UHGV virus genome: UHGV-1366171
DNA from: a virus
Length of the DNA: 64,000 nucleotides
Direction: 5' to 3' (one strand)
Below, piece after piece: positions 1 through 64,000 of the stretch (positions are counted from its first letter, which is position 1; the number at the start of each line of letters is the position of its first letter). The position numbers and the translations under genes were made by a program. The notes below the pieces were generated by a model that was not told the origin of the DNA, did not search any database, and saw only the letters and a list, made by a program, of their open reading frames with translations.

Positions 1-1
1 A

Positions 2-1165
2 CCTAGTCCGAATCCTGATTATCCGCAGGAGATTAAGATTCCTGGGAGTGATGGGGAGATTGAGGTGAGTTTGATAGGGGTGAATCTATTTGATGCGAGC
101 AAACTACCAACTAAGTCGCAGGGCGGTGCAACTGTAACAAATAATGGTGATGGAAGTTTTACAATTAGTGGGAAAGGAACTCTTTCAAGCGAATTCAGGC
201 AAGCGTATGATTTAAACCATGAAGAAAGTGTTCGTTTATTAAAAAAAGGTTTCTTAAACTTGCGCGCTAATAAAACAGAACCTTATGTAAGCATTGTTAT
301 TTATTCTAATGAATCCAAAAAGGAGTTAAATACGACTATCAAAGAAGAAACTAGATTGGAGATATTAGAAAATGAAATAAAAGATGAAGCGTTTCATGTT
401 CAAATTCAATTTTATGGAAGAATTGGAAGAGAAATCATATCAGGAATAGTAAAGCCTATGCTCTATCAAGATGGGGATGGCACCTGGGAACCTTACAAAC
501 ACCAACCCCTTACTCTTTCTACTCCCAATGGTCTCCCCGGTATTCCCGTGGACTCCGGCGGAAATTACGCAGATGAAAGCGGCCAACAGTGGATGTGTGA
601 TGAGATAGACCCGGAGCGAGGAAAATATATCCAAAGAGTTATTAAAAAAGGAAATCCTGTTTTTGCTAAGAATGGTGATTATGCCGTAGAAGGAAGCGAA
701 TTGTATTTTTGTAGTATTCCAGAAATTTCAGAAACAAAAGAAACGTCTCTTTCTGGTGCAGGGATATCTACACATATGCAGTATACAAGTACTGTTCTTA
801 ATAGAAATGAAACTGGTTTTTATATTGGTTATGGCGGAATCTGGGCGAGAATAAAGGATGTTGGAGACCTTGATGCTTTTAACAAAAAACTTCAAGATGC
901 TGTGTTCTACTTTACATATAAAGGTATACCTGAGACAGAAACTGATTTGTTGGAAAAACAACTGGAAGCTTATCGCACTCTTCACACCAATTACCCAACC
1001 ACGAAAGTTTCCACAGATTCCACCCCGCAGGCAGGTTTAGAAATGGAATATGTAGCGGACACCAAGTCTTACATTGACAAAAAATTTAAAGAACTACAAA
1101 AAGCCCTAGTAAACACGAACACACAAGTATTAAACAAAGTTATGGAGGATATCAAACATGTATGA
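2..1165 (+). CDS. 5'-truncated phage tail fiber / receptor-binding-like protein; the frame is open from the window start
   Basis: Reading frame 2 has no stop from nt 2 to 1165; product is Gly/Thr/Ser-rich with beta-rich character. It sits immediately upstream of a coiled-coil protein and the endolysin, the usual place for distal tail genes. Function inferred mainly from position. Confidence 0.4.
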   Translation, partial: PSPNPDYPQEIKIPGSDGEIEVSLIGVNLFDASKLPTKSQGGATVTNNGDGSFTISGKGTLSSEFRQAYDLNHEESVRLLKKGFLNLRANKTEPYVSIVIYSNESKKELNTTIKEETRLEILENEIKDEAFHVQIQFYGRIGREIISGIVKPMLYQDGDGTWEPYKHQPLTLSTPNGLPGIPVDSGGNYADESGQQWMCDEIDPERGKYIQRVIKKGNPVFAKNGDYAVEGSELYFCSIPEISETKETSLSGAGISTHMQYTSTVLNRNETGFYIGYGGIWARIKDVGDLDAFNKKLQDAVFYFTYKGIPETETDLLEKQLEAYRTLHTNYPTTKVSTDSTPQAGLEMEYVADTKSYIDKKFKELQKALVNTNTQVLNKVMEDIKHV

Positions 1166-1670
1166 AATGATTAAAAGTATTATCATATCAGGAGATTTTA
1201 AAGTTGCTGACATCACAAATAAAATTGATGTACTCTGGGTCAGCGGGGACTTAACAGATGAACAGCGTACAGAACTGCACCAGATGATTACCTCCCATCT
1301 GAACCCAGGGACAGAAGCTCCGGAAGAGGCAGAACTCTACAAACGTCTGGAAGGCAGAGTGGCAAAACTAGAAGAAGAGGTGAAAAAGCTAAAAGAAGAA
1401 CCGGAACCAGAGCCGGGTGAGGTTACAGTGCCAGCATGGGAACCCTGGGACGGAATTGCGCAGGAGTGGTATAGCTACGGAGATGTCGTACAGCACAACG
1501 AAAAATATTGGATTGATACCTTAAAAGATATCATGAACACTTGGGAGCCCGGCACACTCGGAGTGGATGAACGATTTTGGAAAGAGATTACCAAAGAGCA
1601 AGCAGAAGGAATTTTAAAGGGTGAACTGGAAGCAGATGAGGTTATCGAACAGAAAGAACTTTTGATCTGA
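1158..1670 (+). CDS. Coiled-coil phage protein of unknown function (XkdX/tail-fibre-assembly-like position); not a holin, no TM segment
   Basis: 170 aa ORF overlapping the upstream stop (ATGTATGA); central EEEVKKLKEE coiled coil; no hydrophobic segment. Confidence 0.35.
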   Translation: MYEMIKSIIISGDFKVADITNKIDVLWVSGDLTDEQRTELHQMITSHLNPGTEAPEEAELYKRLEGRVAKLEEEVKKLKEEPEPEPGEVTVPAWEPWDGIAQEWYSYGDVVQHNEKYWIDTLKDIMNTWEPGTLGVDERFWKEITKEQAEGILKGELEADEVIEQKELLI

Positions 1671-1684
1671 CAGGAGGAAAAACG

Positions 1685-3544
1685 ATGGCAAAAATAACAG
1701 GAATTGATGTATCCGAATGGCAGAAGTCCATTGATTGGGCTGCTGTAAAGTCTCAGATTGATTTTGCGATCTTGCGAGAAGGATACCGCAAGGCGACGGA
1801 CAAATACTTTTTCCGGAACGTGGAGGGGTGCAAAAATAACCAGGTACCCATCCATGGCGTGTACCATTTCCTATACGCTTTAAATAACCAGGATGTGATC
1901 GCAGAGGCGGAAAGCTGTCTAGCTAACATCGAAAAGGCGGGGCTGCCGAAAACTATCTATGTATGGGCGGACTTTGAGTATGACACCGTCTCCAACGCAG
2001 CCAAAAAAGGAGTGAATCTTGGCCCCAATGAGTGCAATCTGTTTACCCAGACATTTTGCGATTTCTTCAAAAAAAGAGGTTACAACACTGGTATTTACAC
2101 TAATGGGGACTACTATACAAACTGGTATCGCCAAGATGTCCTGAACAAGTACCCGTTGTGGCTGGCAGATTACACGGGCGAGCCAGATTATCCTTGTCTC
2201 TATCAACAGTACACGAGAAGCGGGAGGATTGCAGGAATCCAAGGCAACGTGGACATGAACTATTATTACGGCGAAAAGGAGGAAACGAACGTGGCGGAAG
2301 ACTTGTGGAGTAAAACAGCGGAATTGATGGCGGCGGAGTCTGGATATCTGGAAAAAGCATCGGAAAGTAATTTAGACAGCAAGACCGGCAACGCTGGCTA
2401 TGGGAATTATACCAAGTATGCCCGGGATGTAAATGCCTGGGGACAGCCTGGATGCCAGGGGCAGCCGTGGTGCGCCGTGTACCAGTTCTGGATTTGTGTA
2501 AAAATCTTTGGTCTGTCCAGGGCTTTAGAGATTATGGGAGGCGGTTTCTACAACTGCAACAGTATCAAAAACCATGCAAAATCCAAAAGAACCTGGCATA
2601 GCGAGCCAAAGCTTGGAGCACTGGTAATCTTCCGTAACGGAGCCCACATCGGCAGGGTGACGAAAGTTACTTCCACTCAAATTTACACCAACGAAGGGAA
2701 TACCTCAAAAGGTGGGTTGAATAACGTAGAGGCAAACGGAGGCTGTGTGGCCGACAAAGTCTACACCCGGAATTATTCGGGGATTGATGGCTATGTATGG
2801 ATTGATTATATTGTAACATCTGGCAGCTCCGAAACACCGACTAAGGATTTCCTATGCGAAGGAGACCAGGGAGAGGCGGTGAGAGTCTACCAAAAGAATC
2901 TGATCTCGATTGGTTATGATTGCGGAAAGAACGGAGCGGATGGGGACTTCGGTCCAGCTACCAAGGAAGCAACCCAGGAGTTTCAGGGCGACTATGGCCT
3001 GGTACAGGACGGAAATGCGGGACCTGCAACGCAAGCGAAGCTGGATGCAGAGATAAAGAAGATAGGACAGACACAAAAAGGGTTTGCCAGATTTGTAGGC
3101 GAAGTACAGAATACTTGTGTGGTCCATGAGGCTGCCAAGAAAGCCTCTCCTGCGATTATGGGATATCCGAAATTGTCCAAAGGAAACCTGGTGGATGTCT
3201 TAGGCCGTTATGGTTATCAAAGCGGCTGGTACAAGGTCTGCGTTGCGGATGAGCATATCGGTTATGTCTGGGCGGACAGCGTCAAGCCCGTGGATGCAGA
3301 GAGCTATAAAGATAACCTCACAGAGCAGGGCTTTGTTCGGTTTGTGGGCGAGGTGCAGAAGACCTGTGTGGTTCACCTGAAGCCGAAGAAGGCCTCGGAT
3401 GCGATTACTGGGTGGCCGAAGCTTGTCAAAGGAAATCGTGTGGATATCCTGGGCCGGGATGGTTATGAGGACAACTGGTACAAGGTCTGTGTGGCCGATC
3501 AGTACATAGGGTATGCTTGGGCTGATAGCATTAAAAGGGTGTAG
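1685..3544 (+). CDS. Multidomain endolysin: GH25 muramidase + CHAP peptidase + PG_binding_1 + two SH3b-like repeats
   Basis: N-terminus ITGIDVSEWQKSIDWAAV...YHFLY is the GH25 signature. The middle has GQPWCAVYQFW ... GAHIGRVTKV (CHAP Cys/His). GDQGEAVRVYQKNLISIGYDCG...DGDFGPATKEATQEFQ is a PG-binding domain. Two repeated GF(A/V)RFVGEVQ(N/K)TCVVH...GWPKL(S/V)KGN...WYKVCVAD...GY(V/A)WADS(V/I)K modules are SH3b-like. Strong RBS AGGAGGAAAAACG before the ATG. Confidence 0.85.
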   Translation: MAKITGIDVSEWQKSIDWAAVKSQIDFAILREGYRKATDKYFFRNVEGCKNNQVPIHGVYHFLYALNNQDVIAEAESCLANIEKAGLPKTIYVWADFEYDTVSNAAKKGVNLGPNECNLFTQTFCDFFKKRGYNTGIYTNGDYYTNWYRQDVLNKYPLWLADYTGEPDYPCLYQQYTRSGRIAGIQGNVDMNYYYGEKEETNVAEDLWSKTAELMAAESGYLEKASESNLDSKTGNAGYGNYTKYARDVNAWGQPGCQGQPWCAVYQFWICVKIFGLSRALEIMGGGFYNCNSIKNHAKSKRTWHSEPKLGALVIFRNGAHIGRVTKVTSTQIYTNEGNTSKGGLNNVEANGGCVADKVYTRNYSGIDGYVWIDYIVTSGSSETPTKDFLCEGDQGEAVRVYQKNLISIGYDCGKNGADGDFGPATKEATQEFQGDYGLVQDGNAGPATQAKLDAEIKKIGQTQKGFARFVGEVQNTCVVHEAAKKASPAIMGYPKLSKGNLVDVLGRYGYQSGWYKVCVADEHIGYVWADSVKPVDAESYKDNLTEQGFVRFVGEVQKTCVVHLKPKKASDAITGWPKLVKGNRVDILGRDGYEDNWYKVCVADQYIGYAWADSIKRV

Positions 3545-3700
3545 ATGATAGTCGATATATGTCGATATTTTTTTATGAATATAATGCCAAAATATGGTAA
3601 AATAAGAATGTGTCGTTACGGACGTATTTTTTGAGGACTGTACCGACGTTTAAACATTGCCAAAGAGCTGCGTCGGATTTAAGTCACATAATCACACAAG

Positions 3701-3730
3701 CCCCTGTTTTTATAGGGGCTTTGAATCTTA
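3701..3730. terminator. Bidirectional intrinsic terminator (AGCCCCT-loop-AGGGGCT)
   Basis: Perfect 7-bp GC-rich inverted repeat flanked by A/T runs between the endolysin and the repressor. Confidence 0.5.
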
Positions 3731-3786
3731 ATAATTTTTTGTTACAATATAGATGCTTTCGTTTTTTTTCAGCTTTTATACGAAAA

Positions 3787-3823
3787 CCGCCCCTCATAAA
3801 TTTAAGGGGGCGGTTTTTATAAT
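3787..3823. terminator. Bidirectional intrinsic terminator (CCGCCCCT-loop-GGGGGCGG + TTTTT)
   Basis: 8-bp GC stem with an A-run upstream and T-run downstream; sits between the convergent endolysin (+) and repressor (-). Confidence 0.65.
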
Positions 3824-3850
3824 CAAATAAACTAGAATTTTAAGTTAAAA

Positions 3851-4514
3851 TCACTTCACATCGCTTTGAAAAGCAACTGCTTTACCCAAAATATAGACAT
3901 TTTTTTGACATTCTTTTGTGAATACCATGGGTGCATATATTGGGTTTTCAGAGATCAGCGTAACAGTTTGAGTAATTTCATCTCTATAGAATCGTTTTAA
4001 AGTTGCCTCATCATCAATAGCAACGGCGGCAATTTCTCCGTTTTCCACTTCTGGCTGGCTTCTAATGAATACAATATCTCCATCCATAATTCTGGCATTG
4101 ACCATGGAATCCCCCTTTGCTTTTAAGCAAAAGTCGGCTTTCACGTTAGAGCCGATCATGGTATAATTATCTCTATTTTCGTCCATAAATATAGGTTTTC
4201 CACAGGCTATTTCTCCGAGCATCGGAAGTTTGTGAGTGGTGATCGGGAAGATATTGGAAATGTGTAGTGAATCATCTTTGTTTTTATCTTCCAACAAGTC
4301 TGATTTCAATACTCCGAAGTAATCTGCCAACGCCTGTACTTTTCCCATTTTTGGCATTACCTTTCCCACACACCATGTATTAAAAGTAGTCGGTGGAAAT
4401 CCTAAATCTTTTGCGACTTCATTCTGCTGTTTGTTACTTTTACTTATATAGAAATTTAGATTCTTTGCGAATATTCTTTTTTGTAAGTTATCATTCGGTG
4501 CGCTTTTTTTCATA
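3851..4514 (-). CDS. cI-like phage repressor (XRE HTH + S24 LexA-like peptidase domain)
   Basis: N-terminal HTH (IFAKNLNFYISKSNKQQNEVAKDLGFPPTTFNTW) and C-terminal S24 signature (KAKGDSMVNARIMDGDIVFIRSQ...GEIAAVAIDDEATLKRF). Start chosen at ATGAAAAAAAGC with RBS AAGGACGG; a longer ORF in the track extends to 4576. Confidence 0.85.
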
Positions 4515-4554
4515 AAAACCGTCCTTTCTTTCATTTTCGATATGGATATAATAT

Positions 4555-4640
4555 CATAAAATCCGAAATAATTCAATTAAAATCCGAAAAAATTAAATTT
4601 TATATTGACAATCCGAAAATATAGGATTATACTGTATCCA
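4555..4640. promoter_or_regulatory. Lysogeny-switch intergenic region: three AATCCGAAA operator repeats overlapping a sigma70-like promoter for cro (TTGACA-17 bp-TATACT) and a probable divergent repressor promoter
   Basis: ATCCGAAA at 4561-4568, 4582-4589 and 4611-4618. -35 TTGACA at 4605-4610 and -10 TATACT at 4628-4633 with an exact 17-bp spacer. RBS AAAGGAGGT precedes the cro ATG at 4658. Confidence 0.6.
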
Positions 4641-4657
4641 CAGAAAGGAGGTACAGT

Positions 4658-4873
4658 ATGTTGAATAACACAATTCCGAGAATTTGCATAGCTGCATGTA
4701 GAGTAAATGCAGGTCTTAGCCAGAGAGAATTTGCTGAGAAAATAGGAGTTTCGCTTGCGACAATTACAAATTGGGAAAGTGGTAAAACTGAGCCTGATTT
4801 AAGTGAGTTACGAGCAATCAGCAATCTTTCAGGTATCCCTATGGACTTTATTTTTGTGCAAAGAGAATCCTAA
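4658..4873 (+). CDS. Cro-like XRE-family HTH regulator
   Basis: 71 aa; LSQREFAEKIGVSLATITNWESGKTEPDLSEL is a canonical HTH_XRE; divergent from the S24 repressor. Confidence 0.75.
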   Translation: MLNNTIPRICIAACRVNAGLSQREFAEKIGVSLATITNWESGKTEPDLSELRAISNLSGIPMDFIFVQRES

Positions 4874-4900
4874 AAAATAGGATTAAAAGGAGAAGAACTA

Positions 4901-5263
4901 TTGCAATACCAAAAAGAAATAGCAGAGAAGTATTCAAAAGAAGAAATCTGCGAAATGCTTGACAACGTAAATGGATGGAGATGGGATGACAGGTTGGGAG
5001 AAAAGCCTTGTGAGGATTTTGATGACTTGCCAAGGTACAACATTCATTGGTGGCATAAGCTGATGAAAAGAAGAACAAAGAAACAGTATTTGCAACAAGT
5101 CCAATGGAATTTGCAGTCTTGTCTAACGGCAAAAGAATATTACCATCACCTCCACACTAAAAATCTCGGTTGCAGCGAAGAAAAATTTGAAGCATGGTGG
5201 AGAAGATGCCATATGGACGAAAAATTCTTAGGCTGCTACAAAGAGAGCAATGATGGCAACTAG
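4901..5263 (+). CDS. Hypothetical protein (TTG start), Trp/His-rich
   Basis: 120 aa ORF, RBS AAAGGAG 8 nt upstream of TTG. Confidence 0.35.
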   Translation: MQYQKEIAEKYSKEEICEMLDNVNGWRWDDRLGEKPCEDFDDLPRYNIHWWHKLMKRRTKKQYLQQVQWNLQSCLTAKEYYHHLHTKNLGCSEEKFEAWWRRCHMDEKFLGCYKESNDGN

Positions 5264-5557
5264 GGTAGTAATACAGTATGGTATCAAGAACTGCCAGAAC
5301 TTTTCTTGCTTATCATCTACATAACCTTGCCCGTTAAGGTTGATTTCGTATCCGTCATATATATCGGAATTAAAATCCCCTTTCACGCCAGACGAATGCG
5401 GCTGGATATAGCCAAGAGTACATAAATGTTGCGTGTATTCATTGATCTCATGTTCAAAGTTGGTATTTGTTTTAAGAACACCGTTGATTTCAGAATAGGT
5501 TAAAAAAGGAACTTTGGATAATTTTTTAAGTAGCTTATAAGATTTTTTATCTAACAT
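5228..5557 (-). CDS. Hypothetical protein with C-terminal transmembrane segment
   Basis: 109 aa; ends in the hydrophobic stretch FLIPYCITTLVAIIALFVAA; the only convincing minus-strand ORF in this block. Confidence 0.35.
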   Translation of the reverse strand: MLDKKSYKLLKKLSKVPFLTYSEINGVLKTNTNFEHEINEYTQHLCTLGYIQPHSSGVKGDFNSDIYDGYEINLNGQGYVDDKQEKFWQFLIPYCITTLVAIIALFVAA

Positions 5558-6059
5558 GGAAAATACCTCCTATGAGGTGATTATATCAGAAAGAGGTGAG
5601 AAAGTGAATGAGTTACAGATTTTAAATATTGGTGGCGTTGAGTGCTATGAGAAAGATGGAACGGCTTATTTAAAGCTGGAGGCGGTAGCAAGGGGGCTTG
5701 GATTTACTTTTATTGCTAAAAGCGGTAACGAGGTTGTTCGATGGAATGTGGTTCATGGATATTTGAAAGATTTGGGCGTTGCAACTTCCCGCAACGGCTC
5801 TTGTTATCAGGAAGATTGCCCCGAATTTATTCCAGAAAACATATTCTACCGCCTTGCAATGAAAGCTAAAAATGAAGTTTCGGAGAAATTCCAAGCTAAG
5901 GTCGCTGATGAAATTATCCCATCAATACGGAAGACCGGCGGTTATCAGATACAGAATATGTCAAAGGAATTGAAGGCCATCCTGATGCTAGACCAGAAAC
6001 AGGTAGAAGCAGACGAGAGGCTTACAAAATTGGAAAACGCCATGAAAGAAGTTATTTAG
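5556..6059 (+). CDS. Phage antirepressor, KilAC-domain protein
   Basis: C-terminal ...KVADEIIPSIRKTGGY is characteristic of the KilA-C/antirepressor domain; located just downstream of the switch. Confidence 0.55.
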   Translation: MENTSYEVIISERGEKVNELQILNIGGVECYEKDGTAYLKLEAVARGLGFTFIAKSGNEVVRWNVVHGYLKDLGVATSRNGSCYQEDCPEFIPENIFYRLAMKAKNEVSEKFQAKVADEIIPSIRKTGGYQIQNMSKELKAILMLDQKQVEADERLTKLENAMKEVI

Positions 6060-6178
6060 AACCATGTGCCACAAGGCAAAGAACTTTTGGCTCTAGCAGT
6101 TCTGGAGGTTCAAAAGACTATTCAGGAGTTACTCAAGAGAAAAGAGATTATTAAATTAAGGAAGAAAGGGGAAAGAGA

Positions 6179-6889
6179 ATGGGAGAGTTACAGAAAATTG
6201 GAAATCATGAGATTTCAGTAAAAACATACAAGGGGAAAAGGGTTGTCACATTTAAAGATATTGATACGGTCCATGAAAGACCAGATGGAACAGCGAATAA
6301 AAGATTCCTCGATAACAAAAAACGTTTCATAAAAGGAGAGGATTATTTTATTGTAAGCAATTCCGAAATTCGGAAAAGCCACATAATAGCTATATCCGAC
6401 AGCGATTTTATGGACAAGGTGTTCATAACTGAATCAGGTTATCTTATGCTTGTCAAGTCCTTCACCGATGATTTGGCGTGGACGGTTCAAAGGCAGCTTG
6501 TCGATTCGTATTTCAGGGTGAATAGGAGAATGACACCGGAGGAAATGATGAGGGTTCAGCTTGGAATGTTAGACGGGCATGAAGAAAGAATTTCCAGATT
6601 GGAAAACACCATGAATATTGATTATGGACAACAAAGGGTTCTCGAAAAGGAAGTCGCAGCAGTTGTTATTGAATCACTTGGAGGTAAGGACAGTACTGCA
6701 TACCACGAAATCAGCAAGAAAGTATTTTCTGAATGCAATCGGGACGTGAAAGATTACTTCCATGTCAATTCTAGGAATAACATTCCTCGATTACGATTTG
6801 ATGATGCGGTTGACTACATACGGAATTGGACACCATGCAGCAATACGAGAATGGCAATTAAGGAATGTAATGCGAAAATTAATATATAA
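6179..6889 (+). CDS. ORF6N-domain phage protein (antirepressor-like)
   Basis: N-terminus ISVKTYKGKRVVTFKDIDTVHERPDGTANKRFLDNKKRFIKGEDYFIV matches the ORF6N domain pattern. Confidence 0.55.
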   Translation: MGELQKIGNHEISVKTYKGKRVVTFKDIDTVHERPDGTANKRFLDNKKRFIKGEDYFIVSNSEIRKSHIIAISDSDFMDKVFITESGYLMLVKSFTDDLAWTVQRQLVDSYFRVNRRMTPEEMMRVQLGMLDGHEERISRLENTMNIDYGQQRVLEKEVAAVVIESLGGKDSTAYHEISKKVFSECNRDVKDYFHVNSRNNIPRLRFDDAVDYIRNWTPCSNTRMAIKECNAKINI

Positions 6890-7018
6890 AGATGGGGCTA
6901 CCTGTCTAGACCACAGATAACCCCGTGACTACAGTAAACAGCGCTTACCATAGTCAAGAGTATATTACCATAGTCCTCTTGATTTTGGCAAGAACAAATT
7001 CAAGGAGGATATTTTTTA

Positions 7019-7233
7019 TGAAGAAAAAAGAAAATCATTCCATTAATACATGGAAACAGTGGGAAGAAAAATATGTGAAAGATCGAAAGCTGACCACAGA
7101 AACACTTGCGGATGCCGGACGTCTTATTAGAACTAAGAACTTTATTATTACGTGTCTAACTATAGCCATAGTCTTTATGGCCCTGACTATTGGACTCTTA
7201 AATAAAGCGGAAAAGAAAATGGAGGAATGGTAA
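7019..7233 (+). CDS. Small membrane protein (hypothetical)
   Basis: MKKKENHS... with TM segment FIITCLTIAIVFMALTIGLL; RBS AGGAGGA upstream of the internal ATG (the track ORF starts at 6925). Confidence 0.3.
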
Positions 7234-7511
7234 AAATGATTGAAGTAGTAAAAGTATTAAGCGTTAAAGAAAAATGCGAAATCATGTGCCACATCGAAAG
7301 AAAAGTAAAAAGTATATCTGGTATTGCCGATTCTACCGAAGAAGAAAAGGTATATGAAGATGTATACAATATGGCCATGCGCGAATCAGGAGCTTTTGGA
7401 CTTGAATATGCAAGACCGGAATTTTTATACGCTATCCATGAAGCAATAGATACATATGCGCTTCCAGCATGGTTGAAAAATAATGAACAAAGGAGAAAAG
7501 AATATGCCTAA
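7227..7511 (+). CDS. Hypothetical protein
   Basis: 94 aa ORF, RBS GGAGGAATGG upstream. Confidence 0.35.
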   Translation: MVKMIEVVKVLSVKEKCEIMCHIERKVKSISGIADSTEEEKVYEDVYNMAMRESGAFGLEYARPEFLYAIHEAIDTYALPAWLKNNEQRRKEYA

Positions 7512-7677
7512 AACAATAGCACAGTTAGCAATTATGAATTGGATTGAAAATCATTTTGGAATCTGCAACCTCGATATCAAATTTACAGATTCCAGAGAAG
7601 CTTTTGTAACAGATAGCAACGGAGATACCTTAATACTTAAATATGATAGCGACACTAGGAATGTATATGCAATCTGA
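7483..7677 (+). CDS. Hypothetical protein
   Basis: 64 aa ORF overlapping the upstream gene end; AGGAGAAAAG RBS. Confidence 0.3.
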   Translation: MNKGEKNMPKTIAQLAIMNWIENHFGICNLDIKFTDSREAFVTDSNGDTLILKYDSDTRNVYAI

Positions 7678-7847
7678 AATAAAAGTTTCTTCCTATTATA
7701 TAGCAGAAAATATAAAAGCGGGGATACCGATGTGACAGATCAGTAACCCCGGCCACAGTAAGATGGACTTACTATAATCATAAATATTGTAGTTTATCTT
7801 TCGGTTTTTAGCAAGAGAAACTTAATTGACAAAAAGGAAACTGGAAA

Positions 7848-8036
7848 ATGAAATTTATATACTTTCTTGTGATGTTATCACAAATAGGAATTTGGGTAAT
7901 GATCTTTATAACTTTGTGGGTATTTACACAATTAGACATTGTTGATATAGCTCTCATTAATATTGCGATATCAAGTGTGTTTGGAGTAATGGCATTAATC
8001 AAAATTGACAAAAGTGGAGAGAAAAATGGAAATTAA
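7848..8036 (+). CDS. Small two-TM membrane protein (hypothetical)
   Basis: 62 aa, two hydrophobic helices. Confidence 0.3.
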   Translation: MKFIYFLVMLSQIGIWVMIFITLWVFTQLDIVDIALINIAISSVFGVMALIKIDKSGEKNGN

Positions 8037-8643
8037 CAAAGTAATCGTTGCAGGAAAATTGCAAAAAGAATTTGAATACGATCATACAGCTTATGGGGAA
8101 AGATTCTACAAAAATGTCATTTTAACCAGGAGAAAAAGCGGAATATATGATGAAGTCCCCATATTAATAACAGAAAAATTAGTTAACGCAAAGGAAGACT
8201 ACCAAAATGCATCCGCACTAATATATGGAGATTTACGTTCTTATAACTTACTCGATACAAAAGGAAAACATTTAATTGTAAAAGCATTTGTAAAAGAGCT
8301 ATGCCTTTCAGAAAAGGATATCCAAGAAAACGAAGTGATTATAACTGGATATATAGGTAAAAAACCAGTATATCGTGAAACACCGAAAGGAAAATTCATT
8401 ACAGATATTTTCCTTATTGTTCCGAGAACCGAAAAAAGAACATCTTGTATTCCTTGCATTTGCTGGGGAGATACTGCTCACTGTGCGAGTATGCTGGGAG
8501 TCGGAAGTAAGTTACGTGTTTATGGAAGAATTCAAAGCAGGCAGTATGTAAAAAAAATCCCTGATGAAAACATGAAAGTTATGACAACCTATGAAGTTTC
8601 AATTAGAAAAATGGAGGCAATCAATGAAAACAGTAATTCTTAA
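8026..8643 (+). CDS. Tandem-OB-fold SSB-like protein (two degenerate SSB repeats)
   Basis: Both halves follow the SSB pattern seen in the canonical SSB at 23082. First half: INKVIVAGKLQKEFEY...ERFYKNVILTRRKSG...DEVPILITEKL. Second half: NEVIITGYIGKKPVYRETPKGKFITDIFL...IPCICWGDTAHCASMLGVGSKLRVYGRIQSRQY. Start taken at ATGGAAATT with RBS GGAGAG. Confidence 0.5.
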   Translation: MEINKVIVAGKLQKEFEYDHTAYGERFYKNVILTRRKSGIYDEVPILITEKLVNAKEDYQNASALIYGDLRSYNLLDTKGKHLIVKAFVKELCLSEKDIQENEVIITGYIGKKPVYRETPKGKFITDIFLIVPRTEKRTSCIPCICWGDTAHCASMLGVGSKLRVYGRIQSRQYVKKIPDENMKVMTTYEVSIRKMEAINENSNS

Positions 8644-10690
8644 ATCAATCTTATTAGAAAACTATAAATCCTTTTCCAGTTCACTTCCGGGAAGAAAAGA
8701 TTTTTCTTGTGAGTTTGGGAAAAGGACAAAGATTTCTGGGAGAAACCGAGAGGGGAAGTCAACAGTTAAAGATGCTTTTTTCGATGTTCTTACATCGAAG
8801 TTAGCGGATGGTTCACAACCGGATGCAAAAGTTCGGCCACATACAAAAGACGGAATTGACATTGATCGGGTTGATATTATCCGAGACCTGGAACTTGAAA
8901 TTGACGGAAAGCCGGTGACAGTTACAAAGAAAACGGCGCAAAAGTGGAGAAAGCCAAGAGGACAGTCGGAGGCAGTATTTGACGGAAACATCACTACATA
9001 CACCATTGATGGATTTGAAGCAAAACAGAAAGATTACCAGAAATGGCAGGAATCCATTGCGGATCCGGATATTTTGCTGATGTGTTCCAATGCCAGACCA
9101 TTCCTGAATATGGTGCAAAAATCTACAGCAGAAGCAAGAAAACTACTGGAATGGATTTCTGGATTTAAGATAGAAGATTTTGTTACTCAAAATCCAGAGT
9201 ACACGCACATTGAGAATATTACAAAAGGACACGCCATTGAGGATGTTCTGAAACAGTTAAGAAAAAATCTGACAGCGCAGAAGAAGGTGGCGGAAACCGT
9301 TAGGACACAACTTACCTATGAAAAGAACCGTGGCGCTTTCGGTGAGATTGAAATTTCAGATTTGGAACTTGCGATTGCGGATTTAAACCACCAGATTGAA
9401 GAACTGGACAAGCAGGAAGTAATTCTTGATGAGGCGATTAAGTCATATGATGAAAAGTCCAAAAACGTTCTGGATTTGAAGTTTGAACAGTCTGAAATCG
9501 TTCGTAAAGCGAATGAGGGAATTGTGGCGCAGAGAAAAGAGATTGAGGGTGATATTTTCTCTTTGAAGCAGGAGAAAAAGTCTGCGGAAAATGATTTACG
9601 TATGGCTGAAATGGATTTAAAACACGCTACAATGGCGATTGAAAGACATGAGACAGAACTTACGAGAATGCAGGAAGATTATTCAAGGCTATCTGTATAC
9701 GAATTTGATGATTCTGAAATCAAAATCATTGAAGGGGAAATTTTTGATGAAAATTCTCTTATTTGTCCGACTTGTGGACAGAAATTGCCTGAAGAACAAG
9801 CAGAAAAAATTAGAGCAGAATTTGAAGAGAAGAAAAAACTTCGGATAGAAGGAATAAAAAGTACAAAGCAAAATGCTTATGAAATCAGAGATAAGGAACT
9901 TGAAAATGTTATTGTAGCGGGAAATAGAGCTAGCACGAACCTAAATGGAGCCAAAGAAACAAAGGAAGAATCAGAGCAGAAGATTTCTAATTGCAAAAAG
10001 GCAATCGCTGATTTTGCTATGCAGATTCAGACAGAATCAAAGAAATTATCGGAAATCCCGGAATCGGTTGATTTATCTGACAATGTTGAGTATCAGAAAG
10101 TCACAGCAGAGATTGGAATGGCAGAGGAGGCTCTAAAACAAATGAACAACGGCTCCGAGGAAAGGTTTATTTTAAGAAATAAGCGTAACGGTCTTCTGAA
10201 CGAGATTTCCGACAAGAAATCCCTTATCAAGAAGCAGATTTCTGATGAGGTAGAAAAGGAATGCAGAGTTTCGGAGTTGGAAGAAAAGCTCAAAGCGGAA
10301 AATCAGAGAGTGGCCGATATTGAGAAAGATATTGATACCTTAAAGAATTTCTCCATTAAGAAGAATGAAGCGCTGGCGGCAGCCGTGAATCCGCATTTTA
10401 GACATTTTCAGTTTAACTTTCTTGAATTTACGCAGGAGGGGAATCCGGTTGAAACGCTTCGGCTTATGGTAGAAGGAACGGATTATTTTTCTGGCTTAAA
10501 CGGTGGCGATCAGCGACTTGTAGAATTGGATTTGTGCCGAGGCTTGCAGGAAATCAATAACTTGTGTCTGCCGATTTGGCTAGACGAAAGCAACACGATT
10601 GACCCGGAACGGATTCCGCAGGATTTGGAACAGCAGTTGATTTGTTTGGAAAGAGCGAATTGTAGTTTGAAAGTGGAGGTAATGGAGTAA
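8624..10690 (+). CDS. SbcC/Rad50-like SMC-family ATPase (AAA_23 N-terminus, long coiled coil, C-terminal DE signature)
   Basis: Start at ATGAAAACAGTA with RBS GGAGG. N-terminus KSILLENYKSF plus Walker A-like GRNREGKST; about 450 aa of heptad-rich coiled coil with a central CPTCGQ zinc hook-like motif; C-terminal LCLPIWLDESNTID resembles Walker B/D-loop. Confidence 0.6.
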   Translation: MKTVILKSILLENYKSFSSSLPGRKDFSCEFGKRTKISGRNREGKSTVKDAFFDVLTSKLADGSQPDAKVRPHTKDGIDIDRVDIIRDLELEIDGKPVTVTKKTAQKWRKPRGQSEAVFDGNITTYTIDGFEAKQKDYQKWQESIADPDILLMCSNARPFLNMVQKSTAEARKLLEWISGFKIEDFVTQNPEYTHIENITKGHAIEDVLKQLRKNLTAQKKVAETVRTQLTYEKNRGAFGEIEISDLELAIADLNHQIEELDKQEVILDEAIKSYDEKSKNVLDLKFEQSEIVRKANEGIVAQRKEIEGDIFSLKQEKKSAENDLRMAEMDLKHATMAIERHETELTRMQEDYSRLSVYEFDDSEIKIIEGEIFDENSLICPTCGQKLPEEQAEKIRAEFEEKKKLRIEGIKSTKQNAYEIRDKELENVIVAGNRASTNLNGAKETKEESEQKISNCKKAIADFAMQIQTESKKLSEIPESVDLSDNVEYQKVTAEIGMAEEALKQMNNGSEERFILRNKRNGLLNEISDKKSLIKKQISDEVEKECRVSELEEKLKAENQRVADIEKDIDTLKNFSIKKNEALAAAVNPHFRHFQFNFLEFTQEGNPVETLRLMVEGTDYFSGLNGGDQRLVELDLCRGLQEINNLCLPIWLDESNTIDPERIPQDLEQQLICLERANCSLKVEVME

Positions 10691-10870
10691 TGCAGGGAAT
10701 GGAAACATTAACAAAGAAAGACCTGATAGATTTTGTAAATGAAAAGTTTTCAGATAAGCGAGACAATGACCCAGTGGCTACTTTCTTCTATTGCTCATAT
10801 GGTCATGAGGCTATACAGCAGCAGTGTATTTTGTTCAGAGAGCCAGTAGAAAACAAATAAGGAGAAAATT

Positions 10871-11113
10871 ATGAGAGTTTGGATTACCAAATATGCGCTG
10901 ACAACAGGGATTTTTGAAATGGAAGTTGAATCACAATCAGAAGACGGAACTGGAGTGTATGGGAAAGCGTGGAGTGACTGCTATCATGGCGAAGGAAAAG
11001 AATGGCACAGAACAAAAGAAGCTGCCCTCGTTAGAGCTGAGAAAATGCGCCAGAAGAAAATCGCCAGTTTGAAAAAGCAGATTGAGAAGTTAGAAAGGAT
11101 GAAGTTTGAGTGA
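10871..11113 (+). CDS. Hypothetical protein; paralogue of 21153-21410
   Basis: 80 aa. N-terminus MRVWITKYALTTGI and C-terminus EKMRQKKIASLKKQIEKLERMKFE are nearly identical to the ORF at 21153; the middle differs. Confidence 0.4.
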   Translation: MRVWITKYALTTGIFEMEVESQSEDGTGVYGKAWSDCYHGEGKEWHRTKEAALVRAEKMRQKKIASLKKQIEKLERMKFE

Positions 11114-11333
11114 TGGGACAGTTTGACGGACTTATCTGAATTTTACTCGAAAAAACAGTATAACTTTCTAATGACATATGACAGTTATTGCTCTGAAATG
11201 GCAAAAAAATCTATGTAGAACAAGAAAAGGGTAGATATGGATTGTCGAGAAATTGAGGGCAGAATATCAAAAATAAGAAAGCGAGGAAAAGTAATATGGC
11301 AAATTTAGAGTATCGCAGGACGCAGATTATGTA

Positions 11334-11516
11334 ATGGGACATTTAAGGTACGGCCATCGAGAAGGAATAATCAAAGCCGAATCGAAAGAGGATGCGTTGA
11401 ACAAATTGGAAAATGAGGGGTACACAGATCACCTTGACTTTGTTTTGGATGACTATTCCTGTGAAGATACGGAATATGGTGATAACGAATTTGAAATTGA
11501 AGAAGTGGAGGAATAG
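11334..11516 (+). CDS. Small acidic hypothetical protein
   Basis: 60 aa, Asp/Glu-rich. Confidence 0.3.
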   Translation: MGHLRYGHREGIIKAESKEDALNKLENEGYTDHLDFVLDDYSCEDTEYGDNEFEIEEVEE

Positions 11517-11519
11517 AAA

Positions 11520-12548
11520 ATGGCAGAGAACAAAAACACACAGGTAGTAGCACAGCAAAAACCGGTAAAAGTAGGTATCACAGGATATTTGAGCAATGAA
11601 AAAGTAAAAGAACAGATTGTGAATGTAGTGGGAGAAAAAAACGCTACACGCTTTATTTCTTCTGTCGTATCGGCGGTACAAACTAATGCAAACTTACAAA
11701 AATGTACAAATGCAAGTATCTTTTCGGCGGCGCTTTTAGGGGAATCATTGCAGCTTACACCAAGTCCGCAGTTGGGGCAATTTTATATGGTTCCGTATGA
11801 AAATAACAAAATGGTTACAGACCCCAAAACAGGACGCGAAACAAAAGTGAAAGTGAATGAAGCTCAATTTCAGATTGGATATAAAGGATATATCCAGCTT
11901 GCCATTAGAAGCGGACAATATCGAAAAATAGTTGTATCTGATGTAAAGGACGGAGAAGTTGGATTTTTTAATCCTATTACAGAAGAATTCGGAATGAACC
12001 CAGTTCTGGATATGGAAAAAAGACAAGAACTTCCGGTTGTTGGATATTATGGGATGTTTGAACTGACAAATGGTTTTCGGAAGGAACTGTATTGGCCGAA
12101 GGAGCAGATGGAAAAACATGCAAAGACATATTCAAAAGGATATGCAAGCGATTTAAGGAAAAATACATCTTATACATTCTGGACAAAAAATTTCGACGCT
12201 ATGGCGAAGAAAACTTTGATTCGCCAACTTATCAGTAAGTGGGGAATCATGAGTATTGAAATGCAGAGAGCGTATGAAGCCGATATGGGTGTTCTGGATG
12301 AAGATGGAACAGTTCGATACGTGGATAATGATTCAGATATTGTTGCAGAAGTTGAAGCAGAAATTAGCGAAAACTCCAACAAAGAAGAATTTGTAATTGA
12401 ATCCCCGGCCCAAATTGAGGAAAAGGCAGAACCGAAAACGGTTGCTGATGTAGTCGGACAGCAGAAGGGGAAAGAACCGGTTAAGGTGGAGAAGAAAGAG
12501 CAGAAGCAGGACATTCCGGCGTTTATGAAAATGAAAAATATGGAGTAG
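11520..12548 (+). CDS. recT: RecT-family ssDNA-annealing recombinase
   Basis: LQKCTNASIFSAALLGESLQLTPSPQLGQFYMVPYEN...EAQFQIGYKGYIQLAIRSGQYRKI matches the RecT core; RBS GGAGGAATAG. Confidence 0.8.
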   Translation: MAENKNTQVVAQQKPVKVGITGYLSNEKVKEQIVNVVGEKNATRFISSVVSAVQTNANLQKCTNASIFSAALLGESLQLTPSPQLGQFYMVPYENNKMVTDPKTGRETKVKVNEAQFQIGYKGYIQLAIRSGQYRKIVVSDVKDGEVGFFNPITEEFGMNPVLDMEKRQELPVVGYYGMFELTNGFRKELYWPKEQMEKHAKTYSKGYASDLRKNTSYTFWTKNFDAMAKKTLIRQLISKWGIMSIEMQRAYEADMGVLDEDGTVRYVDNDSDIVAEVEAEISENSNKEEFVIESPAQIEEKAEPKTVADVVGQQKGKEPVKVEKKEQKQDIPAFMKMKNME

Positions 12549-12551
12549 CGA

Positions 12552-12714
12552 TATGGAAATTTTAAAATTAGTTATTTTTATTTTATGGGCGATAGCGTTT
12601 ATTGCTTGGATAGTTAGCTTCGTTCTGAATCTAATTTACAAGGATAAAACAGAGATAATGTCTATATGCGTAATAATTATGCTTAGTTTGGCTTTGGTAA
12701 ATGTGATTATTTAA
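12552..12714 (+). CDS. Small hydrophobic membrane protein (53 aa, below the track cutoff)
   Basis: ATGGAAATTTTAAAATTAGTT... encodes MEILKLVIFILWAIAFIAWIVSFVLNLIYK..., two TM helices. Confidence 0.3.
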
Positions 12715-13058
12715 TATTTTCGGCGGCTGAAAGTTTGGAGTAAAGGAGAAAGGCAACAGATATTTGATAATCGACAGGTGCGGAGATAGTGAGCCTGAAG
12801 CGGTATCTTATGAACAAAGCCCGTAATTCACTCTACATACAGAAATAAATCACAGGTACGGCTTAAAGTACACCATTGATGTCAGGGATTTGTCGTGGGA
12901 AAAAGCAGAAATGCGCCCAACCCTATAATACGGTTTTATAGTAACCAAGGATTTTACGAATGGCTGTATGCAACTTAATTATATTTATGAAATGCTTCAA
13001 CTATCAAATAAATGTTGCCGAGTAACCGGAGTAGCCAATAAGTGAACGTGCTTTAGAT

Positions 13059-13334
13059 ATGGTTATGCCGGGATTTGAAAGGAGAAATATGTATACTGTA
13101 AGATTCAGAGCCACGCAACGAGATTTAAGAACCGACAGGATTATGAAGGCGGTGGCAAAAGTTGAAAATATTGGTTTTGCAGTGGTTATATCATTTAACA
13201 CAGAACAGGAACCGACATTGGAATATCTTAATAAGATGGCAAAGGAAATTGAAAATTTGCCGCCAGTAAATTGCAAGTATTTCAGCAATGTTAGACCCAT
13301 AACGGGAATGAGAAAAATAGTAGGAGGAAATTAG
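13059..13334 (+). CDS. Hypothetical protein
   Basis: 91 aa ORF with RBS-like GGAGAAAT before an internal ATG at 13089. Confidence 0.3.
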   Translation: MVMPGFERRNMYTVRFRATQRDLRTDRIMKAVAKVENIGFAVVISFNTEQEPTLEYLNKMAKEIENLPPVNCKYFSNVRPITGMRKIVGGN

Positions 13335-13336
13335 TA

Positions 13337-13609
13337 ATGGCGAGATACAGAAAGAAACCAGTTGTAATTGAAGCATTTCAATATGATGGAGATATGATAG
13401 ATTCTTTTGGTCAACCGTATGTTCCAGAATGGGCGATCACTGCAACGAATGATAACATCATGTATTATGATGGTCCTGAACTTTTTATCCGCACACTTGA
13501 GGGAGACCATCATGTGACGGTGGGAGATTATGTTATCAAGGGAGTGAACGGAGAACTCTATCCATGTAAACCCGATATTTTTGAAAAGACATATGAGTTG
13601 GTGGAGTAA
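13337..13609 (+). CDS. Hypothetical protein
   Basis: 90 aa ORF, RBS AGGAGGAAATTAGTA. Confidence 0.4.
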   Translation: MARYRKKPVVIEAFQYDGDMIDSFGQPYVPEWAITATNDNIMYYDGPELFIRTLEGDHHVTVGDYVIKGVNGELYPCKPDIFEKTYELVE

Positions 13610-13882
13610 TAGTAAAGAAAATCATAAAAATAGATTTATTTGATTTCTGGTATTCGGTAAATGTCAGAAGAAATTATGACAGTTGGGAGGATGATGAAGA
13701 GCGAAAAATTATGAATTATTAGACATCCCGGGAAGGGCAGAAGTGATAGATGAACAGGCAGTGGGCATGTTACTCTATCATATTTCAAAAGAAGTAGGAA
13801 GTCAGTGGATAGAAGGTCACATTGAGCATTATATCGGTTTGTACCGTAACATGAAAGACTGGCTGAATAGTGAGGTGAAAAT

Positions 13883-14410
13883 ATGAACGATTGGAATTAT
13901 GATATTGATTCTTGCCCACTTGATACAAAAGTAAGGTTATTATCCGCTGATAATTGTTTTTTGCTTCCGCAGATGGAGTTTGTCGGAACACTTACTGATA
14001 ATGGAAGATTTATAACAAGAGGAAAATGCTATGAAGGCGATCCGGATTATTTCTATAGGTCAGCTATTGTAGCATGGAAACCATATGAAGAATCGGTTGT
14101 TGGTAGAAAGATGACAAGAGAAGAAGCAAGAGCGCTGGAATTGACGTGTGAGAAACTTCTATTTGATGCCACAGGGGAAAACTGTAGTGTATCAATGGCT
14201 CTGTCAGGGCATTTAAGAATCCAATTCGGCGAGAATAACATGACAATTTCAAAGCATGATTTGTTCACTGTTGAATGGATGAATTACAACGGGGATTTTA
14301 CGGTTTTGCTTGATGAGATTGATGTTATCCAGAAAACAATACAAGAAAATAACAAATTGTTCAAAAGGCTTATGTGGTCTTATGAGCATATAAGGGAGTT
14401 GGGAGAATGA
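13883..14410 (+). CDS. Hypothetical protein
   Basis: 175 aa ORF, ATGA overlap with an upstream mini-ORF. Confidence 0.4.
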   Translation: MNDWNYDIDSCPLDTKVRLLSADNCFLLPQMEFVGTLTDNGRFITRGKCYEGDPDYFYRSAIVAWKPYEESVVGRKMTREEARALELTCEKLLFDATGENCSVSMALSGHLRIQFGENNMTISKHDLFTVEWMNYNGDFTVLLDEIDVIQKTIQENNKLFKRLMWSYEHIRELGE

Positions 14411-14796
14411 TCGGCACAATCGAACAAATGATTAAGGATATGGAACATGGTGTTTATGACTTCACAAAAGACGGGAAGTGCAGTCAGTGTGGACAATGCT
14501 GTTCAAACTTTCTTCCTATGTCAGAAAAGGGATTAAAGGAAATTAAGCGGTACGTCAAGAAACATCATATTAAACCACAGAAACATTTAATGCCAACGGT
14601 TGAGCCTACCATTGACATGACCTGTCCTCTGCGGAATGACGCAGAACGGAAATGTATGGCTTATGAAGTAAGGCCGCAGATTTGTAGAAGTTTTCTGTGT
14701 TCTAATCCTAGAAATGGTATATGGGCGACGAAGCGGGAGTTCCATGCGAGGTATCGTGTAGTAGATTTGAGAAAGGAAATTTGGGAGGAATCATAA
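14407..14796 (+). CDS. CxxCxxCC-motif putative zinc/iron-binding protein (YkgJ/UPF0153-like)
   Basis: KCSQCGQCCSNFLP ... CPLRNDAERKCMAYEVRPQICRSFLC matches the Fe-S/Zn cluster domain pattern. Confidence 0.5.
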   Translation: MIGTIEQMIKDMEHGVYDFTKDGKCSQCGQCCSNFLPMSEKGLKEIKRYVKKHHIKPQKHLMPTVEPTIDMTCPLRNDAERKCMAYEVRPQICRSFLCSNPRNGIWATKREFHARYRVVDLRKEIWEES

Positions 14797-15107
14797 TGGA
14801 CGCTGTAAGAGCGGATGTAGAGAAGTTGGTAGAAAAGGAACTGAAATCAGCAAATCAGAAATTTCCGATGTTCCGGTCAGACCATGAGGGTGCAGCGGTG
14901 ATTTTTGAGGAAATTGAAGAATGCAAACAGGAGATGGAAAACTTAGAAATACAGTTTGAAGCCTTGTGGAGTCGTGTTAAATCTGACAATAAGATGTCCG
15001 TAATTATATCGGGCAGATTAAAACTCATGGCTATCAATCTTGCCTGTGAAGTAATCCAAGTAGCAGCTATGTCGCAGAAGTTCATCGACAGCCAGAAAGA
15101 GAGATGA
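14796..15107 (+). CDS. Hypothetical protein
   Basis: Start at ATGGACGCT with RBS GGAGGAATCATA (the track ORF begins earlier at 14721, in the overlap). Confidence 0.4.
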   Translation: MDAVRADVEKLVEKELKSANQKFPMFRSDHEGAAVIFEEIEECKQEMENLEIQFEALWSRVKSDNKMSVIISGRLKLMAINLACEVIQVAAMSQKFIDSQKER

Positions 15108-15127
15108 GGGAATCATGAATAAGAGAA

Positions 15128-15427
15128 ATGGACTACCGGGAGCGGATGCTGCGGACGTTTTTAATAGGGAGGACTGAAATGCAGAAACTAGGGAGGAAGA
15201 TTACTTTAAAAGAACAGGAAGATTTTTATGTTGCACTTATGGGTGAAGATGTATGCTGCAATGGTGATAATAATCAATCAACAATAGAAGAACTAGACGA
15301 AGCAATAGATGACTGCATTGCGATGTTACAATATTCCATCGACGTTAATAACAAAGATGAAATTTTCTTTTGGAGAAAGCTTCTCCAGGGAAATAAGGTG
15401 CAGAGGAGGATGTTGTTGAACGCTTAA
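15128..15427 (+). CDS. Hypothetical protein
   Basis: 99 aa ORF. Confidence 0.3.
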   Translation: MDYRERMLRTFLIGRTEMQKLGRKITLKEQEDFYVALMGEDVCCNGDNNQSTIEELDEAIDDCIAMLQYSIDVNNKDEIFFWRKLLQGNKVQRRMLLNA

Positions 15428-15537
15428 ACGTATTGTGATGGCGAGCGGCGAACAATGTAATACCAAAGCCTTTGCGGGTTGGATGCAACCTAATGGTAGT
15501 CAAGAGGTAACGGATATGTGTATCAACACAATCCGGT

Positions 15538-16296
15538 ATGCACTATTCATTAAGTTGGTCTGGTGGAAAAGATAGTACAGCAAGCATCATTTTGGCACAC
15601 GAACATCAAGAACCCCTGGATTCTATCATTTTCGTAGAGGTTATGTACGATCTCAAGAATGGAATCAGTGGGGAAAATCCAAATCACATTAAATTTATTC
15701 GGGAAAAGGCAAAACCTTTGTTTGAAAGTTGGGGATATAGAGTTGAAATTTTAAGAGCGACAAGAGATTTTTTAGATTTTTTCAGCAGAGTCATAGAAAA
15801 GCCACGGAAACATATGGATCACAAAGGGAAAAAATTTGGATTTCCAACATATGGGAGATGCGGAGTAAAAAGAGATCTAAAACTGAAACCTATGGATGAT
15901 TTTTATAAAACTATAGACGATGAAATTATTCAATATGTTGGTATATGTGCTGATGAAAGAAGAAGACTCGATTCCCTTCACAAACAAAATAATCGAATTT
16001 CTCTTTTAGAAAAATACAATATTACAGAAAAAATGGCAAAAGAAAAATGCGAAGAATATGAACTGTTAAGCCCAGTATACAGTTATTCGAAAAGGGGCGG
16101 TTGTTGGTTTTGTCCAAACGCTAAATTAGCAGAGCATAGAGAAATAAAGAGGATATTCCCGGATGTGTGGGAGCAATTTATAGGGTTAGAGAATGTACCT
16201 AATGTAGCTAACAATAAGTTCAATGTATTTGGTAAAAGTCTATATGAAATTAATAGAGAGTTAGAAAGTGAGGAGGTGAAATTATGCAGGAATTAG
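15538..16296 (+). CDS. Phosphoadenosine-phosphosulfate (PAPS) reductase-family PP-loop protein
   Basis: N-terminal SLSWSGGKDST is the SGGxDS PP-loop; C-terminal CWFCP motif; common phage DNA-modification/anti-restriction accessory. Confidence 0.75.
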   Translation: MHYSLSWSGGKDSTASIILAHEHQEPLDSIIFVEVMYDLKNGISGENPNHIKFIREKAKPLFESWGYRVEILRATRDFLDFFSRVIEKPRKHMDHKGKKFGFPTYGRCGVKRDLKLKPMDDFYKTIDDEIIQYVGICADERRRLDSLHKQNNRISLLEKYNITEKMAKEKCEEYELLSPVYSYSKRGGCWFCPNAKLAEHREIKRIFPDVWEQFIGLENVPNVANNKFNVFGKSLYEINRELESEEVKLCRN

Positions 16297-16667
16297 AGAA
16301 GATTTTGGAAGAGATAGATAAGGAAATTGCAAAGGAACGTGTAATATGCGAAGACTTGGAAGATACACCTGGATGGAGGTTGTACGAAAAAACGATGAAT
16401 AGAGCAAAAGACATCATCCGCAAGCACATGAATGGCGGCTGGATACCGTGCGAGAAGAGGATGCCGGATAAGGAGGAATATTGTGGCGGGGACAGCAGGG
16501 GAATCCCGTGGCTTAAACGTTTAGAAATTGCATATATGACAGATACCGTGGAATACATACACGGATGTTATGATGGTTGCAAATGGTTTGATAAAAGATA
16601 TGGAAAAATTGAAAATGTCATAGCGTGGAAAATCCATGAGCCATACCACCCGGAAAGGAGAAGATAG
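16284..16667 (+). CDS. Hypothetical protein
   Basis: 127 aa ORF with overlapping start. Confidence 0.35.
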   Translation: MQELEKILEEIDKEIAKERVICEDLEDTPGWRLYEKTMNRAKDIIRKHMNGGWIPCEKRMPDKEEYCGGDSRGIPWLKRLEIAYMTDTVEYIHGCYDGCKWFDKRYGKIENVIAWKIHEPYHPERRR

Positions 16668-16670
16668 AGC

Positions 16671-16934
16671 ATGAGACTGATTGACGCAGACAAGATAGAT
16701 TTTAAAAAGGTGTTTGGTGGTAATTCAGAATTTGCAAGAGACATAATAGACGGAGCAAAAAGTTTAATCGACAGTCAACCGACAGCATTTGACAAGAAAA
16801 AGGTGATTGAGGAATTAAAAAGTCTAGCAGAGGATTCCAGAAAATATTGGAATGAATTTGATGATGAAGACGCTTTCGGAGAAATGAACGCATACACAAG
16901 AGCGATTGAGATTGTCGAGAAAGGTGGTATTTAA
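16671..16934 (+). CDS. Hypothetical protein
   Basis: 87 aa ORF. Confidence 0.35.
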   Translation: MRLIDADKIDFKKVFGGNSEFARDIIDGAKSLIDSQPTAFDKKKVIEELKSLAEDSRKYWNEFDDEDAFGEMNAYTRAIEIVEKGGI

Positions 16935-16936
16935 GC

Positions 16937-17149
16937 ATGGGAGAAATCAAATTAAAGCCGTGTCCGTTTTGTGGAGGCGAGGCATTTATACATGAGATTT
17001 GTGAGGATTTTTTGGACGTTGGTTGGAAAATGAGAGGATTTGCGGGGAGTTGTAAAAAATGTCATGCAACAACCGAATACAATCAAGATAGAAATATAGC
17101 TATTCGAGCATGGAATAAACGAGCAGGAGAGGACGGTGTAGAGGAATGA
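16937..17149 (+). CDS. Lar-family restriction-alleviation protein (zinc ribbon)
   Basis: LKPCPFCGGEAF...CKKCHATTEY...AIRAWNKRA fits the Lar family pattern (CPFCGG ... AWN.RA). Confidence 0.6.
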   Translation: MGEIKLKPCPFCGGEAFIHEICEDFLDVGWKMRGFAGSCKKCHATTEYNQDRNIAIRAWNKRAGEDGVEE

Positions 17150-17406
17150 AATACCCGGAAGAAATGTATTTAGACGCAGGGCTGTATGATGGCGACATGG
17201 ATTGTGATGTGGAACACCGCAAAGAAAAAATAGTGAAATGTAGGAAAGAACATAAATGTTCTGTGTGTCAAAGCACGATAAATAAAGGTGACAGGGCGTT
17301 ATATGAGAGCGGCTTTATGGATGGTGAGCCTGTTAGTAGTTATACATGCCTGAAATGTATAGAAAATTGGCTGGAAGAATCTGGTCAAGTGGAGGTAGAG
17401 GAATGA
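17146..17406 (+). CDS. Zinc-ribbon hypothetical protein
   Basis: CRKEHKCSVCQ ... CLKC; overlaps the next start in ATGA. Confidence 0.35.
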   Translation: MKYPEEMYLDAGLYDGDMDCDVEHRKEKIVKCRKEHKCSVCQSTINKGDRALYESGFMDGEPVSSYTCLKCIENWLEESGQVEVEE

Positions 17407-17900
17407 CAGAGAAAGATTGTATTCGTGATGTTATAGGGTATGAGGGACTGTATACAGTTAATGTTTTAGGCGAAATATATAGTGTAAAAAGTAAAAAGAA
17501 ATTGTCTCCATGCGTTAATAGATTTGGGTACATGAATGTGTGTCTATACAAGAATGGAAAACAAAAAACAGAAAAGGTTCATAGAATAGTTGCTAGCGCT
17601 TTCATACCCAATCCATTGAATAAAACACAGGTAAACCATATTGATGGAAATAAGAAAAATAATTGTGTATGGAATTTGGAATGGAATTATTGTTCGGAAA
17701 ATGCACGCCATGCATTTGCGGTAGGACTAAGAAATGGAGTCGGTGTAAGAATTGTAGAAACTGGACAGGAATTTTCAAGTATATCCGAATGTGCTAGGTC
17801 GATAAATGGAAGTGACGCAAATATAGGAAAATGTATTACGGGAGAAAGAGATACTCATAAAGGTTTTCACTTTGAAAGGATAGAAAATTATGGGAATTGA
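17403..17900 (+). CDS. HNH homing endonuclease (NUMOD4 + HNH_3)
   Basis: IGYEGLYTVNVLGEIYS (NUMOD4) and VNHIDGNKKNNCVWNLEW (HNH); start MTEKDC overlapping the upstream stop. Confidence 0.75.
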   Translation: MTEKDCIRDVIGYEGLYTVNVLGEIYSVKSKKKLSPCVNRFGYMNVCLYKNGKQKTEKVHRIVASAFIPNPLNKTQVNHIDGNKKNNCVWNLEWNYCSENARHAFAVGLRNGVGVRIVETGQEFSSISECARSINGSDANIGKCITGERDTHKGFHFERIENYGN

Positions 17901-18393
17901 TGAAGCAGTTGAAATTATCAAAAGTATGAGACCAGGTTGCGGCGAGAAGCCGACATACACAGAAGGGGAATTGTGCAAGGCATACGATATGGCAATCAAA
18001 GCCCTCGAAGAAATCCAGCAGTACCGGGAAATCGGAACGGTGGAAGAATGCCGGGAGGCTAGCGAGAAGCAGAAGTCGAAGAAAATGAGACTACTTAACG
18101 AAAAGGATGTAATAAAAGCGGTAGACAAGCACACAAATGAAGATAATACACTGAATGATGATATAAGCTGTATTCTCGAAGAAGTGCCGACTGCATATGA
18201 TGTGGAAGCAGTTTCCAAGGCGTTGAAAAACGAGATGGAATTTGTTGTAAGCGAATATCCAGTGTATGGGAAATATATTGAGAAAAATCGTGCGATTGAA
18301 ATTTTACATTCTGGTGTTATTCCGCAAAAGTCACAGGAAGGTCCAGACGGAAAACGTCTGAGGGAACGGGAAGAATTTTTCGAGGAGAGATAA
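17890..18393 (+). CDS. Hypothetical protein
   Basis: 167 aa ORF. Confidence 0.35.
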   Translation: MGIDEAVEIIKSMRPGCGEKPTYTEGELCKAYDMAIKALEEIQQYREIGTVEECREASEKQKSKKMRLLNEKDVIKAVDKHTNEDNTLNDDISCILEEVPTAYDVEAVSKALKNEMEFVVSEYPVYGKYIEKNRAIEILHSGVIPQKSQEGPDGKRLREREEFFEER

Positions 18394-18544
18394 TCATGGA
18401 GTGCAAAAATCATAGGTGCAAATATCATAAATCACGATCAATGATAACATCATTTTACGCAGGAAAAATAAGTATGATTCAAGGCTGCAAGTACGGATAT
18501 TGCAAATTGAACGTAGATAAAGGAAGAAAGAAAAGGTGATGTGA

Positions 18545-18973
18545 ATGAGCAGAGAAATTTTATTTAAGGCAAAGCGTAAGAACTGGCGGGAGCTGTCGCA
18601 AGAGGAATGGTGGGTTGAGGGAAATTTTATCACAGATGAAAAAGACGATCAAAAAGCATATATTGGTTATCTATTTGGTGTAGTAGATGGTGTAGTGGAG
18701 GATTTTGATATAGTGGAAATCAACCCCGAAACCCTCTGCCAGTACACAGGACTGACCGACAAGAACGGTAAGCGGATTTGGGAGAATGATATTGTCGAGC
18801 ATGAAATCTCCTCTGTGCTTGGCGCAGTAGAATGGTATGCAGAAGATTACGTCGGCTGGTGGGTAAATGATGAATATCTTGGTAAACAGCAATTCACAGA
18901 TGAGATGTGGGATGAATGTGTGGTGATCGGGAACATTTTTGACAATCCAGAATTATTAGGAGGTGCAGAATGA
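18545..18973 (+). CDS. YopX-family phage protein
   Basis: ILFKAKRKNWREL...GNIFDNPELLGG is the YopX signature. Confidence 0.7.
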   Translation: MSREILFKAKRKNWRELSQEEWWVEGNFITDEKDDQKAYIGYLFGVVDGVVEDFDIVEINPETLCQYTGLTDKNGKRIWENDIVEHEISSVLGAVEWYAEDYVGWWVNDEYLGKQQFTDEMWDECVVIGNIFDNPELLGGAE

Positions 18974-19446
18974 GTGAATTTGTTGTAAATACAGATATGT
19001 TTGGTCAGTATGTGAAGATACCAACAGGATATAACAAGGAGTTGCACATATATAAAGTAGTGTCACATTTTCAAAGCAATGTATACTGTGATGTTCCTAT
19101 TGTAGCCTCATCCATCCCTGTTCCACATGAAAAACCATTTACAGGCTTGGATAGTTTGGAACATGTTTTAAATGTCATTCACTGTGGGATTGATGAATCG
19201 AAAGTTATCCGTGTGGCATTAAAGGATTGTGAGATTATGAAGAATAGAAATCAGACCAACGCCGACCGAATCAGGAATATGACGGATGAGGAATTGGCAA
19301 AGTTTTTATTGAACGCAGTTAAAAGTGAAGGAAATAGTTTGTTTGATTGTAAAGATTATCAATATACAAAAGAATGTCAAAGTTCAATCTGTAAAAACTG
19401 TAAATGCTATTTAAAATGGCTGAAAAGCCCGGCAGAAAGCGGGTGA
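18970..19446 (+). CDS. Hypothetical protein
   Basis: 158 aa ORF. Confidence 0.35.
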   Translation: MSEFVVNTDMFGQYVKIPTGYNKELHIYKVVSHFQSNVYCDVPIVASSIPVPHEKPFTGLDSLEHVLNVIHCGIDESKVIRVALKDCEIMKNRNQTNADRIRNMTDEELAKFLLNAVKSEGNSLFDCKDYQYTKECQSSICKNCKCYLKWLKSPAESG

Positions 19447-19450
19447 TAGA

Positions 19451-20029
19451 TTGAAAGAAGAATGGAAATGGATAAAAGGTTACGAAGGAAGATATGCCAT
19501 TTCCAACATGGGAAGGTTGAAAAGTTATCTAAAAAATAAAAATGGAATGGTTTTATCGCAGACTAATCAATTTGGGTGGTATTTTACAGTCGTTTTGAAA
19601 GATAAGTATGGAAAATCATCAACAAAAAGAATTCATGTTCTTGTTGCTGAACATTTTATTGGAGAAATTCCAAAAGGTTATCACGTTCATCATAAAGACG
19701 GAAACAGGCAAAACAATGTGGTTACAAATTTGGAAATTATACATCCAGCAAAACATTATAAAGAGACTCTAAAAACAAATCCTCAGATTGTATCAGGAAT
19801 GAATCATTATAATCAGTACGAAAGACCAAGAGAAATTTTGATGTTTGATAAAGATGGTAATTACTTAGCTTCATTTCCAAACTCAAAAATTGCAGAAGAA
19901 ATAACTGGTGTGTGCCATAGAAATATACTTCAGGTTGCAAGTAAAGATGAATACAAACCAGGAAAGATACGGAGCACAGCCGGAGGGTTTATCTGGAAAT
20001 TCAAAGATGAAAGCGAGGTGGTGCAGTAG
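19451..20029 (+). CDS. HNH homing endonuclease (NUMOD4 + HNH), TTG start
   Basis: IKGYEGRYAISNMGRLKS and HHKDGNRQNNVVTNLEI. Confidence 0.7.
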   Translation: MKEEWKWIKGYEGRYAISNMGRLKSYLKNKNGMVLSQTNQFGWYFTVVLKDKYGKSSTKRIHVLVAEHFIGEIPKGYHVHHKDGNRQNNVVTNLEIIHPAKHYKETLKTNPQIVSGMNHYNQYERPREILMFDKDGNYLASFPNSKIAEEITGVCHRNILQVASKDEYKPGKIRSTAGGFIWKFKDESEVVQ

Positions 20030-20034
20030 TGTTC

Positions 20035-20778
20035 ATGAAAGTTATATCAACGGGTTCTCAGTCAGGTAATTGCTATGCTTTAACATCTGATTCCGGCGAA
20101 ATTTTACTTTTGGATTTTGGATGTGAAGCAAATCGTATTTTGAGAGGAATCTCCTATAAAATTTCAAATGTTGTAGGTGCGGTGTTAAGTCATGAACATG
20201 GTTAAATACTGGGCGATCACTCAAAGTCTTATAAGTGGCTTTTCCAGAATGGAATACCGATTTACACTAACGATGAAGCAGAAGAACATTTTGAGATTGT
20301 CGCTGGCGAGAAGATGATAGGAAAACCTGAGAAAATACCATTCAAAGTAGGAAACTATATCATTATTCCGTTTTACTTGCCCCATGATGGAACACCTAAT
20401 TTTGGTTTCTTAATTGAGCATGAAGAAATGGGAAAGTTGATATACGCCACAGATTTTGAATACATACCTTTTAGATTCAAAGTGCAGCGAGTGCAACATT
20501 GGTTAATTGAGTGCAACCACATGGACGATATGGTGAATAGGGATTCGGCGAAATATTCTCATGTTATTAAAGGGCATAGCAGTTTGTCAACAGTTAAGAA
20601 AATCATTGAGGTAAACAAAACGCCGGACTTGCGAAACGTGATTCTATGCCATTTGTCCAGAGATAACGCAGACCCAGTGGAAATGCAGAAGCAGATACAG
20701 GAAGTTGCCGGGAAGTGGTGTAATATTGCGGTTGCAAAAGCCGGAATGGGACTGAAATTAAGTAAATATCCGTGGTAG
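20035..20778 (+). pseudogene. MBL-fold metallo-hydrolase interrupted by an in-frame TAA (20203-20205) inside the HxHxDH motif
   Basis: Frame 1 reads MKVISTGSQSGNCYALTSDSGEILLLDFG...AVLSHEHG-TAA-ILGDHSKS... and runs on to 20778. Deleting the 12 nt TAAATACTGGGC restores the canonical HEHGDH metal-binding motif. Confidence 0.55.
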
Positions 20779-20787
20779 GAACTATCT

Positions 20788-21120
20788 ATGTACGAACAGT
20801 TAAGTTTATTTGATTCAGAACAGAAAAAGGATAAGCCGAAAAAAGAAACATTGTTTGAACAGATACTGCCTGTGATTAAAAATCCACTTATTCCTTGTGC
20901 AAATTGTCTTTGCCGGTATTGCACCCATAATGTCGAGGAATTATACAATACGGTAAAACTGGAAGAAGTCGCAGATGAACCTTGTTTTATTTGTGATGAA
21001 TGTCGAGTGTATTCCGGAGAATCTAATCATAAGATTTGCCGGAAATTAGACTGTGAGAATTTTATCATGTCCGATCATGGCGCAAAAAGAAACAGAAAAA
21101 GGTTCAAATTGATTACTTAG
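20788..21120 (+). CDS. Cys-rich hypothetical protein
   Basis: CANCLCRYCTHN...CFICDECRVY...CRKLDCENF. Confidence 0.35.
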   Translation: MYEQLSLFDSEQKKDKPKKETLFEQILPVIKNPLIPCANCLCRYCTHNVEELYNTVKLEEVADEPCFICDECRVYSGESNHKICRKLDCENFIMSDHGAKRNRKRFKLIT

Positions 21121-21152
21121 TAAATATCCGTTTTAGGGAGGAACAAATAAAA

Positions 21153-21410
21153 ATGAAAGTCTGGATTACAAAATATGCTCTGACAGATGGGATTATTGAG
21201 GCTCTTGCATTTAAGTTGACATATAGGACATACATCATAATCCCTAAATACATCGGTACAAAATTAGGAATGTTTAGGCTAATGAATATACTTGATTACA
21301 GTGTATCTAAAAGTTCAGCTATTAAAGATGCTGAAGAAATGCGCCAGAAGAAAATCGCGAGTTTGAAACAGCAAATTAAGAAGTTGGAGGAAATGAGGTT
21401 TGATGTTTGA
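21153..21410 (+). CDS. Hypothetical protein; paralogue of 10871-11113
   Basis: MKVWITKYALTDGI ... EEMRQKKIASLKQQIKKLEEMRFDV. Confidence 0.4.
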   Translation: MKVWITKYALTDGIIEALAFKLTYRTYIIIPKYIGTKLGMFRLMNILDYSVSKSSAIKDAEEMRQKKIASLKQQIKKLEEMRFDV

Positions 21411-21789
21411 TTTTAATAATGCAGAAATGGCCAAAGAAAAATTGAAAGAACTTGTAAATAAAAATGTTCCTAAAATGTCTTTAGATAAACTTTTGAAAAT
21501 TGATAGATTTACTTATTTGAAATTTTACATAGACAAAGCCACAGAGTCAGAGATACGAGAAGCAAACACTTATTTCAATAAATATTGTGCGTATGGATAT
21601 AACAATGGAAAAGACATTTTCAGCAATGAAGAATGTACATTTTATTGGGGATTGAAGCATGGGGAAATGATTACAGATGATAATGGTCTTGCAAGAAGAT
21701 ATTACCATTATATCAAACTTGGAGGAAGGGAACACAAGATTGAATTACTATTACAGTATCACCCAGATTGTTATGAAATTGAGGAATAA
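21400..21789 (+). CDS. Hypothetical protein
   Basis: 129 aa ORF. Confidence 0.35.
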   Translation: MMFDFNNAEMAKEKLKELVNKNVPKMSLDKLLKIDRFTYLKFYIDKATESEIREANTYFNKYCAYGYNNGKDIFSNEECTFYWGLKHGEMITDDNGLARRYYHYIKLGGREHKIELLLQYHPDCYEIEE

Positions 21790-21792
21790 AGA

Positions 21793-21987
21793 ATGAAATA
21801 CCCAGCAATCGAAAAATATATGGCAGACCATAATTTGAGTCTGCGGGAATTTGCCAGACGGTGCGATATTCCAAGTTCTACCATGTGTCGGCTGCTGAAT
21901 GGATAAACAGAGCCAAGTAAAGGAACGATAGATAAGATTCTGGCGGTGACGGGATTGAGTTATGAGGTTTGTTTTAGGGAGGATTTT
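21793..21987 (+). pseudogene. XRE-family HTH protein with an in-frame TAA at 21904-21906, at the conserved Lys position of the recognition helix
   Basis: MKYPAIEKYMADHNLSLREFARRCDIPSSTMCRLLNG-TAA-TEPSKGTIDKILAVTGLSYEVCF; compare the consensus rLEnGKrnPsl. Confidence 0.5.
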
Positions 21988-21989
21988 TA

Positions 21990-22229
21990 ATGTCGTATAG
22001 AAAATCTGGATATACCGATTTGGAAAAATGGAGGAAAACGGTTTCTAGGTATAATAAAAAATATTATAACAAGACAGCGTTATATTTGCCAAGAAAGTGG
22101 ACAGAAAACGAAATTCAAATGCTGTTTGATGAAAATATCAGTGACCGCGAACTTTCAAAAAAGATACATAGATCAATGAAGTCTATTGTTATGAAAAGAT
22201 ATAGATTGAGTAAGGAGATAGAAAAATAA
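21990..22229 (+). CDS. Hypothetical protein
   Basis: 79 aa ORF, RBS GGGAGGATTTTTA. Confidence 0.3.
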   Translation: MSYRKSGYTDLEKWRKTVSRYNKKYYNKTALYLPRKWTENEIQMLFDENISDRELSKKIHRSMKSIVMKRYRLSKEIEK

Positions 22230-22388
22230 TAATGGACTATTTTAAGAGATGCCCGAAATGCGGGCGGTATATGACGCCGCATCTTCAATACAAATTTGGA
22301 TATTCATATACATTATGGGCTTGTGTATGTGGGTATTCAGAAGATGTTGGAGATACAAGAGCAGATAACAAAACAACTTATGTAGGAG

Positions 22389-22808
22389 GTGGAGCAAGTG
22401 ACAGAACATAAAAGACTGACAACGAAAGAAAAATATCCTCATGGAGCAGAGGGAGTGTCAAAAGATAAACTGACAGGAAAATATTGTCGTGGAGTATTTG
22501 AAGCTACAGCTTGCGTGGAAAAACTGGCAGAATACGAAAACGCCGATGAGGGAGGACTTCTGGTGCGATTACCGTGTAAGGTTGGAGATACTTTATTTTG
22601 TTTTAGCCGTGGAAAGGTGTACCCTTTTAAGGCTCGTTGCATACGGATTTATAAAAAAAGGATAGAAATAGAATTGTGGTATGCCGGAGATGAAGAAAAT
22701 TATAAATTTTGGCACATAACGATAGTTGAACAGGATATTGGATATAAGTTCTTCTTTACTAGAGAAGAAGCAGAGAAAGCATTGAAAGAAATGGAGAAAA
22801 AGGCATGA
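22389..22808 (+). CDS. Hypothetical protein
   Basis: 139 aa ORF. Confidence 0.35.
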   Translation: MEQVTEHKRLTTKEKYPHGAEGVSKDKLTGKYCRGVFEATACVEKLAEYENADEGGLLVRLPCKVGDTLFCFSRGKVYPFKARCIRIYKKRIEIELWYAGDEENYKFWHITIVEQDIGYKFFFTREEAEKALKEMEKKA

Positions 22809-23089
22809 ATGAATTTTGTATTGAATGGCTCAAGGGAGCTGATTATGCAGGCGTTACGGTTCAGTCGGGAACAGCGTTGAAAAGTAAACTGATGAGGTAT
22901 GCGGAAAGCAGACCAGATGAAGTAAAGGTAATAGCAGAGAATGAAGATGGTTCCGCGTATTTCCATATCCCGATTAGTTACATAAAGTTAAGCCCACCAC
23001 GGAAAGTATCAGAGGAACAACGGAAAGCTGCCGGAGAGCGTTTTAGAAGAATGTGGGAAGAAAAGAAGGGAGTAAATTACGATGAATAA
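22805..23089 (+). CDS. Hypothetical protein
   Basis: 94 aa ORF. Confidence 0.35.
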   Translation: MNEFCIEWLKGADYAGVTVQSGTALKSKLMRYAESRPDEVKVIAENEDGSAYFHIPISYIKLSPPRKVSEEQRKAAGERFRRMWEEKKGVNYDE

Positions 23090-23522
23090 AGTGATTTTGA
23101 TGGGAAGATTGGTTCGTGATCCAGAGGTTAGATATACTACAGGCGAAAAGCCAATGGCAGTTGCCAGATACACCCTTGCGGTGGATAGAAGGTTTAAGAA
23201 AAAAGGCGAACAAACGGCAGATTTTATTAATTGCGTATGTTTTGGAAAGACAGGGGAATTTGCACAGTTGTATTTACACCAGGGAATGAAAATGCTGATT
23301 GTTGGTTCATGGCAGACCGGTTCCTATACTAATAAAGAAGGGCAGAAGGTGTATACGCATGAGTGCATTGTGAATGAGCATTATTTCTGCGAAAGCAAAA
23401 GCGAAGGGAATTTCACTCCTTCACAGAATCCTGTACAACAATCTTATACACAAAATGCTATGGTTGATTCAGAGGGATTTATGCAAATTCCGACAGATAT
23501 GGAAGAGCTTCCATTTAATTAA
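23082..23522 (+). CDS. ssb: Single-stranded DNA-binding protein (canonical SSB, acidic tail ending ...EELPFN)
   Basis: MNKVILMGRLVRDPEVRYT...ADFINCVCFGKTGEFA...GSWQTGSYTNKEGQKVYTHECIV plus a C-terminal acidic-Pro-Phe tip. Confidence 0.85.
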   Translation: MNKVILMGRLVRDPEVRYTTGEKPMAVARYTLAVDRRFKKKGEQTADFINCVCFGKTGEFAQLYLHQGMKMLIVGSWQTGSYTNKEGQKVYTHECIVNEHYFCESKSEGNFTPSQNPVQQSYTQNAMVDSEGFMQIPTDMEELPFN

Positions 23523-23537
23523 AATGGAGGTGTTCTA

Positions 23538-23903
23538 TTGGAAATCTGGAAAGATGTTATTGGAGCGGAAGAATTTTATGAAATAAGTAGTTTAGGTAGA
23601 ATACGAAATAAAATAACAAAAAATATATTGAAACCATCTAAAAGCGGAAAATATAGACACATTCAATTAAAATACGGTATAAACAAAAATGTGCTAATAC
23701 ATAGATTGGTTGCCGAAGCATTTATACCAAATCCATTTAATTTCAGGTGTGTAAATCATATTGATGAAAACAAAGAAAATAACAGTGCTGATAATTTGGA
23801 ATGGTGTACATATCAATATAATTGCAAATATGGAAAAGGAGCTTTGAAAAGAAATTCAAAGATTATACAGTATGATATGTGTGAGAATGCAATTAAAATA
23901 TAG
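23538..23903 (+). CDS. HNH homing endonuclease (NUMOD4 + HNH), TTG start
   Basis: IGAEEFYEISSLGRIRN and VNHIDENKENNSADNLEW; RBS GGAGG. Confidence 0.7.
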   Translation: MEIWKDVIGAEEFYEISSLGRIRNKITKNILKPSKSGKYRHIQLKYGINKNVLIHRLVAEAFIPNPFNFRCVNHIDENKENNSADNLEWCTYQYNCKYGKGALKRNSKIIQYDMCENAIKI

Positions 23904-24054
23904 GAAAGTATAAAAGAAGCCTCGGAATCATTGGGATTATTATATCAAGGAATTTCTATGTGTTGTAGAAACAAGCGTAAAACATGTGGTGGTTATATGT
24001 GGTCGTTTGCTTCGTTAGAAGATGTAAGAAAATATTCTGAAAAGAGGTGGTTTG

Positions 24055-24363
24055 ATGGCAAAAGGAATTATTGTATTAGACGAAATTCCAAAGTCATGCG
24101 TAGATTGTCCTATGTATTATCACGCAGAAGATATGAGTCTCGGAAAATTCAAATATGAACGTCTGTATAAATGCAAAATTATGCCGGAAGAAGTTGAGCA
24201 AGTATATTTAGAGGATATATTACATAAAAAGCCTGTTTGGTGCAAGATACGTCCGATTCCAGATAAACTAGAATCAGACAGTAGGAACGCTTACGAAGAC
24301 TTTGATTACGTTAGCGGTTGGAACGCCTGTTTGGACGAAATAGAAAGGAATGGTGAAAAATGA
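24055..24363 (+). CDS. Hypothetical Cys-containing protein
   Basis: MAKGIIVLDEIPKSCVDCPMYY... Confidence 0.3.
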   Translation: MAKGIIVLDEIPKSCVDCPMYYHAEDMSLGKFKYERLYKCKIMPEEVEQVYLEDILHKKPVWCKIRPIPDKLESDSRNAYEDFDYVSGWNACLDEIERNGEK

Positions 24364-24515
24364 ATGAATGTTGCGGAACCTGCGAATACCATGTTCCCGG
24401 TGAAATTCCGGGTGAGAGTGACTGGATTTGCAATAATGCGGAGGCAGAGGAATATGCCCTGGAAACAGAGTATTCCTACTGCTGTGAAATGTATGAGGAA
24501 AGGAAGCGATAATTA

Positions 24516-25103
24516 TTGAGCCAAGCCAGAAAGAACATAGCAAGGGTGAAATCCATTCAGCGGCAGAATATTCAGCGATTAAAGAAATTAAATCCAGACA
24601 TTGACAGCAAGAGTGGCATATACTTTCTGACACGGAATGAACCGCAGATATACATAGGACAGGCGCGACACCTTGATGAGAGATTGGCAAGCCACTTGTC
24701 TGGATATGAACAGCACATAGATAGATCATTGAAAGCTCATGGTTTGTATTCAGAAGATAACCCATACGGATATAAAGTGAATTTCTTGCACTACCCGAAA
24801 AGCAAGCTGGATGAAATGGAACAGTATTACATTCAACTTTATGCGGAAAAAGGATGGGCATTGAAGAACAAGACCGCCGGTTCTCAGGGAGTTGGGAAAG
24901 TCAAGATTGCGGATTTCAAGCCAGCAAAAGGATATATGGATGGGTTAAAGCAGGGTCGAAAGAATTTGGCAAAAGAGCTGTCTCATATTATCGACAAACA
25001 CCTGACCGTTCAGCTCCGGGAGGACAAGCAGAACAATAAGGTGTCTCAAAAGGCATTGGAGAAGTTCAACAGATTGTTGGATGAAAGGAGTTATGAGGAA
25101 TGA
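24516..25103 (+). CDS. GIY-YIG-domain endonuclease (TTG start)
   Basis: SGIYFLTRNEPQIYIGQARHLDERLASH is the GIY-YIG motif. Confidence 0.6.
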   Translation: MSQARKNIARVKSIQRQNIQRLKKLNPDIDSKSGIYFLTRNEPQIYIGQARHLDERLASHLSGYEQHIDRSLKAHGLYSEDNPYGYKVNFLHYPKSKLDEMEQYYIQLYAEKGWALKNKTAGSQGVGKVKIADFKPAKGYMDGLKQGRKNLAKELSHIIDKHLTVQLREDKQNNKVSQKALEKFNRLLDERSYEE

Positions 25104-25297
25104 GTCAAGAGTTTTATACGCCTTTGACGCCAAAATTTAGGGGCGAAATCAATGATTCTATAAACAGTCAACTTGCAGAACTAAACACTTGTGAGCGAAA
25201 CACTTTTGTATCTATACAAGAAATATCATTAAATGTCACGAAAAATTTGATAAGAGCCTTGCCGGACGGTTATCCATTGCGGATGAAGAAGGATTAA
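25100..25297 (+). CDS. Hypothetical protein
   Basis: 65 aa ORF. Confidence 0.3.
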   Translation: MSQEFYTPLTPKFRGEINDSINSQLAELNTCERNTFVSIQEISLNVTKNLIRALPDGYPLRMKKD

Positions 25298-25324
25298 GAA
25301 AACGAAACGGAGGATTCAGTAAGT

Positions 25325-25648
25325 ATGAGAAATGATTTACAAATTTTTGAAAATGAGGAATTTGGCAAAGTTAGAACAATTATTATTGATGGAGAATCAT
25401 GGTTCGTTGGAAAGGATGTTGCTACTGCACTTGGTTATAAGGATACATCTGATGCATTAAAACGACATGTGCAGTACGATGATAAGCTGACAAGGTATTT
25501 CACCGACTCAGGTCAAAGCAGAGAGATGTATGTGGTAAATGAATCTGGATTATACGCTTTGATTTTTGGAAGCAATTTTGTGAAAATTCCTGAGTATCAA
25601 CAGTTAAAATTTTTTGAGGCAGCTAACAGAGAGTTGGCGATGAAATAA
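25325..25648 (+). CDS. Bro-N domain protein (phage antirepressor-like)
   Basis: LQIFENEEFGKVRTIIIDGESWFVGKDVATALGY is the BRO-N signature. Confidence 0.7.
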   Translation: MRNDLQIFENEEFGKVRTIIIDGESWFVGKDVATALGYKDTSDALKRHVQYDDKLTRYFTDSGQSREMYVVNESGLYALIFGSNFVKIPEYQQLKFFEAANRELAMK

Positions 25649-25817
25649 TTAACATTTCTACTAAAGATAAAACCCGGAAACGGGGCAATTCTAATTACAA
25701 AAGATAAAAGGCGATTCTGCCCGAAATTCCAATATTTAATCATGTTAGATCACTATGCAAAACAGTAATAAATGGATAATGATGGAACCTTTTTTAGTGA
25801 CTTTATAAGGAGAAAAA

Positions 25818-26054
25818 ATGATTTTCAAAATTTGGGAAGAACTAACAGAACCTGAAGTAAATAGTATAAAAAGAAAACTATGTACCAAATGTGCACATTT
25901 TTCAGGGATGGGAGAGAAAAATAACATGCTTTATAGATTTTGCAATTATAGCGAAAATACGGGGAAATGTAGGCTCTGTGACCCGAGAAAGTGCAAAGAG
26001 TTAGGATATTTTAAATCAAAAAAGAAGAAACGTTGCAAAAAAATTGAGGAATAA
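25818..26054 (+). CDS. Cys-rich hypothetical protein
   Basis: 78 aa; CTKCAHF...CRLCDPRKC. Confidence 0.3.
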   Translation: MIFKIWEELTEPEVNSIKRKLCTKCAHFSGMGEKNNMLYRFCNYSENTGKCRLCDPRKCKELGYFKSKKKKRCKKIEE

Positions 26055-26056
26055 AG

Positions 26057-26836
26057 ATGAGAGATAGCTTTATTTTTTATAAAACATTTTATGATTGCAT
26101 CAAAGAACTGCCGAAAAAAAGTGGATACTCTCTTTATAATGCTGTTTTCGAATATGTATTCAATGGACGCGAACCTGAATTGAAAGGGATAGAACTAGGA
26201 ATTTTCTCCATGATAAAGGTACAAATTGATGCAAATAATTTACGGTATTCAAATGGGAAAAAGGGTGGTAGGCCCAAAAAATCAAAAACCATCGGTTATG
26301 AAAATCAAAAACCATTGGTTTCAAAAAATAGATACAATATAGAAACCGATGGTTATAAAAATATGGAAGAGATAAATAACCAAACTAAAACCGAAGGTTA
26401 TTTTGAAACACAAGAAGTAATTGGAGAAATAAAACTCCAAAAAAAACCTAATGAAAATGTAAATGAAAATGTTAATGTAAATGAAAATGATAAAAAAACA
26501 TATATGTGTGGTTTTGAACGTGTATGGAATGCATACCCAAGAAAAAAAGAAAAGGCCAAGGCCTATAAGTGTTATATGGCACGTTTGGCGGATGGATTTT
26601 CGGAAGACGAATTGGAGACAGCAGTTAAAAGATATGCTGATGAGTGCAAAAAGAATCACACAGAGGAGCGTTATATCAAACTTGGTGCTACATTTTTAGG
26701 CCCTAACACTCCGTTTGTTGATTATCTAGGAGGAATGAAGGATGAACCTGAGAGAAAAATTGGAAAGCTTACATTCTCTGAGGAACTTAGACAAGCCGCA
26801 GAATCTTACAACGGAGATTTCGACGGATTTGAGTGA
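26057..26836 (+). CDS. Phage replisome organizer / replication initiator-like protein with internal iterons
   Basis: N-terminus FIFYKTFYDCIKELPKKSGYSLYNAVFEYVFNG resembles Phage_rep_org_N; lies directly upstream of the DnaC-like loader; the middle contains DNA iterons. Confidence 0.5.
   Translation: MRDSFIFYKTFYDCIKELPKKSGYSLYNAVFEYVFNGREPELKGIELGIFSMIKVQIDANNLRYSNGKKGGRPKKSKTIGYENQKPLVSKNRYNIETDGYKNMEEINNQTKTEGYFETQEVIGEIKLQKKPNENVNENVNVNENDKKTYMCGFERVWNAYPRKKEKAKAYKCYMARLADGFSEDELETAVKRYADECKKNHTEERYIKLGATFLGPNTPFVDYLGGMKDEPERKIGKLTFSEELRQAAESYNGDFDGFE
26286..26490. repeat. Putative phage origin of replication: four AAACC(A/G)N3GGTT(A/T) iterons plus a triple AATGAAAATGT repeat inside the organizer gene
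   Basis: AAAACCATCGGTTAT (26286), AAAACCATTGGTTTC (26308), GAAACCGATGGTTAT (26342), AAAACCGAAGGTTAT (26387); then AATGAAAATGTAAATGAAAATGTTAATGTAAATGAAAATGA (26450-26490). Confidence 0.55.
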
Positions 26837-27563
26837 GTGTCCTGTATGTGGCGGAATCGGTTGGATAATAAGCATTAATGAGTTTGGGCAAAAAGAAGCG
26901 GTGTCTTGTAAATGCCGAGAAAACATACTTTTGAAACAAAGAATATCATTCGCTGATATTCCGCCGGTTTATAAAGAAACTCGACTTAATAACTTTACAC
27001 TAAGTGCATATCAAAATCCGTCTGAAAAGAGGATTGCTACAGCAGCCTGTAAGAAAATAAAAACATATCTCGATTATTTTAGTGAATATAAAAAATCTGG
27101 ATTAGGCCTGTATCTGTATTCGGAGACAAAGGGAAGCGGAAAAACAAGAATGGCTGCTAGTCTTGCAAATAAGTTTTTGGATGATGGTTATGTGGTTAAA
27201 TTTGCTACAAGTTCTCGCATTCTGAATGCAATCAAAAAAACTTATGACAAAGACAGTAAACAAAAAGAAAATGAGCTTTTGGAAGATTTGGCGACGACAG
27301 ATATCTTGTTTATTGATGATTTTGGAAGTGAAAATCTCACAGGCTGGGTAAATGATAAATTTTATCACATTATTAACGAGCGATACATAAACAAAAAGTT
27401 GACTTTTTTCACAAGTAATGTAGCTGTTGAGCACCTTGATTATGATGATCGGATAAAAAGTCGAGTACAGGATATGACTTATCAGATACCATTTCCAGAG
27501 GAGAGCGTGCGACAGACGCAGGCAAGGGAGCGGAATAAAAAATTGCTTTCTGAAATTTTGTAA
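26742..27563 (+). CDS. DnaC/DnaI-like helicase loader (IstB-like AAA+ ATPase) with N-terminal zinc finger
   Basis: CPVCGGIGW...CKC; Walker A GSGKTRMAASLANK; Walker B DILFIDDFGSEN. A strong RBS lies before the 26742 ATG; an alternative TTG at 26829 overlaps the upstream stop. Confidence 0.8.
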   Translation: MNLREKLESLHSLRNLDKPQNLTTEISTDLSECPVCGGIGWIISINEFGQKEAVSCKCRENILLKQRISFADIPPVYKETRLNNFTLSAYQNPSEKRIATAACKKIKTYLDYFSEYKKSGLGLYLYSETKGSGKTRMAASLANKFLDDGYVVKFATSSRILNAIKKTYDKDSKQKENELLEDLATTDILFIDDFGSENLTGWVNDKFYHIINERYINKKLTFFTSNVAVEHLDYDDRIKSRVQDMTYQIPFPEESVRQTQARERNKKLLSEIL

Positions 27564-27620
27564 CTAGAATTAAAAATATATATCATACTAGGGATTGGAG
27601 AGTACCAGAAGGAGAAATAT

Positions 27621-27908
27621 ATGAAAATTAATCTTGACGAGAAATATTTTGTTGAAACAGATCGGTTAAATTATATTTTGAAAGAGAGAGGCACATCAAG
27701 GAAGAGCGGAAGAGAGGTAGAGCGTACAATCGGGTATTATGGTAGTATGACAACTTTGGCGGAAAGATATCTAGAAGAGCGACAAAAAGCGATTATGGAC
27801 GATTCTACGGTTAATCTGGATGAATATGTAAAATTGGTTGAGGAAAGCAATCAAAAGGCTGTATCGAGATTATACGATGTTTTACGGCTATATCCAAAGA
27901 AAGGGTGA
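27621..27908 (+). CDS. Hypothetical protein
   Basis: 95 aa, RBS AAGGAGAAATAT. Confidence 0.35.
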   Translation: MKINLDEKYFVETDRLNYILKERGTSRKSGREVERTIGYYGSMTTLAERYLEERQKAIMDDSTVNLDEYVKLVEESNQKAVSRLYDVLRLYPKKG

Positions 27909-28270
27909 TAAGAATGATAGAGATTGAAAACATGATTGATGAACGGCAGCAGAAGCTTCGCCAGATCGCAGATCACTACCAGGAAAAGCAGCTTTGGAAG
28001 CTGGCAGAGGAGTGCGGTGAGCTGGTCCAGGCATTGAGCAAGTATGTATTGACAGGGGACAAGTGCCCTGCGATTGAAGAGATCGCAGACGTAAAGAATG
28101 TGGCCCCGCAGGTGGAATATTTGTTAGAGATTGGGGATGATGTGGAGCTGATGATGGAGTATAAGCTTGACCGTACAATCAAAGAGATGGAAAAGCGGCA
28201 AAAGAAAGTCTTAGAAAAACTGAACTGCGGAATAACAGGTATGAGGAACTGGAAAAACAAGGACGCTTGA
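27905..28270 (+). CDS. MazG-like nucleotide pyrophosphohydrolase
   Basis: LWKLAEECGELVQAL ... EEIADV pattern of all-alpha NTP-PPases. Confidence 0.5.
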   Translation: MIRMIEIENMIDERQQKLRQIADHYQEKQLWKLAEECGELVQALSKYVLTGDKCPAIEEIADVKNVAPQVEYLLEIGDDVELMMEYKLDRTIKEMEKRQKKVLEKLNCGITGMRNWKNKDA

Positions 28271-28515
28271 TAGTTCTTCCCGTTGCTGTCGGAAGTACTG
28301 TATACGAAATCATTGAAGAGTCTGTACCGTATCACCATTTTTACATAAACAGCTATACAGTAGAGGATGTATCAGCAAAAGCTGTGATGTATGGTGGAGA
28401 TTGGACAGATTTAAGCTACCCCAATTTATATTTTAGCTTGGCAGATGCAGAAAAGGCTTTGAAGAAAAGAAAGCAGGGGAATTCTCTATACAACGGAAAT
28501 ATTGGAAATATATAA
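28267..28515 (+). CDS. Hypothetical protein
   Basis: 82 aa ORF. Confidence 0.3.
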   Translation: MIVLPVAVGSTVYEIIEESVPYHHFYINSYTVEDVSAKAVMYGGDWTDLSYPNLYFSLADAEKALKKRKQGNSLYNGNIGNI

Positions 28516-28954
28516 AATGAATGGAGAAAGAAAAATGAGTAATAAGCTGAGGAGAAAAGTAAAATCATCGGGATATCCAATGAATGTCGCAAATTTTACT
28601 CTAAATCAAATATCAGATTTGACAAAATGCAGAGTAGATTCTCTTAAATTTTGGTGTGAAGCTAGAGAAAAAGAATTTGAAGATATTTATCAAAAAGAGG
28701 CACGAGAAAAACTAGAGAAAGCAGAAGACTATATTGCAGTGGCGAACATTTTGATTACTCTGGTTGCCATTAAAATGACTTGGGGATATACAAAGGCCAA
28801 TCAAAGGTTACTCGAAAATTATAATGCGGCAACAGAGTATGTATCCAGAAATGGCATTGAAAAAACATATCAAGAATTGCAAAAGCAAATGGGAATTGAG
28901 TTAGAATTTGATTCAATGGATATTAACAAAGAATTTGGTTTTGGAGAATACTGA
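28502..28954 (+). CDS. Hypothetical protein
   Basis: 150 aa ORF. Confidence 0.35.
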   Translation: MEIYKMNGERKMSNKLRRKVKSSGYPMNVANFTLNQISDLTKCRVDSLKFWCEAREKEFEDIYQKEAREKLEKAEDYIAVANILITLVAIKMTWGYTKANQRLLENYNAATEYVSRNGIEKTYQELQKQMGIELEFDSMDINKEFGFGEY

Positions 28955-28955
28955 T

Positions 28956-29174
28956 ATGAGGAAAATTAGTGAAATGTATAAAAGATCAGGAGGCTCATCA
29001 TGGAGACATAATTGTGAAGAATGCAAACACTTCCATCAAAATGGAAAAAAACTAAGATGTGATCTGTTTGAATCAGATGTATGTTGGAAATCAAATTATG
29101 TGGCTTGTAAATTTTTTGAAGAACCGGTACCGGAAGAAATTAATGGGCAATTAAATATCTTTGATATTTTGTAA
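28956..29174 (+). CDS. Cys-rich hypothetical protein
   Basis: MRKISEMYKRSGGSSWRHNCEECKHF...; internal start with ATGA overlap. Confidence 0.3.
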   Translation: MRKISEMYKRSGGSSWRHNCEECKHFHQNGKKLRCDLFESDVCWKSNYVACKFFEEPVPEEINGQLNIFDIL

Positions 29175-29186
29175 AATTAGAAAGGA

Positions 29187-29231
29187 GTCGGAGCCGCTGG
29201 CCAGCGAAGGGACGTCCCGGCTCCTTTTTAA
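29187..29231 (+). terminator. Intrinsic terminator GGAGCCG-loop-CGGCTCC followed by TTTTT
   Basis: Perfect 7-bp GC stem at 29191-29225 and a T-run at 29226-29230, separating the early operon from the integrase. Confidence 0.7.
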
Positions 29232-29234
29232 AAT

Positions 29235-30452
29235 ATGGAAGATCGTGATTTATTGCAGTATGCTCTTGAACATGATATGATAAGTATGTCATATATTCAG
29301 GAACAAGTAAACATGAACAAAAGAAAGGAAATATTAGAAAAACACCCGTATAAAATTTGGGAAGGAAAAGACGGAAAATGGAGAACATATATTCTCGATG
29401 AAAATGGGAAAAGAATTTTAAAAAAGCTTTCGACGAAAAAAGCAGTGCAAAATATTATTGTGAGTTATTACGAGAATATAGAAAAAGCAAAGACTGAAGA
29501 TTATAGCTTTCATTCATATTTTCAAAAATGGAAAGAAAAGCAGGTTTCTTATGGAGTTTCAAATAATACGTTGACAAAGTATGATTCGGATTATAAGCGA
29601 TATTTTGAAAATTCGAAATTTGAAAAACTTGATATAAGAAAAATCAATGAAGAAGATATTACCGCTTTTGTTATTCAGCAAATCAAAAAGCTGAACCTCA
29701 AAGAAAAAGCGGGAAAATCGCTTATGGGATATATAAACGGAGTTTTTAAACACGCGAGAATAAAAAGAATAATATCAGAAAACCCTTGCGAATACGTCGA
29801 AACAAGAAACTTTTCGAAGTTTTTTAATCGGGATAAAAAAAACCCTGAAGAAAGAACCATTAATACTAACGATTTGAATCTTTTATTGAAACAATTATAT
29901 ATTAGCCAAACCCAAAAACCTCATTATATACCGAATTATGCGGTAGAATTAGCTATATATACCGGAATGAGAATTGGGGAAATAACTGCATTAAGGTGGG
30001 AAAATATTCGCGAAGATCTGGGGGTTATTGTAATATGTTGCTCCGAAAAGCACGATAGAATAACTAAGGAATACATCGTTGATTCTACAAAAACCAGAAA
30101 AGAACGTCAATTCCCTATTACTCAAAAAATTTCAAGCTTACTTTATAAAGTGAAAAAAATAGAAATGCAGTATGGATTTCTTGGCGAATACATATTCCAG
30201 AATGAAAACGGAAAACTCCATTCTTCTTCTATCGCTCATTGTATACGTTATAGGTGTATACAGGCCGGAATTCCAGAAAAAAGCATCCAATCACTAAGGC
30301 GAACATTAAATTCAAAATTAAGATGTGCTGGTGTGTCAAGCATTGTTGCAGCATCAATGCTTGGACACACAGAAGAAGTTAATGCTTTAAATTATAGTTA
30401 TGATATTTCTGAAATGGATTATAAAAGAGAGATATTATCCGAGATTATTTGA
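29235..30452 (+). CDS. int: Tyrosine site-specific integrase
   Basis: AVELAIYTGMRIGEITALRWENI (Arg box) and AASMLGHTEEVNALNYSYD (LGH...Y) are catalytic-domain signatures; adjacent to an att site. Confidence 0.85.
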   Translation: MEDRDLLQYALEHDMISMSYIQEQVNMNKRKEILEKHPYKIWEGKDGKWRTYILDENGKRILKKLSTKKAVQNIIVSYYENIEKAKTEDYSFHSYFQKWKEKQVSYGVSNNTLTKYDSDYKRYFENSKFEKLDIRKINEEDITAFVIQQIKKLNLKEKAGKSLMGYINGVFKHARIKRIISENPCEYVETRNFSKFFNRDKKNPEERTINTNDLNLLLKQLYISQTQKPHYIPNYAVELAIYTGMRIGEITALRWENIREDLGVIVICCSEKHDRITKEYIVDSTKTRKERQFPITQKISSLLYKVKKIEMQYGFLGEYIFQNENGKLHSSSIAHCIRYRCIQAGIPEKSIQSLRRTLNSKLRCAGVSSIVAASMLGHTEEVNALNYSYDISEMDYKREILSEII

Positions 30453-30459
30453 CTTAGGC

Positions 30460-30655
30460 AATAAAAAGGTAATCACGGGTAATCAAAATGTTTGATAATC
30501 AAAAAAACGCGAAATCCTTGATTTTACAAGAAAAAACGCGTTTTTATGCATGGACCTGGCGGGAATCGAACCCGCGTCCATATCTGGAAATACCTATAAA
30601 ACAAGGGTTTTTTGTATGAGGTAATCAAAAGGTAATCAAAAAGGTAATCAGACAT
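30460..30655. other. Attachment site with attP-like architecture: a 3'-end copy of a tmRNA (ssrA)-like gene on the minus strand as core, flanked on both sides by GGTAATCA arm-type repeats
   Basis: The minus strand of 30547-30582 reads GGACGCGGGTTCGATTCCCGCCAGGTCCA, the T-arm plus acceptor 3' half; it is near-identical in form to tmRNA 3' ends such as E. coli ssrA (GGACGCGGGTTCAACTCCCGCCAGCTCCACCA, from memory), and no tRNA/tmRNA 5' half follows it. GGTAATCA occurs at 30469, 30479, 30620, 30631 and 30643. The palindrome AAAAACGCGTTTTT at 30530 abuts the core. Confidence 0.6.
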
Positions 30656-30753
30656 ATGTTCGATTTAAGTTAAAGATAAGAGGAGGAAATCCTGAATATA
30701 TGACATCGCAAAGGAATTTTGCGGTGATTTTTTGCATTATGGGAGGATTTTCT

Positions 30754-31428
30754 ATGGCTGAACGATATACGAGATATTCAACAGTAAATGATGTGATGAA
30801 AGAATTTTTGATCTATGGAGCAGAATTGACGAAAATGGGGTATCCAATACTTCCGATGGTACAAACCGTACCATCTAACACCGTAGATTTTTCCGAAAGC
30901 TTATCGAGAAAATTGAAGGGACATAAACGATTGAATGTGAATTTCTTTGTGGACGATGAAAAATTTGAACGTTTGTACTCAGCACCAGATAGATATATAG
31001 AACATCTTAAATGTTTTGAATCAATTTGTGGTCTTGATTTTTCCATTGATACACAGATGCCGCTTGTTATGCAGATGTGGAATAAGTACCGAAGCATGGC
31101 CTTAGATTGGTATTTAACTTTACAGGGCATTAAAGTTATCCCAAATGTAAATATTGTCCCGTATGAGGGGCGAAAATGGCTTTTAGATGGGATTCCTAAA
31201 TATAGTACAGTATGTTGCAGTACAAACGGAAGAATAAGGTCTAAAAGAGCTAGAGAAGAATTTTGTGACGGTTTTTATCAGATGTGTAGCAAATTAGAAC
31301 CAACAAGAATTATAGTTGTGGGGAGGCTGCCAGATGAATTGAGGGATTTAACAAAAGTTATAAATCTTAAAGCAAGAAATCAAAGAATGAATGAAAGATT
31401 CGGAAAGGATAAATATGGGGACAAGTAG
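30754..31428 (+). CDS. DUF4417-like protein (hypothetical)
   Basis: Start at ATGGCTGAACG with RBS GGGAGG (the track ORF begins at 30700). Family call is from memory of the DUF4417 pattern, which is often integrase-adjacent. Confidence 0.4.
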   Translation: MAERYTRYSTVNDVMKEFLIYGAELTKMGYPILPMVQTVPSNTVDFSESLSRKLKGHKRLNVNFFVDDEKFERLYSAPDRYIEHLKCFESICGLDFSIDTQMPLVMQMWNKYRSMALDWYLTLQGIKVIPNVNIVPYEGRKWLLDGIPKYSTVCCSTNGRIRSKRAREEFCDGFYQMCSKLEPTRIIVVGRLPDELRDLTKVINLKARNQRMNERFGKDKYGDK

Positions 31429-31992
31429 TGAGAATAATGAGCGATATAAACGAAGAAGGAAAGAGCAAGAAGAAAGATCCGAAAAAACACGTCGTCAGTT
31501 AGAGCAAATGATTAAGGATAGAATATTGACAAAATAAATTTTTCGATTTTTGTGCAAATTGACAGCTCAAGTTTATACACTGTGTATACATATAGGCGCT
31601 ATTGTACAAAATTTGATCTATAAGGTGCTTTTTCTCCTGTAGGTTTTTTGCCCGTTTTTTAATTTCGATATTTTTTATATATCAGGCCGATTCTTGTTCT
31701 AAACTGAAACGATAAACAGAACAGCGCATTCTTTACGTACTCCAAAACTTATGCTGAACACGTTAAACGGCTCTAAAATCGTTTGTAACTCGTTTGGACA
31801 TTATAACCTACCTATGCGATCAAAAAACGGCTAAAAGCCCTTTAAACACTTATAGCATAGCATTGTAATATATGGTTGTCAATGTACATTTTTATGGTCC
31901 ATGTCGTTTTAATTTGCCTTATATAGCGTTTTTGAAATGTAACGTTGCTTTCCGGTGATTGCGTTTTAAACATCTCAAAATAGGGAATACAC

Positions 31993-32032
31993 GCTTGTAG
32001 AACCGTGCCGGCCGGAATTGAACCAGCTAAAA
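31993..32032 (-). other. tRNA 3'-end-like fragment (T-arm + acceptor 3' strand) on the minus strand
   Basis: Minus strand AGCTGGTTCAATTCCGGCCGGCACGG; no matching 5' half nearby. Confidence 0.35.
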
Positions 32033-32044
32033 AGCACCAGAGCA

Positions 32045-32075
32045 CAGGAAAAAGGCAGGGGAAAACCTGCCTAAA
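32045..32075 (-). terminator. Intrinsic terminator on the minus strand (GGCAGG-loop-CCTGCC + T-run) after the 32071-32364 gene
   Basis: Plus-strand text AAAGGCAGGGGAAAACCTGCCTAAAG. Confidence 0.5.
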
Positions 32076-32364
32076 GTAAACCATATTCACGACACACACT
32101 TTCAAGCCATGCTGTATAATGTCGCGTCCATTTTTGAGATGTATTTTTTAACATTTTACCGGATAAATTCATTCTTTTTAGCGATACATCAGAAAATTTT
32201 GTTGTTGTATCGCTTGTTTTTTCAATTTTTGCCGATATTTTTACGCTGTCATTTATGGCTGTGAATATATCGTCGCGTCTGTCTATATGTAAGGTTAGCT
32301 TTTCCTCATCATAAATATTTATGTTATTACCATTCTTTTTTATTTCCATTCTGGAAACCTCCAT
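32071..32364 (-). CDS. Hypothetical protein
   Basis: 97 aa minus-strand ORF followed by a terminator. Confidence 0.35.
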   Translation of the reverse strand: MEVSRMEIKKNGNNINIYDEEKLTLHIDRRDDIFTAINDSVKISAKIEKTSDTTTKFSDVSLKRMNLSGKMLKNTSQKWTRHYTAWLESVCREYGLL

Positions 32365-32417
32365 TTTTTAATTTTATCACATGAACAATCCTGGCGCAAT
32401 GCCAGGAAAGTCGGTTA

Positions 32418-32675
32418 CTATGAAATTTTTAAATATTTTTTAGACGCAGCTATAACATCATCCGTACAACCACAATCTAATATTTTTCGTGCGAGTGTAT
32501 TAATGCGGTATTTTGATAGACAACAAAAAGCGCGGATATAATCACATGATGCGCGGCCCGTCCATATATACCACGATAGATCACCGGCCAGGTTTTCAGC
32601 AGTCCTGCTGTCTGAAATATGCCACAATGCCATTTTTAAAGCAAAAATTGTATTTTCAATTTTTTCGCGACTCAT
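32418..32675 (-). CDS. Hypothetical protein
   Basis: 85 aa minus-strand ORF upstream of, and co-oriented with, 32071-32364. Confidence 0.3.
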   Translation of the reverse strand: MSREKIENTIFALKMALWHISDSRTAENLAGDLSWYIWTGRASCDYIRAFCCLSKYRINTLARKILDCGCTDDVIAASKKYLKIS

Positions 32676-32720
32676 ATTTTCACTTTCTTCCCTTTTCCCT
32701 GGGAGCTAGGATATACAAAA

Positions 32721-32760
32721 GGCACCGGACGGAATCGAACCGCCCGCAATGGCTCCAGCG
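32721..32760 (-). other. Second tRNA 3'-end-like fragment on the minus strand
   Basis: Minus strand GCGGGCGGTTCGATTCCGTCCGGTGCCT (T-stem GGCGG/CCGTC, loop TTCGATT, acceptor 3' CGGTGCC); no 5' half present. Confidence 0.35.
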
Positions 32761-33274
32761 TGCTTATTTTCCAATAATTTCAAGGTAATGGTTGGCGGTT
32801 ATGTGGCTAGTCACAAATAAAATCCCCTTGCACACCTGTCACAATAATCATTTTCCCATCGCGTCGTCTATACACAATTCCGCAACCGTGCGAAAAAGAA
32901 GACCACACAAGCCATCCAGGAGGCGTGACTTTTTATTTGTTGGCTGGGAAATAGGAAAAGAGTTCTAAGACTTTCATTTTAATAAAAGTTTCGCTGTGAT
33001 CTTGTCCAGTTCTCGAAAGCTCTTTTCAATTTTCTTCATTGACTTTTCCCGCTTTTTTAAAGCTTTCTGAAGCTTTTGATCTGGTGCAAATTGTAACTTT
33101 AACATTGATTTTTACCTTTTCACCCTGTTATAATGGGTTTTCCTTTCTTTTTGATTGGTGCCGCTGGTTTAGCTACTCAGGCCGTTCAGCGGCTTTTTTG
33201 TTTGTTCCTCCGCTCTGCATTTTTCCAGGCTTGCGACTAGCTTCGGCTGCATTAGAGGGCCGGACGTGTCCGGC

Positions 33275-33484
33275 TTAATGTCCGCAGTCAAATTCTGGTG
33301 TATCTTCAGCAAGTTTTCTAATATTTTGATTAAGTGTATGTTTTTCATTGTATTTTAAAGTTTCCACTTTTTTCGTTGCGCGGTTAAAAACAGTTGATGA
33401 ACCGGTAGCAATATCGCTATCAAGTACTTTACAGATTTGAATTGTTCCGTTTACCATTTTCCCAACATATACAGATTTTAACAT
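33275..33484 (-). CDS. Hypothetical protein
   Basis: 69 aa minus-strand ORF. Confidence 0.3.
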   Translation of the reverse strand: MLKSVYVGKMVNGTIQICKVLDSDIATGSSTVFNRATKKVETLKYNEKHTLNQNIRKLAEDTPEFDCGH

Positions 33485-33584
33485 CTTTCTACCTCCTATT
33501 GTTTGGCTTTTAATGATTGTTTTTGTGTTCCTTTGATGATTATATTATAGCATAATTAAGCGCTAATTCAATATGTAATAACTA

Positions 33585-33680
33585 ACAAATTAAACACTAA
33601 TATTAGGCTGAAAATTGTGCGCTTTTATTAAACGCTAATGCTTGACTATTAAACACTAATATATTATAATATAGGCACAA
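33585..33680 (+). promoter_or_regulatory. Promoter with TTAAACACTAAT operator repeats (TTGACT-attaaacactaatat-ATTATAAT)
   Basis: The repeat occurs three times in 33590-33665, once inside the -35/-10 spacer; the same arrangement recurs at 34428-34495. Confidence 0.5.
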
Positions 33681-33691
33681 ACAGAAAGGGA

Positions 33692-33952
33692 GTGAACGAA
33701 ATGCCAGAAATAAGCAGATTTTACGGAATAGTAATAAAGATGTTCTTCAAGCCAAAAGAACATGAACCAAGTCATATACATGCTTTATATGGCGAGTATG
33801 TCGGAATTTTTGACTTGCAGAGCATGGAAATGACAGAGGGAGACTTACCAAAGAAAGCGCAGGAGCTTATAAAGGAATGGCTTTATAAGAATCAAGAAGA
33901 ACTTTTAAAAATGTGGGAAACTCAAAAATTAAGGAAACTGCCGCCGTTATAA
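33692..33952 (+). CDS. DUF4160-like small protein
   Basis: MPEISRFYGIVIKMFFKPKEHEPSHIHALYGEY pattern; paired with a DUF2442-like gene. Confidence 0.45.
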   Translation: MNEMPEISRFYGIVIKMFFKPKEHEPSHIHALYGEYVGIFDLQSMEMTEGDLPKKAQELIKEWLYKNQEELLKMWETQKLRKLPPL

Positions 33953-33980
33953 GCGGCTTTTTCCCGTGGGAGGTGGCGAA

Positions 33981-34232
33981 ATGATACCAAGAATAAAGAG
34001 CGTAAAACCACATGAAAATTATATTTTATATGTTATTTTTGATGATGGGAAAGAATGCTTGTATAATGTAAAAGAAGATATAGACAGCATAGAACAGTAT
34101 AAGGATTTGGAAACAATACAAGGACTTTTTGAACAAGCACAGCTTGACGAAAGTCGAACGTGCGTTTTTTGGAATGAATATATTGATCTAGCAAGTGACA
34201 CAATATATGAATACGGGAAAGAGGTTGAATAA
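33981..34232 (+). CDS. DUF2442-like small protein
   Basis: MIPRIKSVKPHENYILYVIFDDGKE...; the DUF4160 + DUF2442 pairing is typical. Confidence 0.45.
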   Translation: MIPRIKSVKPHENYILYVIFDDGKECLYNVKEDIDSIEQYKDLETIQGLFEQAQLDESRTCVFWNEYIDLASDTIYEYGKEVE

Positions 34233-34429
34233 TGGCAGATAAGAAGAAAATTGATCCAGAATTAAACCGGGCAAGAGTCAAGGCAACTATGGCAAAAAGA
34301 GACAGAATAAATATAATTTTGCCAGAAGGTACAAATGACAGAATAGATGCTTTAGGGTTTAAGCGGTCCGATTTTGCAAAAACGCTAATTTTAACGGAAT
34401 TAGACAGATTAGAAAAGATGAAAAAATAA
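34232..34429 (+). CDS. Small RHH/Arc-like putative DNA-binding protein
   Basis: 65 aa basic N-terminus KATMAKRDRINIILPEGTNDRIDALGFKRS; probable autoregulator of the TTAAACACTAAT operators. Confidence 0.35.
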   Translation: MADKKKIDPELNRARVKATMAKRDRINIILPEGTNDRIDALGFKRSDFAKTLILTELDRLEKMKK

Positions 34430-34495
34430 ACACTAATTTTTTAGATAACTATTGACAATTAAACACTAATATGATATAATAAAGACAGTTTAAGG
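34428..34495 (+). promoter_or_regulatory. Second promoter with the same operator (TTGACA-attaaacactaatat-GATATAAT)
   Basis: AAATAAACACTAAT at 34431 and TTGACAATTAAACACTAATATGATATAAT at 34453-34481. Confidence 0.5.
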
Positions 34496-34534
34496 AAGGG
34501 CAAGACCTTAGCAGAAAGAAAGGAGTAAACCAGA

Positions 34535-34699
34535 ATGGAGGAAGTAAGGGAAATGACAGAAAAAGAAATGCAGACAGTTAAAATGTCCACGCTGTACGAA
34601 TTGAGATTGATTTTTACACAAGGGGAAAAGAAACAGTACAGCACTGAAGAAATTGTAGAACTCTTAGATAAAATAGCGACAGCAAAAGACCAGAAATAA
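34535..34699 (+). CDS. Small hypothetical protein (54 aa)
   Basis: ATGGAGGAAGTAAGG... with RBS AAAGGAG. Confidence 0.25.
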   Translation: MEEVREMTEKEMQTVKMSTLYELRLIFTQGEKKQYSTEEIVELLDKIATAKDQK

Positions 34700-34853
34700 G
34701 GTAATCAGGGAGGGCGGGCTTGCCACCGCTCCCCACATGAAATTATGAAAAGGGGAAAAACAATGAAAACGATAGAAACGATTGAGAATTACAGAAAAGG
34801 TACAACGATAGATCTTTATTGTAATTATGGAGTCCTGAACTCAGAAAAAATGA

Positions 34854-35096
34854 ATGTGTACACATAAAATGATCGAAAAATATACACATTACGGTGTTAA
34901 TGTAGTGTATCAGATAATAGATACATTTAAAAATAATAATTTTAGACAAGAGCTGAAAGAAAATGGTATAGCATGGACTGATTTGCCAATTCTCGATACG
35001 GATGTTTTAACATACGTAAAAGACGGCATCACAAAATATGCCTGCATCAAAAAGGGCGCCGAATATGCGGAGAGAGTCTATACCTATGCCACTTAA
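34854..35096 (+). CDS. Hypothetical protein
   Basis: 80 aa ORF. Confidence 0.3.
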   Translation: MCTHKMIEKYTHYGVNVVYQIIDTFKNNNFRQELKENGIAWTDLPILDTDVLTYVKDGITKYACIKKGAEYAERVYTYAT

Positions 35097-35301
35097 AACT
35101 AAAGCAAAAACGATTTGCGAGGCGGCCGAAAAAATGGCACTGGATAAAGCGGCTGAAAATTTATCTTTTTTTGATATGCCAAAACTTGACTCAAAAGAAT
35201 TTAATATTGCACTAATTCATTTAGGGTATTCGTTGCAGGATATTAAAGATATGGACTGTCATGATATTGATGATGATTTTTTAAGTGACATGGAGCTATA
35301 A
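35038..35301 (+). CDS. Hypothetical protein
   Basis: 87 aa acidic ORF. Confidence 0.3.
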   Translation: MPASKRAPNMRRESIPMPLKTKAKTICEAAEKMALDKAAENLSFFDMPKLDSKEFNIALIHLGYSLQDIKDMDCHDIDDDFLSDMEL

Positions 35302-35439
35302 ATAGGGGGCATGGTTGTCTTCTATTTTTGATGTATTTATTTACAAGTTAATTTTAGCGCTAAAATTATCAGACAAATAGTTGTTTTTGTTGGTATATGA
35401 TTCAGGCTTGACACAATAACGCCTGATATGATATCCTAC

Positions 35440-35535
35440 ATCTATCGACGGGGCGAGGAACTCATAGGAGTAGTAGCACACTGAAAATTTAAAGTAATAA
35501 GCAAGGCAGACAGGAGAAGTCTGCCTTTTTATTGT
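35440..35535 (+). ncRNA. Candidate small RNA: TTGACA promoter followed about 95 nt later by an intrinsic terminator (GGCAGAC-loop-GTCTGCC + TTTTT)
   Basis: Promoter-like TTGACACAATAACGCCTGATATGATATCC; terminator stem at 35502-35530; no plausible ORF other than an 18-codon frame. Confidence 0.3.
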
Positions 35536-35769
35536 ATAAAATAACGATTTTTACCCCCCTATATTTATATATTATTACTATTGACTTTTTATATAATATA
35601 TACTACTTCTATAGATTCTAAGCCCCTGAGATATTTATTATATATATAATAACGCGTGCGCGCGTGTATATATATTATATACTATATATTGATTTATATG
35701 ATACAGTATTACAAGATATTGTAACTTAGGTATTGACATAAAAAAGAAAATGTGGTAAAAAATAAAGTA

Positions 35770-35860
35770 TCTAAATAATGTGAGGTCGCATAAAGAGCTA
35801 GTAGAGCGCCTTTGGAGTCCTGAAAAGATCGGACACGGGCAGCTTGTCAAAGCTCTTTTT
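35770..35860 (+). ncRNA. Second candidate small RNA: TTGACA promoter, then an AGCTT-gtca-AAGCT hairpin + T7 terminator
   Basis: TTGACATAAAAAAGAAAATGTGGTAAAAAAT ... GCAGCTTGTCAAAGCTCTTTTTTTA. Confidence 0.25.
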
Positions 35861-35909
35861 TTATTTAATTTTAAATATATCAAATTAACGTGATAAAGTA
35901 GGTGAGGTT

Positions 35910-36539
35910 ATGAGTAATGCAATAAAGGCGGAAAACGGAATAGAAGTATATGAGCATGATATAAAGTATTATGCTGACGAATATATAAGTCAGTTACCAG
36001 AAAAGGAGGATAGCATAAATAATAATCCTAGTTTATTTACTGGCATGATTAAGTATATCTATAAGCATTTATTTAAGCCTGGTAAAAAAGATAAAGTAAA
36101 GTATAATGCTAATACTAACTTAGATACGGGAGATATAGAGTTATTAAATAATATCTGGGAGGTATATACAGAGCTTTGTTATAAGTATAATAAACGTCCG
36201 ACTATATTAAATTTTAGTCTTTTGATAGGCATTGATAATAGGACTATTGATACTTGGAGGCGCGGGGAATTCAGGGCCGGAGAGGACGGGGCAAGCTCTG
36301 CACACTCTCAAACGGTCAAAAAATGGCTGGCAGAATGTGAGTCTAGTTTGGTCGACGGAGCCACGGAACGGAACTCTGTGGGGTGCATATTTGCCCTAAA
36401 AGCTAATTACGGTTATACAGAGACACCGCAACGTGTAGAGATCGTAAATGGCCAGCAGCCGGAGCAGATCGCAGCAGACATAGCGGCACGGCATAAGATA
36501 GGACAAGTTGAAAAGCCAGAACTACCGGAAGATTTATAA
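35910..36539 (+). CDS. Hypothetical protein
   Basis: 209 aa ORF with RBS GGTGAGGTT. A terminase-small-subunit-like role was considered and rejected (wrong position relative to the large terminase at 48758). Confidence 0.3.
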   Translation: MSNAIKAENGIEVYEHDIKYYADEYISQLPEKEDSINNNPSLFTGMIKYIYKHLFKPGKKDKVKYNANTNLDTGDIELLNNIWEVYTELCYKYNKRPTILNFSLLIGIDNRTIDTWRRGEFRAGEDGASSAHSQTVKKWLAECESSLVDGATERNSVGCIFALKANYGYTETPQRVEIVNGQQPEQIAADIAARHKIGQVEKPELPEDL

Positions 36540-36838
36540 ATGTAACACAATATATAGTTTAAATCAGATTTATAATGCTATATATTGATTGTTACAATGT
36601 AAAAACAGGGTACACTTTGATTTTACAGTTAGATATTGATTTATTTTTGTGCAATATGACAATAAAAATAGTGCTAAAGAATACGGCAGAGGGGAGCATT
36701 GACAGCTTGACAGATGGGACGGGGTCTAAAACAGATCAGCCGCACCGCCCAAATGACCTCTAAATCCGCCCCAAAAAGAAAAAAGACCGTTTTAAGAATA
36801 CTGGATTCCATTTTTCCCGAAAAATAAAAAAGAGCCTG

Positions 36839-37000
36839 TTATTTATCAACAGACTCAAGATACATTGCAATAGCTTTATCAAATAATTTGCTTAATGGTA
36901 TTCCAGTTTTATCAGAATAATCCTTTAGTTTTTGATACAATTCCTTGTCAATGGCAGTAGATATAGCGGTTCTGTTTTTAAGACCTCTGTTTGTAGTCAT
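36839..37000 (-). CDS. Ribbon-helix-helix (CopG/Arc-like) regulator, copy 1
   Basis: MTTNRGLKNRTAISTAIDKELYQKLKDYSDKTGIPLSKLFDKAIAMYLESVDK; RBS GGAGGTG; divergent from the serine recombinase; about 75% identical to the copy at 46914-47075. Confidence 0.55.
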   Translation of the reverse strand: MTTNRGLKNRTAISTAIDKELYQKLKDYSDKTGIPLSKLFDKAIAMYLESVDK

Positions 37001-37124
37001 AAGATACACCTCCTTTTGAAAAAAGTATATTATATCTTTCAATTTATTTCAATAAATACTTGATTTTATTTTCAAAAATGATATAATTGAAAGTAGTTGA
37101 AATAAACTTAAAGGAGATGTTTTT

Positions 37125-37724
37125 ATGAAGATTGGCTATGTCAGAGTATCAGCAGCAGACCAGAATGTGGCAAGGCAGATTAAAGCTATGCAGGAAGAAG
37201 GCGTGGAGAAAATATATATAGATAAGCAGTCAGGAAAAGACTTCAACCGTCCAGAGTACAAGAAAATGATTTCTAGCCTAAAACATGGAGATGTCCTTGT
37301 ACTTCATTCAATAGACAGGCTTGGAAGAAACTACGAGGAAATTCTTGAACAATGGAGGATTATCACAAAAGAGATCAAGGCAGATGTAATTGTTCAAGAT
37401 ATGCCGCTCCTTAATACAACAATTTCAAGAGATTTGGACGGAACCTTTATAGCAGATTTGGTACTCCAGATATTATCTTATGTTTCTGCAAAAGAGCGTG
37501 ACAACATAAAACGTAGACAGCGTGAGGGTATCGCCATTGCGAAAACACAGGGGAAATACAAAGGGGGAAAATCGAAAAGGATTGACGAGCAATTATTTAC
37601 TGAAAATCTTGTAAGATACAGAAATGGAGAAATTACAAAGTTTCAATTTGCAGTAAATATTGGTGTATCAAGACCGACACTTGACAAAATTATTAAAGAA
37701 CGGGAGGAAGCGAATAATGATTGA
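37125..37724 (+). CDS. Small serine recombinase (resolvase/invertase family)
   Basis: MKIGYVRVSAADQNVARQ ... LVLHSIDRLGRN, with the catalytic Ser in the YVRVS motif and a C-terminal HTH. Confidence 0.85.
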   Translation: MKIGYVRVSAADQNVARQIKAMQEEGVEKIYIDKQSGKDFNRPEYKKMISSLKHGDVLVLHSIDRLGRNYEEILEQWRIITKEIKADVIVQDMPLLNTTISRDLDGTFIADLVLQILSYVSAKERDNIKRRQREGIAIAKTQGKYKGGKSKRIDEQLFTENLVRYRNGEITKFQFAVNIGVSRPTLDKIIKEREEANND

Positions 37725-38178
37725 TTTATCAAATAAATATTTCAGAACTGAGTCCGATGAACAGAGTAATAGGCTATTGAGAATTGCAGTAGCGCAAGGC
37801 TATCATCTTCCGAAAGGCATTGCCGCTTTAATTGGAAACCGAATTTTTAAATTCACAGGCTTTCCATATAAGGCGGTATCATTTCCAGAGAATATATCGG
37901 CAAATGAAGCAGTTATTGACTATGCAGACGCATTCGGTGATGAAGATAGGGAACTCAAAGAGATTTTAGATCGTTCAACTAGATTCTGTCGAGCGCATGG
38001 GTATAGTATACTTAGAATTTATGCAGATGAAAATGACAATGAGTATTCCGGTTCCGCTTTTGCGAAAACAGTTGATGGAGGTAACATTAAGACTGAAACA
38101 CGGCTTCCTAAACCAAGAAAAGTTACTCTGGAAGAAATTGAACAGCGATTCGGCTGTCCTATCGAAATAGTGTCATAA
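37717..38178 (+). CDS. Hypothetical protein
   Basis: Start at ATGATTGATTTATC with RBS GGAGGAAG, overlapping the recombinase end. Confidence 0.35.
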   Translation: MIDLSNKYFRTESDEQSNRLLRIAVAQGYHLPKGIAALIGNRIFKFTGFPYKAVSFPENISANEAVIDYADAFGDEDRELKEILDRSTRFCRAHGYSILRIYADENDNEYSGSAFAKTVDGGNIKTETRLPKPRKVTLEEIEQRFGCPIEIVS

Positions 38179-38450
38179 AATTTTACCACAATTTTCGCCT
38201 ACCGGCAAACACATCAGATAAATTCTAATTCACTTACAAAAGATAAAGCCCATTCGGGTGAATAATTCCACAAAAGATAAAATCGGGCAATCCGAAAAAA
38301 TTCCAAAAACAAAAAACGAGTTACGTCAACCGCAATTTTGGATATGACCCCTAATCATAAAACCTATGGCGTAATGTATTATGTTTCCTGAACTGCAATC
38401 TATTAAGCGTATAATTTGGGATTATAAAAGCGAAAAAACAGGAAATGTTT

Positions 38451-38523
38451 GGGAATATAGCTCAGCCAGGAGAGCACATGACTGTTAATCATGTTGTCGA
38501 AGGTTCAAGTCCTTCTGTTCCCG
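38451..38523 (+). tRNA. tRNA-Asn (anticodon GTT)
   Basis: Manual fold: acceptor GGGAATA/TGTTCCC, D-arm GCTC-AGCCAGGA-GAGC, anticodon stem CATGA/TCATG with loop CTGTTAA, T-arm GAAGG-TTCAAGT-CCTTC, discriminator G. Confidence 0.8.
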
Positions 38524-38870
38524 TTTTGGTTCTCATACAGCAGAATGAAGATGTGTCATTGGTTCAAGTCCAATCATTCCTGAAATGGAATGTCGCCCAG
38601 CTGGTAGGGCAATCTATTTATATTTTGAGAACTGTAAAAAACAGAGGTACGCAGCAACAGCAATGACTTAATGGCAAATGATTTGTATGCAAAACAAAGA
38701 AAATACGGTTCGATTCCGTGAAATATGCGTACTGTAAAAACAACTAAAAACCTATGTAACGCCAAACAGCAATTTATTCGCTTAAAAAAGCATATTGGTT
38801 CAACTCCAATCGTATCCGTGGAGGATATGCCCTAGTGGTCAAGGGAAATTGGCGTAATGAAAGGAGATTT
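38524..38870 (+). ncRNA. Array of partial tRNA-like modules (candidate Y-RNA-like / YrlA-like RNA) between tRNA-Asn and the Ro60-like gene
   Basis: No ORF on either strand. Contains a T-arm CATTGGTTCAAGTCCAATCATTCC (38555-38580), a D-arm-like GTCGCCCAGCTGGTAGGGCA (38591-38610), T-arms ACGGTTCGATTCCGT (38716-38730) and ATTGGTTCAACTCCAAT (38794-38810), and a repeated ACTGTAAAAA(A)CA. Confidence 0.4.
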
Positions 38871-38872
38871 TT

Positions 38873-40327
38873 ATGAATTTTTCAGATGTAATGAGAGAAG
38901 AAAGCAAGTGGACAAAGACCGAGAACGGAGCAGACGCAAAGAATACTACGGATTCTGCTTTGCTGGATATGTTTGCGACTATCGGTGCCATGCGTACCAG
39001 ATCAGAGGATGAGATTGTCAAGAAATTTGAGCTGGCATTTCAGGAAGACTCGTTAGGCGCTATGCGTTGCCTGTTCTATGCCAGAGACATTCATGGAGGT
39101 TTAGGCGAGCGCCGTGTGTTCCGTGTTCTTTTGACATACATAGCAAATAAGCATACAGAAGAATTAAGAAAGAACATAGATAAAATACCAGAATACGGAC
39201 GCTGGGACGACGTTTATTCTCTCGTCGGAACGAAATTAGAGGATAATATGTGGGATGATGTAAAGTATCAACTTTTAAAAGATAAAGTATTGATGAAGAA
39301 TGAAGAGTCGTCTTCCCTTCTCGCTAAATGGCTCAAAAAGGCTGATGCTTCTAGCCCGAACACTCGGAAACTGGGAATTTATACGGCAAAGAAGTTAGGA
39401 ATGTCCGTATATGACTATAAACGTCTTTGTAATCGCCTGAGAAAGCATATTGATGTTGTGGAGCAGCGCATGTCGGCCCGCCAGTGGGATACCATTAATT
39501 ATCCGGCGGTTCCATCCAGGGCAATGATGAATTACCGAAAGGCATTTGCTCGTCACGATCAGGAACGTTTTGAAGAATATATAAACAAAGTTTCCTCTGG
39601 CGAACAGAAAATCAATGCAGCCACTCTTTATCCGTATGACATTGTTGAGAAAATTTTGTATCACAGTGAGAATAGCAAGGTTCTGGAGGCTCAATGGGAT
39701 AATCTGCCAAACTACGTTGATGGAGATGTAAACGCAGTGGTTATGGCGGATGTGTCAGGCTCCATGTATGGCAGACCGATGGCAACCTCTATTGGACTGG
39801 CAATGTACTTCGCAGAGCGAAACAAAGGTGCATACCATAATCTGTTTATGACATTCTCTGGTCGCCCGAAGTTCGTGGAGATAAAAGGAAATACCATAAC
39901 TCAAAAAATCAACTTCATTTCAAGAGCAAGTTGGCAGATGAATACAGACCTTGAAGCTGCCCTGATGAAGATTCTGGATGTGGCGATTGAAAATCATTGT
40001 TCACAGGAAGAAATGCCGAAATCTCTCATTATCATTTCAGATATGGAGATTGATTGCTGCACAAACCAGAAACATAGAGAGAATTTCTACGATTATGTTT
40101 CCAGAGTATATAAGGAACATGGGTATAAAATCCCGAATGTAGTTTTCTGGAATGTTAATAGCAGGCATGATGTATTTCTGGCAGATAAGAACCGAAAGGG
40201 TGTGCAGCTTGTTTCTGGACAGTCCGTAAGCACATTTAAAAACCTGATCGGTTGCGTGGATAAGACACCGGTTGAAATGATGTATTCCGTCCTGAACAGT
40301 GACCGCTATCAGGCGATTCAGATTTGA
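38873..40327 (+). CDS. Ro60/TROVE-like protein with C-terminal von Willebrand A domain (DUF2828-like phage Ro homologue)
   Basis: About 280 aa alpha-helical N-terminal region; then a vWA with MIDAS motif AVVMADVSGSMYG ... SLIIISDMEID; position and architecture match bacterial/phage Rsr-like proteins that sit next to tRNA-like Y RNAs. Confidence 0.55.
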   Translation: MNFSDVMREESKWTKTENGADAKNTTDSALLDMFATIGAMRTRSEDEIVKKFELAFQEDSLGAMRCLFYARDIHGGLGERRVFRVLLTYIANKHTEELRKNIDKIPEYGRWDDVYSLVGTKLEDNMWDDVKYQLLKDKVLMKNEESSSLLAKWLKKADASSPNTRKLGIYTAKKLGMSVYDYKRLCNRLRKHIDVVEQRMSARQWDTINYPAVPSRAMMNYRKAFARHDQERFEEYINKVSSGEQKINAATLYPYDIVEKILYHSENSKVLEAQWDNLPNYVDGDVNAVVMADVSGSMYGRPMATSIGLAMYFAERNKGAYHNLFMTFSGRPKFVEIKGNTITQKINFISRASWQMNTDLEAALMKILDVAIENHCSQEEMPKSLIIISDMEIDCCTNQKHRENFYDYVSRVYKEHGYKIPNVVFWNVNSRHDVFLADKNRKGVQLVSGQSVSTFKNLIGCVDKTPVEMMYSVLNSDRYQAIQI

Positions 40328-40333
40328 GGTAGA

Positions 40334-40592
40334 TATGATTCTAGAAATTTCAAAATTATCATTCCATTGCGATAAATGCGGAAAAGAATTCGTTCTAAAA
40401 GGACATTGGTATAATCAGGTGCTGATTGAGTGGTGGAGAGAGGTTCGATGGATTGTGCATTGCATAACAAAGCATCCAGAGACACCAAACAAGAGAGATG
40501 TTTTATATGTCCTGAGAGTGATTGTAGCTTTTGTACCTCTGCTGATATTGCAGATACTTGATATTATTGCAACGCCATTTAGACACTTATGA
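40334..40592 (+). CDS. Small zinc-ribbon + TM hypothetical protein
   Basis: MILEISKLSFHCDKCGKEF... plus C-terminal hydrophobic VIVAFVPLLILQILDII. Confidence 0.3.
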
Positions 40593-40605
40593 TTGAGGTG
40601 AAAAT

Positions 40606-40971
40606 ATGTCAGCATTAGACGGAAAAATCATAATCGAAAGAGAATTCAGACCGTGTATCGTACATATTCCAGAAAAACGGCAGAATTATCGTAAGAGAGG
40701 CGATGAGCTGAATGTGTATGATAAGGTGATTGAACCAGAAAAGAATATAAAAGCGTTATTTCACTGTTGGAATTTCCGGTCTGAACTTGTTGAAGAGCCA
40801 CTGTGTTATGGCGGTTATCATGCGGGACAGATTTCGGCCACGTTTGCCCTTGTTGAATACGAGGACGGCACAATCCATGAGGTAGAGCCAGCACAGATAC
40901 GATTTGCAGACAATGCCATGAGTGAATATGCGTTCCCGGAAATGGAGGAAAATAATGTGTGGGGAAATTGA
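40606..40971 (+). CDS. Hypothetical protein
   Basis: 121 aa ORF. Confidence 0.35.
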   Translation: MSALDGKIIIEREFRPCIVHIPEKRQNYRKRGDELNVYDKVIEPEKNIKALFHCWNFRSELVEEPLCYGGYHAGQISATFALVEYEDGTIHEVEPAQIRFADNAMSEYAFPEMEENNVWGN

Positions 40972-41353
40972 AGTTGGAAGATGTGAATGCTGTGGAAAAG
41001 ATAATGTACCACTTGAGAGAACTTATTTTAGATACCCATTTGAATGTGAGTGTCATTCTCCGGAACATTTTATCTTAGTTCGACATTGCGAAGATTGTGA
41101 TCCAATAGAGCCAAGAGAGACAAAAGTTGTCTTTAAAACAGAAGATTTGAAAAACCCATTTGCACTTGCTTTTAAAATTATGCAAAAAGAAATGAGAAAA
41201 ACAAGAGATATAAAAGGCGAAATATATGATGTTTGGGAATCTAATCTTGCAATGATGATTTATGATTCTGTACCAAATATGACAGCAGATCGGGCGAATG
41301 AAATAGCTTCAAAGTGGCTTGATAGATTATTTAAAATTGGAGAGCAACCATGA
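40955..41353 (+). CDS. Cys-rich hypothetical protein
   Basis: MCGEIEVGRCECCGKDNVPLE...; RBS GGAGGAAAATA. Confidence 0.35.
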   Translation: MCGEIEVGRCECCGKDNVPLERTYFRYPFECECHSPEHFILVRHCEDCDPIEPRETKVVFKTEDLKNPFALAFKIMQKEMRKTRDIKGEIYDVWESNLAMMIYDSVPNMTADRANEIASKWLDRLFKIGEQP

Positions 41354-41535
41354 GCCTTAACAAATCTATCAAGTCAGGCAAAGAACATCGCAAACCGTAT
41401 ACTGGAGCAAAATCTATAGCTAAAGGCTGCCGAAATCATGGAACATGTGATTGGTGTCTAGGAAATCGGACGCACAAGAACGATAAGCGGGAACTGGCGG
41501 CAGAGCAGGAGTTGATAGACTTTGAAAAAATGTGA
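41350..41535 (+). CDS. Hypothetical protein
   Basis: 61 aa; CRNHGTCDWCLGNRTH. Confidence 0.3.
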   Translation: MSLNKSIKSGKEHRKPYTGAKSIAKGCRNHGTCDWCLGNRTHKNDKRELAAEQELIDFEKM

Positions 41536-41708
41536 AACATGTAAGAATTACTCGGACTTAATCGTTGTTCCAACTGGATTTGGAGAGTGCTGGTATTGCC
41601 AAGCGAATGAATGTGTATTCTGTACAAAGGATGGCAAATATTGTGATAAATACGAAAAAGGCGAAAATAATGGTGGTAAATTGGAAGAGTGATAAAGGGT
41701 GAAATAGT

Positions 41709-41924
41709 ATGACGATTGAACAGTTGGAAAAGGCAAATGAGATCAGATTTAAATTGGATAAACTTGACTATTTTGGACGAATGTTTATTTCGAATAGCAC
41801 AGTATGGTTAGTGGCAGAGAAAGAAGAGTTATATTTAAAAGATTATCCAGAACTTGTAGTATTAATTCAAAACTATATATCAGATAAAATTGCAGAACTG
41901 AAAATAGAGTTAGAGGAGTTATGA
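41709..41924 (+). CDS. Hypothetical protein
   Basis: 71 aa. Confidence 0.3.
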   Translation: MTIEQLEKANEIRFKLDKLDYFGRMFISNSTVWLVAEKEELYLKDYPELVVLIQNYISDKIAELKIELEEL

Positions 41925-42021
41925 TGAAATGTATCTCAGCCGTCACGATCGGAAAATTGATAGAAATAAATCTGGACGGTGGCAAAGCAGTTGAATAGAT
42001 GGATTGTATAGGAGGAAAATT

Positions 42022-42264
42022 ATGAGGAAAGAGAAATTTAAAATCCAAGTTGGAGATGTTTTATATGAAGCGTCAATTATGTATGGAAAAGTAATAGAAC
42101 ATAAAGTTGTAAATGTGTTTCTGGAAGATTATGTGTCTGGATGGAAAACAATGGTTGTTACAGAATCTTATCTCGGAAGAAATACAAAGTTTTGTACAGA
42201 TGTAATAAATTGGTTTGACACAGTGGAGGAAGCGGAGAAGTCATTAAAAGAAAAACGCAGGTGA
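42022..42264 (+). CDS. Hypothetical protein
   Basis: Start ATGAGGAAAGAG with RBS GGAGGAAAATT. Confidence 0.3.
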   Translation: MRKEKFKIQVGDVLYEASIMYGKVIEHKVVNVFLEDYVSGWKTMVVTESYLGRNTKFCTDVINWFDTVEEAEKSLKEKRR

Positions 42265-42283
42265 TGTAAATGGGGTTGATAAC

Positions 42284-42670
42284 ATGGATAAAGGCAGAAT
42301 AAAAAATATTCTTTTTGCAGCAGACACATTCAAAGAATGTAATCAATTTCTGAATGACTTGGCAAATGATTTATTTGAGAAAGGGATAATTTTTGATATT
42401 AATAAACGTGCTATGTCAATAAAAACAAAAAACGCTCGTTTGATATGTGTATCAGAAACTTTAAGTTATTCAGGATTATTCCAAAGACTCCCATTTGATT
42501 ACTACATATTTACGGGTTATGCAAGATGGGAAGAACATGGGTTTCATAAGTTATGTATTTCAAGAACAAAGATTGGGGCAAAAGAAATAGATGATATGAA
42601 CGATCTAATTCGTGTAATGCTTGGTGAGGAAATGCTAAATGGTCGGGGAAATGATAATAAAACCAGTTGA
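42284..42670 (+). CDS. Hypothetical protein
   Basis: 128 aa. Confidence 0.3.
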   Translation: MDKGRIKNILFAADTFKECNQFLNDLANDLFEKGIIFDINKRAMSIKTKNARLICVSETLSYSGLFQRLPFDYYIFTGYARWEEHGFHKLCISRTKIGAKEIDDMNDLIRVMLGEEMLNGRGNDNKTS

Positions 42671-42851
42671 AACAAAATATGTGATTTGGTTTAAAAAGCT
42701 ATTGGACGACACGGGAGAAAATACAGGAATGACTATTTGTGCGGACAGAGCAGAGATCAAAGGCAAATATCTTATTTTGTATAAAAAGGATTCTGTCGTT
42801 TACTTCTGTCCGATAAAGAGGATTGATAGTTTTTATGCGAGAGAAGTTTAA
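42639..42851 (+). CDS. Hypothetical protein
   Basis: 70 aa. Confidence 0.25.
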   Translation: MVGEMIIKPVETKYVIWFKKLLDDTGENTGMTICADRAEIKGKYLILYKKDSVVYFCPIKRIDSFYAREV

Positions 42852-43080
42852 ATTAAAAAATCCTTTAAAGACGATTTTTTGTAAACATGAATGGAAAAGG
42901 ATAAACTCAGTAAAAGATAGCAGGGGATATATAATTATGAAAATGTGCTCTAAATGTGGAAGGACTAAGATTTATAAAGTATAGCCAAATATTTGCGTGA
43001 TTTGGAAGGAGATAGGGAAATGAGAAAATTTGAAAAAGGCGATGTTGTTATTGAGATTTGTAGGAATTTGGAGGATTGAA

Positions 43081-43308
43081 ATGTTAAAATGTAAAATTTG
43101 CGGAACAGAATTTCCGCCAGTAAAAGAGAGGCATTATATTTGCTGGGATAATGGGAAAATCAGACTTGCAACGGCTTTTGGAGCAAATAATGAGGAGAGC
43201 TTGTTTGATTCCTTTGATTGTCCGATGTGTGGTTGCCAAATTATAGCACAGGATAGAAAACGTACATATTGTTCGGTAAAAGTTGAAAAGGAAGTGGATG
43301 AGACGTAA
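43081..43308 (+). CDS. Zinc-ribbon hypothetical protein
   Basis: MLKCKICGTEF...CPMCGCQ; RBS GGAGG. Confidence 0.35.
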   Translation: MLKCKICGTEFPPVKERHYICWDNGKIRLATAFGANNEESLFDSFDCPMCGCQIIAQDRKRTYCSVKVEKEVDET

Positions 43309-43682
43309 TGTTAGCAAACGTGAAGATTGAGCAGGATAAGAATGATAAACACATACATAGAGTATTTGTAGATGGAAAGCAGATTGAAAAAATCACACAC
43401 CTTGATTTTCAGATAAATCCGCTGGAGATTCCTAGCGTCACATTAAATATTGAGCAAATGAGCGGTATTGATTTTGAAGGACAGGCAGATGTAAATTTCT
43501 TGGATACTCCTTTTACAATCCAGAATGCTTGCCGAATCCTTAGAGAAGAACTTCTGGAACACGAAGATCTTTATAGAGCATTCTCGGCGAGCATATATAG
43601 TGCATTAAATGAAATTCCAGAAGGTACATATATTGATAAAATGCCGGAAATTATTTTAAACAGGATTATAGGGGAGGAATGA
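43308..43682 (+). CDS. Hypothetical protein
   Basis: 124 aa. Confidence 0.35.
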   Translation: MLANVKIEQDKNDKHIHRVFVDGKQIEKITHLDFQINPLEIPSVTLNIEQMSGIDFEGQADVNFLDTPFTIQNACRILREELLEHEDLYRAFSASIYSALNEIPEGTYIDKMPEIILNRIIGEE

Positions 43683-43683
43683 T

Positions 43684-43899
43684 ATGAAAGAAAAAATTAA
43701 GCAGGGTGGAATTATAGCAGTAGTAGTAATTGGACTTTTAGTAGTGTTGTATGGAATAAGCTGGATCGTTACCTGCGGGATTATAAAACTGATTACTATG
43801 TGTTTTGGGTGGAAGTTCAGTTGGGCGATTGCTACAGGAATATGGTTGATAATTTGCATTTTGAAGAGTATTTTCAGCGTGACAGTAAAAAAGGATTAG
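43684..43899 (+). CDS. Small membrane protein
   Basis: Two TM helices (GGIIAVVVIGLLVVLYGISWIV, WAIATGIWLIICIL). Confidence 0.35.
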   Translation: MKEKIKQGGIIAVVVIGLLVVLYGISWIVTCGIIKLITMCFGWKFSWAIATGIWLIICILKSIFSVTVKKD

Positions 43900-43908
43900 G
43901 TGCAAGAT

Positions 43909-44070
43909 ATGTGGTTTAGGTATTTAATATCATTCATTGATGTTTTAATGGTTTTTTGCCTGATATATTTTATGAATGGATTGTCCTGGGAAGATAATAA
44001 AGCCTCTATTTTAGGATTCGGAATAATGTTTTTCAGTTATATAGCGAGTATTGCTCTAATGTGGATATAA
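43909..44070 (+). CDS. Small membrane protein (53 aa, below the track cutoff)
   Basis: MWFRYLISFIDVLMVFCLIYF... Confidence 0.25.
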   Translation: MWFRYLISFIDVLMVFCLIYFMNGLSWEDNKASILGFGIMFFSYIASIALMWI

Positions 44071-44078
44071 GGCTTATT

Positions 44079-44167
44079 TTGGGCTATCGCCAAGCGGTTA
44101 AGGCACCGGGCTTTGACCCCGGAAGAGAAGGAACGCTCTTTACGCTGGTTCGAATCCAGCTAGCCCA
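44079..44167 (+). tRNA. Class II (long variable arm) tRNA with apparent anticodon UUG; identity ambiguous (Ser/Leu-type body, Gln anticodon)
   Basis: Acceptor TGGGCTA/TAGCCCA, D GCC-AAGCGGTTAA-GGC, anticodon stem CCGGG/CCCGG with loop CTTTGAC, 21-nt variable arm, T-arm GCTGG-TTCGAAT-CCAGC, discriminator G. Confidence 0.5.
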
Positions 44168-44390
44168 GTTGGTTTCTGATTTTGGCATAGAAACTTTCTC
44201 CACCACCTACGGCGCAAGGCTGTGACAAAAGGAGATTCAAATGCTCCGGGTGGTTTTGTCCGACTACTGTTTGAGGACGTAAAATAAAAGAACAGCGTGT
44301 AGATTGGCGGTAAGGCGATACGATTCTAAATACCGCATGGTGCCTAAAGCAGCACGATAAATAATGCAAAAACGGGAGAAATCCCGTTAC

Positions 44391-44464
44391 GGATCATTAG
44401 CTCAGATGGTGAGAGCCGTTGCCTCATAAGCAGAAGGTCGTAGGTTCGAGTCCTACATGATCCA
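44391..44464 (+). tRNA. tRNA-Met (or Ile-lysidine), anticodon CAT
   Basis: Acceptor GGATCAT/ATGATCC, D GCTC-AGATGGTGA-GAGC, anticodon loop CTCATAA, T-arm GTAGG-TTCGAGT-CCTAC. Confidence 0.7.
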
Positions 44465-44523
44465 TTCCGCCATAGCTAGTACCCTTTGGCTGTCAGGTAC
44501 GGCAGCGGCTATGGTAGGAACCA

Positions 44524-44607
44524 CGAGACGTAGCTAAATTGGCAGAGCACTGAAAGCCGGATACAACTATGTACAGAAGACGGCGGTTCGAATCCGCCCG
44601 TCTCGAT
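44524..44607 (+). tRNA. tRNA-like gene, 84 nt, with good acceptor and T-arm but unresolved anticodon arm
   Basis: Acceptor CGAGACG/CGTCTCG and T-arm GGCGG-TTCGAAT-CCGCC are perfect; the 32 nt between D-arm and T-arm cannot be folded into a standard anticodon arm. Confidence 0.35.
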
Positions 44608-44801
44608 TTTACCACTTAGCAGGATGGGTATACCTGCTACGAAATCCTGTGAAAAAACTTTTCTAGAGAGATAAGACCAAAGGTCGTGAGGAGCAGTAGT
44701 CGGTGATTCTGGAAGATTCCCGGAAGTATGAGATGCAAAACGCCGTAAGTCTGTGGTACCTGCGACACGTTAATTGCATGGTGGTTTTATAAGGGAATAC
44801 G

Positions 44802-44874
44802 CCGATATAGTTCAATGGTAGAACGCTACACTTGTAATGTAGATGCTATTGGTTCGAGTCCGATTATCGGCTTT
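44802..44874 (+). tRNA. tRNA-Thr (anticodon TGT)
   Basis: Acceptor GCCGATA/TATCGGC, D AGTTCAATGGTAGAAC, anticodon stem CTACA/TGTAG with loop CTTGTAA, T-arm ATTGG-TTCGAGT-CCGAT. Confidence 0.75.
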
Positions 44875-45362
44875 CGTATGGAGACTTGTGCAGATACCAA
44901 TTCGCGGAATGGCAAACAGAAACTAGTGCTCTATACGTAAATTACAGCAATTCAGATGGCCGGTACATCGGCGGCGCAATAAGCCGTGAATGGTTGCTGA
45001 TAAGACTGAGATCCAGGAACTAAGGCGCGTATAATGTTGCCTGGAGGGAAAATATCAAATGGGTTTGGCCACCAGGAGATATGTTTTTCGGTAAAGTGCG
45101 GGGGTATTTTATCATGCTCAGTCTTTAATCTATCTGCCAAGTGCAGAAAAGGAATCCGGTTTTCGTATGACGATTACTGGTTTTAGCTCATGTACCAAGT
45201 GCACAAGGAGCATTCGACGCAGATGATGATAAAATATGCGTTTGAGGTGAAAATCAACCTATGCAGTCTGCGGATTGCATAACCGTGATAGGCGATATTA
45301 TATACCGGCATCGTTTGAAAAGAAATCCGAGTAAAAGCCAACTTTTCTTACCTTGTCGGTTC

Positions 45363-45438
45363 CGGGATGTAGCGTAGTTTGGTAACGCGCCTAATTTGGG
45401 ATTAGGAGATCGTCGGTTCAAATCCGGCCATTCCGGTT
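45363..45438 (+). tRNA. tRNA-Pro (anticodon TGG)
   Basis: Acceptor CGGGATG/CATTCCG (one GU pair), anticodon stem CCTAA/TTAGG with loop TTTGGGA, T-arm GTCGG-TTCAAAT-CCGGC. Confidence 0.7.
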
Positions 45439-45836
45439 GCGGCAATGTACAAATGGCATGAAACGTGAGGATTGATTTGTATTCCATTTTATGAATTGCG
45501 TGGATTGCTGTTTCGTTGTACGCATAGTTCTGATTCAACATTCAAAGTTCGGTACGTGGCCGCACAGACAGGCAAATGCCAGATGTTGATTAGCCCCACA
45601 CAGCCCTTGTGGACAAAAATGGGCATGGATAGTGGCGGAAGTAGACGCTAAGGGCAAGCATACATAGGGAGAACAGCGTAAGCCGACTGCAGGGCAGTCA
45701 AAAAGGCCATAGCAGTAACCCTGAATTATACTAAGGGGTTATATTAGATTCGGGGTGTGCGTGTGGGTATCAAATCCCACCTATCCATTCCTTAGAACTG
45801 CAATCTGAGGAAATTTGTTTATTTTCTTTCAAAGGT

Positions 45837-45960
45837 TCTGGCAGAGGTTTCAATGGACGAAACGCTCATCCGCAGGCTAATAATACTTGGTAAATAGAAG
45901 CCATTCAAGGGGATGGCTTCCGGGGACAGAAATGGGGAGTTCGATTCTCCCCTGCCAGAT
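45837..45960 (+). ncRNA. Long tRNA-like RNA (about 123 nt): 7-bp acceptor pairing and canonical T-arm enclosing an insert of about 70 nt with two internal hairpins
   Basis: CTGGCAG ... GTTTC-aatggac-GAAAC ... GAAGCCAT-tcaagggg-ATGGCTTC ... GGGAG-TTCGATT-CTCCC-CTGCCAG-A. Confidence 0.35.
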
Positions 45961-46346
45961 CGGGTGCATTGTTGTAGACAGCACTCATTTCATTACGCCA
46001 AGCCGCCTCACTATCGCTACGGTGGGGCGATATTTAAAGAGATAAATGAGGAGAATTAGATGGTGTCGCCGGTTATTAATCAGTGTTACATACAACATAG
46101 TGATTTGAGAAACTGTCAAAAAGAAATTCTAATTACATATCAAACATTGAACGGAGGAAGATTTGCAAAACAGGTTTTGTGTAATTATAGACGAGTGGAG
46201 AAGAAAATAAATGGGAAAAGCAAAACGTAAACCAAGGCCACAGCCAGCAAGATGGTATTGGTGGGATAGCGATAATTGCTGGGATTGTAAAAATCGGAAT
46301 AATTGCAATCAGTGCAAAAGAATGAAGCGGCAGAAGACTTATAAAC

Positions 46347-46631
46347 GTGAAAAAAAGGAGAGAAAGCAGAAGTATGAGCATGACTGAAATTATAGATGGT
46401 ATGACACATGAAATGGTGGGAAGCGATAGTTTTGAACAATTTATGAATAGACCATTACCTCATAACGGACAGGCGTACATACAGAGGGATTATAAAACTG
46501 GAAAAGATTATATTTGTTGTCCTTTCTGCGGAAAGAAGAACTTTCCATTAACGCCCGGAGCGCATATCACAGGGCAGAAGTTTAAGTGCAAGGGATCAAA
46601 TTGCCGGGAGATTTTTGAGGTGAATGTATGA
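46347..46631 (+). CDS. Hypothetical zinc-ribbon protein
   Basis: CCPFCGKKNF ... CKGSNCREIF. Confidence 0.35.
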   Translation: MKKRRESRSMSMTEIIDGMTHEMVGSDSFEQFMNRPLPHNGQAYIQRDYKTGKDYICCPFCGKKNFPLTPGAHITGQKFKCKGSNCREIFEVNV

Positions 46632-46867
46632 ACAAGAAAGTGATAGGAATTGTACTGATTTTGGCAATCTGCTTTGGATTGACGGGGTGCATAAAAGGAA
46701 ATAGACTAGAAAACCAAGAAAACACATCTTGGTATGGCATATTAAATGATGGTTCTTGCTTTGTATATACATTTAAAGATGAAGAAACGGGAGTATGGTA
46801 CATTTCAACATCTGAAGGCATCACGCCAAGATTGAACGCAGATGGAACATTGTATGTGAGTGAATGA
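46628..46867 (+). CDS. Putative lipoprotein
   Basis: Signal peptide with lipobox LTGC (MNKKVIGIVLILAICFGLTGC). Confidence 0.45.
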   Translation: MNKKVIGIVLILAICFGLTGCIKGNRLENQENTSWYGILNDGSCFVYTFKDEETGVWYISTSEGITPRLNADGTLYVSE

Positions 46868-46913
46868 ACCTGTAAGGATTTCTTACAAGTTGGGAGGAAA
46901 AGATAAAAGCCCG

Positions 46914-47075
46914 TTATTTTCCAACGGACTTTAAATACATATCAATAGCTTTATCAAGTAATTTGCTTATGGGAATAGATGTTTCTTCCGAATAAGATTT
47001 TAAACGAGAATATAGTTCTTTATCAATAGCGTTAGATATTGCTATGCGATTTTTTAAACCACGATTTTCTTGCAT
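46914..47075 (-). CDS. Ribbon-helix-helix regulator, copy 2 (53 aa, below the track cutoff)
   Basis: Minus-strand translation MQENRGLKNRIAISNAIDKELYSRLKSYSEETSIPISKLLDKAIDMYLKSVGK; paralogue of 36839-37000; divergent from TnpB. Confidence 0.5.
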   Translation of the reverse strand: MQENRGLKNRIAISNAIDKELYSRLKSYSEETSIPISKLLDKAIDMYLKSVGK

Positions 47076-47099
47076 ATAGAATCCTCCTTTGATTTGATA

Positions 47100-48757
47100 A
47101 TTATATCATATCTTTCAACTACTTGCAATTCAGTTTTAAATATGATATACTACAAGCAGTTGAAAGTAGTATTCTAAAAGGAATGTGGTTTAATGAATGA
47201 AGAAGATAAGGGAGACCAAGAAAGGATGCTAAAGAGTTACAAGACGGAAATCAATCCAACTATGGAACAAATACATAAAATCAATAAAACAATTGGCACT
47301 TGCCGTTTTGTATACAACTTTTATCTTGCCCGCAACAAAGAAGTTTATGAAAAAGAGAAGAAATTTGTATCTGGAATGGAGTTCTCAAAATGGCTAAATA
47401 ATGTTTATTTAAAAGAGAATCCAGAGTATGTATGGATAAAAGAGGTTAGCACAAAATCGGTAAAACAAAGCATTATGAATTCCGAAAGATCTTTTAAGAG
47501 ATTCTTCAAAGGACAGTCCGGTTTTCCTAAATTCAAGAAGAAAGGAAAATCGGATGTAAAAATGTATTTTATGAAAACAAATTCTCAGACAATAATAACA
47601 TGCGAAAGACACCGAATCAAAATATCGACACTCGGATGGGTTAGATTAAAAGAAAAGGGATATATTCCTTGGGATTCAAATACTTACATTATCAAGAGTG
47701 GTACTGTTTCTTGTAGAGCTGGACGATATTATGTATCAGTCTTGGTTGAGCAACCAGAAAGAGAAAGACTACAATTACAAGATTTTGGATTTGGAATTGA
47801 CCTTGGTGTTAAAAATTTTGCGGTTATAAGCAATGGGCTTGTAAAGAAAAACATCAATAAAACAAATAAGGTAAAAAAATTAGAAAAACAACTAAAACGA
47901 GAACAACGGTGTCTTTCTAGGAAATACGAAAGTTTAAAGAAGAATAATAAGAAAGGAGAGTCTTCCAGAGAAAATATTCAAAAACAAATATTAAAGGTGA
48001 AAAGGCTTTATTGCAGGATAGACAATATCCGCACTGACTACATCAATAAAACAATAGCTGAGATTGTGAAAACCAAACCATCTTATATCGCTGTTGAAGA
48101 TTTGAATGTATCAGGTATGATGAAGAACAGGCATCTTTCGAAGGCTGTTGCATCACAAAAATTTTATGAATTTAGAGTGAAATTGGAAGCAAAATGCAAA
48201 GAATATGGAATTGAATTGAGAATTGTAGACAGATGGTATCCATCCAGTAAACTTTGCCATGAATGTGGTTGTATCAGGAAAGACTTAAAACTTTCTGACA
48301 GAGAATATGTGTGCGAATGTGGATATCATGCAGATAGAGATTATAATGCAAGTCTTAATTTAAGAGATGCCACATCCTACAAAGTAGCATAAACAAGCAT
48401 TTGCAGGTATGTACCGATGGCTAGTCGGGAATTGACGACTGTGGAGTGTACAAGAACTTGTGAGTAGTATCTGTATTTACTCAGGGCGAAAGCATATACA
48501 GAGAAGCAGTAAGAAATGTTCGCAAGAACTTTCAATATCTCGATATGGATATCTTTGTTCATATTTTGAGTAGCAGCCAAGCGTAAGCGGAGATTGAAAA
48601 ATTTTTATATTCACAGAATCGAGATGAAAAAATGTAAAACAAGCAAAATCTTCTATGTAAATAGAAATAGAAGTTAAGTAAAATAAGATGAAATAGTAAA
48701 ATGAGAGTCATTTGAGAGCCAAATTTCTTACTAAGTAGGGAAGGAGGCTCTTTTGTT
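47100..48757 (+). mobile_element. IS200/IS605-family TnpB-only element (IS1341-like) with downstream omega-RNA/right-end region
   Basis: TnpB ORF with no TnpA; 365 bp structured non-coding tail at 48393-48757 before the terminase. Confidence 0.45.
47193..48392 (+). CDS. tnpB: TnpB (OrfB) RNA-guided nuclease-like transposase accessory protein
   Basis: N-terminal OrfB_IS605 region; RuvC-like GIDLGVKNFAVISNG...AVEDLNVSGM; C-terminal zinc finger CHECGC...CECG. Confidence 0.8.
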   Translation: MNEEDKGDQERMLKSYKTEINPTMEQIHKINKTIGTCRFVYNFYLARNKEVYEKEKKFVSGMEFSKWLNNVYLKENPEYVWIKEVSTKSVKQSIMNSERSFKRFFKGQSGFPKFKKKGKSDVKMYFMKTNSQTIITCERHRIKISTLGWVRLKEKGYIPWDSNTYIIKSGTVSCRAGRYYVSVLVEQPERERLQLQDFGFGIDLGVKNFAVISNGLVKKNINKTNKVKKLEKQLKREQRCLSRKYESLKKNNKKGESSRENIQKQILKVKRLYCRIDNIRTDYINKTIAEIVKTKPSYIAVEDLNVSGMMKNRHLSKAVASQKFYEFRVKLEAKCKEYGIELRIVDRWYPSSKLCHECGCIRKDLKLSDREYVCECGYHADRDYNASLNLRDATSYKVA

Positions 48758-50467
48758 TTGCGAGAAGGAACGCTTGAATGGTACAAAAAAATTTTTTCGG
48801 AAATCTTAAAAGACGACATGACACAATACCAAAACCAAATAGATAGCTGGCAGCTTCTTTTGAATATGAAGCAAGATTTAGGTTTTGAGGATAAAGAAAT
48901 TCGTGATTATGCTATGAAGATCAGCCAGTACACACACAAGATGGCTGACTATGTAGCAGGGCAGACGGGAAGCGGAAAGTTTAATGATTTGTACTATAAA
49001 TTGTTATTGTTGGAAGCTCAAAATTATCAAGTGGATAGCGGACTTCTATATCTGGAAAAAAATAGAGTTCCCAAGGAACGATTTTATGAGCCGCGCCGAG
49101 AGGTTTTTATAAAGCACCAAATTATCCAGTCATTACAGGATTTGATGGATGATAAACTTGATATTTTTGCTTTGAGCGTTCCACCGGGTTGTGGTAAATC
49201 AACTCTGGAAGATTTTTTCTTATCCCTTGTTGGTGGATGGTTCCCAAATGATTTTAACCTATCCTCAGCGCATAGTAGCATTTTGACCCATTCCCTTTAT
49301 GATGGCGTATTGGAAATTATAAATGACCCGGTAGAGTATACATGGCATGAAATATTTCCTAATGTAAAGCTGACTGGAACAAATGCTAAGGAAACCACAG
49401 TAAACCTCGAAAGGAATGGGCGATTTAAAACATGGACTTTTCGTTCCATAGATGGTTCGTTGACGGGAGCCACAAGATGTAATCGTTTTTTGACAGCAGA
49501 TGACTTGGTATCTGGAATTGAAGAAGCACTGAACAAGTCACGCCTGGAAACACTTTGGACAAAGGTTGTGAATGATCTTCGTTCCAGACGACTTGAAGGG
49601 TGTAAAGAAATCTATATTGCCACAAGATGGTCTGTCCATGACCCGATTGGAAAACTACAACAGCTATATGAAGGAAATCCCAAAGCCAGATTTATTGCGG
49701 TTCCGGCTTTGAACGAAGATGGCGAGAGTAACTTCATGTTTGCGGTGAATGGATTTTCAAAGAAATACTTCATGGACGCTAAGGAATCTATGGATGATCT
49801 ATCCTTTAAATGCCTGTATCAGCAACAGCCGATTGAGCGAGAGGGATTACTATTTCCTACAGATGAACTGCGCCGCTTTTTCTTCAATCGGGAGCAAGTA
49901 CCGGAAAAGCAGACAGAGTTTATTATTATGCCAGAGCGGACGCCTGATGCTATATGGGCGGTGTGCGATACAAAGGATACAGGAGCGGATTTTGAATCTT
50001 TACCGATTGCATATCAATTTGGAGAAGATTTTTTTATACCGGATGTAGTATTTGATGACACAACAGATTATGACACATTGGATATGAAATCCGCTAATAT
50101 TTTGATTCGACACAATCCCCATAAGATAAGGTTTGAATCAAATAGTGCAGGAGGCAGAGTCGCGCATAATGTTCAAAAATTGATAGATGGAAAATGTCGA
50201 GCACAGATCGAGCCTGAGAGAACACAAGCGAACAAAGAAACCAAAATATTAGTCAATTCTGATTGGATTAAAAAACACTGTATATTTTTAGACCCAAGTT
50301 TATATACGCCAAAATCAGACTATGGTTTGTTCATGGAAAATGTGGTTACATATACAGTCAAAGTTAAGCCGCCACATGATGATGGGCCAGACTCTCTGGC
50401 AATGCTTGCAGAATATGTAGCAAGGCCAGTGCAAAAACCAACAACAATAATCAATAGTCCGATTTGA
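48758..50467 (+). CDS. terL: Terminase large subunit
   Basis: Walker A-like LSVPPGCGKST; nuclease-domain acidic residues; 569 aa, immediately upstream of the portal. Confidence 0.7.
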   Translation: MREGTLEWYKKIFSEILKDDMTQYQNQIDSWQLLLNMKQDLGFEDKEIRDYAMKISQYTHKMADYVAGQTGSGKFNDLYYKLLLLEAQNYQVDSGLLYLEKNRVPKERFYEPRREVFIKHQIIQSLQDLMDDKLDIFALSVPPGCGKSTLEDFFLSLVGGWFPNDFNLSSAHSSILTHSLYDGVLEIINDPVEYTWHEIFPNVKLTGTNAKETTVNLERNGRFKTWTFRSIDGSLTGATRCNRFLTADDLVSGIEEALNKSRLETLWTKVVNDLRSRRLEGCKEIYIATRWSVHDPIGKLQQLYEGNPKARFIAVPALNEDGESNFMFAVNGFSKKYFMDAKESMDDLSFKCLYQQQPIEREGLLFPTDELRRFFFNREQVPEKQTEFIIMPERTPDAIWAVCDTKDTGADFESLPIAYQFGEDFFIPDVVFDDTTDYDTLDMKSANILIRHNPHKIRFESNSAGGRVAHNVQKLIDGKCRAQIEPERTQANKETKILVNSDWIKKHCIFLDPSLYTPKSDYGLFMENVVTYTVKVKPPHDDGPDSLAMLAEYVARPVQKPTTIINSPI

Positions 50468-50485
50468 TTAAGAGGAGTGATATAG

Positions 50486-50899
50486 ATGGATAAAAGAAAA
50501 TCAAGTTTAAAAAATTACGGAATTTCTAGTAAGCGTTATAAAGAACTTTGCGGATTTTGTGAGCAATATCCAGAATGGAAGGAAGAATTGGCATATAATG
50601 TGAATACTGTAAAAAGCCAACAAATAGGTAATGTTTCTTATGGAAGTAAAAATAATATAAGTAATAAGACAGCCGATCTTGCATTGAAACGAGTGTTTTT
50701 GCAAAAAAAAGTGGACTTGATAGAAAAGACAGCTAAGGATGCGGCAGGGGAATTATGGAATGAAATCATTAAATCGGCATGTTATGAGCAACCGTTCTGG
50801 TATCTTAGAGATATTTCAGAAATACCGATCAGTCGGTCAGCTTTTTATGATTATAGGCGGTATTTTTTCTTTTTGTTGAATCAACGAAAAGATACATAA
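50486..50899 (+). CDS. Hypothetical protein
   Basis: 137 aa between terminase and portal. Confidence 0.35.
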   Translation: MDKRKSSLKNYGISSKRYKELCGFCEQYPEWKEELAYNVNTVKSQQIGNVSYGSKNNISNKTADLALKRVFLQKKVDLIEKTAKDAAGELWNEIIKSACYEQPFWYLRDISEIPISRSAFYDYRRYFFFLLNQRKDT

Positions 50900-51149
50900 A
50901 AATGAGTACCAACGATGTTTAAAATGATGGTATAATGATATTATCAAATATTACAAATAAAAGAAAGCACTTGGCGAGTCCAGGTGCTTTTTGTTGGAAA
51001 TTGTAAAAGTGGAAAAAACAAGAGAAAACAGATTGAAAGATTATAGAAGAATAAAAGGAAAGAAATGGGTAGACATACCAACCAAATTTGAAAAGCGTGT
51101 GTCGGGTTCCGGGGTCCAATTTGGCGGAAAGTATGTAAAAACATAATGG

Positions 51150-52679
51150 GTGGTAAGAATGAAACTTGCAGGAAGAAGAAAGATATTAACAGATGAAAAA
51201 CAAATAACAGAAAAAAATATTATTCCTGTTCTTCAAAAAGCATATTCTAAGCATCGGATAAACGCCTGCGAAATGCAATTTCTTATAGATTATGAAATTG
51301 GTGTGCAGCCATTACCATACCATAAAATTGTGCGCCCAGAAATAAATATCCAAACTACCGACAATATGGCTAACTATGTGACAGAGTTTAAGAAGGGATA
51401 TTTTTGGGGGATTCCTCCTATTTATACGCAGAGAGGAAATCAAGAACCGCATGATACAGATGAGGATATAGACAGTTCCGGGATTTCAGCTTTAAATGAA
51501 ATGATGCTGAATGGAATTTGCATAGGTGCAGAAAATCAGAAATTAGCAGATTTTGTGGAAAAAACAGGTATAGGGCATAGGTTGATTGGTGTTAAAACAG
51601 AATGGGAAGATGAAAAAATTCAGAGTTCCTATGTAAATGTCAACACTTTGGATTCCAGATTTGCCTTTTGTGTCTATCATAATGGTGTCGGGCAAAAGAA
51701 GGTTTTGGGTGTCACCTATGTTAAAAGTGGGACAAAGAATTTGTTTACCTGTTTTACTGACAAGCAGCGGTTTGAGATTGAGGCAGGGAAAATTGTAGAT
51801 ATCCGGGCAAATCTGCTGGGCATGATTCCAGTTGTGGAATATGAACGCGCGGTTGATAGGACAGGTTGCTTTGAGCGGCAAATTGACCTTATGGACAACC
51901 TCAATTCCTTGGTGTCAAGCGTAGCGAATGATGCAGTGCAGCGAACGCAAGAAATCTGGTGGGCGCATAACACGGACTTTCCAGTAAACCCAGAAACGGG
52001 AGAGGAGGTTACTCCTAAGAGCGGACAATGGGTGAAAACGTATAGCGCAGAAGGGAAAGACGCAAAGATAGCTCCTTTGTCGAGCACATTGGATTCGGCT
52101 CCGGTTTTAGAGAATATCACAACGACACGCAATGAGATTTTGAAAAGGTGTTTTGTTCCAATGCAATACTCATCCGAAGGAGGAGGAAGTACCGGGATAG
52201 CCACGGACACTATGTCGGGATGGAACGCTACAGCAGTTGACGCGGCTAGGGAAGAACAGCTTGTACAGGGCGCAGCCAGAGAAGAACTAAAATTGATATT
52301 GCGGGCAATAAGTTTTGCGTCAACAGATAAATTGCCATCGGATAATCCTTTGAGGAAAATTCATCATACTGATATTAATATCCACTTCGTCAGACAGAAA
52401 AATTATGACTTGAATAGTAAAATAAATGCAAGCGCAGCGGCAGTCAATATAGGCGTACATCCTAGATGGGCGTTACAGATGGGCGGCGGCGTGTGGCCGG
52501 ATATTGAGCAAGTATGGCTTGATAGCAAGGATACTATGGAAGCATACCAGAAGTCTTTGTTTGACAAGGATAAGGAAAATGAAGCACCAGAACGGCTGAC
52601 ACAGGATGAATCAGACCAGACAGAAAATAGCCCTGGTGTAGATGGGATGCAAACAAATAATTCAAAGCAAATAGTTTAA
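51150..52679 (+). CDS. Portal protein
   Basis: 509 aa, position after the large terminase, SPP1-like portal size and composition. Confidence 0.6.
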   Translation: MVRMKLAGRRKILTDEKQITEKNIIPVLQKAYSKHRINACEMQFLIDYEIGVQPLPYHKIVRPEINIQTTDNMANYVTEFKKGYFWGIPPIYTQRGNQEPHDTDEDIDSSGISALNEMMLNGICIGAENQKLADFVEKTGIGHRLIGVKTEWEDEKIQSSYVNVNTLDSRFAFCVYHNGVGQKKVLGVTYVKSGTKNLFTCFTDKQRFEIEAGKIVDIRANLLGMIPVVEYERAVDRTGCFERQIDLMDNLNSLVSSVANDAVQRTQEIWWAHNTDFPVNPETGEEVTPKSGQWVKTYSAEGKDAKIAPLSSTLDSAPVLENITTTRNEILKRCFVPMQYSSEGGGSTGIATDTMSGWNATAVDAAREEQLVQGAAREELKLILRAISFASTDKLPSDNPLRKIHHTDINIHFVRQKNYDLNSKINASAAAVNIGVHPRWALQMGGGVWPDIEQVWLDSKDTMEAYQKSLFDKDKENEAPERLTQDESDQTENSPGVDGMQTNNSKQIV

Positions 52680-52814
52680 TTACAGTCGGGAAACCGGCTG
52701 TTTTTATATGCCCCAGAGAAGGGGCTATACAAATATCGCAAACGGTAGAGAAACCGTAAAACGCAAAATAAGGAAGACAGAGAAGTCTATAATCGCAGAA
52801 AGGTAGGAATTTAT

Positions 52815-53411
52815 ATGGCGGAGAACATTGAATCAACAACAATGGCTGAAACTGAAAGTCAGGTCATCGAAACCCCAGGGCATGATACACCAACGGTAGA
52901 AGAACTGATGGCTGAACTGGCGAAGGAACGGGCAGAAAAGGCTAAATTGAAAAATTCATTTGATACAGCTTCTTCTGAGCTTTCCAATGCTAAAAAGCAG
53001 TTAAAAGCTAAAATGACAGCCGAGGAACAAGAGGCAGAGGCAAAGAAAGCCGCCGATGAAGCCAAAGATGCCAGAATCCAGGAACTTGAATCCAAATTCC
53101 GAACGATGGACTACAGCAAGCGGTATATGGGAATTGGCATGGATGAAAAGACAGCAGAGTCATTGTCCGAATTAACTGGAGAGTTGACTGATACAGATAA
53201 GTTTTTCTCTGCTTTAGGAAAATTTGTACAGGCAGTAAAAAAGCAGTCCGGTGAGGATGCACTTCAAACATATTTGAAGGATAACCCGGATATTAAGGCC
53301 GGCAGCGGGGCTACAAGCAAGGATGAGGCCTCTATCCAGTTTGCTACAAATCTGGCATCGCAAAAGGCCGGGCGTGGAATCAATGAAGATTTATTAAAAA
53401 GATTGCTATAA
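52815..53411 (+). CDS. Scaffolding protein
   Basis: 198 aa, highly charged coiled coil (AKERAEKAKLKN ... EEQEAEAKKAADEAKDARIQELE), located between portal and capsid. Confidence 0.6.
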   Translation: MAENIESTTMAETESQVIETPGHDTPTVEELMAELAKERAEKAKLKNSFDTASSELSNAKKQLKAKMTAEEQEAEAKKAADEAKDARIQELESKFRTMDYSKRYMGIGMDEKTAESLSELTGELTDTDKFFSALGKFVQAVKKQSGEDALQTYLKDNPDIKAGSGATSKDEASIQFATNLASQKAGRGINEDLLKRLL

Positions 53412-53424
53412 GGAGGATGAGCAA

Positions 53425-53850
53425 ATGGCAAGAGGAGATATGAAAGTTGATACCTTAACTTATGTTTCCGAGCCCACGATTTTAAATCGTAAGGAAAAAG
53501 AAGCGATCGCAATGACGATTGATTTTACTAGTGTCACGGATACAAATAAGGTGACAGGAGAAAAAGTGGTGAAGGCTGGAACACCCGTTGATAAGAACGG
53601 TAAGCCGCAGAAAACCACACCGTTTACTGGAGCAGTAGGAATTCTTTATCGGGATACTTATGAATCCAGGCCACAGGGGGCACTTTTGAAAAAAGCTTAC
53701 ATACATACGAAAAGGGCACAGGACAATAGCGGATGCACATATGATGCAAAACTGGTAGCGGCTTTGGTAAATGCTGGCTGCCGCATTGTATTTGAGGAAC
53801 CCGGAGTTGTTGGGACTATTCCAGACGCAGCCAGCGGAGGAGGCGCTTAA
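53425..53850 (+). CDS. Head decoration-like protein (position equivalent to lambda gpD)
   Basis: 141 aa beta-rich protein between scaffold and major capsid. Confidence 0.4.
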   Translation: MARGDMKVDTLTYVSEPTILNRKEKEAIAMTIDFTSVTDTNKVTGEKVVKAGTPVDKNGKPQKTTPFTGAVGILYRDTYESRPQGALLKKAYIHTKRAQDNSGCTYDAKLVAALVNAGCRIVFEEPGVVGTIPDAASGGGA

Positions 53851-53922
53851 TAAATTTGCCGACTAATAAAATTTGAAGTTAGTTGCTGACCCCTAAAAGT
53901 TTACGGGGTGGAAAGGAGAAAA

Positions 53923-54990
53923 ATGAAGTTATCTGATGTTTTTACGGCGAAAGCAATCGCCGCTTACATTACAAATGACCCGAGTAGCAATCTTCCCTAT
54001 TATGGGGAAGTATTTTTTCCGGCAATTAAAAAGACCGGAGTTGATTTGAAATGGATTAAGATTAGAAAAGGGCTTGGCGTTGCCCTGAAACCGTCCGCAT
54101 TTGATTCTATGGCTACCATTCGCACCAGAGGCGGATTTAAGGCAACAAAAGAGCAAATGCCCTTATTTAGGGAGTCGATGCAGATTGACGAGACTGACAT
54201 GCTGGAGATTCAGAGAGCGCAGGATTCCAATGACCCTTATGTCCAGGATGTGCTTAGACACATTTTTGATGATGCAGCAGAATTGACCCTTGGCGCTGAT
54301 ATTTCTGCTGAGAAGATGAGAATGAATCTACTGGCACCTATCAATGGCACTATGCAGATTTCTGTTGGAATGGCAGACAACACAATTTACAACTATAAAT
54401 ATGACGAGGATGGAACATGGAAATCGGAACATTATGTAGAACTGACTGGAACGGATACTTGGGACAAACCAGAAACAGCAAAGCCATTGAGTGATATCGC
54501 AGAGGGTACCGCATATCTGGCAAATCTTGGTTTTAAACCTAGATTTGCGATGATGACTACGAAAACGTTTAATTATCTGATTGACAATGAGCAGATGATG
54601 AACGCAATGATTACCGCTTCTGGTGTAAAAAATGCATATCTGGATGCAAAGGGAACTAGGGACTTGTTTGAATTAAAAACAGAGCTTCAGCTTATCAAAA
54701 ACGATAAGAGATATACAGATTTTGATGGCACGGACAAGAACTTCTTCCCTGATGATTATGTAACTATTATCGGTGATGGAGTCCTGGGTAATACATATTA
54801 CGGCACAACACCAGAGGAAAGAACGCTGCTGGGAGATTCTACAGTAGATGTATCTATCGTGAAGAATGGTATTGCGATTGCAAAGAAAACAGATTATGGT
54901 CCGCCTGTGCTGGTGTCTACCACGGCTTCACAGATTTGTTTGCCATCCTTCGAGGGAATGGATGCTATCTATGTAATCAAAGTGAAATAA
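53923..54990 (+). CDS. Major capsid protein (gpE-like family)
   Basis: Start ATGAAGTTATCT with RBS AAGGAG (the track ORF begins at 53908); about 355 aa; follows scaffold/decoration. Confidence 0.6.
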   Translation: MKLSDVFTAKAIAAYITNDPSSNLPYYGEVFFPAIKKTGVDLKWIKIRKGLGVALKPSAFDSMATIRTRGGFKATKEQMPLFRESMQIDETDMLEIQRAQDSNDPYVQDVLRHIFDDAAELTLGADISAEKMRMNLLAPINGTMQISVGMADNTIYNYKYDEDGTWKSEHYVELTGTDTWDKPETAKPLSDIAEGTAYLANLGFKPRFAMMTTKTFNYLIDNEQMMNAMITASGVKNAYLDAKGTRDLFELKTELQLIKNDKRYTDFDGTDKNFFPDDYVTIIGDGVLGNTYYGTTPEERTLLGDSTVDVSIVKNGIAIAKKTDYGPPVLVSTTASQICLPSFEGMDAIYVIKVK

Positions 54991-55003
54991 CGGAGGTCAA
55001 GCT

Positions 55004-55267
55004 ATGAAGTATGACCATAAAGTAAAGTTCGGCGGGGTTTTGTACCTCGCCGAAGAAGAAGTTCCAAATGACGAAAAAGAAGAGCAGATAATGCCTTTTG
55101 ATGATACGGATATTGCGTTTGAAGGTTCTGACGAGAAATATACATACGAGGATTTGAGCGCAATGACCGTCAAGGATATAAGAAAGTTGGCGGAAGATAA
55201 TGGAATTATGATTACTAAAGTTATTAAAGATGAAGTGATTGGGGAATTTCTTTCCCAACAAATATAA
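55004..55267 (+). CDS. Acidic small protein with HeH/SAP-like motif
   Basis: TVKDIRKLAEDNGIMI resembles the Rho_N/HeH DNA-binding motif. Confidence 0.3.
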   Translation: MKYDHKVKFGGVLYLAEEEVPNDEKEEQIMPFDDTDIAFEGSDEKYTYEDLSAMTVKDIRKLAEDNGIMITKVIKDEVIGEFLSQQI

Positions 55268-55273
55268 AGGCAG

Positions 55274-55612
55274 GTGAGCAGAGTGGAGTTGGAAATACTT
55301 CAAGATTTGAAAAATTATTTTGGAGATGATTATGAGGAAGAGCAGGAATCTACTCTGCTCTTTTGCATCAAACGTTCAATAAAATCTTTTAAAAATAAAA
55401 GGAACTATCCTAGCGCTTATCCCCAAATTATGATTGAGAAGGATATGGACAAGTATTATTCTTGTCTCTTGGATTTGTCTTTATATTGGGCCATAAAACA
55501 AGGATATGAATTTCAAGGTTCTCATTCTGAAAATAGTACAAACCGATCTTGGGAAAGTGAATCGGAGATTTATTCTTTGCACAATGTTATTCCAATAGCA
55601 AGAATTTTATAG
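55274..55612 (+). CDS. Head-tail connector (gp6-like) protein
   Basis: 112 aa, position and composition typical of gp6/QLRG-family connectors. Confidence 0.4.
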   Translation: MSRVELEILQDLKNYFGDDYEEEQESTLLFCIKRSIKSFKNKRNYPSAYPQIMIEKDMDKYYSCLLDLSLYWAIKQGYEFQGSHSENSTNRSWESESEIYSLHNVIPIARIL

Positions 55613-55743
55613 TTTTTGCAGTAAAAGCCGGTGCGTGGTTAAGGTAATTCCCTCCCGCTTTAATCGCAGGGTGCCAACAATGAGTGTGGTTGGGGAGTTG
55701 GCAAAATTAAAAAAGGGAGAGAAGAAAAAGAAGAGGTGTTTAA

Positions 55744-56055
55744 ATGGGATGTGAAAATAATTGCGTGAATGAACACCGATTAAAAAAAATCGAAGAAGAT
55801 TTTAAGGAATTTAGAGATAAGAACTCTAAAGATCATAAAGAGTTTTTTAATCGACTGGAAGATGTTGAGAAAGACATGATTTCTTCTAAAAGCGACAGGG
55901 AGCACATTAATGAGAAATTAGACGAAATCAGCGGTAATGTTAAGGTTCTTATGGAAAAACCTGGGAAAAGATATGAAACGATTGCTACAAGTGTTTTGAC
56001 AGGAATAATCGGAGCGTTAATAGGATTTATCGCAAGCGGTGTTTTTCCGATGTAG
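55744..56055 (+). CDS. XhlA-like protein (coiled coil + C-terminal TM)
   Basis: Coiled coil KIEEDFKEFRDKN...EKLDEISGNVKVL followed by TM segment TIATSVLTGIIGALIGFIASGVF. Confidence 0.45.
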   Translation: MGCENNCVNEHRLKKIEEDFKEFRDKNSKDHKEFFNRLEDVEKDMISSKSDREHINEKLDEISGNVKVLMEKPGKRYETIATSVLTGIIGALIGFIASGVFPM

Positions 56056-56084
56056 CTAGATTCCATTTCAGGGAGGGAAGTGGA

Positions 56085-56336
56085 ATGGATTTAAAAAGAA
56101 ATTTTTATAAGGAATTTATAAAAGAAGAAATTGATTTTTATTTGAGGGAGGCAAACTTTGATGAAAGGGAGCGCTCCCTCTTTTTGTATAGAAATAGTAA
56201 AATTCCATTGGAAGAAGTAGCAGAAAAAATGAATTGTAGCGTTAGCACTATTAACAGAATAAATCGAACGATGAAAACAAAGATCATCAAAACAGCACCT
56301 AAATATTATAGAGGAATTTCAGAAAATTGGAAATGA
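56085..56336 (+). CDS. Sigma-70 region 4 / ArpU-like late transcription regulator
   Basis: ERERSLFLYRNSKIPLEEVAEKMNCSVSTINRINRTMKTKI is a sigma region-4 HTH. Confidence 0.5.
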   Translation: MDLKRNFYKEFIKEEIDFYLREANFDERERSLFLYRNSKIPLEEVAEKMNCSVSTINRINRTMKTKIIKTAPKYYRGISENWK

Positions 56337-56430
56337 CATATTGGTGATAGAAATGTGACAGTTTTATGGAATGGTGAATAACGGTCCCGTCATTTAAAAT
56401 TAAATCATAAAGACAGGGGAGGAAAACGTT

Positions 56431-56940
56431 ATGCAACCATTTCCGACATATCAAAACTTCGGATATCAGCCACAGTATGGAGGATATCAACAGTATAATC
56501 CTTTACAACCGCAATATGACAGATTGGCTCAGATGCAGACACAGTATAATCAGCAACAGTTATATAACCAACCTGTTCAGCAGGCTCAAACTCCTGGTCT
56601 GAATGGAGAAATTGTGGATGGCCTGGACGTGGTAAAGGCGAAGAATGTTGACATGAGCGGCCAGCCTACCTTTTATCCAAAATCCGATTTGTCAGAAGTA
56701 TATGTAAAAAGGCTTATGGCAGATGGAACAAGTCAGATTATTACATATAAGGCAGTTCAGCCGGAAGATGAAAAGCAAAAGGAAGATCAATCGTATGTTG
56801 ATATTCAGATGCTTAATTCTATGCTTGGACAAGTTAAAGCAGAGATATTACAGGGAATTGGCGGAGAACTATCTGAGATTAAACAGATGATTACACCGAT
56901 AGAATCTCCTAAAGTGCAGAGGGGAGGTAATCAGAAATGA
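56431..56940 (+). CDS. Protein with Q/Y/P/N-rich prion-like N-terminus
   Basis: MQPFPTYQNFGYQPQYGGYQQYNPLQPQYDRLAQMQTQYNQQQLYNQPVQQAQTPG..., then a globular C-terminal half. Confidence 0.45.
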   Translation: MQPFPTYQNFGYQPQYGGYQQYNPLQPQYDRLAQMQTQYNQQQLYNQPVQQAQTPGLNGEIVDGLDVVKAKNVDMSGQPTFYPKSDLSEVYVKRLMADGTSQIITYKAVQPEDEKQKEDQSYVDIQMLNSMLGQVKAEILQGIGGELSEIKQMITPIESPKVQRGGNQK

Positions 56941-57188
56941 TGAATATGCAATTTAACCCGATGCAACTTATGCAAATGATGAAAAATGGAGGAAACCCTC
57001 GTCAAATGCTTATAAACATGATGAAACAACAGGCCGGAAATAATCCTGTGATGTCAAATGCTTTACAGATGATGGAAAAAGGAGATTCCAAAGGCTTAGA
57101 ACAGCTTTGTAGGAATCTTGGGAAAGAAAAGAATGTTGATATAGATCAAATGATGAATCAGATAAAAAATCAGTTTGGAATGAAATAA
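56937..57188 (+). CDS. Met/Gln/Asn-rich small protein
   Basis: MMNMQFNPMQLMQMMKNGGNPRQMLINMMKQQAGNNPVMSNALQMMEKG... Confidence 0.4.
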   Translation: MMNMQFNPMQLMQMMKNGGNPRQMLINMMKQQAGNNPVMSNALQMMEKGDSKGLEQLCRNLGKEKNVDIDQMMNQIKNQFGMK

Positions 57189-57267
57189 ATTAAATCGCTA
57201 CAACAATTAAAAGAGCCGCGGAACTTTTGATTTTGTAAATATAAAAATCAATAAGGAGGTAATCTCT

Positions 57268-57987
57268 ATGATGAGTGAGGGATTATCAGCGAGTGATGTT
57301 GCAGTTTTAACTGGCAACACTAATAACCGTGGCTGTAATGATGGCTTTGGATGGGGCGGAGAATGGATTTGGATTATTCTTCTGTTCTGCCTGTTCGGCT
57401 GGGGAGGCTTCGGCGGAGGCTGGGGTGGAAATGGTGGTGGATTTAATACACCTTCCGCGAATGGTGCTTTAACCAGAGCCGAAATGTTTGAGGGTTTCCA
57501 GGGACAGGGGTTCAACGATCGCCTGACAGGAATCCGTGATGGACAGTTTGGAATCGAACAGTCTTTGTGTAACGGATTTAATGGTGTGCAGCAGGGATTT
57601 AACTCTATTGCAACACAGATGGCAAATTGCTGCTGTGATTTAAAACAGGGGCAGGGCGAAATTTCCTATAATATCGCAATGCAGACCAATAGCTTACAGA
57701 ACACCATGAATCAGAACGCAAACGCTCTCCAGAGTCAGCTTTGCAATGGATTTAGAGATGTGATTGATGCACAGAACGCAGGAACACAGAGAATCGTTGA
57801 CCTGATTACTCAGGACAAGATTTCTTCTCTCCAGACTGAACTTCAGTCCGCGCAGCTTCAGCTTGCTAACGCAAATCAGACGACGAATATCGTTAATGCT
57901 TTACGCAGCCCGGCTCCTATTCCGGCTTATACGGTTCCTAACCCATACGCTTATACAGGGTGCGGATGCGGGACTTGCGGCTGCTAA
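57268..57987 (+). CDS. Gly/Trp-rich membrane protein with Q/N-rich coiled region and Cys-Gly C-terminus
   Basis: GFGWGGEWIWIILLFCLFGWGGFGGGWGGNGGGFN ... CCCDLKQGQG ... ends YTGCGCGTCGC. Confidence 0.45.
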   Translation: MMSEGLSASDVAVLTGNTNNRGCNDGFGWGGEWIWIILLFCLFGWGGFGGGWGGNGGGFNTPSANGALTRAEMFEGFQGQGFNDRLTGIRDGQFGIEQSLCNGFNGVQQGFNSIATQMANCCCDLKQGQGEISYNIAMQTNSLQNTMNQNANALQSQLCNGFRDVIDAQNAGTQRIVDLITQDKISSLQTELQSAQLQLANANQTTNIVNALRSPAPIPAYTVPNPYAYTGCGCGTCGC

Positions 57988-58199
57988 TGAGAAATCAGCA
58001 GTTGTTTGATAATCTCCAGATTTATGACACAGTTTTGCAGCTTATGACATTCTTGTGGGCTGCGGACGATGCAAGTAATACTGATATTATTGAGGAATTA
58101 CAGAAACAAAATTCTAAATATCTGGAAACGATTATCAGACAGAACAAAAAAATAATAAGCATGTTGGAAACGCAAAGTTCCATATCTACACCTAAGTAG
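57960..58199 (+). CDS. Hypothetical protein
   Basis: 79 aa. Confidence 0.3.
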   Translation: MRMRDLRLLMRNQQLFDNLQIYDTVLQLMTFLWAADDASNTDIIEELQKQNSKYLETIIRQNKKIISMLETQSSISTPK

Positions 58200-58273
58200 T
58201 CTTGCGAAAATAACGAAAAGGGGTAGACGTGGTAAGTTTATCCCTTTTCTTCATTGGAAAGGAGATAAAGAAT

Positions 58274-58693
58274 ATGGCTGAATTTACAAGCCCGTTTGTT
58301 CAGAGGATAGCGGCTGGGCAGAATGCAGTGTTGTTAGAAGATCCTGTTAAAAGTAGATGTGTAAATCATCGTGCAGGTTCTGGTCTGGTTTGTGTGGCAA
58401 ATAGCGGAAACGACTGTAATCCTGCGAGATATAGAGTATATGGAAAGGCAAATATAGCTATTCCAACTGGCGGAACAGTTGGAGCGATTTCGCTTGGATT
58501 ATCATTAAATGGAGAGGTGTTACAGACATCCCTTGCAACGGTTACTCCGGCAGCAGTAGAAAATTTCTTTAATGTCTCTTTTGAAGAAATTGTTTGCGCT
58601 GGGAAGTGCCAGGTAAACTTGGCAATAACCAATCCCAACACCCAGGCAATCGAAGTTGAAAATTTAACGCTTATTGTAGAGCGTGAGTGCTAG
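58274..58693 (+). CDS. Beta-rich hypothetical protein
   Basis: Start ATGGCTGAATTT with RBS GGAAAGGAG (the track ORF begins at 58229). Confidence 0.4.
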   Translation: MAEFTSPFVQRIAAGQNAVLLEDPVKSRCVNHRAGSGLVCVANSGNDCNPARYRVYGKANIAIPTGGTVGAISLGLSLNGEVLQTSLATVTPAAVENFFNVSFEEIVCAGKCQVNLAITNPNTQAIEVENLTLIVEREC

Positions 58694-58704
58694 GAGGTGT
58701 CGGT

Positions 58705-59469
58705 ATGCATGAATTGATTAAGAAGATTGAAGATATTGCTAAACAGGATATTGAGTGCATGGCAGCGAAGGGGTACGATCACATTGATCGGAAATGTTTT
58801 GGCGAGGCTGTAGATGTTTTGAAAGATGCTATGCAGATGAAATACTTTGTGGCGGAAACCATGAAAGCTTGTCTGGAAACTGAGTACATGAAGGAGATTA
58901 AAATTCCGAACAAAATCCATGAAGGCGAGCTGACAGAGAGAATGTTAGAGGAATACGATTCAAACCCGGATTTTGGAGTGATGGGAAATGGTAGATATGG
59001 TTATAGAGGACGTGCAGCAAATGGACGGTTTGTCCATCGCTCTGGTCGAGGACGTTCCGCTGGATATACCCCGTATCTTCATATAATGCCGGAGATGGAT
59101 GAGTATGATGGAATGTACGATGAAATCCCTTATCCGATGACTGGCTATCGTATGGGTTATACAAGCGGAAGAAACGGAAACTACAGTGGAAATATGTCGA
59201 ATACCGGAGGCGGTTCCGATAATGGCAGATATGGATATGATGGTATGAACAGACCTTCCAGATACGGCGAATCTTATGATCGCATGTCTGAGTATAGACG
59301 CCACTATACAGAGTCCAAAAATCCAGAGGATAAAAAGCACATGGAGGAATACATGAAACGTTATGCGAAAGACTTTATGGATTCTTTCAGCGAGGTAAAG
59401 GCTGACGCTGATCCGGCGGCATGGCAGGCATTGAAGCAGGATATGGTTAAATTTGTCCAGAGTATGTAA
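58705..59469 (+). CDS. Gly/Tyr/Arg-rich low-complexity protein (RGY/RYGY repeats) with helical termini
   Basis: GNGRYGYRGRAANGRFVHRSGRGRSAGYTPY ... GYRMGYTSGRNGNYSGNMSNTGGGSDNGRYGYDGMNRPSRYGESYDRMSEYRRHY; RBS AGGAGG. Confidence 0.45.
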   Translation: MHELIKKIEDIAKQDIECMAAKGYDHIDRKCFGEAVDVLKDAMQMKYFVAETMKACLETEYMKEIKIPNKIHEGELTERMLEEYDSNPDFGVMGNGRYGYRGRAANGRFVHRSGRGRSAGYTPYLHIMPEMDEYDGMYDEIPYPMTGYRMGYTSGRNGNYSGNMSNTGGGSDNGRYGYDGMNRPSRYGESYDRMSEYRRHYTESKNPEDKKHMEEYMKRYAKDFMDSFSEVKADADPAAWQALKQDMVKFVQSM

Positions 59470-59551
59470 ATAAGGAAACAGAAGGGCTTGTTGCTTTAGA
59501 GCAACAGGCTCTTTTGAATATAAAAAGAAAGATAGAAAGGTAGGAATAAAG

Positions 59552-59881
59552 ATGATTTTACAGATTAGCAAGGGTAACAAAAAAATTTATCAAGAAGCGG
59601 AAAGTATTTCGTTATCTAAGGTGGATTTATCTGAAATGCCAAAAATCTCAAAAGACGATTTGTTAGAGGTTTTGAATTTAGAAGTAAACCCAGAGAATAA
59701 GATGTACTTTGATATGGATGGAGTAATGTCCGATGAAGAAAGACTTAATGCTGAAAAGGCGGTTAAGGTGGCTGTGCTTTTAGATGGAGAAATTTCTCAT
59801 AATAATAAGACTTTGATTTTTTCAGGAAATACAACGATTTACCTTTTAAACAGTAATGGAAAGACGATACAGAGATTTTGA
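59552..59881 (+). CDS. Hypothetical protein
   Basis: 109 aa. Confidence 0.3.
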   Translation: MILQISKGNKKIYQEAESISLSKVDLSEMPKISKDDLLEVLNLEVNPENKMYFDMDGVMSDEERLNAEKAVKVAVLLDGEISHNNKTLIFSGNTTIYLLNSNGKTIQRF

Positions 59882-59972
59882 GTTGAAAAAGAAAAGATGA
59901 AAAGGGCTGGCTTTCTATGAGAGTTTAGCTCTTTTTGATTACAAAATTTAATTATAAAGGAGATGTGGTAGC

Positions 59973-60656
59973 ATGGTAAGTATTTTTGAAGAACGTAATG
60001 TAAGAATAATTTGTAGTAAAAACAGGAGCGAAATATGGTTTAGTGCGATTGATGTTGGAGAAGAATTAGGGATCGCAAATATTCGTGATACACTAAGAAA
60101 TATTGATCGTTCAGAAAAGAAGAAATTTACTAATGAAATGATTTCGGGTGTCGGAGTTTTCTACACCCGGAATTTTAATTCACCATTGAACAATTACGGA
60201 GAAACATTTGTATCTGAAGAAGCTGTTTATAATATGGCGTTCAGAAGCAACAAACCAGAAGCCAAGCTGTTTACAAAATGGGTAACAAAGGTATTAAAGC
60301 AAATCCGTGTAAATGGATTCTATGTTCTGGACGGAAAAGGAGAAGAGCGGTTAAAGACCAGAGAAGAGACAAAGAAAGTACGCCGGATGGAAACGGACAC
60401 AATCAAGAAATATGTGGAGTACGCAAAATCGCAGGGCAGCACCCATGCAGATATGTACTACCAGAATTTCACGAAGCTGGTTCAGAACTGTTTGGGAATC
60501 GAAGCCGGGAGAAGAGATGATTTAGACCAGAAAACACTTTTGCGGTTGAAGTCTTTGGAAACGCTGATTGATATGCGACTGGAAAATTTATTGAAAACAG
60601 ACATTCCCTATAAAGATATGTATGAGGATGTAAAAGAACTGATTCGGAGCATTTGA
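59973..60656 (+). CDS. Bro-N domain antirepressor-like protein
   Basis: IFEERNVRIICSKNRSEIWFSAIDVGEELGI ... AKLFTKWVTKVL. Confidence 0.6.
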   Translation: MVSIFEERNVRIICSKNRSEIWFSAIDVGEELGIANIRDTLRNIDRSEKKKFTNEMISGVGVFYTRNFNSPLNNYGETFVSEEAVYNMAFRSNKPEAKLFTKWVTKVLKQIRVNGFYVLDGKGEERLKTREETKKVRRMETDTIKKYVEYAKSQGSTHADMYYQNFTKLVQNCLGIEAGRRDDLDQKTLLRLKSLETLIDMRLENLLKTDIPYKDMYEDVKELIRSI

Positions 60657-60667
60657 CAGGAGGAGCT

Positions 60668-61030
60668 ATGCAGGACTGTAAAGTAAATATTTTGGGAACG
60701 GAATGGAACATTATTTTTCAGACGATAGAACAGGACAAGGCATTTGCTGATTGTGATGGATATTGCGACCCGACAGTTAAGAAAATCCACGTCCGCCTAT
60801 ACACGGATGAAGAAGTGAAAGAACAGAAATTCGGATACGAAAGCAGAGAAGAACATAGAAAGAGGGTTATTCGTCACGAAATTCTACATGCGTTCATGTT
60901 CGAGAGTGGTTTGTGGCAAAATAGCTTTTGCGCTGATGTTCCGTGGGCTATGGGAGAAGAAATGATAGATTTCTATGCAATCCAGTCTCCAAAAATCTTC
61001 AAGGTATTTCAAGAACTGGATATTCTTTAA
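60668..61030 (+). CDS. HExxH zinc metallopeptidase-like protein (paralogue A)
   Basis: VIRHEILHAFMFESG; RBS GGAGGAGCT. Confidence 0.45.
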   Translation: MQDCKVNILGTEWNIIFQTIEQDKAFADCDGYCDPTVKKIHVRLYTDEEVKEQKFGYESREEHRKRVIRHEILHAFMFESGLWQNSFCADVPWAMGEEMIDFYAIQSPKIFKVFQELDIL

Positions 61031-61245
61031 GCATTTTTTAATAAGAAACAGGAAGCATCACGGTTATTAAAATAATCGTGGCATTTCTTTAAATAGAAAA
61101 TAAAAAAGAGCCTATAGGCTCTTGCCCGACGTTTTACATGGAAAGGAATTTCAACTTTTCAAGGGTCTACTGACGGCTTTGCGTTCCCTGTTATTTATAT
61201 TGATTATATCAGAAATAGTTTAATTGTCAATAAGGTGGTGATACC

Positions 61246-61632
61246 ATGATAGATGAATTTTATATAAATGGGATTCATTGGAATGTACAGTGGACGAATC
61301 CAAGCAATCCTATTTTGGTGGACAGGACAAATGTTTTGACCTGTGCAGTAACCGACCCAGAAACTATGACGATTTATCTATCAGATCGTCTTAAAGGAGA
61401 GTTTTTAAATCATGTGCTTATTCATGAGCTTGGACATTGCGTAATGTTCTCTTATGGACTTGTGAATGAAATTCATAGAATGTGCAAGAAACGATTCTGG
61501 ATTGAAATGGAAGAATTTTGTGCGAACCTGCTTGCTGATTATGGACGACAGATATTTGGTATAGCCTATTCGGTATTAGGAGAACAGGCGATTCATGTTG
61601 TTCCTTATCATATGGAAAAACTTGTTGCGTAG
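61246..61632 (+). CDS. HExxH zinc metallopeptidase-like protein (paralogue B)
   Basis: HVLIHELGHCVMFSYG; similar length and motif position to 60668. Confidence 0.45.
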   Translation: MIDEFYINGIHWNVQWTNPSNPILVDRTNVLTCAVTDPETMTIYLSDRLKGEFLNHVLIHELGHCVMFSYGLVNEIHRMCKKRFWIEMEEFCANLLADYGRQIFGIAYSVLGEQAIHVVPYHMEKLVA

Positions 61633-61642
61633 GAGGTAATGT

Positions 61643-62047
61643 ATGCATAGAAGTCCAGTAAGAGATAGACAAAAAGTATGGTGGGTTACGATAGAAGAAA
61701 TCCACGAGGGAATAGATAATATAATAAAATATGGAAAGCCGGAAATGCGCAAACAAACCGTAAGCGCAACTAGCGGCACACCGGAGGAAATAGCGGCTGG
61801 GATTGTACCTAACTATGACCGATATGTTACTCATTATAAATCTAAAAGTAAGCCTTTCAATCCAGTTGAGGGAATGGGGGTATTTGTTGATGTAGAGCCT
61901 GAGTTGGATGAGACTGGAAATCTGGTTATGGAGGAAGATGGATATACGCCAGTTACGCCGCCAGATTATCGGCTGGTTAAGATTTTGGACACGAAAAAGG
62001 GAAGCGTGGCGAGGTATGGGATAAGCAAAGTGGGAGGGAATCAATGA
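61643..62047 (+). CDS. Hypothetical protein
   Basis: 134 aa. Confidence 0.35.
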   Translation: MHRSPVRDRQKVWWVTIEEIHEGIDNIIKYGKPEMRKQTVSATSGTPEEIAAGIVPNYDRYVTHYKSKSKPFNPVEGMGVFVDVEPELDETGNLVMEEDGYTPVTPPDYRLVKILDTKKGSVARYGISKVGGNQ

Positions 62048-62250
62048 TGGTCGTTATTAACGAAAAAATTCACTTAGAACCATGCAAATATTGTGGTGGT
62101 AGAGCATACATAGATATTTTATTTGATAAACCATATATAAACGCACATCATACAAGAAAATGTAAAATGAGACCGGATACATGGCTACTATCTTCTGAAC
62201 CATTAAATAAACAAATTAAAGCGTGGAATATGAAAGTGAAGAAACAGTAA
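62044..62250 (+). CDS. Lar-like zinc-ribbon restriction-alleviation protein (second copy)
   Basis: EPCKYCGGRAY ... KAWNMKV. Confidence 0.45.
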   Translation: MMVVINEKIHLEPCKYCGGRAYIDILFDKPYINAHHTRKCKMRPDTWLLSSEPLNKQIKAWNMKVKKQ

Positions 62251-62792
62251 TGGTACGAAAAACAATGAAAATCAATCTCCTTGATGGCGGAAAATCGTTA
62301 CAACAGGCAATCCGGCAGATAGAACAGTATAAGAATGATTTGTCGAGGAAATGCGAGGAGATTTGTAGGCGGTTATCGGAAATTGGCGTTCAGGTCGCGA
62401 ATACAGTACTTAGAGAAGGAAAACTAGAGGATTATCAGCCCTCTACTAAAGTCAGTTATGAAATTGATACCAGTGGAAATATAGTACGGGCAAAGATAAT
62501 AATTTCTGGCCCGTACATTTTATTTCTGGAATTTGGAAGCGGTATTCGCTACAGTGGTACAAAAAATCCAAAAGTGGCGGAGTTGGGCTATGGTCCTGGC
62601 ACATATCCATCAAATGCTCCACAGCAAAATCCGCCGTATGATAACTGGGAAAGCCCAACAGGGTGGTATTACTATGGAGATGATGGAAAAGTTCATCACA
62701 CTTTCGGCGTTCAGGCAAAAATGCCTGTGTATCGTGCATCAGTCGAAATAATGAAAAGTGTTAATGAAGTGGCGAAAGAGATATTTGGCTGA
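62223..62792 (+). CDS. Hypothetical protein
   Basis: 189 aa; the true start may be the internal ATG at 62250 overlapping the upstream stop. Confidence 0.35.
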   Translation: MEYESEETVMVRKTMKINLLDGGKSLQQAIRQIEQYKNDLSRKCEEICRRLSEIGVQVANTVLREGKLEDYQPSTKVSYEIDTSGNIVRAKIIISGPYILFLEFGSGIRYSGTKNPKVAELGYGPGTYPSNAPQQNPPYDNWESPTGWYYYGDDGKVHHTFGVQAKMPVYRASVEIMKSVNEVAKEIFG

Positions 62793-63037
62793 TTATTTTT
62801 CCACATTTTTATTGATAAAATCTTTAATCGCCATATCCAGTATTTTGCTAATCGGTATCATAGTTTTTTGAGAATAAGACTATAGATCGAATTGATGTAA
62901 ATGGAAACTATTGTCCGGAAAATTGTAGATGGGCCGATTGCGAAACGCAGAACTATAATAAAAGAGTCACAAGAAAAGTTGTTATTGATGGAGAAGAAAA
63001 GACTTTAAAAGACATAGAAAAAGAATACGGAATTTCT

Positions 63038-63298
63038 ATGTCAACACTGCGTACAAGGTATATAAGATACAAAAAAGGAATATACACAGTCTCAGATTTG
63101 ATTTCAAAGGATAAGATTTACAAACCACAAAAGAATAACACATTTATAGAAGTGGAAGGAATTACAAAAAGACTATGCGATTGGGAAAGGGAAACTGGAA
63201 TTGGGAGAAAAACAATTATGAATAGATATAAAAGAGGGGTTAGAGGGAAAGAACTTTTTAAACCAACATATACCAAAAAAGGAGATGGCGGTAATTAA
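63038..63298 (+). CDS. Hypothetical protein
   Basis: 86 aa basic. Confidence 0.3.
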   Translation: MSTLRTRYIRYKKGIYTVSDLISKDKIYKPQKNNTFIEVEGITKRLCDWERETGIGRKTIMNRYKRGVRGKELFKPTYTKKGDGGN

Positions 63299-63691
63299 AT
63301 GACAATCTTAGAAATGATAAACACAATTTATTCTCAATGGACTGACGCAATAAAGGATAAAGTAACCGGATACTCAATGGAAAACAGTGCTACGGTTACA
63401 AAATTACCTTACGCCACAATGTACTTTACAGGTATTCCGGGTAGCGATTGGGATTTAAAGGGAGATGAGGCTGCGGTAACACCGACGGCACAGATTGATA
63501 TTTACACGAAAGGGCAGAGAGCTTTAACACAAGCATATGAGATTGATGATTTATCACATGCTTGTCTTACCAGTATGGGATTCAGAAGAAGTATGGGGCC
63601 GGAATTAATTCAGTCCACAGACCCGTCAATCAAACGCCTTACGAGTAGGTATACAAGAATTGTTGGCTATGGGGATTCTTTGGAAATATGA
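63299..63691 (+). CDS. Hypothetical protein
   Basis: 130 aa. Confidence 0.35.
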   Translation: MTILEMINTIYSQWTDAIKDKVTGYSMENSATVTKLPYATMYFTGIPGSDWDLKGDEAAVTPTAQIDIYTKGQRALTQAYEIDDLSHACLTSMGFRRSMGPELIQSTDPSIKRLTSRYTRIVGYGDSLEI

Positions 63692-63797
63692 GTACCTACA
63701 AGGTTTAAATATGAATTATAATATAAGATAGAAGGAATAAGAAAAGAGGAATCTTGGAAACAAGGTTCCTTTTTTTGCGCAGAAAGGAGGAACACAA

Positions 63798-64000
63798 ATG
63801 CAGATCAACGATAAAGTTTACAATATTTTGAAATATGTCGCTCAAATTGCACTTCCCGCATTGGGTACATTGTATTTTGCCCTTGCTGGAATTTGGGGAT
63901 TTCCTTATGGAGAAGAGATCGTTGGAACTATTACGGCGGTTGATACTTTCCTGGGAGTTCTTTTGGGAATTAGTGCGGCGACGTACAGCAGAAAGAATCA
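63798..64000 (+). CDS. Holin-like membrane protein, 3'-truncated by the window end
   Basis: MQINDKVYNILKYVAQIALPALGTLYFALAGIWGFPYGEEIVGTITAVDTFLGVLLGIS resembles the phiLC3/LL-H holin family (from memory); RBS AAAGGAGG. Confidence 0.4.
   Translation, partial: MQINDKVYNILKYVAQIALPALGTLYFALAGIWGFPYGEEIVGTITAVDTFLGVLLGISAATYSRKN

Follow-up and report, generated by a model that had tools for sequence, protein, structure and literature searches.

The 64,000-nt stretch of the virus genome UHGV-1366171 analysed here (the window) contains two paralogous modules that are probably autoregulated Arc-like ribbon-helix-helix (RHH) repressor cassettes, each restraining a divergent DNA enzyme, a serine recombinase in module A and TnpB in module B. 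The pairing of Arc-like RHH proteins with selfish DNA enzymes is already described, and repression has already been shown in related systems. Genes of Arc-like RHHs adjoin those of TnpB and homing endonucleases (Zedaveinyte et al. 2023, PMC10690162). ChIP-seq of IS605-family elements showed Arc bound to their bidirectional promoter; a reporter was repressed by it, and mutations of the beta-strand or of the motif relieved this repression (Moon et al., bioRxiv Sept 2026, 10.64898/2026.09.24.754181). In the published model, two dimers occupy each operator, the tnpB promoter is repressed, and autoregulation is proposed (PMC10690162; 10.64898/2026.09.24.754181). Experimentally tested proteins include WP_094548610.1 (P. 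xylanilyticum) and WP_003367503.1, a C. botulinum Arc. Given the repression published for these related systems, an autoregulated repressor of a selfish DNA enzyme is the best explanation of the modules.

The first-pass annotation of this DNA had placed two 53-aa RHH genes on the minus strand. The open reading frames and the profile assignments agree with this, and each gene is followed by an intrinsic terminator.

36839-37000, minus strand: RHH-A gene, 53-aa Arc-like ribbon-helix-helix protein, beta-strand LKNRTAISTAI; Pfam RHH_3, E 5.5e-16; phrog_3180
36832-36856, minus strand: RHH-A intrinsic terminator, stem overlapping the last codons, T-run after it
46914-47075, minus strand: RHH-B gene, 53-aa Arc-like ribbon-helix-helix protein, beta-strand LKNRIAISNAI; Pfam RHH_3; phrog_3180
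46906-46932, minus strand: RHH-B intrinsic terminator

Both proteins match RHH_3 (PF12651) with E about 6e-16 and are assigned to PHROG 3180, 'Arc-like repressor'. They are paralogues with an identity of 72% (38/53; BLASTP E 4e-27), slightly lower than the approximately 75% given in the annotation. The terminator hairpins are homologous and differ by compensatory changes (CTGTT/AACAG vs CCGTT/AACGG). RHH-B has 118 homologues. Its AF2 model (mean pLDDT 79) has an extended N-terminus followed by two helices (19-32 and 36-50). The top Foldseek matches of this model are mostly RHH proteins (CopG first, ORF56, PutA-RHH), none of them individually significant.

Two control regions separate the RHH genes from their partners. 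A promoter scan and a search for inverted repeats yielded the following candidate elements.

37001-37124, both strands: control region A
37052-37047 (-35 TTGAAA) and 37029-37024 (-10 TATACT), minus strand: P(RHH-A)
37060-37065 (-35 TTGATT) and 37079-37087 (extended -10 TGATATAAT), plus strand: P(recombinase)
37033-37052, minus strand: left operator-like pair TTGAAATAAA/TTGAAAGATA of module A, overlapping the -35 and spacer of P(RHH-A)
37087-37106, plus strand: right operator-like pair TTGAAAGTAG/TTGAAATAAA of module A, abutting the -10 and covering the expected recombinase transcription start
47076-47192, both strands: control region B
47105-47100 (-10 TATAAT, with the shared -35), minus strand: P(RHH-B)
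47146-47151 (-10 TATACT, with the shared -35), plus strand: P(TnpB)
47128-47119 (TTGCAAGTAG) and 47118-47109 (TTGAAAGATA), minus strand: operator-like units of module B
47150-47159 (CTACAAGCAG) and 47160-47169 (TTGAAAGTAG), plus strand: operator-like units of module B

Both regions, of about 120 bp each, thus contain two divergent sigma-70 promoters amid 10-bp-phased TTGAAA-type repeats. In control region B, one palindromic -35 hexamer TTGCAA (47123-47128) serves both divergent promoters, each of which has a 17-nt spacer and a TG extension. The cargo promoters of A and B have the extended -10 elements TGATATAAT and TGATATACT. The upstream regions had been said to share an inverted repeat and a -10 element, and they do: ATATCTTTCAA occurs without mismatch at 37032 and 47108 only in the 64-kb window, and the motif (A)GTTGAAAGTAGT is found at 37085 and 47158. 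The phased pair TTGMAA-N4-TTGAAA occurs three times in 64 kb, always within the two control regions, against an expectation of 0.13, and none of 100 shuffles reaches three. The alternative that the intergenic similarity is merely low-complexity AT-rich sequence therefore fails. In unrelated loci, the phased pair lies at a fixed distance upstream of an RHH homologue. The two regions are not identical in their repeats. Module A has its own repeat type TTGAAATAA in two copies, which is absent from module B, and the right-hand unit CTACAAGCAG of module B fits the repeat poorly. Cassette A can be aligned with RHH cassettes of the T/T class, whose cargo elsewhere is HNH-like nucleases, and the bidirectional-promoter architecture of module B is also seen with HNH, GIY-YIG, LAGLIDADG and TnpB cargo. 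Some RHH proteins are activators, and the promoter geometry alone fits activation too.

The core of the operator and the beta-strand of the RHH protein vary together. The strand [VI]AISNAI goes with TTGAAWGTA, TAIST.I (the LKNRTAIST.I class) with TTGAAATAA, TRTP.SNA with GTCCTTG, and V[VI]PNS with TGTCAATTGAC, in a table built from related sequences and uncorrected for phylogeny. DNA binding and repression by RHH-A and RHH-B would be expected from this covariation, from the geometry of promoters and operators, and from the published experiments on related systems.

The following mechanism may be proposed. The cassette consists of the 53-aa RHH gene with its own terminator and the control region of about 120 bp with its back-to-back sigma-70 promoters. 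RHH dimers would bind the 10-bp-phased TTGAAA-type units cooperatively, one bound pair lying over the RHH promoter at its -35 and spacer and the other abutting the cargo -10 and covering the start site. Since the operator pairs overlap both the RHH promoter and the cargo start, the RHH protein would turn off its own gene (negative autoregulation) together with that of the divergent DNA enzyme. The likely outcome would be a burst of the enzyme on entry into a repressor-free cell and low steady-state expression afterwards; we infer these kinetics, as well as any cross-talk between A and B. In Clostridia, Bacilli and their relatives, the usual company of the cassette in phages and plasmids is TnpB or a free-standing homing endonuclease, and the whole cassette recombines at the start codon of its cargo. 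Cassette A, a paralogue whose operator type has partly diverged (TTGAAATAA), has replaced an HTH regulator ahead of the serine recombinase.

The proposed scheme resembles that of the classical RHH repressors, Arc and Mnt of P22, CopG, and omega of pSM19035. The fold is shared with them (the Foldseek top matches include CopG 2cpg/1ea4 and PutA-RHH), and so, by prediction, are DNA recognition by an N-terminal beta-ribbon, repeats phased by the helical turn over promoters, cooperativity, and autoregulation. However, the operator sequences differ, no sequence similarity to RHH proteins of solved structure was detected, and the likeness to CopG and the others is one of fold only. The targets also differ, being mobile DNA enzymes here and lysis/lysogeny or copy-number genes in the classical cases.

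The annotation had also named two different DNA enzymes as the cargo, and Pfam and PHROG matches identify them as a 199-aa serine recombinase and a 399-aa TnpB. The elements of the TnpB locus are as follows.

46865-47202, both strands: conserved cassette B block, comprising RHH-B, terminator, control region, RBS, and the first 10 nt of the cargo ORF
47193-48392, plus strand: cargo B, TnpB, 399 aa; PF12323, PF01385, PF07282
48393-48576, plus strand: omega-RNA scaffold ending in ...TTTTGAGTAGCAG, delineated by RAGATH-18 and conservation
48577-48592, plus strand: predicted omega-RNA guide CCAAGCGTAAGCGGAG, the first non-conserved bases after the scaffold

Cassette B is 93-94% identical to its counterparts in the relatives L021-L025, whereas the flanks are about 79% identical. 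At the TnpB locus, these close relatives carry a 159-aa HNH endonuclease and RtcB under cassette B. The right edge of the cassette lies directly after the shared ATGAATGAAG, 10 nt into the cargo ORF, and divergence begins at the 11th nucleotide. The left edge is sharp at TGAACCTGTAAGG, with differing genes upstream. As judged from these boundaries, related phages exchange cassette B as a whole, and at the TnpB locus one selfish nuclease looks to have taken the place of another. Annotated relatives of the whole region were sought among GenBank phages, with weak partial matches only.

The TnpB core begins at residue 12 (47226), which is also where the alignment to PDB 8iaz_A starts (E 8e-169). 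The preceding 11-residue extension MNEEDKGDQER opens with the cassette's own start codon. The GIDLG, EDLN and DR..NA motifs and the CxxC...CxC zinc-finger cysteines are retained in the alignment to 8iaz_A. RAGATH-18 (RF03064) is found at 48438-48512 with 62.2 bits, and across 22 TnpB loci the conservation of the scaffold ends at 48576, with sequences diverging beyond. Relatives of this TnpB are of the IS607 type with tnpA upstream, and many carry the tnpA C-terminus ...LYGLRKYKKQI... (annotated as OrfA/resolvase). No IS607-type tnpA (MerR-like N-terminus plus serine catalytic domain) is present at the 5' end of this tnpB, which the RHH control region abuts. The 23 nt at 47203-47225 align with the 3' end of tnpA with scores indistinguishable from shuffled controls (best 11/500). 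By descent, this TnpB is an IS607-derived protein that has lost tnpA and is now driven, with its omega-RNA, by cassette B. The earlier description of it as 'solo' is apt for the missing tnpA, but not for the omega-RNA, which is kept in full.

The possibility that the RHH gene is a part of the TnpB transposon was rejected for this TnpB lineage, as 77 of 78 viral loci with related TnpBs are without RHH, and the sole exception is this phage's own contig. Nor does the arc gene demonstrably lie inside the boundaries of a tnpB-carrying IS: at 94% identity, cassette B is common to the relatives with HNH and RtcB. Group I introns or an IStron context were sought with Rfam and not found, either in the window at the gathering threshold or at 36-49 kb at the E-value threshold. 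Rfam likewise finds no intron in those loci in which a capsid gene is interrupted by the cassette.

The present modules can be compared with the Arc systems of IS605, IS607 and IStron elements. The likeness lies in a small stand-alone RHH gene divergent from tnpB and in a bidirectional promoter whose -35 and -10 are overlapped by oppositely oriented motifs. There are also differences. Firstly, the RHH gene here is not demonstrably inside an IS. Secondly, a tnpA-less IS607-derived TnpB is fused to the start codon of the cassette. Thirdly, one copy faces a resolvase-type serine recombinase. Finally, there are two paralogous cassettes with partly different operator types, as well as a dead third one.

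The partners of the cassette were counted in 80 viral loci. The divergent RHH partner is a homing-type nuclease or TnpB in 78 of them; the census contains 48 partners of the phrog_374 type and nine TnpBs, in addition to HNH, GIY-YIG, LAGLIDADG and others. The cassette is also found in cultured sources: the Bacillus phages IEBH and LY4 (TnpB), one C. perfringens phage, phages of S. thermophilus, and plasmids of C. botulinum. Pairs of RHH and TnpB do recur, in Bacillus phages and in C. botulinum plasmids; RHH-B is 58-65% identical to the plasmid RHHs divergent from TnpB, which links it indirectly to the experimentally tested Arc proteins.

The partner of RHH-A is of another kind.

37125-37724, plus strand: cargo A, small serine recombinase (resolvase/invertase type), 199 aa; PF00239, phrog_125

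The catalytic domain is N-terminal (PF00239, residues 3-145 of 199, E 4.6e-28), and phrog_125, 'DNA invertase', covers residues 1-197. This layout fits that of small serine recombinases, which have an N-terminal catalytic domain and a short C-terminal DNA-binding domain in about 180-200 aa. A sister contig (L227) encodes a recombinase that is 99% identical by tblastn and 96.7% identical over the DNA, and the identity begins exactly at the ATG. Upstream of it, a divergent 72-aa HTH gene stands in place of RHH-A. The survey of related phages thus revealed swaps of both kinds, HNH and RtcB for TnpB behind the same cassette, and HTH for RHH-A before the same recombinase. The portable regulatory cassette proposed in the first-pass annotation is therefore more general than was supposed. 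The serine recombinase is an atypical partner for the Arc-like RHH family, occurring in none of the 80 census loci. Module A could therefore serve a phage-specific purpose.

In the strongest of the rival explanations, the RHH proteins are no self-restraint of selfish elements but domesticated regulators of the phage life cycle that time the recombinase, TnpB, and perhaps the downstream terminase and late operon to lysogeny or induction. The phage is temperate, encoding an S24 CI-like repressor and a tyrosine recombinase, and the gene of the large terminase is directly downstream of cassette B, on the same strand as the cargo. The arrangement of module A is very widespread and stable: the exact RHH-A protein is found in 2362 index blocks, with the same recombinase adjacent in all places shown, and the contigs with this exact arrangement reach more than 1 Mb. 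Finally, an HTH protein is the usual regulator of the recombinase in relatives, which suggests that the phage needs the recombinase regulated. However, many unrelated phages have the same cassette, paired with a classical homing endonuclease, inside a structural gene or between two of them, and in one plasmid it is inside a CRISPR operon. Moreover, this same phage contains a decayed copy, in which the promoter region and both N-termini are deleted.

62814-63298, both strands: third cassette, dead; an RHH remnant abuts an endonuclease remnant
62814-62879, minus strand: C-terminal half of RHH (tblastn with RHH-B, E 1e-4)
about 62867-63298, plus strand: C-terminal half of a phrog_374-type endonuclease (tblastn of cargo proteins, E 1e-12 to 1e-14)

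The version with TnpB is rare, as the exact protein occurs in four contigs only, and no phage or host target of its guide was found. With up to three mismatches allowed, neither the window nor a set of about 260 retrieved loci has a second copy of the guide. In IMG/VR it has 16 exact matches, which lie in unrelated GC-rich contexts, do not extend in identity except in this phage, and look like chance. The retained catalytic motifs and omega-RNA, the location at a site of homing endonucleases in relatives, the rarity, and the guide search all speak against the domesticated use of TnpB suggested previously. Regulation of the life cycle is accordingly an improbable explanation, albeit the least improbable of the rivals.

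Still less probable is that the RHH protein inhibits the nuclease or recombinase by direct binding, in the manner of a type II antitoxin. RHH proteins are common as antitoxins, and RHH-A has a weak match to Pfam CcdA (E 0.008, below the cut-off). In addition, an RHH-TnpB complex has been modelled for an archaeal clade (Altae-Tran et al. 2023, PMC10691335), where a small RHH or AbrB-type (MazE) protein is genetically linked to TnpB, as here. In archaea, the regulator gene precedes that of TnpB on the same strand, the catalytic site of TnpB is rearranged, and a toxin-antitoxin complex has been proposed (PMC10691335), whereas here the genes are divergent and not co-transcribed, and the TnpB motifs are canonical. 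The 53 aa of our proteins constitute the RHH core alone, with no C-terminal toxin-binding extension. At least six unrelated folds are represented among the partners (serine recombinase, TnpB, HNH, GIY-YIG, LAGLIDADG, phrog_374 type), so a single conserved protein interface is implausible, and the covariation of operator and beta-strand is also at odds with it.

The least likely explanation, and one we reject, is that the shared repeats are res- or hix-like recombinase sites, two direct copies 10 kb apart between which the 37-47 kb segment is deleted or rearranged: one copy does adjoin a serine recombinase gene, both have the same orientation, and short imperfect palindromes are substrates of small serine recombinases, but the same repeats occur in dozens of loci without such a gene, are absent upstream of the 99%-identical recombinase of L227, fall on promoter elements and change with the sequence class of the RHH protein, and no convincing inverted-repeat pair of res/hix type or around an invertible segment was observed within 30-46 kb.

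The repressor cassette has much in common with the free-standing homing endonuclease genes of phages (T4 seg/mob, I-HmuI-like, HNH genes by the terminase). These likewise insert between or inside conserved genes for packaging and structure, end sharply, and occur patchily among close relatives; the cargo families HNH, GIY-YIG, LAGLIDADG and NUMOD4/HNH_3 are shared. Classical homing endonucleases are regulated by phage promoters, translational control or autorepression, and we know of no dedicated divergent repressor gene among the classical free-standing ones. Here, in contrast, the repressor and promoter travel with the nuclease or capture it. An analogy may also be drawn with the C proteins of restriction-modification systems, in which a very small DNA-binding protein under its own control gates, on entry of the element, a nuclease that could kill the cell. 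However, the HTH-type C proteins both activate and repress, share a transcript with the nuclease, and have no homology to RHH; the delay-switch logic is here an analogy.

A broader reading may be advanced tentatively, as conceivable rather than probable. In the phage and plasmid mobilomes of Firmicutes, it may be that Arc-like cassettes serve universally as an exchangeable 'safety catch', recombining at the cargo start codon, so that any selfish DNA enzyme could be swapped in (HNH, GIY-YIG, LAGLIDADG, PD-(D/E)xK-like, TnpB, even a resolvase). In this phage, the RNA-guided TnpB would have displaced a protein-only homing endonuclease and, when phages co-infect, would home between them as a programmable nuclease, and the paralogous operators would have diverged (TTGAAWGTA vs TTGAAATAA), insulating the two cargos from each other.

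The basic mechanism is already in the literature for related systems, so the added value of these modules is comparative detail and not a new principle. The operator classes, which covary with two or three residues of the beta-strand, are potential orthogonal repressor/promoter pairs, and could help to predict the regulation of TnpB systems under development as genome editors. This phage provides a natural phage-borne case of TnpB and selfish nucleases that are probably held in check by a 53-aa repressor, and clean evidence that the repressor and promoter move as one module. The replacement of an HNH homing endonuclease by TnpB at the same locus and under the same promoter supports the view of TnpB as functionally a programmable homing endonuclease, and points to competition between phages as a setting in which that view could be tested.

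The window belongs to a temperate phage that encodes an endolysin, an S24 CI-like repressor, RecT, a tyrosine recombinase, six tRNAs and the large terminase, nearly every gene being on the plus strand. Among the rare minus-strand genes are two for ribbon-helix-helix (RHH) proteins, each divergent from a DNA-enzyme gene, its cargo:

36839-37000, minus strand: RHH-A, 53-aa ORF
37125-37724, divergent from RHH-A: cargo A, serine recombinase of the resolvase/invertase type, 199 aa
46914-47075, minus strand: RHH-B, 53-aa ORF
47193-48392, divergent from RHH-B: cargo B, TnpB, 399 aa
62814-63298, between two structural genes: decayed third cassette

RHH-A and RHH-B are 72% identical, and both clearly match the RHH_3 and "Arc-like repressor" families. 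In the AlphaFold model two helices come after an extended N-terminus, and the top structural matches are mostly RHH proteins (CopG, ORF56, PutA-RHH); no sequence similarity to solved proteins was found. The third cassette retains only abutting C-terminal halves, one of an RHH gene (minus strand) and one of a phrog_374-type endonuclease gene (plus strand), having lost the promoter region and the N-termini of both.

In module B, one palindromic -35 hexamer TTGCAA (47123-47128) is common to both predicted promoters, each with a 17-nt spacer and a TG-extended -10. In module A, the predicted promoters are TTGATT-16-TGATATAAT for the cargo and TTGAAA-17-TATACT for the RHH gene. Both RHH genes end with intrinsic terminators, whose stems differ between A and B through compensatory changes. 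The promoters in both modules are surrounded by 10-bp units starting with TTGAAA or TTGCAA:

37052-37033, minus strand, module A: TTGAAATAAA, TTGAAAGATA
37087-37106, plus strand, module A: TTGAAAGTAG, TTGAAATAAA
47128-47109, minus strand, module B: TTGCAAGTAG, TTGAAAGATA
47150-47169, plus strand, module B: CTACAAGCAG, TTGAAAGTAG

Within 64 kb there are three instances of the phased pair TTGMAA-N4-TTGAAA, all of them in the two control regions; 0.13 would be expected, and none of 100 shuffles gave three. The similarity of these regions is thus not AT-rich noise. Both the back-to-back arrangement and the shared intergenic repeats described in the first-pass annotation are real, the former being confirmed by the ORFs and family matches.

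We collected 118 RHH homologues and inspected neighbourhoods in metagenomic contigs, 80 IMG/VR loci, 23 genome loci, cultured phages and plasmids. All loci share one layout: the RHH ribosome-binding site and -10, a repeat-embedded -35 (usually TTGCAA), an extended -10 and further repeats. The repeat varies together with the RHH beta-strand, in a comparison of related sequences uncorrected for phylogeny:

LKNR[V/I]AISNAI (RHH-B type): TTGAAWGTA/TTTCAACTAC
LKNRTAIST[A/S]I (RHH-A type): TTGAAATAA
LKTRTP.SNA: GTCCTTG
LKNRV[V/I]PNS: TGTCAATTGAC
LKNRTPISNAV: CTACWWGTAG

Such covariation would be expected if the beta-ribbon reads the repeats. Partial cross-talk between cassettes A and B may be possible, because module A holds one B-type unit besides two copies of its own type.

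The best-supported model, which we consider probable, is an autoregulated repressor: RHH dimers would bind helically phased repeats overlapping both divergent promoters. This fits the classical Arc, CopG and omega paradigm. It also agrees with experiments on homologous transposon-borne Arc proteins, which give ChIP-seq peaks at the bidirectional promoter and repress an RFP reporter, repression being lost when the beta-strand or the motif is mutated (Moon et al., bioRxiv 10.64898/2026.09.24.754181). A regulator of the phage lifecycle is an unlikely alternative reading of the same proteins. An antitoxin-like inhibitor of the partner enzyme is more doubtful still, as the partner folds are unrelated, the protein is minimal (53 aa) and the genes are divergent. 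It is highly improbable that the repeats are recombination sites for the serine recombinase, since repeats are found without any recombinase and the recombinase without repeats.

The repressor gene and its control region behave as a unit. At the corresponding locus, relatives of the phage (loci L021-L028) have an RHH that shares 96% identity with RHH-B. The cassette B block (46865-47202) is 93-94% identical in DNA between relatives and window, versus about 79% for flanking phage genes. On the left the block breaks off sharply at TGAACCTGTAAGG, preceded by differing upstream genes; on the right, identity stops directly after the common ATGAATGAAG. Beyond it, between cassette and terminase gene, the relatives (e.g. 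L022:1631-3882) carry a 159-aa HNH endonuclease, RtcB and an RNA ligase; the RNA-repair pair is absent from this locus in the window, where TnpB stands instead. Similarity restarts at 48703, shortly upstream of the terminase gene. As identity ends just past the cargo start, TnpB bears an 11-residue N-terminal extension, which opens with the start codon that the cassette supplies; alignment with the solved homologue 8iaz_A begins no earlier than residue 12. In sister contig IMG/VR 143266, where RHH-B and TnpB are present too, there is a recombinase at 99%, with identity starting exactly at the ATG, and a divergent 72-aa HTH gene lies upstream in place of RHH-A. Cassette A aligns with cassettes driving HNH-like nucleases at other loci. 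Thus swaps go both ways: one regulator serves several cargos, and one cargo several regulators.

A hairpin, TGTAAG-GATTT-CTTACA (46868-46888), lies at the conserved left edge of cassette B, directly after the stop codon of whichever gene is upstream; it is a candidate terminator or recombination hot spot.

The divergent neighbour at 80 viral loci is a phrog_374/3377/8790-type endonuclease (48 loci), TnpB (9), a member of several HNH groups (including NUMOD4/HNH_3), GIY-YIG, LAGLIDADG, a DUF723/phrog_559 nuclease (one) or an unknown gene (one); one locus has no ORF, and none of the 80 has a serine recombinase. Insertion sites include the terminase/portal and terS/terL gaps, the interior of a minor-capsid gene and gaps between tail genes; Clostridia, Bacilli and streptococci are the hosts.

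In C. botulinum plasmid p1BKT015925 (NC_015417.1, 21618-24860; L265), an RHH and TnpB unit between cas7 and cas5b splits a type I-B CRISPR-Cas operon. In other gut phages (L013-L020, L032-L041; e.g. L013:1632-3928), an RHH and endonuclease cassette splits the Phage_min_cap2 gene into N- and C-terminal ORFs; Rfam at the gathering threshold found no group I intron there. The genomes of Acetobacterium fimetarium (L212-L214) and Clostridium sp. KNHs214 (L218-L219) each contain several RHH homologues, of which some lie at contig ends; this suggests multicopy IS-like elements carrying RHH in these bacteria. Using cargo proteins of other loci as tblastn queries, we found three NUMOD4/HNH_3-like endonuclease genes in the window without adjacent RHH (about 17346-17900, 19451-20029 and 23529-24020); the cassette is thus not on every homing-type nuclease of this phage.

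The window also contains a tRNA cluster (Gln, Met, Thr, Pro; 44079-45437) with an unusually long tRNA-Gln (91 nt) and an extra Rfam tRNA (44524-44606) absent from the ARAGORN list. A tRNA-Asn (38450-38524) is directly followed by a sub-threshold match to YrlA (Y RNA-like; 38528-38636; 43.3 bits versus a gathering score of 69, E 5.6e-7) and then by a 484-aa DUF2828/DUF7788/vWA protein (38873-40327). Region 38450-40327 may represent a Ro60-like protein/Y-RNA module of the phage.

The nearest relatives of TnpB (65-74% aa) are in IS607-type elements, where the serine-recombinase gene tnpA overlaps the tnpB start. Here tnpA is absent, and a 23-nt candidate remnant does not reach significance. TnpB retains its catalytic and zinc-finger motifs, and the omega-RNA scaffold is conserved through 48576 (RAGATH-18 match; 22-locus alignment). 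No target of the predicted guide, CCAAGCGTAAGCGGAG, was found in the window, about 260 fetched loci or IMG/VR. The exact TnpB protein occurs in only four contigs of about 90 kb; the exact RHH-A with recombinase is extremely common. Given the boundaries and reciprocal swaps in relatives, the first-pass interpretation as a portable repressor cassette is largely right, whereas domestication of TnpB finds no support in a rare protein with intact motifs and omega-RNA and no guide target found. TnpB seems to be a selfish nuclease that has recently taken the place of another.

Arc-like RHH ORFs are described in IStrons, and hundreds of homologues adjoin TnpB, homing endonucleases, other mobile elements and TA systems (Zedaveinyte et al. 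2023, PMC10690162); archaeal RHH/MazE-TnpB pairing is of a different kind (Altae-Tran et al. 2023, PMC10691335). The principle has thus been published recently, with repression shown by Moon et al. 2026, and the present locus falls within a class already described. Apparent additions here are base-precise cassette boundaries with reciprocal swaps, an IS607-derived TnpB captured at a homing-endonuclease locus, a cassette that has been recruited to a resolvase-type recombinase and stands upstream of it where an HTH regulator would be, putative operator/beta-strand specificity classes, and two live cassettes and one dead in a single phage.

Follow-up and report, generated by a model that had tools for sequence, protein, structure and literature searches.

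Why does a prophage of the gut bacterium Blautia hydrogenotrophica carry, in front of a gene for a Ro60-like protein, a tRNA gene accompanied by a string of tRNA-like pieces? In the window, by which we mean the whole stretch of 64,000 nucleotides of virus genome UHGV-1366171 that was analysed, this gene is preceded by an ORF-free stretch of 690 nt containing one tRNA and five RNA units that mimic tRNA (U1 to U5, Table 1). All six lie within 550 nt 5' of the gene and on its strand, and the 3' ends of the units, as placed by a helix/motif scan, are 14 to 497 nt from the start codon. The roles of bacterial and phage Ro60/Y RNA particles are poorly understood, and the reason why Y RNAs mimic tRNAs is an open question. 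Our preferred reading, to which we give a probability of roughly 0.78, is that of a phage-borne Ro60/Y RNA-type ribonucleoprotein locus belonging to a divergent class.

Table 1. Features of the Ro60-like locus, in coordinates of the window.
Feature	Coordinates	Strand	Description	Evidence
U1	38320-38376	+	closing stem UUACGUCA/UGGCGUAA, motif A-CCGCAA	helix/motif scan and MFE fold
U2	38383-38448	+	stem UUUCCUG/CAGGAAA, motif A-CUGCAA	helix/motif scan and MFE fold
tRNA-Asn(GTT)	38451-38523	+	standard cloverleaf inside the array	ARAGORN; Rfam tRNA, 69.2 bits
U3, YrlA-like	38527-38635	+	closing stem GGUUCUCA/UGAGAACU, motif AUA-CAGCAG	Rfam YrlA match
U4	38646-38735	+	closing stem GGUACGCA/UGCGUACU, doubled motif CAGCAACAGCAA	helix scan
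U5, YrlA-like	38757-38859	+	stem ACGCCAA/UUGGCGU, motif A-CAGCAA; 3' end at ribosome-binding site	
Ribosome-binding site AAAGGAG	38860-38866	+	6 nt before ATG	read from sequence
Ro60-like protein ORF, 484 aa	38873-40327	+	DUF2828 helical repeats (N-terminal) and vWA domain with intact MIDAS, DUF7788 (C-terminal)	

The ORF and its ribosome-binding site were found as described in the initial annotation, which had assigned to the protein a Ro60/Rsr (TROVE plus vWA) architecture. By sequence, the protein is recognized by the Pfam families DUF2828 (141.5 bits, cut-off 29) and DUF7788 (142.5 bits, cut-off 27.1) and by PHROG 850 (E = 7e-154). At Pfam E <= 1 the only families reported were DUF7788, DUF2828, VWA_2 and DUF4363; of the expected combination of TROVE/DUF2828 with VWA, the DUF2828 and vWA parts were recovered, and TROVE (PF05731) was absent. 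The vWA/MIDAS proposed for the C-terminal part is borne out by its five residues (DxSxS...T...D: D293, S295, S297, T358 and D390), which are invariant in an alignment of 70 sequences. Searches of the PDB with phmmer or a 70-sequence profile returned generic vWA domains and did not find Ro60. The structure model of the protein (pLDDT 93.9, pTM 0.92), however, comprises a ring of alpha-helical repeats followed by a vWA domain, as in Ro60, and the first five Foldseek matches, all aligned over full length, are Ro60 proteins of phage phiLo, Xenopus and human, the best being that of phiLo (E = 6e-8, TM 0.56-0.58). Homology to Ro60 is thus drawn from the predicted fold and not from sequence profiles, which give no link: according to the model, the protein has a Ro60 fold, and by sequence it is DUF2828/DUF7788 rather than TROVE.

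On the RNA side, a stem-plus-motif scan recovered all five units, which share a common plan: a closing stem of 7-9 bp, 1-4 nt, and a C(A/C/U)GCA(A/G) motif, present in the window as AUACAGCAG, ACAGCAA, ACUGCAA and ACCGCAA. The 3' strand of the closing stem is followed by UG in four units and by AA in one. The initial annotation had recognized the tRNA-Asn(GTT), which ARAGORN and Rfam confirm, and after it at least four isolated tRNA pieces read as an array of Y RNA modules. These pieces are present as parts of complete stem-closed units, and the array is real; what had been overlooked are the motif common to all units and the two units upstream of the tRNA, U1 and U2. None of the five was called as a tRNA, since ARAGORN and the Rfam tRNA model at its gathering score report only the Asn tRNA between 38180 and 38872.

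The bodies enclosed by this common stem differ from unit to unit. U1 presents an anticodon-arm mimic (AUGA-CCCCUAA-UCAU), whose orthologous units at 15 loci are 96.7% paired with compensatory changes in 9 of 14 pairs, and U2, ending 2 nt before the tRNA, a plain inner hairpin (UAUAAU-UUGGG-AUUAUA) with a 3' tail UGU. U2 is kept in loci L001, L002 and L174-L180, with compensatory changes in its closing stem (L175) and inner hairpin (L002). U4 is tRNA-like in normal order, having a weak D arm, an anticodon-like hairpin (UUUGU-AUGCAAA-ACAAA), a T arm and a 3' tail UGU; it matches the Rfam tRNA model partially (19.7 bits, model positions 8-63), its T stem ACGG/CCGU is replaced by GUGG/CCGC in L001, and its closing stem reads GGUACAC/GUGUACU in L179. 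U3 and U5 carry a YrlA-like elbow. In U3, an anticodon-stem-like helix (AGAU/AUCU) is followed by a T arm, a closed acceptor-like hairpin (38575-38591), a D arm and a 3' tail UGU; in U5, a small hairpin (GCUU-AAAA-AAGC) is followed by a T arm, an acceptor-like hairpin (38811-38827), a D arm and a 3' tail AAUG, and the D stem CCCU/AGGG becomes CCUU/AAGG in L002. The T arms placed earlier at 38555, 38716 and 38794 are real and occupy 38558-38574 (U3), 38705-38719 (U4) and 38794-38810 (U5), while the D arm placed at 38591 lies at 38594-38609 and a second one, at 38829-38846 in U5, had been missed. The repeated ACTGTAAAAA(A)CA does occur, at 38631 and 38731, where it represents the end of the closing-stem 3' strand plus the tail UGUAAAAA of two successive units. 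Folding energies are modestly better than those of shuffled sequences (z from -0.85 to -3.2, the latter for U5), which is weak evidence by itself.

The likeness to YrlA is more than chance. Directly after the tRNA-Asn, the Rfam YrlA model (RF02553) matches positions 38528-38636 with 43.3 bits and E = 3.7e-8, though below its gathering threshold of 69 bits, and the full model is aligned (positions 1-114) with closing stem, T arm, closed acceptor-like hairpin and D arm in order. Relatives score 41.4, 37.4, 31.2 and 36.4 bits. For 17 YrlA-like units, aligned by sequence only and originating from loci that encode proteins with 36-88% identity to that of the window, pairing in the five helices amounts to 94.9%, and compensatory changes were found in 24 of 27 pairs and in all five helices. 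YrlA RNAs are located within 4 kb of Ro60 and on the same strand (PMC4201824), as are the units of the window, which lack the GNCGAAN0-1G motif of the canonical YrlA 5' stem strand (PMC4201824). On the three points on which the initial annotation had staked its reading, namely TROVE or DUF2828 similarity of the protein, a covariance-model match beside the gene, and a tRNA-like fold beyond the tRNA-Asn, the outcome was favorable, and its overall interpretation is supported.

Purpose-built models gave a consistent picture. U3, a training sequence of both, scores 91.7 bits with R1, a core model consisting of T arm, hairpin and D arm, and 98.7 bits with R3; U5, absent from R3 training, is matched by R3 at 38756-38861 (37.6 bits, E = 3.3e-6) and scores 18.2 bits with R1. 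At E <= 0.01, these two (38528-38636 for U3) are the only R3 matches in the whole window. Many R1 matches elsewhere were junctions of tandem tRNAs and not units, and R1 matches were therefore filtered with ARAGORN. The generic unit model R2 found none of the window's own units at E <= 1; these units have diverged stems and long bodies. Their identification relies on Rfam YrlA, R3, the helix-and-motif scan and sister loci.

When 100 non-redundant homologous loci were compared, the gene strand was found to contain 293 copies of ACAGCAA and the opposite strand 48, with about 36 copies expected; 95 loci have at least one copy, and 154 of the 293 gene-strand copies lie no more than 500 nt upstream of the gene. 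The consensus for the family reads NNA-CAGCAA. A perfect downstream complement to the 7-mer ending 3 nt 5' of CAGCAA exists at 68% of the sites (17% in cross-locus controls), and in 149 of 171 cases the nucleotide after it is G; a flexible helix test gave a Mann-Whitney p = 1e-45, and the closing stem covaries across homologous loci. All 108 R3 matches in 100 sequences (649 kb) are on the gene strand. The stem-plus-CAGCAA module accompanies the gene in 93 of 101 scanned sequences, which range from Lachnospiraceae prophages to mycobacteriophages, typically with 2-4 units per locus and up to 12. The tRNA position of the array is occupied by tRNA-Asn in seven sister loci (the window included), by tRNA-Tyr in two and by tRNA-Lys in one. 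The pairing of protein and unit RNAs is a hallmark of the whole DUF2828 family (6,690 clusters at 50% identity, 710 sequenced phage genomes) and not specific to this prophage. A second tRNA cluster of the window (44080-45436) contains a single ACAGCAA, at 44944, which pairs with a downstream UUGCUG; it was rejected as a further unit, being without the unit architecture.

The locus has no close cultured relative, since a megablast of a 6-kb query against phage genomes gave no match. More distant cultured phages in which units adjoin the gene are mycobacteriophage Rose5, Felixounavirus UAB_Phi87, Listeria LP-124, Staphylococcus SEP9 and Bacillus 2S-4. Their units were found with models built from homologous loci, the R3 training including one Rose5 sequence, and R2 works on independent cultured phages. 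Homologues in mycobacteriophages are already annotated as 'Ro-like RNA binding protein', and the Ro60-like fold of gp130 of Bas63 (Felixounavirus) was noted in a 2024 preprint (10.1101/2024.10.10.617714). Bas63 gp130, which is directly homologous to the window protein (35% identity, E = 6e-87), heads a tRNA cluster and provides the one experimental datum for the family, as it counters the Ppl defence system (10.1101/2024.10.10.617714). The authors' guess was that some of the annotated tRNAs are Y RNAs (10.1101/2024.10.10.617714), whereas the four units that we located are unannotated and occupy intervals between the tRNAs, at record positions of about 82072-82141, 82239-82299, 82694-82764 and 82781-82909, downstream of the gene and not upstream as in the window. 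Similarly, Rose5 gp53 shares the Pfam architecture of the window protein, and its locus has a sub-threshold YrlA match beside the gene (36.4 bits) and three CAGCAA units; here too the units are downstream, and the record annotates the protein, with RNA features absent at the locus.

Similar to bacterial Ro60 (Rsr)/YrlA systems, the window combines a ring-plus-vWA protein with more than one Y RNA-like element, on the same strand and no more than a few hundred nucleotides from the gene, and shares the long closing stem enclosing a permuted T arm, closed acceptor-like hairpin and D arm. It differs in that the protein has no detectable TROVE sequence similarity, in the stem motif (ACAGCAA in the window family, GNCGAAN0-1G in YrlA), in RNA scores under the Rfam threshold, and in phage arrays, typically of 2-4 units (up to 12), in which anticodon-arm mimics and plain hairpins occur as bodies, too. 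The survey of Chen et al. 2014 (PMC4201824) was limited to genomes annotated as containing TROVE, and counts 22 phages. Thermus phage phiLo likewise encodes a Ro60 fold with two RNAs, Yrl1 and Yrl2, directly upstream (PMC12135203; PDB 9KOP, 9L5Y). Its protein is deposited as a TROVE-domain protein, in contrast to that of the window, and its RNAs, for which tRNA mimicry is not described, have their CGAA motif within a large internal bulge (PMC12135203); binding to these RNAs and to host PNPase was shown in vitro (PMC12135203), whereas RNA binding by the window protein is a prediction. At the rsr locus of D. radiodurans, Y RNAs, one of them with a tRNA-like module, and a true tRNA are found in one polycistronic Yrn2-tRNA(Asp)-Yrn1 precursor beside the Ro60 gene (PMC4201824); this locus, however, is chromosomal, acts in the stress response, is known to tether PNPase, and has a canonical Ro60 and a binding helix of metazoan-like type.

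Based on the D. radiodurans precedent, we propose a common transcript of array, tRNA and probably the gene, which would be processed into RNAs of about 55-110 nt. Simple scans of the + strand found no clear sigma-70 promoter 5' of the array and no intrinsic terminator between array and gene. The units would be expressed and bound by the protein, with the stem-plus-ACAGCAA as candidate docking site for the Ro-like ring and putative counterpart of the stem that carries GNCGAA in canonical Y RNAs. The effector end would then be the tRNA-like body, which may recruit or occupy a host factor recognizing the shape of tRNA (e.g. a defence protein, a nuclease, or an enzyme of modification or repair), so that the particle could protect phage RNA or tRNA function during infection.

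An unlikely alternative, though the best surviving one, is that protein and RNAs act independently, the protein countering defence by protein-protein contacts (e.g. via its vWA/MIDAS face) and the RNAs being free decoys or spare parts of the tRNA cluster. Expression of gp130 by itself from a plasmid is enough to rescue T7 on a Ppl host (10.1101/2024.10.10.617714), so that at least this activity is independent of the phage's own RNAs; moreover, DUF2828 genes are commonly found beside tRNA clusters (tRNAs at 99 of the 168 sequences scanned, i.e. 167 loci plus the window), and about a fifth of the units display a CU-NNN-AA anticodon-loop mimic. Independence is nevertheless hard to reconcile with the stem-plus-CAGCAA module being the sole element common to all units, whatever their body, and tracking the gene as it does, or with a protein whose predicted fold is that of a dedicated Y RNA-binding ring. 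Slightly less probable still is a role purely in cis, in which the elements form a structured 5' leader controlling translation or stability of its own mRNA via the protein or a host factor. The location of the units in the last 500 nt before the gene, seen in the window and most loci, the 3' end of U5 directly at the ribosome-binding site, and an array and gene without a separating terminator in the simple scan are as expected for a leader. In SEP9, Rose5, UAB_Phi87 and Bas63, however, units are located 3' of the gene or between tRNA genes, where no 5' leader is possible; the bona fide tRNA inside the array implies processing into separate RNAs, and the bodies mimic tRNA elbows like those of YrlA RNAs, which are known to be stable. 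That the pieces are decaying tRNA pseudogenes with an incidental YrlA match can be discarded: although phage tRNA clusters do accumulate pseudo-tRNAs, many R1 matches are tandem-tRNA junctions and U4 resembles a degenerate tRNA of normal order, decay would preserve neither the permuted order within the closing stem, with its covariation across the 17 units, nor the strand-specific non-tRNA motif ACAGCAA.

Returning to the Ro60/Y RNA-type particle, a more far-reaching version can be put forward tentatively. DUF2828 Ro-like proteins and stem-plus-ACAGCAA RNAs might constitute a distinct, very widespread class of phage ribonucleoproteins, in which the docking module presents interchangeable tRNA parts as decoys or adaptors directed at tRNA-recognizing host factors, making the particle a modular device against defence. 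Such parts would be the elbow, the T arm, or an anticodon arm with CU-NNN-AA loop, which could copy, e.g., the anticodon loops of tRNA-Lys, -Asn, -Tyr or -Ser. Among the species targeted by known anticodon nucleases are tRNA-Asn, -Tyr and -Lys, and the identity of the embedded tRNA, which is one of these three, would fit a role tied to tRNA cleavage.

The large DUF2828 family beside tRNA clusters now has a defined RNA signature amenable to searches, mutagenesis and pull-downs. Tractable phages of this family include Bas63 and other Felix O1-like phages, Listeria LP-124, Staphylococcus SEP9 and mycobacteriophage Rose5, which, together with the gp130 phenotype against Ppl, makes tRNA mimicry in a Ro particle directly testable. 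The annotation of Felix O1-type tRNA clusters can also be corrected, as short opposite-strand genes annotated there as 'hypothetical' overlap the unit RNAs.

The interval between the ORF ending at 38178 and the ATG of the 484-aa protein at 38873 contains no credible ORF, and is occupied by a true tRNA-Asn and by five Y RNA-like units (U1 to U5), each comprising a closing stem, a C(A/C/U)GCA(A/G) motif and a body (see table below). The tRNA-Asn of the initial annotation was confirmed by ARAGORN and Rfam, and the T-arm and D-arm sequences it listed were present within a few bases of where it had placed them. Its isolated tRNA pieces are real sequences, but reading them with the Rfam alignments places them in five units rather than leaving them as loose pieces; likewise, its repeated ACUGUAAAAA occurs twice, but as the 3'-strand end and tail of U3 and of U4, and not as a loose repeat. 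An automatic scan for the motif following a strand with a downstream complement recovered U1 to U5 exactly, and the closing stem of each unit was also formed in the minimum-free-energy fold.

Features of the array upstream of the gene for the 484-aa protein (T, T arm; D, D arm)
Feature	Position	Strand	Closing stem	Motif	Body or remark
U1	38320-38376	+	UUACGUCA/UGGCGUAA	A-CCGCAA	anticodon-arm mimic
U2	38383-38448	+	UUUCCUG/CAGGAAA	A-CUGCAA	plain hairpin
tRNA-Asn(GTT)	38451-38523	+			true tRNA between U2 and U3
U3	38527-38635	+	GGUUCUCA/UGAGAACU	AUA-CAGCAG	T, closed hairpin, D (YrlA order)
U4	38646-38735	+	GGUACGCA/UGCGUACU	CAGCAACAGCAA	weak D, anticodon-like hairpin, T (normal tRNA order)
U5	38757-38859	+	ACGCCAA/UUGGCGU	A-CAGCAA	small hairpin, then T, closed hairpin, D
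YrlA (RF02553)	38528-38636				full-model Rfam alignment
Partial tRNA match	38664-38720				Rfam

The Rfam matches were obtained in a permissive scan of 38100-38950, in which the YrlA match anticipated for the region was found (43.3 bits, E = 3.7e-8) but did not reach the gathering score of 69. A full-length YrlA-like covariance model (R3, see below) detected in the window its training sequence U3 and, outside the training set, U5 (37.6 bits, E = 3e-6), with no match besides these two. The stretch preceding U1 (38230-38320, +) is kept in the homologous loci L001 and L002 and contains A-rich runs with a pair of small hairpins, GCCC-AUUC-GGGU and CGG-GCAAU-CCG, between them. It could serve the array as promoter or leader; a consensus promoter was not detected.

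Whatever their body, all units share a 5' stem strand, about three bases, CAGCAA, and a complementary 3' strand followed by G. Over the non-redundant set of 100 loci, 293 copies of ACAGCAA were counted on the strand of the gene and 48 on the opposite one (about 36 expected); 154 sites fall in the 500 nt preceding the gene, and 95 loci have one or more. In a test with fixed register, the 7-mer that stops 3 nt short of CAGCAA was matched by a perfect complement no more than 165 nt further downstream at 68% of 251 sites, compared with 17% when the downstream sequence was swapped between loci; a G directly follows the complement in 149 of 171 cases. A flexible helix test requiring 7 or more pairs gave 64% versus 16% (p = 1e-45). 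All seven stem pairs show compensatory change in 55 short units; since pairing was a criterion for choosing these units, it is the cross-locus control that tests the stem independently. The stem-plus-CAGCAA element is covered by no Rfam family, and the CAGCAA of these DUF2828-type loci differs from the canonical YrlA motif, GNCGAAN0-1G (PMC4201824).

The bodies were compared across 167 loci encoding relatives of the protein, taken from viral contigs and genomes and forming 100 clusters at 85% protein identity. Matches to a core model of T arm, hairpin and D arm (R1) were located almost exclusively on the gene strand; many were tandem-tRNA junctions, which were discarded using ARAGORN. Seventeen full-length YrlA-like units, taken from loci whose encoded proteins share 36-88% identity with that of the window, were aligned on sequence only, and their five helices are 94.9% paired (35-45% with partners slid), with compensatory changes in 24 of 27 pairs and a covariation score of 0.77 versus 0.24 in shuffles. 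The R3 model built from this alignment, searched against 649 kb on both strands (E <= 0.01), gave 108 matches, all 108 on the gene strand, of which 91 are clear of tRNA calls and are spread over 61 of the 100 sequences covered. Different lineages share the U1-type anticodon-arm mimic (96.7% paired, compensatory changes in 9 of 14 pairs), and the CU-NNN-AA 7-nt hairpin loop, the signature of the tRNA anticodon loop, is present in 35 of 164 units (about a fifth), with two such loops in three shuffling rounds. The order U1, U2, tRNA, U3, (U4), U5 is maintained in nine sister loci (84-88% protein identity), whose closing stems show compensatory changes. The embedded tRNA is swapped among close prophages (the window, L001, L002 and L174-L180): of the ten, seven, the window among them, have Asn(GTT), two have Tyr(GTA) and one has Lys(TTT). 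The RNAs are structured and covarying, carry a conserved common element, and throughout the family are tightly linked to the gene in a strand-specific manner.

A permuted arrangement was seen in L008, L118, L119, L115, L056 and L059 (e.g. L008:1640-1700, L118:2095-2130), in tandem arrays: the docking stem forms a local hairpin (e.g. GGAUCA-UGUUCG-UGAUCC) followed by NNA-CAGCAA, between D arm and T arm. It looks like a tRNA-shaped RNA with the docking stem in place of the anticodon arm.

The TROVE/DUF2828 plus VWA architecture initially expected of the 484-aa product was found in part: Pfam returned DUF2828 (141 bits), DUF7788 (142 bits) and a faint, generic VWA_2, but no TROVE match at E <= 1. 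The protein belongs to PHROG 850, 'RNA-binding protein' (E = 7e-154). PDB sequence searches with the single sequence and with a profile from 70 diverse relatives did not retrieve Ro60; the Ro60-type fold is shown by the predicted structure of the protein. Ro60 with YrlA RNAs has been known since 2014 in bacteria and 22 phages, from a survey limited to TROVE-annotated genomes (PMC4201824), and a solved structure exists for a TROVE-type phage Ro60 that has two Y-like RNAs (PMC12135203). Full-text literature searches returned no RNA-related paper on DUF2828 or DUF7788, and the literature searched yielded no description of the ACAGCAA docking-type element, multi-unit arrays, anticodon-arm mimics or unit location in Felix O1-type tRNA clusters.

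The window, a prophage region, encodes an endolysin, integrase, DNA invertase, transposase, large terminase, portal protein and major head protein, and Blautia hydrogenotrophica genomes carry an identical copy of the 484-aa protein. A second, loosely spaced tRNA cluster (44080-45436, +) comprises Gln, of unusual length (89-91 nt), Met, Thr and Pro; a tRNA-like element at 44524-44606, matched by Rfam only (48.7 bits, no ARAGORN call), has an expanded, abnormal anticodon region. A RAGATH-18 RNA (48438-48512, +; 62.2 bits, gathering score 44.9) is located between the transposase (47193-48392) and large terminase (48758-50467) genes.

Using tblastn, the protein was found in 710 phage records, including Escherichia, Salmonella, Mycobacterium, Listeria, Staphylococcus, Campylobacter, Vibrio and Bacillus phages; the mycobacteriophage homologues are annotated 'Ro-like RNA binding protein'. 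A generic short-unit model (R2), trained on metagenomic short units only, placed same-strand units adjoining the gene in five phages: three each in Staphylococcus phage SEP9, Listeria phage LP-124 and mycobacteriophage Rose5 (one of the latter also with a sub-threshold YrlA match), unit(s) beside the gene in Bacillus phage 2S-4, and four inside the tRNA cluster of Felixounavirus UAB_Phi87. R3 added full-length YrlA-like units in 2S-4 (63.5 bits) and UAB_Phi87 (52.6 bits). In Bas63 (MZ501086.1), where the bas63_0130 product and the window protein share 35% identity (E = 6e-87), the tRNA cluster contains four units in unannotated gaps, distinct from the annotated tRNAs, one being YrlA-like (52.6 bits, E = 4e-12). 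Short opposite-strand 'hypothetical protein' genes overlapping Y-like units in Felixounavirus tRNA clusters (Phi87_08, L169:4355-4612; bas63_0137 and bas63_0138, L185:2949-3223) are probably mis-annotations.

The locus is best interpreted as encoding a divergent class of phage Ro60/Y RNA-type particle. The array would be co-transcribed and processed, for which the D. radiodurans Yrn2-tRNA-Yrn1 precursor provides a precedent (PMC4201824), the protein ring would bind the common stem-plus-motif element, and the tRNA-like bodies would constitute the effector part. A less probable alternative, suggested by the activity of gp130, the Bas63 homologue, alone against the Ppl defence system (10.1101/2024.10.10.617714), is that protein and RNA act independently. 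The proposal that the units are only a cis-acting leader of the gene is weakened because units lie downstream of it in several phages, and their dismissal as pseudo-tRNAs is contradicted by their covariation and by the conservation of a non-tRNA motif.

Two further genomic settings were observed. In Listeria phage LP-124 (NC_047745.1; L170:462-1013 and 4848-5500), a ROOL RNA match just below the gathering score (87.4 bits versus 99.1, E = 1e-16) is situated some 1 kb upstream of the DUF2828 gene, and an RtcB-like tRNA-splicing ligase gene 1.3 kb downstream of it. Archaea-binned contigs, L158 (Promethearchaeota MAG) and L159 (Woesearchaeota MAG), encode homologues with 41-43% identity, and in L158 the gene is immediately preceded by a full-length YrlA-like unit (2251-2373, 52.4 bits).
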